Positions 1 through 24,088 of a stretch of DNA of 24,088 bases are shown in pieces; positions within the stretch are counted from its first letter, which is position 1, and each line of letters begins with the position of its first letter. The notes under the pieces are model-generated. The model searched no databases. It had not been told where the DNA came from and saw only the letters and a list, made by a program, of their open reading frames with translations. The stretch is taken from the NCBI RefSeq assembly GCF_004010195.1, contig NC_057749.1:11100841-11124928 (forward strand), written 5' to 3'. This DNA comes from Chiloscyllium plagiosum (Eukaryota). The position numbers were made by a program, and so were the translations under genes.

Positions 1-59
1 TGTTGTGGGCATTAGAAATTGGATATCACAGGAGCAGGAATGGTTGTTGGATGCTCCAG

Positions 60-318
60 GATTTAGACGGTTCAAAAGGAATGGTGGAGTAGCAAATAGT
101 TGAGTGGACTGTCAGAGAATACAGCAGAATACAGACAGATTGGAGATTTGGCAGAGAAGTGGCAGGTGGAGTTCAATCCAGGCAAATGCAAAGTGATGCA
201 TTTTGGAAGATCGAATTCCAGAGCGAACTATACAGCAAATGGAAGAGCCTGGAGAAAACTGATGTCCAGAGAGACCTGGGTGTTCAGGTCCATTGTTCCC
301 TGAAGGTGGCAATGCAGG
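60..318 (+). mobile_element. CR1-clade LINE ORF2 fragment (post-RT region)
   Basis: ORF track gives 'AEKWQVEFNPGKCKVMHFGRSN' and 'QRDLGVQVHCSLKVA', the same motifs as the long CR1 at 22040-22200; frameshifted. Confidence 0.85.
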
Positions 319-708
319 TCATTCCCTCAACGTTTCCCCTCTCAATTTGAATTCGTGACTCCTAGTAATCGAGTCCCCCATGCTCGGAAAAAGCTTCTTA
401 CTATCCACCCTGCCAATACCTTTTATGATTTTGTAGACCTCAATCAGGTCCCCCATCAACCTCTGTCTTTCTAATGGAAATAATCCTAATCTGCTCAATC
501 TCTCTTCATAGCTAGTGCCCTCCATGCCAGGCAACATCCTAGTGAACCTCTTCTGCACCCTCTCCAAAGCATCCACATCCTTTTGGTAATGTGGCGACCA
601 GAACTGTACGCAGTTTTGCAAATGTGGCCGAACTAAAGTCTTATACAGCTGTCACATGACCTGCCAATTCTTGTACTCAATACCCTGTCCAATGAAGGAA
701 AGCATGCT
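319..708 (-). mobile_element. CR1-clade LINE ORF2 C-terminal fragment
   Basis: Minus ORF 319..621 'CVQFWSPHYQKDVDALERVQKRFTRMLPG...LGLFPLERQRLMGDLIEVYKI' is the typical CR1 ORF2 C-terminus. Confidence 0.9.
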
Positions 709-1748
709 CTTCTAAAGAAGACAGAAGGTAGTCGTAGATGGACAGTATTCAGCCTGGAGCTTGGTGGCCAATGGTAGTCTGCAGGAATCTGTTATGGGTC
801 TCTGCTCTTTGTGATTTTGATAAATGACTTGGGTGAGGAAGTGGAAAAGTGGGTTAGTGACTTTGCTGATGACACGAACGTTGGTGGAATGGTGAATAGT
901 GTGGAGGGCTGTTGTAGGTTGCAGTGGGACATTGACATGATGCAGAATTGTGCTGAGAAGTGGCAGATGGAATTCAAGTCAATATCAAGTGATTCATTTT
1001 GGAAGGTCAAATTTGAATGCAGAATACAGAGTTAAAGGCAGGATTCTTTTTCAGAGGGATTTTGGTGTCCAAGTCCATAGATTCCCTCAAAGTTTCCAGC
1101 CAAGTTTAAAGGGTTGTTAAGAAGACACTTGATGTGTTGGCTTTCATTAGCAGGGGGGATTGAGTTTAAGAGCTGTGATGTAATGCTGCAGCTCTATAGA
1201 ACCCTGGTTAGACCACACTTGGAATATTGTGTTCAGTTCTGGTCATCTCATTATAGGGAGGATGTGGAAGCTTTAGAGAGGGTGGAGAGGAGATTTACTG
1301 AGATGCTGCCTGGATGGAGGGCATGTCTTATGAAGAACGATTGAGGGAGATAGGGCTTTTCTCATTGGAGTGAAGAAGGGTGAGAGGTGACGTGATAGAG
1401 GTGTACAAGATGATGAGAGGCATAGATAGAGTGAATGGTCAGAGGCTTTTTCCCAGGGTGGAAATGGCTATCACGGGGGGCATAATTTAAGTGACTGTAG
1501 GAAGATGTAGGGGAGATGTCAGAGGTTGGTTCTTTACACAGAGAGTGTTGGGTGCGTGAAATGCATTGCCAGCAATAGTAGTAGAGTCAGATACATTAGG
1601 GACATTTAAGCAACTCTTGGATGGGCACATAGACGATCATAAATTGAAGGATATGTAGGTTAGTTTGATCTTAGAGTAGGATAAAAGATCAGCACAATAT
1701 CAAGGGCCGAAGGGCCTGTACTATGTTGTATTATTTTATGTTCTACAT
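709..1748 (+). mobile_element. 5'-truncated CR1 LINE (RT end through 3' tail), decayed
   Basis: 'LINDL...DFADDT' (RT YADD-type motif) in ORF 811..1035 and 'LYRTLVRPHLEYCVQFWS' in ORF 1114..1344; ends in GGGCCGAAGGGCCTGTACTATGTTGTA plus a degenerate TTCTA-type microsatellite tail; multiple stops. Confidence 0.9.
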
Positions 1749-3350
1749 TCATGTACCCCTCCAGACACCTTTTAAATGTTGTTATTGTACCAGTCTCCAC
1801 AACACCTCTGGAAGCTCGTTCCATACACGCACCATCCTCTGCATGAAAATTATTGCCTTTTGGGTCCCTTGTAAATCCTTCATCTCTGACTTTGTGTTTT
1901 GGACTCCCCCCCCACCTAGGGAAATGACCTTGGCTATCCACCTTACCCATACCACTCATGATTTTATAAACCTCTATAAGGTCATCCCTCAGCCTCCAAC
2001 ACTTGAGGAAAAATAGAACGAGCCTATTCAGCCTCTCCCTATAGTTCAAAACCTCTAACCCTGGCAATATCCTTGTCAATATTTTCTTCATCCTATCAAG
2101 TTTCACAAAATATTTCCAAGAGGAGGGAATCCAGAATTGAACGCAGTATTCCAATAGTAGCCTAACCAATGTCTGGTACAGCTGCAACATGACCTCCCAA
2201 CTCCTACACGAAAGCACTGATTTATAAAGGCAAGCATGCCAAACATCTTCTTCACTACCCTGTCTGCTGGTGACTCCACTTTCAAGGAATTACGAAGAAA
2301 CAGCCAGAGGTCTCTTTGTTCGGTAACACTCCCCAGGACATTACCATTAAGTGTATAAGTCCTGCTCAGACTTGCCTTACCAAAATGCAGCACTTCACAT
2401 TTATCTAAATTAAACTCCATCTGCCATTCCTAGGTCCATTGGCCTTTTGGTCAAGGTCCCATTGTTCTCTGAGCTAATCTTCTTCACTATCCACTACACC
2501 TCCAATTTTGTCATCTGCAAACTTACTAACCATTTGTCCTGTATTTATATTCATTTTATTTAATAAATAACAAAACTCAGTGAACCCAGCGCTACTCCTT
2601 GTGACACACTGCTGATCACAGACCTCTAGTCCAAAAAGCAACATTTCTCCACCATTCCCTATCTTCCACCTTTGAGCCAATTTTCTATTCAAACTGCTAG
2701 CTCTCCACGTATTTCATGTGATTTACACTTGCTAACCAGTCTACCATGCAGAACCTTGTTGAACATTTTGGTGAAGTCCATATTATACAGCATTCTCCAT
2801 TCTGCATTCCTCAGTCTTCTTCGTCACTTTTTCAAAAAATTCAATCAGGTTGGTGAGACATGATTTCCCATGCACAACGCCATGTTGATTATCCTCAATC
2901 AACCTTTGTCTTTCCAAATACATGTAAATTCTGTTCCTAAGAATCTCCTCCAACAACTTATCCATCACTGATGTCAGGCTCATTGGTCTGTAGTTCCCTG
3001 GCTTTTCCTTAACACCTTTCTTAAATAATGGCACCACATTAGTCAACTTCTAGTCCTCACCAATGGCTATCAATGATACAAATATCTCAGCAAGGGGCCC
3101 AATAATCACTTACCTAACTCCTGGGGTATATGTAATCAGGTCCTGAGGATTGATCTACTCTTATGCATTTTAAGACATTCAGCACCTCTTCCTCTGTAAT
3201 ATGGACAATTTCCAAGATATCACGATTTATTTCCCCAAGTTCTCTAGCTTCCATATCATTCTCCACAAAATCCCTGATGCAAAATACCCATTTAGTATCT
3301 CACCCATTTCCTGCGATTCCACACAAAGGCGACCTTGTTGATCTTTAAGG
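1749..3350 (-). mobile_element. CR1 LINE ORF2 fragment (RT to C-terminus), decayed
   Basis: Minus ORFs 'NVVPLFKKGVKEKPGNYRPMSLTS...SCLTNLIEFFE', 'VSKFADD', 'MEFNLDKCEVLHFGK', 'LLEYCVQFW'; closely resembles the plus-strand CR1 at 21300-22750. Confidence 0.92.
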
Positions 3351-3484
3351 GGCCCTATTGTCTCTCTAGTTTGTCCTTTATAAATCTGTAATTTAAAGTT
3401 TATCTAATTTTTGTGTAATATTTCCTCATGTCTGTCAGTTCATCACTGGGTGACACTTCTTAAAATTTGGGGTAGCCCTTTTCA

Positions 3485-3735
3485 GTACTGAGATGAGGAT
3501 ATATTTTCTCTCAGAGGATTATGTAACTTTGGAACTCTGCCTTAGAAGACTATGGAGGCAGGGACATTCTTTATTTTTAAGACAGATAGATCCTTGCCAT
3601 GCAGGAAAATCAAATATTAGCCAGGGCAAATGGGAATATGGTATTCAAAATACAAACAGATCAGCCGTGATCTTATTTAATGATGGAGGGTTCATGGAAG
3701 GAATGGTCTATTTCACATGTTCATATTTCTAGTTG
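3485..3735 (+). mobile_element. Old CR1-type LINE 3' end
   Basis: Degenerate CR1-like 3' sequence (TTTTCTCTCAGAGG...TGGAACTCTGCC...GGAGGC; GATCAGCCGTGATCTTATTTAATGATGGAG); recognised by eye only. Confidence 0.55.
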
Positions 3736-3819
3736 CTTTTGAGAGTTATGGTGAATTGGCTTTTGAACAATTGTGGTCTGTATGATACTATAAAAGAACC
3801 ACTATTTTTTGTTTGGACT

Positions 3820-4468
3820 TGTGACGATGCTGTGGCTTTAAGAAGTCATTTTGTCTTGGGTTTTTTATTTGGAGTGAGGTTGTAAGGCTGAGTCAGCGGG
3901 CAGTCTTCTAAAACCCATAGAATAAACAGCTTGTGAGGCCTTGGGTTTTTTTTTTAAACAAAGTTGGAACAATAGAAGCAGCTTGGCTGGGTATAGTCAG
4001 CTCTCACAGACCAGGCTTTCTTTTTTTTTAAGTGTTTAGGTTTAGCTTTAAGCAGTTGCTGTTGTGGGCTTGAAGAAGTAGAAGCTATCTTTTCTCTCTG
4101 TTGGTTACAACTAGAAGCTGGTATATCTCTCTGCTGCTGGATTACCTGTGAGACAAATTTATTTTTCTGAATTTGCCTTTTTGCCAAGGGGTGTTTATGG
4201 CACATTACCATATACTGGAACAGTTAATTAGTAATAGTTACTGTATTTATTATTCTGTTAAGCTTTCCCATAGAGTTATTACTCTAAATTCTTTTTCTTT
4301 GGTGGTATTTTGTGTTTAGATAAATTATTTTGCTTAATATCGAGTAGCTTGACCGAATGAATTGTATCTAGAACACAGCACATTACACCTGCCATTAAAT
4401 TAACAAAAAGTTAGGGTTTAGGCTACCTTCTTAAAATATTTTAAGGGAGTCTGGCCTCGTCCATAACA
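3820..4468 (+). mobile_element. Solo LTR (649 bp) with 4-bp TSD
   Basis: Starts TGTGAC at 3820 and ends ATAACA at 4468; flanked by the exact direct repeat GACT (3816-3819 and 4469-4472); no coding capacity. Orientation is a best guess. Confidence 0.8.
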
Positions 4469-4524
4469 GACTGTAAACTGAAAAATGAAAGATGCGCTGC
4501 TACATAGATAAATATACCAAGAAA

Positions 4525-4618
4525 CCGCCTGCTGAAGGAGGAGTGCTCCGAAAGCTAGTGCTTCCAAATAAACCTGTTGGACTGTAATGTGACATTGTGC
4601 AATTTTTAACTTTGTACC
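4525..4618 (+). mobile_element. Penelope-like repeat end (family B) with mutated hammerhead core
   Basis: CTGCTGAAGGAGGAGTGCTCCGAAAGCTAGTGCTTCCAAATAAACCTGTTGGACT matches the reverse complement of 11690-11755 and 15475-15540; the core reads CUGCUGA instead of CUGAUGA. Confidence 0.8.
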
Positions 4619-4619
4619 A

Positions 4620-5345
4620 AGAAAGACTTTGAAACTTGAAGATCAAGGGGGATTGCATTTTGCTGCACAAGATTATTACTTTTGAAGTAATGAAGTGGAT
4701 ACTGAATAAACAGAGTGACAGCAGGGATCTTTGAGTTAAGGGAAAACTGCATAATGATTGCCTTCAGATTAGTCCTACAGCAGTTTGTTGCAGACTTGTG
4801 AGTGCAGTGCATTCAGAGAAATCCAGAAGCCTGCAAACAAGAAGAACTTCTGACCACCTCTCTCTGCAGGTGAAAAAGACAAAATTGAAGGCTCTAAAAA
4901 TAAAGATTTGAAGACAAAATAAAACATACGTCTAACCTAATGAGTTACTCAACTGAAGACTGACCATCACCCTGCAGGCAACATTGGTTTTTTTGTGGTC
5001 ATGGTGACAATCAAAAGATCTCTGAGAAACACTTCATCCCACACTTCTGGTATGGACTCTTTTGCGTTTAATAGTCTGTTTTTATTTCTTTAATTCATGA
5101 ACAAATGTGTGTGTGTTTGGGTTTGAAAAGGATAGGTTTTAAGTTGCATTGTAGTAATGAGTAATTCATTTCTGTTTTGGCTGCTTATAATAAATAGTTA
5201 CTTTCCTGTTAATGACAAAACCTGGTCTGAATTACTTATGTCTTGAACAGGAGCCAATCAGGCAAACTGATCATCTTGGTGACTTAATTAGACAATTAGT
5301 TAGATGTTGTGTGAAATTGTGCAGCTCGATTATTGGCACACCCAA
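4620..5345 (+). mobile_element. Possible old LTR-derived remnant
   Basis: Non-coding; shares short ordered motifs with 12540-13404 (AAACCTGGTC followed by GGCAAA near the 3' end); no TSD found. Confidence 0.3.
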
Positions 5346-6298
5346 TAATATTTGTAGTTCTGTTAGAAAGGAAAATAATTAATGCAAAACTTGCATATAA
5401 CATTTCATAGAGCTTGGTACATCTTCAGGAGGAAGCTCAAAATGTCACAATAACCCCAGGCATCACATTTCCCCTTGTCAGTGGCAATTAAATTGCTACC
5501 ACTATTTACTGAGAATATAATACAGATAAGGAGAAAGAAAAATACTTCAAAATCAAAAAGGATAATAATTACACAATTTATTCAGTTTACTGGGCATTTC
5601 TTCCACAAAAGTAGCTTATTGCAGTCAGAAATCACACAGTCAGAATCCAAATCATTATTGCAGTCACTATACCACTTGTAGGCTGTGGCACCAACTTGGC
5701 TTACCTAAGGAAGGCAAGTATGTGTATGAAAGCTATGACGAAGACAGCTTGAAGAGCACTATCCAACTGTTGGCTTAACAGCTCATAGAAATCCCCAAGG
5801 CCCTTAAAAAACATAATCAAAATGAAAAGACAGAATAAAAACAATACCGGGAGAAACCGAAGGTTTGGTCAGATGTTGAATTTAACAGGAGAAGTAAAGC
5901 AACCTAAGGACAGAATTAAAAAGCAAGGTTTAAGTGTTTGATGTCATCAAAACTGAAACTGAGGTGGTAAAAGTGTTCTGCACAAGAGGATAGAGATGAT
6001 TAAAATGAGAGCTTTGGGCTGGGAACCTGTTGTAAGGCGGAGTCGGAGAGAATGAGATACATCAATGAGTGTTAGATTTGAGAACGCTAGGGTTTGGAAG
6101 ATACTGTAGATCAGTGAAGATAGGGGTGGGACAGGATTTGGGAAGTGAAGATTTAGATAAGCTAAAGTTTAAACTATAGAAAATGGAGGTCAGCCTGGAG
6201 AACACTGGAATTGTTAATGCTAGTAGTGACATAGAGATGAGAGCCGAAAATGTGTTGCTGGAAAAGCGCAGCAGGTCAGGCAGCATCCAGGGAACAGG

Positions 6299-6338
6299 AG
6301 AATCGACGTTTCGGGCATAAGCCCTTCTTCAGGAATCC
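6299..6338 (-). ncRNA. Minimal type I hammerhead ribozyme motif (mirror copy)
   Basis: Minus strand reads GAUUC-CUGAAGA-A-GGGC(UUAU)GCCC-GAAAC-GUC-GAUUC; identical core, with one U-U mismatch in helix I. Predicted cleavage after position 6305. Confidence 0.75.
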
Positions 6339-6371
6339 TGAAGAAGGGCTTATGCCCGAAACGTCGATTCT
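6332..6371 (+). ncRNA. Minimal type I hammerhead ribozyme motif (PLE-type)
   Basis: GAAUC-CUGAAGA-A-GGGC(UUAU)GCCC-GAAAC-GUC-GAUUC: intact CUGANGA and GAAA core, helix II, helix I GAAUC/GAUUC and a vestigial palindromic helix III (ACGU). Predicted cleavage after C6365. Confidence 0.8.
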
Positions 6372-6769
6372 CCTGTTCCCTGGATGCTGCCTGACCTGCT
6401 GCGCTTTTCCAGCAACACATTTTCAGCTCTGATCTCCAGCATCTGCAGACCTCACTTTCTCCACATAGAGATGAGAACCAATATTATGGAGATGGGAATT
6501 AAGTGGGTTTTAATCATGGACAGAACATAGGCCTACAAGAACATGGAAAAGACATCAAGGTTACTCATCTCGAGAGAGTGGTTAGTAAGTGGAGTAAAAT
6601 CTGTGGTATCCATGCAGGGCAACAGCAATAATTACTGTCTTGCTGATAGGAAGGGATCAGAGGTAGCGGGTAAGAGGAGGTGGGGTTAGTTCATTCAAAA
6701 CATTATGTTGAACAAGCTGACTCAGAGCACGAGGACAGTAAAACAATGTGGTTGAGGAGTGAAATTGGT

Positions 6770-6990
6770 AAACAATACTTTATATTGCACATTTTTTCAG
6801 TGCAAATTGGATTTAATACGATTGAAGAATTTTAACCATTATTTGTAGAATGCGAACTATCCCTACCTGTATTGGCTATAACGCGATTCCGACCCCATTA
6901 GTTTAAACGGCCCAGCTATTGTGTGATTTTCTTATAAAGCGAGAACGCATGAGAACAGAACTATTGCATTATTTCAGAAGCCACCATACC
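6770..6990. mobile_element. Probable degenerate non-autonomous DNA transposon (Tigger/pogo-like MITE)
   Basis: About 220-bp block differing in composition from the flanking L2, with repeated ATAACGCGA/ATAAAGCGA/AATACGA motifs of the kind seen in pogo-family MITEs; TIRs too decayed to fix. Confidence 0.4.
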
Positions 6991-7604
6991 ATACAATTGT
7001 AAACTAGTTTCACGCATGAATATGTTGTTACCAGAAGCCAGAAGAAGGAGGAGTCAGCAAATAGGAAGCCGTTTTGCCATTCAATGGAATTGTGATCTAA
7101 CCTAAACATACCCGCCTTTGTCACACATTACTTAGTATGTAGGTGAGGAAATGGAGAATAAGGTTAAATCCACATGGAACACTGCAACTGATGCAACCTC
7201 AAGTGATGCTATGGTGATGAAAAATAAAGTAACCACTCAAGATCTTCTGGCTGCAGTTGGAGAGGTGGAGTAGAACCAAGCTGAGGAAAGCACCATAAAG
7301 TTAGGCAACATAGAGAGCTGTAGAAAAGGGATGGTGCAGTCAACATATCAAGGACTGGTGTTAGGTCAAGAAAGATGAAGTGTGAAAGTGCACCGTGGTT
7401 ACAGTCATAGAAAAGAATCCTTCAGATCATTTCAGTGTTGCAATTGGAGCAGAAACTTGATTATTGAGGTTGAAACATGAAGTTATGGAAAAGATATGTA
7501 CAGACTTGAAAACACATTCAAGATTTTAGGAGAGGGAAAGGAGGTTGGAAGTAGAGTGATAGTTTAAAAGGACTGAATTAAGGGCAATTTTTGAAATATT
7601 ATCA

Positions 7605-7683
7605 ACCTGAAATACTAACTCTATTTCACACTCCACAGATCCACTAATTCTGCAGAATAATTCCAGCATTTCTGTTTTTCATT
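7605..7683 (+). mobile_element. Decayed Penelope-like repeat end (family C)
   Basis: ACCTGAAATACTAACTCTATTTCACACTCCACAGAT...TTCCAGCATTTCTGTTTTT aligns by eye with the arm at 14060-14135. Confidence 0.55.
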
Positions 7684-8025
7684 GAATCACAGAACTCTTA
7701 CAGTGTGGAAACAGGCCATTCAGCCCATCAAGTCTGCACTGACCCTCCAAAGAGCATCCTATCCAGACCCAACCCTCTATCCCCATAACCCTGCATTTAC
7801 TTTCGCTAGCCCATCTAACCTACACATACCTAGATACTATAGGCAATTTAGCATTGCCAATCCACCGAGCGTGCACATTTTTGGACTGTTGGCGGAAACC
7901 GAGTACCCAGAGGAAACCACACAGACATGAGAACATGCAAACTGCACACAGATGGATATCCGTAGGGTGGAATCGACTTGGGTCCCTGGCACTGACAGCA
8001 GTGCTAACCACTGTGCCACCATGTC
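7684..8025 (-). mobile_element. tRNA-derived SINE, HE1/V-SINE-like
   Basis: Minus strand has an A box TGGCACAGTGG (8008-8018), a degenerate B box (AGTCGATTCC), the core 'GGTGGATTGGCAATGCTAAATTGCC' and a CR1-like tail 'GGGCTGAATGGCCTGTTTCCACACTGTA'; homologous to 12196-12513. Confidence 0.88.
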
Positions 8026-8609
8026 ATTTTTGGTTTGTTTCTTTTTGATGTTGGAAAGTGGATAGTGGTTTTAAAGGTAGAATGTTACAGCGGAGGAGAG
8101 GAGATATTTTACATTTATGATAAGAGTAGGCATGAGGGGACAGGAAGAGGTTCAATAGACTGGAGTTTATTAGAAATGGGGTGGGGAGGAAGAGCTGGAT
8201 CTCATTCGCTTTTATTTACTCATATTATAAACATTCCACATAAAGTTGTCTCTAAATGTAACAGAATTTCAGTTTACGTGTTTTAAACACAGCTTTCATG
8301 TAGACATTTAAATAAAAGCTACCATCTTCAGTTGTTACATCAGAATGAATGATCAGTTGTGAGACAAATAGGGTAAAAGAGGACAAAACAGACACTTTGC
8401 TCACATTTATCTTTGCTCACAACAGTTAGAAATGTTAGCATCTGAAAATTATGGACAGATGAAGATCTCCTGCTGGTCTGTACAGCCTACACCTTGATGA
8501 TTTTCATGCCACAATATATATCAACAGCCACATAGAATCAGGTACTCTTTTGATCAGATTAAAAACCCCAGGCTAGTTGAGAGGCAAGAAAAAGACAAGT
8601 CCTCTTACA

Positions 8610-8780
8610 TTGAGTGAACAGTGAAGAAGGTTATCTACAATTACAAAAACATCCTAATCAACTGGGTCAATGGAATGAGGAGTGGCAGATGGAATTTAAT
8701 TTGAATAAATGCGAGGTATTGTGTTTTGGCCATACAAACAAGGACAGGACTTATACAATCAACTAAAGGGCCCTGGCTAG
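8610..8780 (+). mobile_element. CR1 fragment, interrupted by the LTR at 8781 and resuming at about 9533-9572
   Basis: GAGTGGCAGATGGAATTTAATTTGAATAAATGCGAGGTATTG = 'EWQMEFNLNKCEVL'; after the LTR, TTGAAATTTGTGTCACAGGTAGACAAGGTG = 'LKFVSQVDKV'. Confidence 0.75.
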
Positions 8781-9532
8781 TGTTGGGGAGATTTCACTGG
8801 GGTGTTTAATGTAGGGCTAGGGAGGGTGACACTTCCAGCCCTGAAATGGTTAACAACAGTCAAGCGAGCTGCTGCAGGCGACTGCATGACTGCTGGAGCT
8901 TGTAAGGGATATGCATAATGTTAATTAAATCTTGGAGCCTGTAAATACCAGCCAGTATCAATTGCCCCATCGAAACTCGGGATTAATAAAGAAACCGATC
9001 GGAATCTGTAACTGTTAGACAAGTGTGAATTGCTCTATCAGAACCTGTAACTAGTGAGTGTGAATGGCTCTATTTAAGTCTAAAGTTCATAAGTGTAATT
9101 GTCAATTTAGTTAAACTGAAACTATTGAAAATGGCTAGCCTGTCAGACACATAGTAATTCCTTGAAACAATGAACTATTGAATACGGGATCAGAACCGCT
9201 CCCGGGGATGGCTGAGCCATTGTCAAGCACAGCAGGAGCTGGACAGGCACTTCGATGCGGCCAATAGGAGGACGGATCCCCAGCGCACGCAGATGAATGG
9301 ACCAATGGGGAAGGCGAACTGACCGGGGACTCCAGGCAGCGCGAAGTATAATTGTGTCAAGTTTGAACGAGAAGGGAGAACGCCTTCTCCAACGAATGCA
9401 AGCTTGTAGATTCGTTGTACCAGTTAAGATTCTGTGAATAAACTGCTGTCTGCGTCTAACCATAGTTGCCAGTGTGAGTCTCTCCTTCCGAAAGAACACG
9501 CAAAGACGGGACCCCGCGGGTCCGTCTTAACA
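8781..9532 (+). mobile_element. Solo LTR (752 bp), ERV- or Gypsy-type, relatively young
   Basis: TGTT...AACA termini; flanks CTAG/GTAG (4-bp TSD with one mismatch); interrupts a CR1; CCAAT (9261, 9302), TATAAT (9347) and AATAAA (9437) in U3-R-U5 order; CpG-rich relative to the window. Confidence 0.78.
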
Positions 9533-9619
9533 GTAGTTATTTGAAATTTGTGTCACAGGTAGACAAGGTGGATACCTATCTATTCACTGCCCTCTCCAAT
9601 GGTCAGTTATATTCCTCTC

Positions 9620-9978
9620 TGTCCCTCACCTCTATCCAAGGCCCTAAAGGAGCCTTCCACATCCAAAGTTTTACTTGCACATCCACCAATATCATTTATT
9701 GTATCCGTTGCTCCCAATGCGGTCTCCTCTACATTGGGGAGACTGGACGCCTCCTAGAGAGCGCTTTAGGGAACATCTCCGGGACACCCGCACTAATCAA
9801 CCAAACCGCCCCGTGGCCCAACATTTCAACTCCCCCTCCCACTCTGCCGAGGACATCGAGGTCCTGGGCCTCCTTCACCACCGCTCCCTCACCACCAGAC
9901 GCCTGGAGGAAGAACGCCTCATCTTCCGCCTCGGAACACTTCAACCCCAGGGCATCAATGTGGACTTCAACAGTTTCT
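9620..9978 (+). mobile_element. Penelope-like element GIY-YIG endonuclease fragment (frameshifted)
   Basis: 'FTCTSTNIIYCIRCSQCGLLYIGETGR' (GIY-YIG with CxxC insert), a frameshift near 9758, then 'ERFREHLRD...VAQHFN...EERLIFRLGTLQPQGINVDF'. Confidence 0.92.
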
Positions 9979-10076
9979 TCAACAGGTCTGTTTCCAAGCT
10001 GTATGACTCTTATTTATTTGCCTGGTTAAGTGACAAAACAATCTCCTTCCTGTACTCACTAATGAATGTTTTATAC

Positions 10077-10280
10077 CTGTTTTTGCCCAACATAAGGACA
10101 CGAAGCGACTTCAGAGAAGAAAGACCAGAGATTTCCTCAATCCGATTGTTGTAAAGGTCCAAGAAAATAAGGCGTCGGAGACTGGAGAGGTGTTGAATTT
10201 GAGTGATGAGATTGTGCTGGAAATTCAACAAACGAAGTTGCTGCTCACCTTCCAGAATCGGACAGACTGTTAGGTTTCGC
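10077..10280 (-). CDS. LRRC49: Internal coding exon (204 bp, phase 2-2) of leucine-rich repeat-containing protein 49
   Basis: Translates to RNLTVCPILEGEQQLRLLNFQHNLITQIQHLSSLRRLIFLDLYNNRIEEISGLSSLKSLRVLMLGKNR, with SDS22-like LRRs that I recognise as vertebrate LRRC49. Acceptor ttgttatccAG (AG at 10282-10281) and donor AG|GTataa (GT at 10076-10075); no stops. Confidence 0.9.
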
Positions 10281-10449
10281 CTGGATAACAATTAACAATA
10301 TAAAACTGCTGATGGTCAAAAATGCATTGCGAGTAAACTGTAGTCTACAAAAAGGCTTCCTTTTTCAACAAGTAGTGCAAATTAATTGAAAACTATATTG
10401 TTAGCTCAAGTAAAAGGTTAATATTGCATCCCAGAATTGTTACACTTCG

Positions 10450-10900
10450 TAAGGGGGCTATTCAGCCTATTGTGTCTGCACCGACTCTCTGAGCATGTGG
10501 ACTTAGTGTCAAACTCAAGTCTTTTGCCATAACTCAGCACTTAAGTCTGTTTTAAAATCAGCTAATGGTTTTTTTGAATGCCTCAATTGAACCCACTTCT
10601 ACCGACTTTGCAGATAGTGCATTCCCAAACCTGGACCACTAACTGCGTGCAGAGGTTTGTTTTCAACTCTCATTTGCTTCTTTTGCAAACCACTTAAAAT
10701 CCATGTCTTCTGGTTCTCAATTCCTTTATCAGTTGGACAGTTTCCCCCCAACTACTCTGTTCAGACATATGATCAATGTGAAAACATTTGCCAAATCTCC
10801 CCTTAGGCTCCTCCTTTCAAGGAAAACACTCCCAACTTCACCAATTTATCCTCGCATAACTGAACGTTTCCATCTTTGGAACTATTCATATAAAGCTCTT
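10450..10900 (-). mobile_element. Old CR1-type LINE 3' fragment
   Basis: Degenerate reverse complement of a CR1 3' region (GGCTATTCAGCCTATTGTGTCTGCACCG...TTGAATGCCTCAATTGAACC...); by-eye similarity only. Confidence 0.55.
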
Positions 10901-10914
10901 ACGCAATTTTTAAA

Positions 10915-11520
10915 AAATTCATTTGTGTGATGTGGGTGTTGTTAGCTGGCCAGCATTTATTGCCCATCCCTAGTTGCCCTTGAGAATGTGGTGGTGAGCT
11001 GCCTTCTTGAACCACTACAGTCCACCTGCTGTAGGTTGACTCACAATGCCATTACGGAGGGAATTTCAGGATTTTGACCCAGTGACAGTGAAGGAACAGC
11101 AATATATTTCCAAGTCAGGATGGGAAGTGGCTTGAAGGAGAACTTGAAGATAGTAGTATTCCCATGTATCTGCTGTCCTTGTCTTTCTAGATGGAAGTGA
11201 TTGTGGGTTTGGAAGGTGTTTTCTGATGATCTTTGGTGAAGTTCTGCAATGCAGTTTGTAGGTAGTATACACTGCTGCTGAGCATCAATAGTGGAGACAG
11301 TGACTGTGGATTTAGTGCCAATTAAATGGGCTATTTTGTCTTGGATGGCATCAACCTTCTTGAATGTTGCTGGAGCTGAACTCATTTAGGCAAGTGGGGC
11401 GTTTTCCATCACATTCCTGACTTGTGTTTTGTAGATGATTTACAGACTTCAGAGAGTCAGGGGGTGAGTTACTCTCAGTATTCCTAGCCTCTGACCTACT
11501 TTTAAAGACATTGTGTTTAT
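10915..11520 (-). mobile_element. Non-LTR retrotransposon 3' end (CR1/L2-group), same family as 13690-14940
   Basis: Reverse complement ends GGGCAATAAATGCTGGCCAGCTAAC...CCCACATCAC..., matching 14882-14935; internal blocks also match 14340-14800. Confidence 0.8.
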
Positions 11521-11566
11521 GTGGTGATGTGGAGATGGATTGGACTGGATTGGACAAGGTGAAAGA

Positions 11567-11666
11567 GGTACAAACAATGACTCCTGATGAAGGGCTTTTG
11601 CCCAAAACGTCGATTTCGAAGCTCCTTGGATGCTGCCTGAACTGCTGTGCTCTTCCAGCACCACTA
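11567..11666 (+). mobile_element. 100-bp family-A PLE fragment with mutated hammerhead and 11-bp TSD
   Basis: CCTGATGAAGGGCTTTTGCCCAAAACGTCGATT...GGATGCTGCCTGAACTGCTG...TTCCAGCA is homologous to 6337-6415; direct repeat AAGGTGAAAGA at 11556-11566 and 11667-11677. Confidence 0.85.
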
Positions 11667-11716
11667 AAGGTGAAAGATCACACGACACCAGGTTATAGCC
11701 CAAGAGGTTTATTTGA

Positions 11717-11755
11717 AACACTAGCTTTCGGAGCACTGCTCCTTCATCAGGTGTT
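11717..11755 (-). ncRNA. Minimal type I hammerhead ribozyme motif (family B, intact)
   Basis: AACAC-CUGAUGA-A-GGAGC(AGU)GCUCC-GAAAG-CUA-GUGUU: perfect 5-bp helices I and II and a palindromic AGCU in place of helix III; predicted cleavage after position 11722. Confidence 0.8.
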
Positions 11756-12195
11756 AGTGAGAGAGGAAGACCTTCGACACAGAATTCATAACGAAAAGAT
11801 CAAAAGGTCATACAATTCGTGCGAATGTACTAAATACACATAAGATGGCTCTCAAATATTTAACCAGTTAGAATGGAGGTGCAAGTTTGATTGATTAATA
11901 TGTAAATCCCAGAATTTCTTTCAAATCACTGCCCCAAGCAACTTAAGGTGTTATCAACATACTATCAGACAATGTATTTTAGGCATGAGGACTTGTTTGG
12001 AGTCTATCTGTGTCTTTTATATTGTGTTCGCAGATACATTCTATTTTGTTCAAAGAGCACACAATTTGTAAACAGTCAGTCAATGAGGTATTTTATAAAC
12101 TCTTACTTTGGAAATAAAAGACACAGACAGACTCCAAATAAGACCTCATGCCTAAAATATATTGTCTGACCAGAGGTATCAGCTCCTCTATATTG

Positions 12196-12513
12196 ATGTG
12201 GAAACAGGTCCTTCAGCCCAACAAGTTCACACAACCCTCCGAAGAGTATCCCACCCAAACCCATTCCCTAACATTTAGCCCTGACTAATGCACGTAACCT
12301 ACACATCCCTGAACACTATGGGCAATTTAGCACGGCCAATTCACCTAACCTACACATCTTGCGATTGTGGGAGGAAACCAAAGTACTCGGAGGAAACCCA
12401 CGCAGACACAGGGAGAATGTGCAAACTCCACACAGTCGCCCGAGGCTGGAACCAAACCTGGGTCCCTGGCACTGTGAGGCTGCAGTGCGAACCACTGAGC
12501 CACCATGCCGTCC
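12196..12513 (-). mobile_element. tRNA-derived SINE, HE1/V-SINE-like
   Basis: A box TGGCTCAGTGG (12492-12502), B-box-like GGTTTGGTTCC, core 'GGTGAATTGGCCGTGCTAAATTGCCC' and a CR1-like tail; homologous to 7684-8025. Confidence 0.88.
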
Positions 12514-12539
12514 CTTTTTATTTTTTATTTTTATTTTTC

Positions 12540-13404
12540 TGTAATTTTGGTTGTGGACTGAATGGGAAAAGGACTTTTTTTAAAAGCCAAAGATTGTGGA
12601 AGGGATTGTTGCACTTTTAAAAAGCTAGCTTTCAACACATAGTGTAGTGCTGCTTACAGTGTTCTTTGTTCAATTAGTGAGGGAAGTTCAGTTTCAGATA
12701 TACTGGCACTAGGGACTGTACACAAGGCGAGTTTCAGTTGGCAACAAGTATCTGATAGGTCCGTGGAGTCGAGACCAGTTATGACTAACAGAGATGTGCT
12801 GCCTACCAATAACTATGTGATTGGCTCTCATGTAGTTGAGAGGATGTGAAGCATTCAATCTGTAAAGAGACGTGGTATTGTTCTGAAAACCTGAAGCCTG
12901 AAGAAAGTCAATTTATTTTCCCTCAACAGTTGCTGTAAAATCTCTTGTTTTTAACCTATAAGACAAAAACTTTACAGGTTTTTAACCAATCGCCCATGTG
13001 CCTCCTGCAAGCAAATGAAAGTATCTAAATAAGAGAGACCAAACAGCAGGTCCCCGGTGAGCAAAATAATTATCTCAGCAAAATATGTGGACAGAAGCCA
13101 TTGAAGATCCTTAAGTTTATTTTATTCTGCCAATTTTATTTTGTATCTCTGAACGTATATAGAGGAGGTTTCAGAAGGAGGTTAGAATTTTAACTAGTAG
13201 AGTTATTACTGATGATTCAGAATTGTTTACTTGTAGCTAAAATTTATTTATGTAATATTTAAGTATGGAAACCTGGTCCTTTCTTGAGTTTAAAAAGACA
13301 GGCAAATTAGGATTTCTGGGGATTGATAAGATCTTTAACTTTTGTGATGACTCTGGCATCAGCGAGACTTGAGTTCCAGAGAGCTACCACAGTAAGGCCT
13401 AACA
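12540..13404 (+). mobile_element. Probable decayed solo LTR
   Basis: TGTAAT... start and ...CCTAACA end; non-coding; flanks (TTTC/ATAT) do not form a TSD. Confidence 0.4.
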
Positions 13405-13689
13405 ATATGGCCTCACCATGTTTACTGTACACTACCTATTCGCCCACTCCACCAACTTGTCAATGTCCCTTTAAAGTTCTGTACTGTCCACCTCACAATT
13501 TACAATGTTTCCAAGTTTTGTGACATCTCTAATCTTTGAAATTGTTCCCTTTACTTCAAGAACTAAGTAATTTATTTCTCAGGGTCCCAGGTGAGGAGAT
13601 GGCATTGTGATATTATTACTGGTTCAGTTTTTTTAAAAATCAAGGGAAACGCTTTCTGCCTCTTGGAGTCTTATCTCGTATAAAATAAA

Positions 13690-14940
13690 TTTGCTGTGTT
13701 TGTTGGAGGTCACATATTTTAGCTTCAGGACATTGTTGCAGGAGATCCTCAAGGTAGTTTCGTAGGCCCAACAAGCTTCAATTAGTTCACCAATGACCTT
13801 CCCTCCCTCATAAGATCAGAAGTGAAGATGTTTGCTGATGATTTCATCATGTTTAGCACCATTCACTACTCCTCAGATAATGAAGCAGTCCATGTCTAAG
13901 TGCAGCAAGACTTGAACAATATCCAAAAAAAACAAAAGAACTGTGAATGCTGGAAATCAGAAACAAAAACAGAAATTGCTGGAAAAAGTCAGCAGGTCTG
14001 GCAGCATCTGTGGACAGAAATCAGAGTTAACATTTCAGGTCCAGTGGGTTCTCACTAGACTCAAAACATTAACTGTGATTTTTCTCCACAGATGCTGCGT
14101 GACCTGCTTTTTTTCCAGTAATTTCTGTTTTTGTTGTTGAACAATATCCAAACTTGGGCTGACAAGCGGCAAGTAACGTTCATGCCACACCAGTGCAAGA
14201 AATGACCATCTTTAACAATACAGAATGTACCCATTTTCCTTTAATATTCAATGGCATTACCATCATTCAATTTCCCAATACCAACATCCTGATGATTACC
14301 ATTGACCAGAAACTAAACTGGATGAGCAATGCAAGAACAGGTCAAATGCTAGGAATCGTGCAGTGAGCAACTCACCTTCTGACTCCCCAAAGCCTGTCAA
14401 CTATCTATAAGGCACAAATCAAGAGTGTGATGGAATACTCCCCACTTGCCTGGATTATTGCAGCTCAAACAACAGAGGCATTACTGCATCCAGAACAAAA
14501 CAGTCTGTTTGATAGTAAGCACCACATCAACAAACATTCATTTTATCCACCACTGACACTCACTGGCAGCAATATGCATCATTTACAAGATACACTGCAG
14601 ATATTTACCAAGGTTCCTTGGGCAGCACCTCCTAAAACCACAACCACTATCATCTATGAAGACAAGACAGCAGACACAATGGGAATGCCATCACTTGCAA
14701 GTTCCCGCCAAAAAAAAAAGCCACTCACCATCCTGACTTGAAAATATATCACTGTTCGACCAGTACTGCAGGGACAAAATTCGGACATTCCCACTCAAAA
14801 AGCTTTGTGGGTGTACCTGTACCAGTTCACTGCAGCAGTTCAAGATGACAGCTCACCAATTTCTCAAGGTCAAAAAAAAATGGGAAATAAATGCTGGCCT
14901 AGGCACCGATGCCCATATCCCAAGAATGAATAAAAAAGAA
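13690..14940 (+). mobile_element. Non-LTR retrotransposon (CR1/L2-group), RT end to 3' tail, decayed
   Basis: 'NDLPSLIRSEVKMFADD' at about 13792-13842 and 'IYKAQIKSVMEYSP' at about 14403-14445; A-rich end at 14925-14940; interrupted by the fold-back at 13928-14136. Confidence 0.82.
13928..14136. mobile_element. Older fold-back PLE-derived element (family C) with 16-bp TSD
   Basis: Imperfect inverted arms at about 13962-14046 / 14053-14135 plus a single-copy tail at 13928-13961; exact direct repeat TTGAACAATATCCAAA at 13912-13927 and 14137-14152. Confidence 0.85.
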
Positions 14941-15454
14941 TAATGACTCATGAGGATTACCACAACAAGCCTTCCTCCTCAGAAAAAAAGTCCATTAACT
15001 ATGACACTCTGTCCTATCACTCAGCCAATTCTGTAACCATGTTGCTACTGTCCCTTTTATTCCAAGACCTATCACTTTCCTCATTTGTCTGTTGCACAGT
15101 ACTGTATCAAAAGATCTATAAGTCCATGTCCACCACACCAACAGATTTGTCCTCAAACATGACTGCTATCTCTTCAAAATAAAACTCAAACAAGTCATTC
15201 ATGATTTTCCCTCAGCAAATCCATCCTAAATTTTCTAAATTAATCCACATTTTTCCAAGTTACTATTAATTCTATCTTTCTTGTTCCAGTTAAGTTGGCT
15301 CTCTACCAGTTGATTATTCTTCCTCTATATTAACCAATATCATTAGGAAAAAAAATACTGCGCTTTCCAATCGGTGTCAGGTGAGAGGTATTGGACACTA
15401 ACATTTCACCTGTGGCATTAGGGATGACAGGATCAACTACTGCTGTTTTTCTAT

Positions 15455-15833
15455 TAAAAATCTCACAACATCAAATTATAGTTCAGCAGGTTTATTTGGA
15501 AGCACTAGCTTTCAGAGCGCTGCTCCTTCATCAGGTGGCTGTGAAATATAAGATTGTAGTACACAGAATTTATAGCAGAAGTTTACGGTGTGATATAACT
15601 AAAATTATATATTGAAAAAGTCTTGGATTTTTGTTGAGTTTCTCACTTTTTAGAATGAATATGTTGGTTTCAGTTCTTTCATATATAAATCCCAGAACTT
15701 TCTTAAAGTTACATTCTCAACTGAAGTTTAACAATAGCCAAGCTCGGTACCAATGGAAATGGCCTCAACCGGGACCTTGGGTTTATGTCACACTACAGGT
15801 GACCCCACTGCACTACACACACAGACACACACA
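15455..15833. mobile_element. Penelope-like element (family B): inverted terminal repeat (-) joined to ORF C-terminus (+)
   Basis: 15455-15722 is homologous to 11678-11945. 15734-15802 (+) reads IAKLGTNGNGLNRDLGFMSHYR*, resembling the 'GLN' end of PLE GIY-YIG domains, followed by a CA-rich tract. Confidence 0.75.
15501..15540 (-). ncRNA. Minimal hammerhead ribozyme motif (family B; G-U at base of helix II)
   Basis: AGCCAC-CUGAUGA-A-GGAGC(AGC)GCUCU-GAAAG-CUA-GUGCU; core nucleotides intact. Confidence 0.68.
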
Positions 15834-18800
15834 AGTCTGTAATGTAAGAGTCCAACAAAATAGTCTCACATTCTTGTCTTTAAAGTGTTTGAAGAATGTA
15901 AGTGGATCATGATCCGCGAATACAATAGTCTCCGACACATTGCTTGTGACATACAGATTAAAATGTTGTAAGACCAGTACCAAACTCAATAGTTCCTTTT
16001 CGATTGTGGAGTATTTCCTCTGGTGGATGTACATCTTCTTTGAAAAGTAACCAACTGGCAGTTCAATCCCATCTTCATCTTCCTGTGGGAGTACAGGTCC
16101 AATTCCTATGTCACTAGCATCGATGGCGACTTTAAAAGGTTTTGAAAAGTTTGGTGTAGCTAAAACTGGTCTGGTGGTTAACATGGCTTTCAAATGGTTG
16201 AATGCCTCCTGACATTATTCTGTTCACTGAAACTTTGTGTTCTTCTTCAGCAAATTGGTTAATAGTGCCACTACATCGCTGAAGTTTGGAACAAACTTCT
16301 AACAGAATCTGCTGAGTCCTAAGAATTGAAGCATCTCTTCCTTCAAGGTTGGTTGTGGAAATTCCTTGATGGCCTTCACTTTGGCGTCCCATGCGGTCAA
16401 CCTTCCATGACCGATGTCATGTCCCAAGAACATCACCTCTGCTTTCGTGAATTCCGTTTTATTTAAGTTTATCGCCAGTTTTGCTTCTCATCGTCGTTCA
16501 AAGAGATCTGCAAACTGCACCATGTGATCTTTCCAGGACTTATTGAAGATCACTACATCATCCAAAAAAATTGCACAGTTTGTTAACCCAGCCACAACTC
16601 TGTAATGGGTCTTTGGAATGTGACGGATGCGTTCTTCATTCCAAACAGCATCACTTTAAACTGATATAGCCCATTTGCGGTTACAAACGCAGAAATTTCT
16701 TTTGCTGTCTCTGTTAAAGGTACCTGCCAGTAACCACGCATTAAGTCCAACTTGGTGATATAACTGGGTGGTCCAACTTTCTCGATACAGTCCTTCAGTC
16801 TAGGAATTGGATATGAGTCGATTTTGTAACGGCGTTGATTTTCCGATATTGCACGCAGAATCGTTGAGTCCCATCCGGTTTGGGAACTAAGATGATCGGT
16901 GAACTCCACTTGCTCTGGCCTGGCTTGATGATATCCTCGTCGAGCATGGCCTCCACCTCCATCTGGACCTATCTGGCTTTGAAAGGATTAAGCCAATAGT
17001 GGTGTTGTTTTATTGAAGCAGTATTCCCTACTTCATCTACAATAGCATTAGTCCTCCCCATCTGATTCTTACATAGACCTTATACTGCAGTAACAAATCT
17101 TTCAACTGCGTTCTATGCTCCTGAGACAGATAGCTTACTAACCTATCCCACTCCTCAAGGATTTCTTCATTTTTAAATCTATTTTGAGGCAATCTAAAAT
17201 CCAAATCATCTGGACTTGATTCCTCACTCTGCAAGGCAGTAACTAACACTTGTTGCTCCAGTTCTTTCTCACCTAGTATAACACGGTTTTAACATGTTCA
17301 CATGACATACTCAATACTTTTTTTTCTATCTGGCACCTTTACTAAATAGATCACCTGACTCAACTTTTTCTCAATTTTATAGGGACCATGAAACCTGACT
17401 TTGAAGAGATTTCCTATCACTGGTAACAGTACTAATATGTTATCCCCTCAGGAAAGCGTCAGAGTCTCAAAGCTTTTATCTCCCACCTGTTTCATTCCAT
17501 ACTGTGCCCTCTTTAGGTGCTGTTTAGCTAACTCACCTATTCGATTTAGTCTCTCCCTCAGCCCCAATACATAATCTAAGTGTGAGATCTCCGACTTTGA
17601 TTCTGTCAATTTTTCTTTAATTAATTTCAAAGGGCCTCTCATTTCATGACCGAATATTAACTCTTAAGGGAGTGAACTGAGTAGATTCATTTGGGGCATC
17701 TCTAATGGCAAACAAAACAAATGGGATACCTTTATTCCAGTCATTTGGGTAATCCTGACAGTATGCTCTCAACATGGTCTTCAAGGTCTGATGCCATCTT
17801 TCTAAAGCTCCCTGGGATTCAGGATGATATGCACTGGATTTAAAGTGCTGTATACCTAAGCTATCCATAACCTCCTTAAACAGTCCAGCAGTAAAATTTG
17901 ACCCTTGGTCCGGCTGAATCTCTCAGGGTAGCCCATACCGTGTGAAGAAAGCTACTCACTCCTCTACCACCTTTTTTGCCTTGATACTCCGTAATGGAAT
18001 TGCCTCCCGAAATCTGGTAAAGGCATCCATTACGATTAACAAGTACTGGTTCCCACTTTTAGTTCTCGGGAGTGGACCTACACAATCAATTATAACCCGC
18101 ATTAAATGCGGGACTTGGCAACAAAGATGCTGGTTTTATTACCGCCTGTGGCATACCTACCATTTGGCACGTATGACACATTCGGCAAAAGTAAACCAGA
18201 TCCTTGTACATCCCAGGCCAATAAAAATGTTTGTGTATCTTAGCCTGAGCCTTTTGTACCCAGAGGTGACCTCTTATAGGTAGTTCATGTGCTACCCGTA
18301 ACACCACCTGCTACTGGCAATGCAATCTGGTGCACTTCGGCCCATTGCTCCTCTGCACAAACCTGCCATGGTCTCTATTTCAGTCTTAGGATTCTATCTT
18401 TCAGATAATAAGCCTCCAGAATATTCTCTGCCTCCTTTTCAAAGTATGCATCCACATATATATCTTTTGTATCTTGTCGTGCTGTTGCAAGTCTCTTAGT
18501 CTTTCAGGACTAAACACTTCTGTCTGACCCTCTGCCTGTTCAGGTTTTTCCTGCACCATTACGTCAAACAGGGTATTTGCTAACTGAACCTCAATTCCTT
18601 TATCTTTCTCTGTACTTTTTGCTTCGCGTTGAGACCTATGATAGTGGGATTCTGGTTACCGCACTGTCTGGGAAAATACCAGAATATTTCTGTTTTAACT
18701 CTTCAGTTTCTTGGTCTTCTTTGGGCTTCTCCACAACAAGGGGTGTCACTCCCACCTTGGATCCTGCTAAATCATTCCCAAGAACAAACTGATTTCCTGG

Positions 18801-19248
18801 AACTGACATTCTGTCAATCACTCCCACTGTAATTTCCCCCGTCTTAAGTTGGCACTCCAACCTGATCTTACATAGGGGAATGTCCAATTTCTGTCCATCT
18901 ATCCCACAAATGATCACATTCCCGGGTAATGGATCAGAAAGAGTGCATATTCGCTCATCCCTTACTATCAGCGACTGGTTGGATCCTGTATCTCTCAAAA
19001 TTATAACTTCTTGTCCTTCTCCCACTGTCTTTCTGAGTAAACTTTACCCACAGAGGCGAATTCTTTGTAGACATCACGATCTCACTCCATACTCAGCGCT
19101 GCCTCAGCTGTGCACTCTCCTGCAGCTCCTCGGCTCTTCTTGCAGTCTCCTTTACTACCTTGAGTAATGCCACTGGCTTAGTTTCTTTTACCACATCTTT
19201 TCTCACAGCACCTTTCTTTAATGACCAGCACTGTCTTTATGTGTCCCA
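15834..19248 (-). mobile_element. Decayed Gypsy/Ty3-type LTR-retrotransposon internal region with Gmr1-like order PR-INT-RT-RH
   Basis: Along the minus strand: gag knuckle remnant (GH...C, about 19225-19248); protease 'ILRDTGS' (about 18990); integrase 'AHE...GHL...HFYWPGM...CRMCHTCQ' (18300-18160), 'YHPESQGALERWHQTLK' (about 17800) and 'RFHGPY' (about 17385); RT 'YPIPR', 'LDLMRGYWQVPL' and 'FLDD' (about 16560); RNase H 'AIDASDIGIG', 'YSTIEKELL', 'ADHDPL'. Many stops and frameshifts; no LTRs. Confidence 0.93.
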
Positions 19249-19431
19249 TCTTCTGGCCATGAAAACAGTACTGAGTAGAGTGGTTTCTGTCATGATTGTA
19301 TGTTTTATTGAGATATGTCTCTTGATTAAATTTAAAGTATAAGCCATAAGTATTAACTTAACCTGGAGCAGTGTTTTGTAGAGGAATAAGACAGTGCTAT
19401 TTTCTGGATCTGTAGATTGAAAGAAGCAAAA

Positions 19432-20317
19432 ATGGCCTTTAGTAGAGTGATATGCTCTTCTTGTCAGATGTGGGAGTTTAGGGAGAGTTTACAGGTTACT
19501 GAGAATTATATCTGCAATAAATGCCGTTGGTTGCGAAACTTATTAGATTGAATGGATCGGTTGGAGAGACAATTAGAGGCAATGAGGAATTTACAAGAGC
19601 AAGAGGATGTGATGGAAGGCAGTTATAGGAAGGAGGAAAAGTCACATAGATGGGTTAACTCAAGGAAAGGTAAGAGAGGTAGGCAGTTAGTGCAGGAGTC
19701 TTCTGTGGCTATCCCCATTTCAAACATGCTGCTTTGGAATATATAGGGGGTGATGGATTCTCAGGGGAATGTAGCACAAACAGCTAAGTTTCTGGCATTG
19801 AGACTGGCTCTAACGCAACGAGGGATATGTCGGGTTCCAAGAGATCAATCGTATTCGTCCGAGGTACAGACAGACTGCGGCCAACAGCAAAAAAATCAGA
19901 ATAGTGTGTTGCTTCCCTTGTGCCAAGGTAAAGGATGTTTCAGAGAGGGTGCAGAATGTTCTCAAGAAGGAGAGGGGCCAGCAGAAGGTCATTGCACACA
20001 TTGGAACCAACGACATAGGAAGGGAAAAGGTTGAGATTCTGAAGAGAGATTACAGAGGGTTAGGCAGGAATTTAAAAAGAGTAGTAATATCTGGATTACT
20101 CTCAGTGCTACGAGCGAGTGAGGGCAGGAATAGGAGGATACAGCAGATGAATGCATGGCTGAGGAGCTGGTGTATGGGAGAAGGATTTTTGGAACATTGG
20201 AAGCTCTTTTGGAGTAGAAGTGACCTGTGCAAGGAGGACAGATTGCACCTAAATTGGAAGGGGGCTAATTTACTGGCAGAGAGATTTGCTAGAGCTGCTT
20301 GGAAGGATTTAAACTAG
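19432..20317 (+). pseudogene. CR1 ORF1 remnant: zinc finger, coiled coil, SGNH-esterase-like domain
   Basis: ATG at 19432 gives MAFSRVICSSCQMWE...YICNKCRWL (CxxC...CxxC), an in-frame stop, then MDRLERQLEAMRNL (heptads); later 'AHIGTNDIG' and 'DRLHLN' esterase blocks; disrupted. Confidence 0.85.
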
Positions 20318-20449
20318 TAAGGTGGGGGGGCGGAACACCCAGGGAGACAGTGAGGAAAGAGATCAATCTGAGATTGGTACAGTTGAGAACAAAGGCGAGT
20401 CAAACAGTCAGAGCAGGCAGGGTCAAAGCAGAGAACAAGGAAGGACTGA

Positions 20450-22782
20450 TAAATTAAACTGCATTTACTTCAATGCAAGAGGCCTAACAGGGAAGGCAGA
20501 TGAACTCAGGGCATGGTTAGGAACATGGGACTGGGATATCATAGCAATTACAGATTTGTGGCTCAAGGATGGACAAGACTGGCAGCTTAATGTTCCAGGA
20601 TACAAATGCTACAGGAAGGGCAGAAAGGGAGGCAAGAGAGGACGGGGAGTGGCGTTTTTGATAAGGAATAGCATTACTATTCCCAGAAATACATCCAGGG
20701 AAGTTATTTGGGTGGAACTGAGAAATAAGAAAGGGATGATCACCTTATTGGAATTGTATTATAGACTCCCTAATCGTCAGAGGGAAATTGAGAAACAAAT
20801 TTGTAAGGAGATCTCAGTTATCTGTAAGAATAATAGGGTGGATATGGTAGGGGATTTTAACTTTCCAAACATAGACTGGGACTGCCAAAGTGTTAAGGGT
20901 TTCGATGGAGAGGAATTTGTTAAGTGTGTACAAGACAATTTTCTGATTCAGTATGTGGATGTACCTATTAGAGAAGGTGCAAAACTTGACCTACTCTTGG
21001 GAAATAAGGCAGGGCAGCTGACTCAGGTGTCGGTGGGGCGCACTTTAGGGACAGCGACCATAGTTTTATTAGTTTTAAAATACTGATGGAAAAGGATAGA
21101 TTAAGGACAAAAGGGTAACTAGGGAGAGAATAGTGCCCCTCAAAGATCAGCAAGGTGGCCTTTGTGTGGAGCCGCAGGAGATGGGAGAGATACTAAATGA
21201 GTGTTTCGCATCAGTATTTATAGAATGTAGGGAAACAGATGGTGATGTCTTGAAAAATGTCCACATTACAGAGGAGGACGTGCTGGATGTCTTGAAATGC
21301 ATAAAAATGGATAAATCCCCAGGAACTGATCAAGTGTACCCTAGAACTCTGAGGGAAGCTAGAGCAGTGATTGCTGGGCCTCTTACTGAAATATTTGTAT
21401 TATCAATAGTCACAGGTGAAGTGCTGGAAGACTAGAAGTTGACTAATGTGGTGCCACTATTTAACAAAGGTGGTAAGGAAAAGCCAGGGAACTATAGACC
21501 AGTGAGCCTGATGTCAGTGGTAGGCACATTTTTGGAGAGAATCTTGAGGGACAGGATGTACACGTATTTGGAAAGGCAAGGACTGATTAGGGATAGTCAA
21601 CATGGCTTTGTGCGTGGGAAATCATGTCTAACAAATTTGATTGAGTTTTTTGAAGAAGTAACAAAGAGGATTGATGAGGGCAGAGCGGTGGATGTGATCT
21701 ATATGGACTTCAGTAAGGCATTCGACAAGGTTCCCCATGGGATACTGGTTAGCAAGGTTAGATCTCATGGAATACAGGGAGAACTAGCCATTTGGATACA
21801 GAACTGGCTCAAAGGTAAAAGACAAAAGAGGGTGGTGGTGGGTTGTTTTTCAGATTGGAGGCCTGTGACCAATGGAGTGCCCCAAGGATTGGTGCTGGGT
21901 CCACTACTTTTCATCATTTTTATGTGAGCATAGAGGACAGTTAGTAAGTTTGCAGATGACACCAAAATTGGAGGTGTAGTGGACAGCAAAGAAGGTTTCC
22001 TCCAAATAAAACGGGATCTTGATCAGATGGGCCAATGAGCTGAGAAGTGGCAGAAGGAGTTTAATTTAGATAAATGTGAGGTGCTGCATTTTGGGAAAGC
22101 AAACCAGGACATGACTTATACACTTAATGGTAAGTTCCTAGGGAATGTTGGTGAACAAAGAGACCTTGGAGTGCAGCTTCATAGCTCCTTGAAAGTGGAG
22201 TCGCAGGTAGATAGGATAGTGAAAAAGCTGTTTGGTATGCTTTCCTTTCTTGGTCAGAGTATTGAATACAGGAGTTGGGAGGTCAGATTGCGGCTATACA
22301 GGACATTGGTTAGGCCACTGTTGGAATACTGCATGCAATTCTTGTCTCCTTCCTATCGGAAAGATGTTGTGAAATTTGAATGGGTTCAGAAAAGATTTAC
22401 AAGGATGTTGCCATGGTTGGAGGATTTGAGCTATAGGGAGAGATTGAATAAGCTAGGGCTGTTTTCCCTGGAGCATCGGAGGCTGAGAGGTGACCTTATC
22501 GAGGTTTATAAAATCATGGAGGACATGGATAGGATAAATAGACAAAATCTTTTCCTTTGGGTGGGGGAGTCCAGAACTAGAGGGCATAGGTTTGGGGTGA
22601 GACAGGAAAGATATAAAAGAGACCTAAGGGGCAACTTTTTCACGCAGAGGGTGGTACGTATATGGAATGAGCTGCCAGAAGAAGTGGTGGAGGCTAGTAC
22701 AATTGCAACATTTAAAAGGCATCTGGATGGGTATAGGAATAGGAAGGGTTTGGAGGGATATGAGCCAGGTGCTGGCAGGTGA
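20450..22782 (+). pseudogene. CR1 ORF2 remnant: APE endonuclease + reverse transcriptase
   Basis: 'CIYFNARGL', 'DIIAIT', 'GDFNFP', 'LDL' (APE); 'NYRPVSL', 'MDFSKAFDKVPH', 'GVPQG' and 'FADD' at 21949-21960 (RT); stops, frameshifts and an internal deletion near 21100. Confidence 0.93.
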
Positions 22783-23039
22783 GACTAGATTGGATTTGGA
22801 TATCTGGTTGGCATAGACAAGTTGGACTGAAGGGTCTGTTTCCGTGCTGTACATCTCTATGACTCTACCTCACTGAGTCCTAGGTCTATAAAATTGAATT
22901 CTAATTTCAGAAAAAAAATTGCTCAGCAACATTAGTGGAGAGGTCCTCTTTTCAAAAACTGGATTTTGAGTAATTAATGAAATAAACTCATTCTCTTATC
23001 TGCTTGAACACCAAAGGTTTTGGGGAATGTGGAAAGTCA

Positions 23040-23600
23040 AAAAAGAGAAGCAAACTGGAACAATGTGAGAAGACTAGCAGCAAACATCAGGGAAATCCAA
23101 AGTCTTCTGTACACATATAAATAACAAATGAGTGGCTGAAGGAGGAGTAGGCCAATCAGAGACATCGAAGAAGGGGTCGTGGCTGAGATTGGTGATACCT
23201 TGCACCTATCTTTACAAAAAAAAAGGATCCTGCCCAGGTCATAGTGACAGAGGAGGAAAACCTGTAGCCTTTTCTTAGACTGATGGTCTCCATCCTTTCC
23301 CATCAAGGCTCGTTTCTCATTTAAAAGTGAGGACGTGACATGTAATATTCACAAAGTGCCCAGAAAAGATCGCAAAAGAGAAAAAGGTGGCAGGATTAAT
23401 TAGGGAAGACAATGTAGTGCTGGGAGAGAGGATATCTTAGATGCATTTGAGTTGCCAAGCTTAACGGGTATAATCAACTGCTGAGTAAATTCTGTTGACC
23501 TCTAAGTAGCCAAATATAGGAGTGAATCTACAAGGAAATCACAAGAGATATTCAAAAGGTTTGGTGATATAGGGGCCTTTATTTACTTAAACATTGATTG
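23040..23600 (+). mobile_element. Very old CR1 ORF2 remnants
   Basis: Degenerate APE-like sequence (GTGATATAGGGGCCTTTATTTACTTAAACATTGATTGG resembles 'V.MGDFNYPNIDW') and an 'NPKVF..Y'-like linker near 23090-23125. Confidence 0.45.
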
Positions 23601-23867
23601 GTACAACGTTAGAGTAAGTGAGAGGCATGTGTGTGTCTGTGTGAATGTGTTTGGCAAAGGGAAGAGAGGAAGAGAGAGGCAATGAGAGGAAGACAGAGAC
23701 AGAGAGAGAGAGAGTGGTGATATAGGGGCCTTTATTTACTTAAACATTGATTGGTACAACGTTAGAGTAAGTGAGAGGCATGTGTGTGTCTGTGTGAATG
23801 TGTTTGGCAAAGGGAAGAGAGGAAGAGAGAGGCAATGAGAGGAAGACAGAGACAGAGAGAGAGAGAG
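23562..23867. repeat. Exact 153-bp tandem duplication
   Basis: 23562-23714 and 23715-23867 read identically (TGGTGATATAGGGGCC...GAGACAGAGAGAGAGAGAG). Confidence 0.92.
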
Positions 23868-24088
23868 AGAGAGATAGAGAGAGAGAGACAGAGAGAGAGG
23901 GACGGAGAGGGACGGAGAGGGGGGGAGACAGAGAGAGAGAGAGAACAAGAGAGAGACAGACGAAGAGGGAGACAGAGATAGGGAAAGAAAGAGAGAGACA
24001 CAGAGAGCGATAAAGACAGAGAGAGAGAGACAGATAGAGAGACAGATAGACAGACAGATAGACAGACAGGGGGAGAGAGAGAGAGAGA
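23810..24088. repeat. Imperfect (GA)n/(GACA)n polypurine microsatellite running off the window end
   Basis: Almost exclusively GA/GACA/GATA units. Confidence 0.97.

Follow-up and report, generated by a model that had tools for sequence, protein, structure and literature searches.

The window, the whole 24,088-nucleotide stretch of Chiloscyllium plagiosum DNA that was analysed, contains a 220-bp fold-back insert at 6243-6462, bracketed by an exact 14-bp direct repeat, ACATAGAGATGAGA (Table 1). A first-pass annotation made from the sequence alone had described a palindrome with perfect 89-bp inverted arms, 6246-6334 and 6336-6424, around one central base and inside an exact 14-bp target-site duplication, and both sets of coordinates were recovered here, with the duplication copies at 6229-6242 and 6463-6476. 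Pairing of the arms reaches further outward, to 6243/6427, so that the arms proper are 6243-6334 and 6336-6427 around base 6335, and their sole mismatch, 6245 C against 6425 A, falls in the outermost paired triplet; the description of the arms as undiverged is thus correct from 6246/6424 inward and incorrect at that one position. The tail is one-sided, as had been claimed, but it consists of the 35 nt at 6428-6462 and does not begin at 6425, from which it had been counted. A repeat search returned 101-nt arms at 98% identity, a length that includes a small chance overrun into the target-site duplication. No tandem repeat was detected within 5900-6800.

Table 1. Features of the fold-back insert and its borders, in positions of the window
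Feature	Positions	Strand	Remark
Left target-site duplication copy, ACATAGAGATGAGA	6229-6242		Identical to 6463-6476
Untailed arm, copy of PLE 3' region	6243-6334	-	Sequence reading
Minimal hammerhead motif, mirror of 6338-6365	6305-6332	-	Sequence reading
Single central base; junction GGA-A-TCC, i.e. AAT between CAGG and CCTG	6335-6335		
Tailed arm, paired part; 5'-truncated copy of PLE 3' region	6336-6427	+	
Minimal hammerhead motif	6338-6365	+	GTC ends at 6365
One-sided tail, 35 nt, ending in ...CTCACTTTCTCC, the fixed family 3' end (site A)	6428-6462	+	
Right target-site duplication copy, ACATAGAGATGAGA	6463-6476		Identical to 6229-6242

The two arms end at different places with respect to the family to which the insert belongs. 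The tailed arm matches the 3' end of a long copy (L059) at 92% identity over 127 nt, and the outer end of the untailed arm, GCCGAAAATG, lies ~35 nt short of the family 3' end, at a position that corresponds to an inner start site, which we designate site B. When the whole unit is folded as RNA it is predicted to form a 90-bp hairpin of -193 kcal/mol, which places the fold-back far beyond chance because 200 shuffles gave -65.8 +/- 4.8 kcal/mol. A second copy, on another chromosome (L002), is identical to the window copy except for one axis base. Since the arms differ at a single outermost position and this second copy is nearly identical, the insertion is young, in agreement with the first-pass annotation.

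Hammerhead motifs on both strands

Each strand of the insert encodes a complete minimal hammerhead core, as had been proposed, with intact motifs at 6338-6365 (+) and 6305-6332 (-) and with CTGAAGA beginning at 6338, 3 nt off the symmetry axis at 6335. On the plus strand the motif is made up of CUGAAGA (6338-6344), an extra A (6345), GAAA (6358-6361) and CGUC (6362-6365), with helix II, GGGC/GCCC at 6346-6349 and 6354-6357 closed by the loop UUAU, predicted in the single-arm fold; each strand therefore reads CUGAAGA-A-GGGC-UUAU-GCCC-GAAA-CGUC. The conserved core boxes CUGANGA ... GAAA ... UH are present as CUGAAGA, GAAA and GUC (6363-6365) and are mirrored on the minus strand, and the predicted cut site lies after 6365. 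In the cited part of Cervera and de la Pena (2014, PMC4209133), minimal hammerheads of PLEs are characterized by an extra base between positions 9 and 10.1, a G10.1-C11.1 pair, palindromic positions 15.2-16.2, the lack of loop 3 and a weak helix I, and opposite-strand pairs of motifs 100-700 bp apart are noted in metazoan PLEs. The window motif has A6345 as the extra base, G6346 paired with C6357 (G10.1-C11.1), and ACGU at 6361-6364 as the palindromic positions 15.2-16.2 without a loop, and its assignment as a Penelope-type minimal hammerhead agrees with that list as far as the cited part gives it. Rfam returned no hammerhead match, neither at the gathering score nor, over 341 bases, at E values up to 10, and its hammerhead models would presumably miss motifs that have no helix III hairpin; the only models recovered at E up to 10 were those of miRNAs and other hairpin-shaped RNAs, all far below their cut-offs.

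The further claim that each copy takes part of its helix I from across the axis is not supported. In long copies of the family CAUUC faces GAUUC in helix I and pairs at three of the five positions. In the window copy GGAAUC/GAUUCU pairs only through the junction; this pairing is tied to the one-base-shorter junction found here and differs among the other junction types, and the same upstream bases are predicted to pair perfectly with the catalytic core instead. With even 11 nt of the other arm included in the RNA, CUGAAGAA is predicted to pair with UUCUUCAG, and the hammerhead core of such an RNA is predicted to be sequestered. The helix I that can be drawn across the axis appears accidental. 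Cofolding of single arms gave -18.9 kcal/mol for a hand-built dimer versus -24.1 kcal/mol for a different predicted dimer, such that the best predicted fold is not the active dimer, which may still form. Hammerhead cleavage was considered as a source of the arm ends and rejected, since the closest that any arm end among the copies comes to the predicted cut, at 97 nt from the 3' end, is 94-96 nt, with none at the cut itself. This absence agrees with the finding that hammerhead cleavage is dispensable for PLE insertion in vitro (PMC11167929). Because the two motifs sit on opposite strands, a single transcript containing both in sense orientation is impossible. The motifs are passengers of a PLE insertion and not a new mobile RNA element.

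Family and parent element

The insert belongs to a very large family, with 61,177 exact genome matches to a 32-nt motif from the tail and 0 for the control. A search with the 220-bp unit recovered at least 40 full-length copies at 93-100% identity (40 scored of 750 candidates), and 30 loci from this search have the same two ends, each with a different duplication. This search selects its candidates by rare words and is biased toward look-alikes: all 30 loci carry a rare left-end variant, recognizable by a 19-nt word that is matched only 569 times in the genome, and the search was therefore not used for the question of the axis.

The parent is directly visible in longer copies. One of these (L091) contains, in order, RVT_1 (4185-4883, E 3.1e-18), GIY-YIG (5204-5611, E 8.7e-5, 23.2 bits against a cut-off of 22.6), a hammerhead at about 5768 and then the same 3' end as the fold-back, these last two following about 400 nt after GIY-YIG. 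L091 is a decayed copy, since its two domains are in different frames. A piece of the reverse transcriptase had 150 scored genome matches, some of them inside open frames of 740-1195 aa in which the RT region was the part matched. The window insert is thus the extreme 3' end of a canonical endonuclease-bearing PLE and not a separate element. Genome-wide, 6,587 plus 54 tailed arms run upstream into parent sequence, and several of these are identical to the window arm over the 80 letters displayed, so that longer copies suffice as sources of fold-backs such as this one.

Ends, axis and junctions across the family

Fold-backs were characterized in two samples ordered by position, namely the first 30 by position of the 61,177 tail-motif matches (sample a) and, likewise, the first 30 of 19,066 sites that have the hammerhead core and, nine bases before it, a fixed T (sample b). 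The samples are small, 60 loci that all lie in the first 3.6 Mb of one chromosome, and the arm end points come from BLAST and are good to a few bases only. Sample a contributed 19 fold-backs and sample b 12, of which 3 were common to both, for a total of 28 unique ones. In 23 of the 28 the whole two-arm unit is bracketed by a duplication with 10-17 bases matched, and since there is one duplication around both arms, both arms arrive in one event.

The outer ends of the fold-backs are fixed. In sample b, which was not picked for the tail, exactly one arm attains the tail end in 12 of 12 fold-backs. In the two samples combined, the partner arm falls short of the tail end by 26-36 nt in 22 of the 27 fold-backs that could be assessed (the exceptions are 21, 51, 72, 84 and 89 nt; one further locus was masked). 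Sample-b arms with no detected inverted partner (n = 15) end at the tail end in five cases and at 24-37 nt in the other ten. Long partnerless arms in sample b may have a partner further upstream. Fold-backs with tails on both arms do exist, at 172 sites and many with arms identical over the 64 letters displayed, so the pairing of site A with site B is a strong preference and not a rule. At one locus (L027) both arms are tailed, derive from different subfamilies and meet at a clean GGAATTCC junction.

The inner ends behave differently from arm to arm and are often unequal within a pair (for example 80/129, 52/257, 47/126 and 132/103 nt). Length differences of more than 3 nt favor the untailed arm in 10 of the 28 pairs and the tailed arm in 2, and no arm of ~129 nt is paired with one of more than 140 nt (0/28), though long arms are common among single arms. 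The axis takes many positions, with arm lengths from 41 to over 500 nt in the position-ordered samples and tailed arms of 45 to over 532 nt in sample a. Half of the tailed arms of sample a (15 of 30) measure 121-134 nt, a mode that puts their inner ends just upstream of the core, whose start is 125 nt away from the family 3' end. Of the first 100 matches to the core, 46 extend upstream with the exact parent sequence TTCCTCATT and only 6 have the junction type of the window.

Near-modal junctions, in which both arms reach the core with 0-16 nt between them, occur at 5,790 sites in the genome. The first 50 of these comprise the AAT junction of the window (11), AATT (4) and AATSATT (5), and each of the remaining 30 is unique. 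AAT junctions are present in different subfamilies (L001, L004, L013 and L028). As the odd fillers never recur they are not inherited, and the junctions form anew with each insertion. Several fillers are pieces of the helix II region, which fits some self-priming or repeated template switching.

Substitutions point in the same direction. Of the substitutions in 29 look-alike copies, 22 are common to the two arms and 64 are confined to a single arm, and 25 of these 64 fall at the 8 CpG positions (of 78). This pattern implies that changes inherited from the source are mirrored between the arms and that later decay is not. Since the unusual fillers never recur and inherited variants are common to both arms, the fold-back does not copy itself. 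The outermost mismatch (left GCCG, right CAGC) seemed systematic among the look-alikes and was considered as a candidate for an inherited asymmetry, by inheritance of the entire palindrome, or for a peculiarity of the start site. Both were rejected: the left-G/right-A combination occurs 31 times genome-wide and its reciprocal 21 times, and without directional bias the mismatch is read as an ordinary single-arm change.

Origin of the fold-back

We conclude, at a probability of roughly 0.8, that the 220-bp palindrome was left, dead on arrival, by a single integration of a canonical EN-bearing PLE. It contains the last ~127 nt of the PLE twice, head to head, inside one target-site duplication. 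A recurrent PLE integration product was the first of two alternatives offered by the first-pass annotation, and it fits every test that was run.

The putative mechanism requires that the PLE enzyme cut both target strands and that each 3' end prime cDNA on element RNA. One cDNA would begin at the tail end (outer site A) and the other at the inner site B, ~35 nt upstream, and the offset between sites A and B would give rise to the one-sided tail. The template would be a short RNA whose first base lies 3-5 nt upstream of the core. Both cDNAs would extend as far as its 5' end, where a template jump, blunt joining or microhomology joining of the cDNA ends would create the axis. The data fit two separately primed cDNAs, usually copied from the same RNA or from RNAs of the same source to a common 5' end. 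Two cDNAs are favored over a hairpin by the unequal inner ends, by the untailed arm being the longer in more than a third of the pairs and by the two subfamilies joined in L027, and a common template is favored by the 22 substitutions found in both arms and by the failure of ~129-nt arms to pair with arms of more than 140 nt.

The short RNA is probably a transcript from the pseudo-LTR of longer copies that starts at an initiator-like TCATTCC, judging from the arrangement of motifs in these copies. In 13 of the 14 longer copies that were aligned the core is preceded by a conserved ...CCTTTTATCTTAGCCTGCTGGACAAACTTTCCTCATTCCTGAAGA, and a conserved TTTTATC lies ~33 nt upstream of the A in TCATTCC. 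A transcript from TCATTCC to the tail end would measure 129-130 nt, equal to the mode of arm length. By the usual consensus and by its spacing to TTTTATC, TCATTCC looks like an initiator. A TATA-plus-initiator arrangement is described for a rotifer pseudo-LTR in the cited part of Arkhipova et al. (PMC3846280). The fold-back lacks this upstream region and would therefore be no source of new copies, and its hammerheads would be carried along because they are located between the RNA 5' end and the two start sites.

At the level of the family, we tentatively propose, at something less than even odds, that the fold-backs record the course of PLE integration itself, in which a short pseudo-LTR transcript is copied twice, by one cDNA per cut strand and from two sites, and the run-off ends are joined. 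The regular pairing of tailed with untailed arms and the common 5' limit suggest an origin for the inverted structures of PLEs. If the proposal is true, one scheme would cover the inverted pseudo-LTR, the one-sided tail and the palindromic junction, traits of PLEs that have long been puzzling, and a family of over 61,000 copies would be a natural data set on which to test the twin-copy scheme. No paper stating such a scheme was found in the literature searched.

The same PLE product might instead form by self-priming, in which one cDNA, on reaching the RNA 5' end, folds back, copies itself and stops ~35 nt before its own start. The mirrored variants would follow trivially, many junctions are perfect or near-perfect palindromes, and the fillers made of helix II pieces suggest fold-back priming; in the cited part of Arkhipova et al. 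(2013, PMC3846280) self-priming was inferred from palindromes at inverted junctions. We nevertheless consider this route unlikely, because a copied arm cannot exceed its template, yet the untailed arm is the longer in 10 of the 28 pairs against 2 in the opposite direction, and had the untailed arm come first, its copy would have had no way to acquire a tail. The arms of L027, moreover, come from two subfamilies. We know of no reason for a fixed stop 35 nt short of the end in a self-priming model, and a second start site has been published for just this spot (PMC11167929). Two separately primed cDNAs therefore remain our preferred account of how the PLE product arose.

Much less probable is the second alternative of the first-pass annotation, that the fold-back is a self-propagating, ORF-less, MITE- or SINE-like element, transcribed as a unit or from the axis and mobilised in trans. 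Such an element would account for the at least 40 full-length look-alikes (93-100% identity) with the same ends and different duplications, for L002, which is identical save for one axis base, and for the window junction being the commonest single type (11 of the first 50) at the 5,790 near-modal sites. The look-alikes, however, were picked by rare words, and 30 of 30 loci share the rare left-end variant. A fixed symmetry axis, which had been put forward as the mark of a propagating family, seemed to be present in that search and gave way to a variable one in the position-ordered samples (41 to over 250 nt). The left end sits at a reverse-transcription start site and not at a transcript start, all 30 of the 30 unusual fillers are unique, and one junction type is found in different subfamilies. 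The variants common among copies are symmetric between the arms, with the asymmetric candidate site unbiased at 31 versus 21, and the whole-unit RNA is predicted to form a 90-bp hairpin. A MITE or fold-back DNA transposon in the strict sense was also rejected, the right end having 35 unpaired nt and the duplications varying from 10 to 17 bases.

More doubtful still is a functional RNA gene, either a cooperating hammerhead pair or the hairpin precursor of a small RNA. Both cores are intact, the hairpin is extremely stable and several miRNA-precursor models match at E values of 1e-9 to 1e-6; these scores, however, are far under the gathering score (best 54.7 versus 97 bits; mir-3158, MIR6136 and others) and reflect hairpin shape only. 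The sense hammerheads, being on opposite strands, never occur in one transcript, 11 nt of the other arm is predicted to be enough to pair the core away, and the unit is one among thousands of variable insertion by-products.

Contigs from run X15 cover 5900-6254 and 6437-6800 with 0 differences and those from run X18 cover 5900-6275 and 6438-6800, so that both runs, which carry the same species label and come from two separate studies, include both flank junctions; run X1, with a different organism label, covers the left junction (5969-6300). Among the best-supported joints listed in three DNA-type runs, none skips the insert. An assembly artefact, in which two copies were collapsed or joined into a chimera, is the least credible explanation, for although no short-read contig in the runs compared crosses the whole palindrome and inverted repeats of PLEs are known to trouble assemblies (PMC8557442, in the part cited), independent runs support the junctions at both flanks with 0-2 differences, an exact 14-bp duplication surrounds the unit and the same architecture with a duplication recurs at 23 of the 28 sampled loci. 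Thus, the window insert is a real, young and ordinary by-product of a very abundant PLE and not a new class of element.

Comparison with known systems

Taken alone, the locus is a routine retroelement fragment, and its annotation as a ribozyme gene, a miRNA hairpin or a new mobile class would be wrong. The interest lies in the family, which is very abundant and has very young members, and in which tailed and untailed ends pair regularly and inner ends are correlated. Perfect 90-bp palindromes of this kind are also likely to cause difficulty when such genomes are assembled or reads are mapped to them.

In LINE-1 twin priming, both target strands prime cDNA on one RNA and the cDNAs are joined, which results in a 5' inversion and not in a palindrome. 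The cDNAs of LINE-1 cover different parts of the RNA, whereas both cDNAs here would cover the same stretch. Cervera and de la Pena reportedly described, in 2020, non-LTR retrozymes built of tandem hammerhead repeats. Retrozymes are, according to the cited part of a preprint by Li et al. (2026), short ORF-less hammerhead sequences derived from PLE pseudo-LTRs. They are described there as direct tandem repeats and are thought to move via circular RNA, whereas the window copies are inverted with no tandem repeat; a non-LTR retrozyme was rejected for the insert on this ground, 5900-6800 containing no tandem repeat and its two copies being inverted.

The metazoan PLE minimal hammerhead, as given in the cited part of Cervera and de la Pena (2014, PMC4209133), has the core boxes and the listed features in common with the window motif, but the apparent helix I of the window copy comes from the junction and not from parent sequence, and the window motif is known from its sequence. 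The typical EN+ PLE insertion, in the cited parts of Arkhipova et al. (2013, PMC3846280) and Craig et al. (2021, PMC8557442), combines a pseudo-LTR with an inverted, 5'-truncated copy next to it, has a tail of 30-40 bp at only one of its ends and is accompanied by a duplication. The window insert thus has in common with this unit, as those parts describe it, the inverted 5'-truncated copy, the one-sided tail and the variable duplication, and likewise the hammerhead in the pseudo-LTR, the lack of poly(A) and a parent with RT followed by a C-terminal GIY-YIG. As an inverted 5'-truncated copy with a one-sided 30-40-bp tail and a duplication was already published there (PMC3846280, PMC8557442), the suggestion that the insert is an under-described system does not stand. 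Compared with the unit as described in those parts, both window copies are cut down to about 92 and 127 nt, such that only stubs are left, and compared with published EN+ PLEs the family here is unusually abundant (61,177 tail matches), with truncations that pile up upstream of the hammerhead.

A functional parallel is the green anole PLE PAc, in which two adjacent internal RT start sites delimit the tail (Frangieh et al. 2024, PMC11167929) and whose enzyme cuts and extends both target strands in vitro (PMC11167929). The likeness extends to the placement of the start sites, 30-40 nt apart and downstream of the hammerhead, with the tail as the stretch between them (PMC11167929). PAc differs in being a lizard element characterized biochemically, the main text of that study is silent on inverted copies (PMC11167929), and we infer the link to fold-backs here from genomic copies. 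The pattern across the shark family thereby provides genomic support for the two-site initiation and both-strand extension observed for a PLE enzyme in vitro (PMC11167929).

Base composition and related copies

The 220-bp fold-back insert has a GC content of 53% and carries nine CpGs, whereas GC content is 41% across the whole window, where CpGs stand at an observed/expected ratio of 0.30; this contrast is consistent with a young insert within methylated vertebrate DNA. Three decayed pieces of the same Penelope-like element (PLE) family also lie in the window: one corresponds to PLE sequence that lies 339-416 nt upstream of the element's 3' end, and the other two to the arm region, with 82-85% identity to the long copy L059.

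At two other loci with family copies, L004 and L012, the flanks of the one copy are near-identical to those of the other over ~60 nt on each side; the insert there therefore lies within another repeat or duplicated segment. Immediately upstream of the insert-family copy at locus L045 we observed an inverted arm of a related, clearly distinct family (AAAATGCTGGAAAATCTCAGCAGG...), which contains a decayed hammerhead-like stretch, and the presence of this distinct arm implies that the genome holds several such families.

Arm inner ends form a smaller second cluster 192-208 nt from the 3' end (5 arms in 3 elements). This cluster adjoins a CACATTTCC motif, which is similar to the sequences at the two putative reverse-transcription start sites, CACATTTTC and CACTTTCTCC.

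Coordinates and locations of the features discussed
Feature	Location	Position	Strand
Loop-2 reading frame	window	6354-6430	+
Near-palindrome GAAACGUCGAUUC	window	6358-6370	
Decayed PLE piece	window	9905-9981	
Decayed PLE piece	window	11582-11660	
Decayed PLE piece	window	13975-14008	
Related-family inverted arm	L045	1270-1400	
Elements with 192-208-nt inner ends	contig C1	L069, L074/L075, L081	

Predicted competing duplex and short reading frame

Cofolding predicted that the near-palindrome GAAACGUCGAUUC forms an extended intermolecular duplex of -24.1 kcal/mol, compared with a score of -18.9 kcal/mol for the active dimeric hammerhead, with which this duplex would, on the modeled energies, compete.

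A 26-codon frame begins at an ATG within loop 2 of the hammerhead and has its stop in the tail. An ORF start at stem II has been reported for the lizard PLE PAc (PMC11167929); in the insert, the loop-2 frame does not continue past the tail stop.
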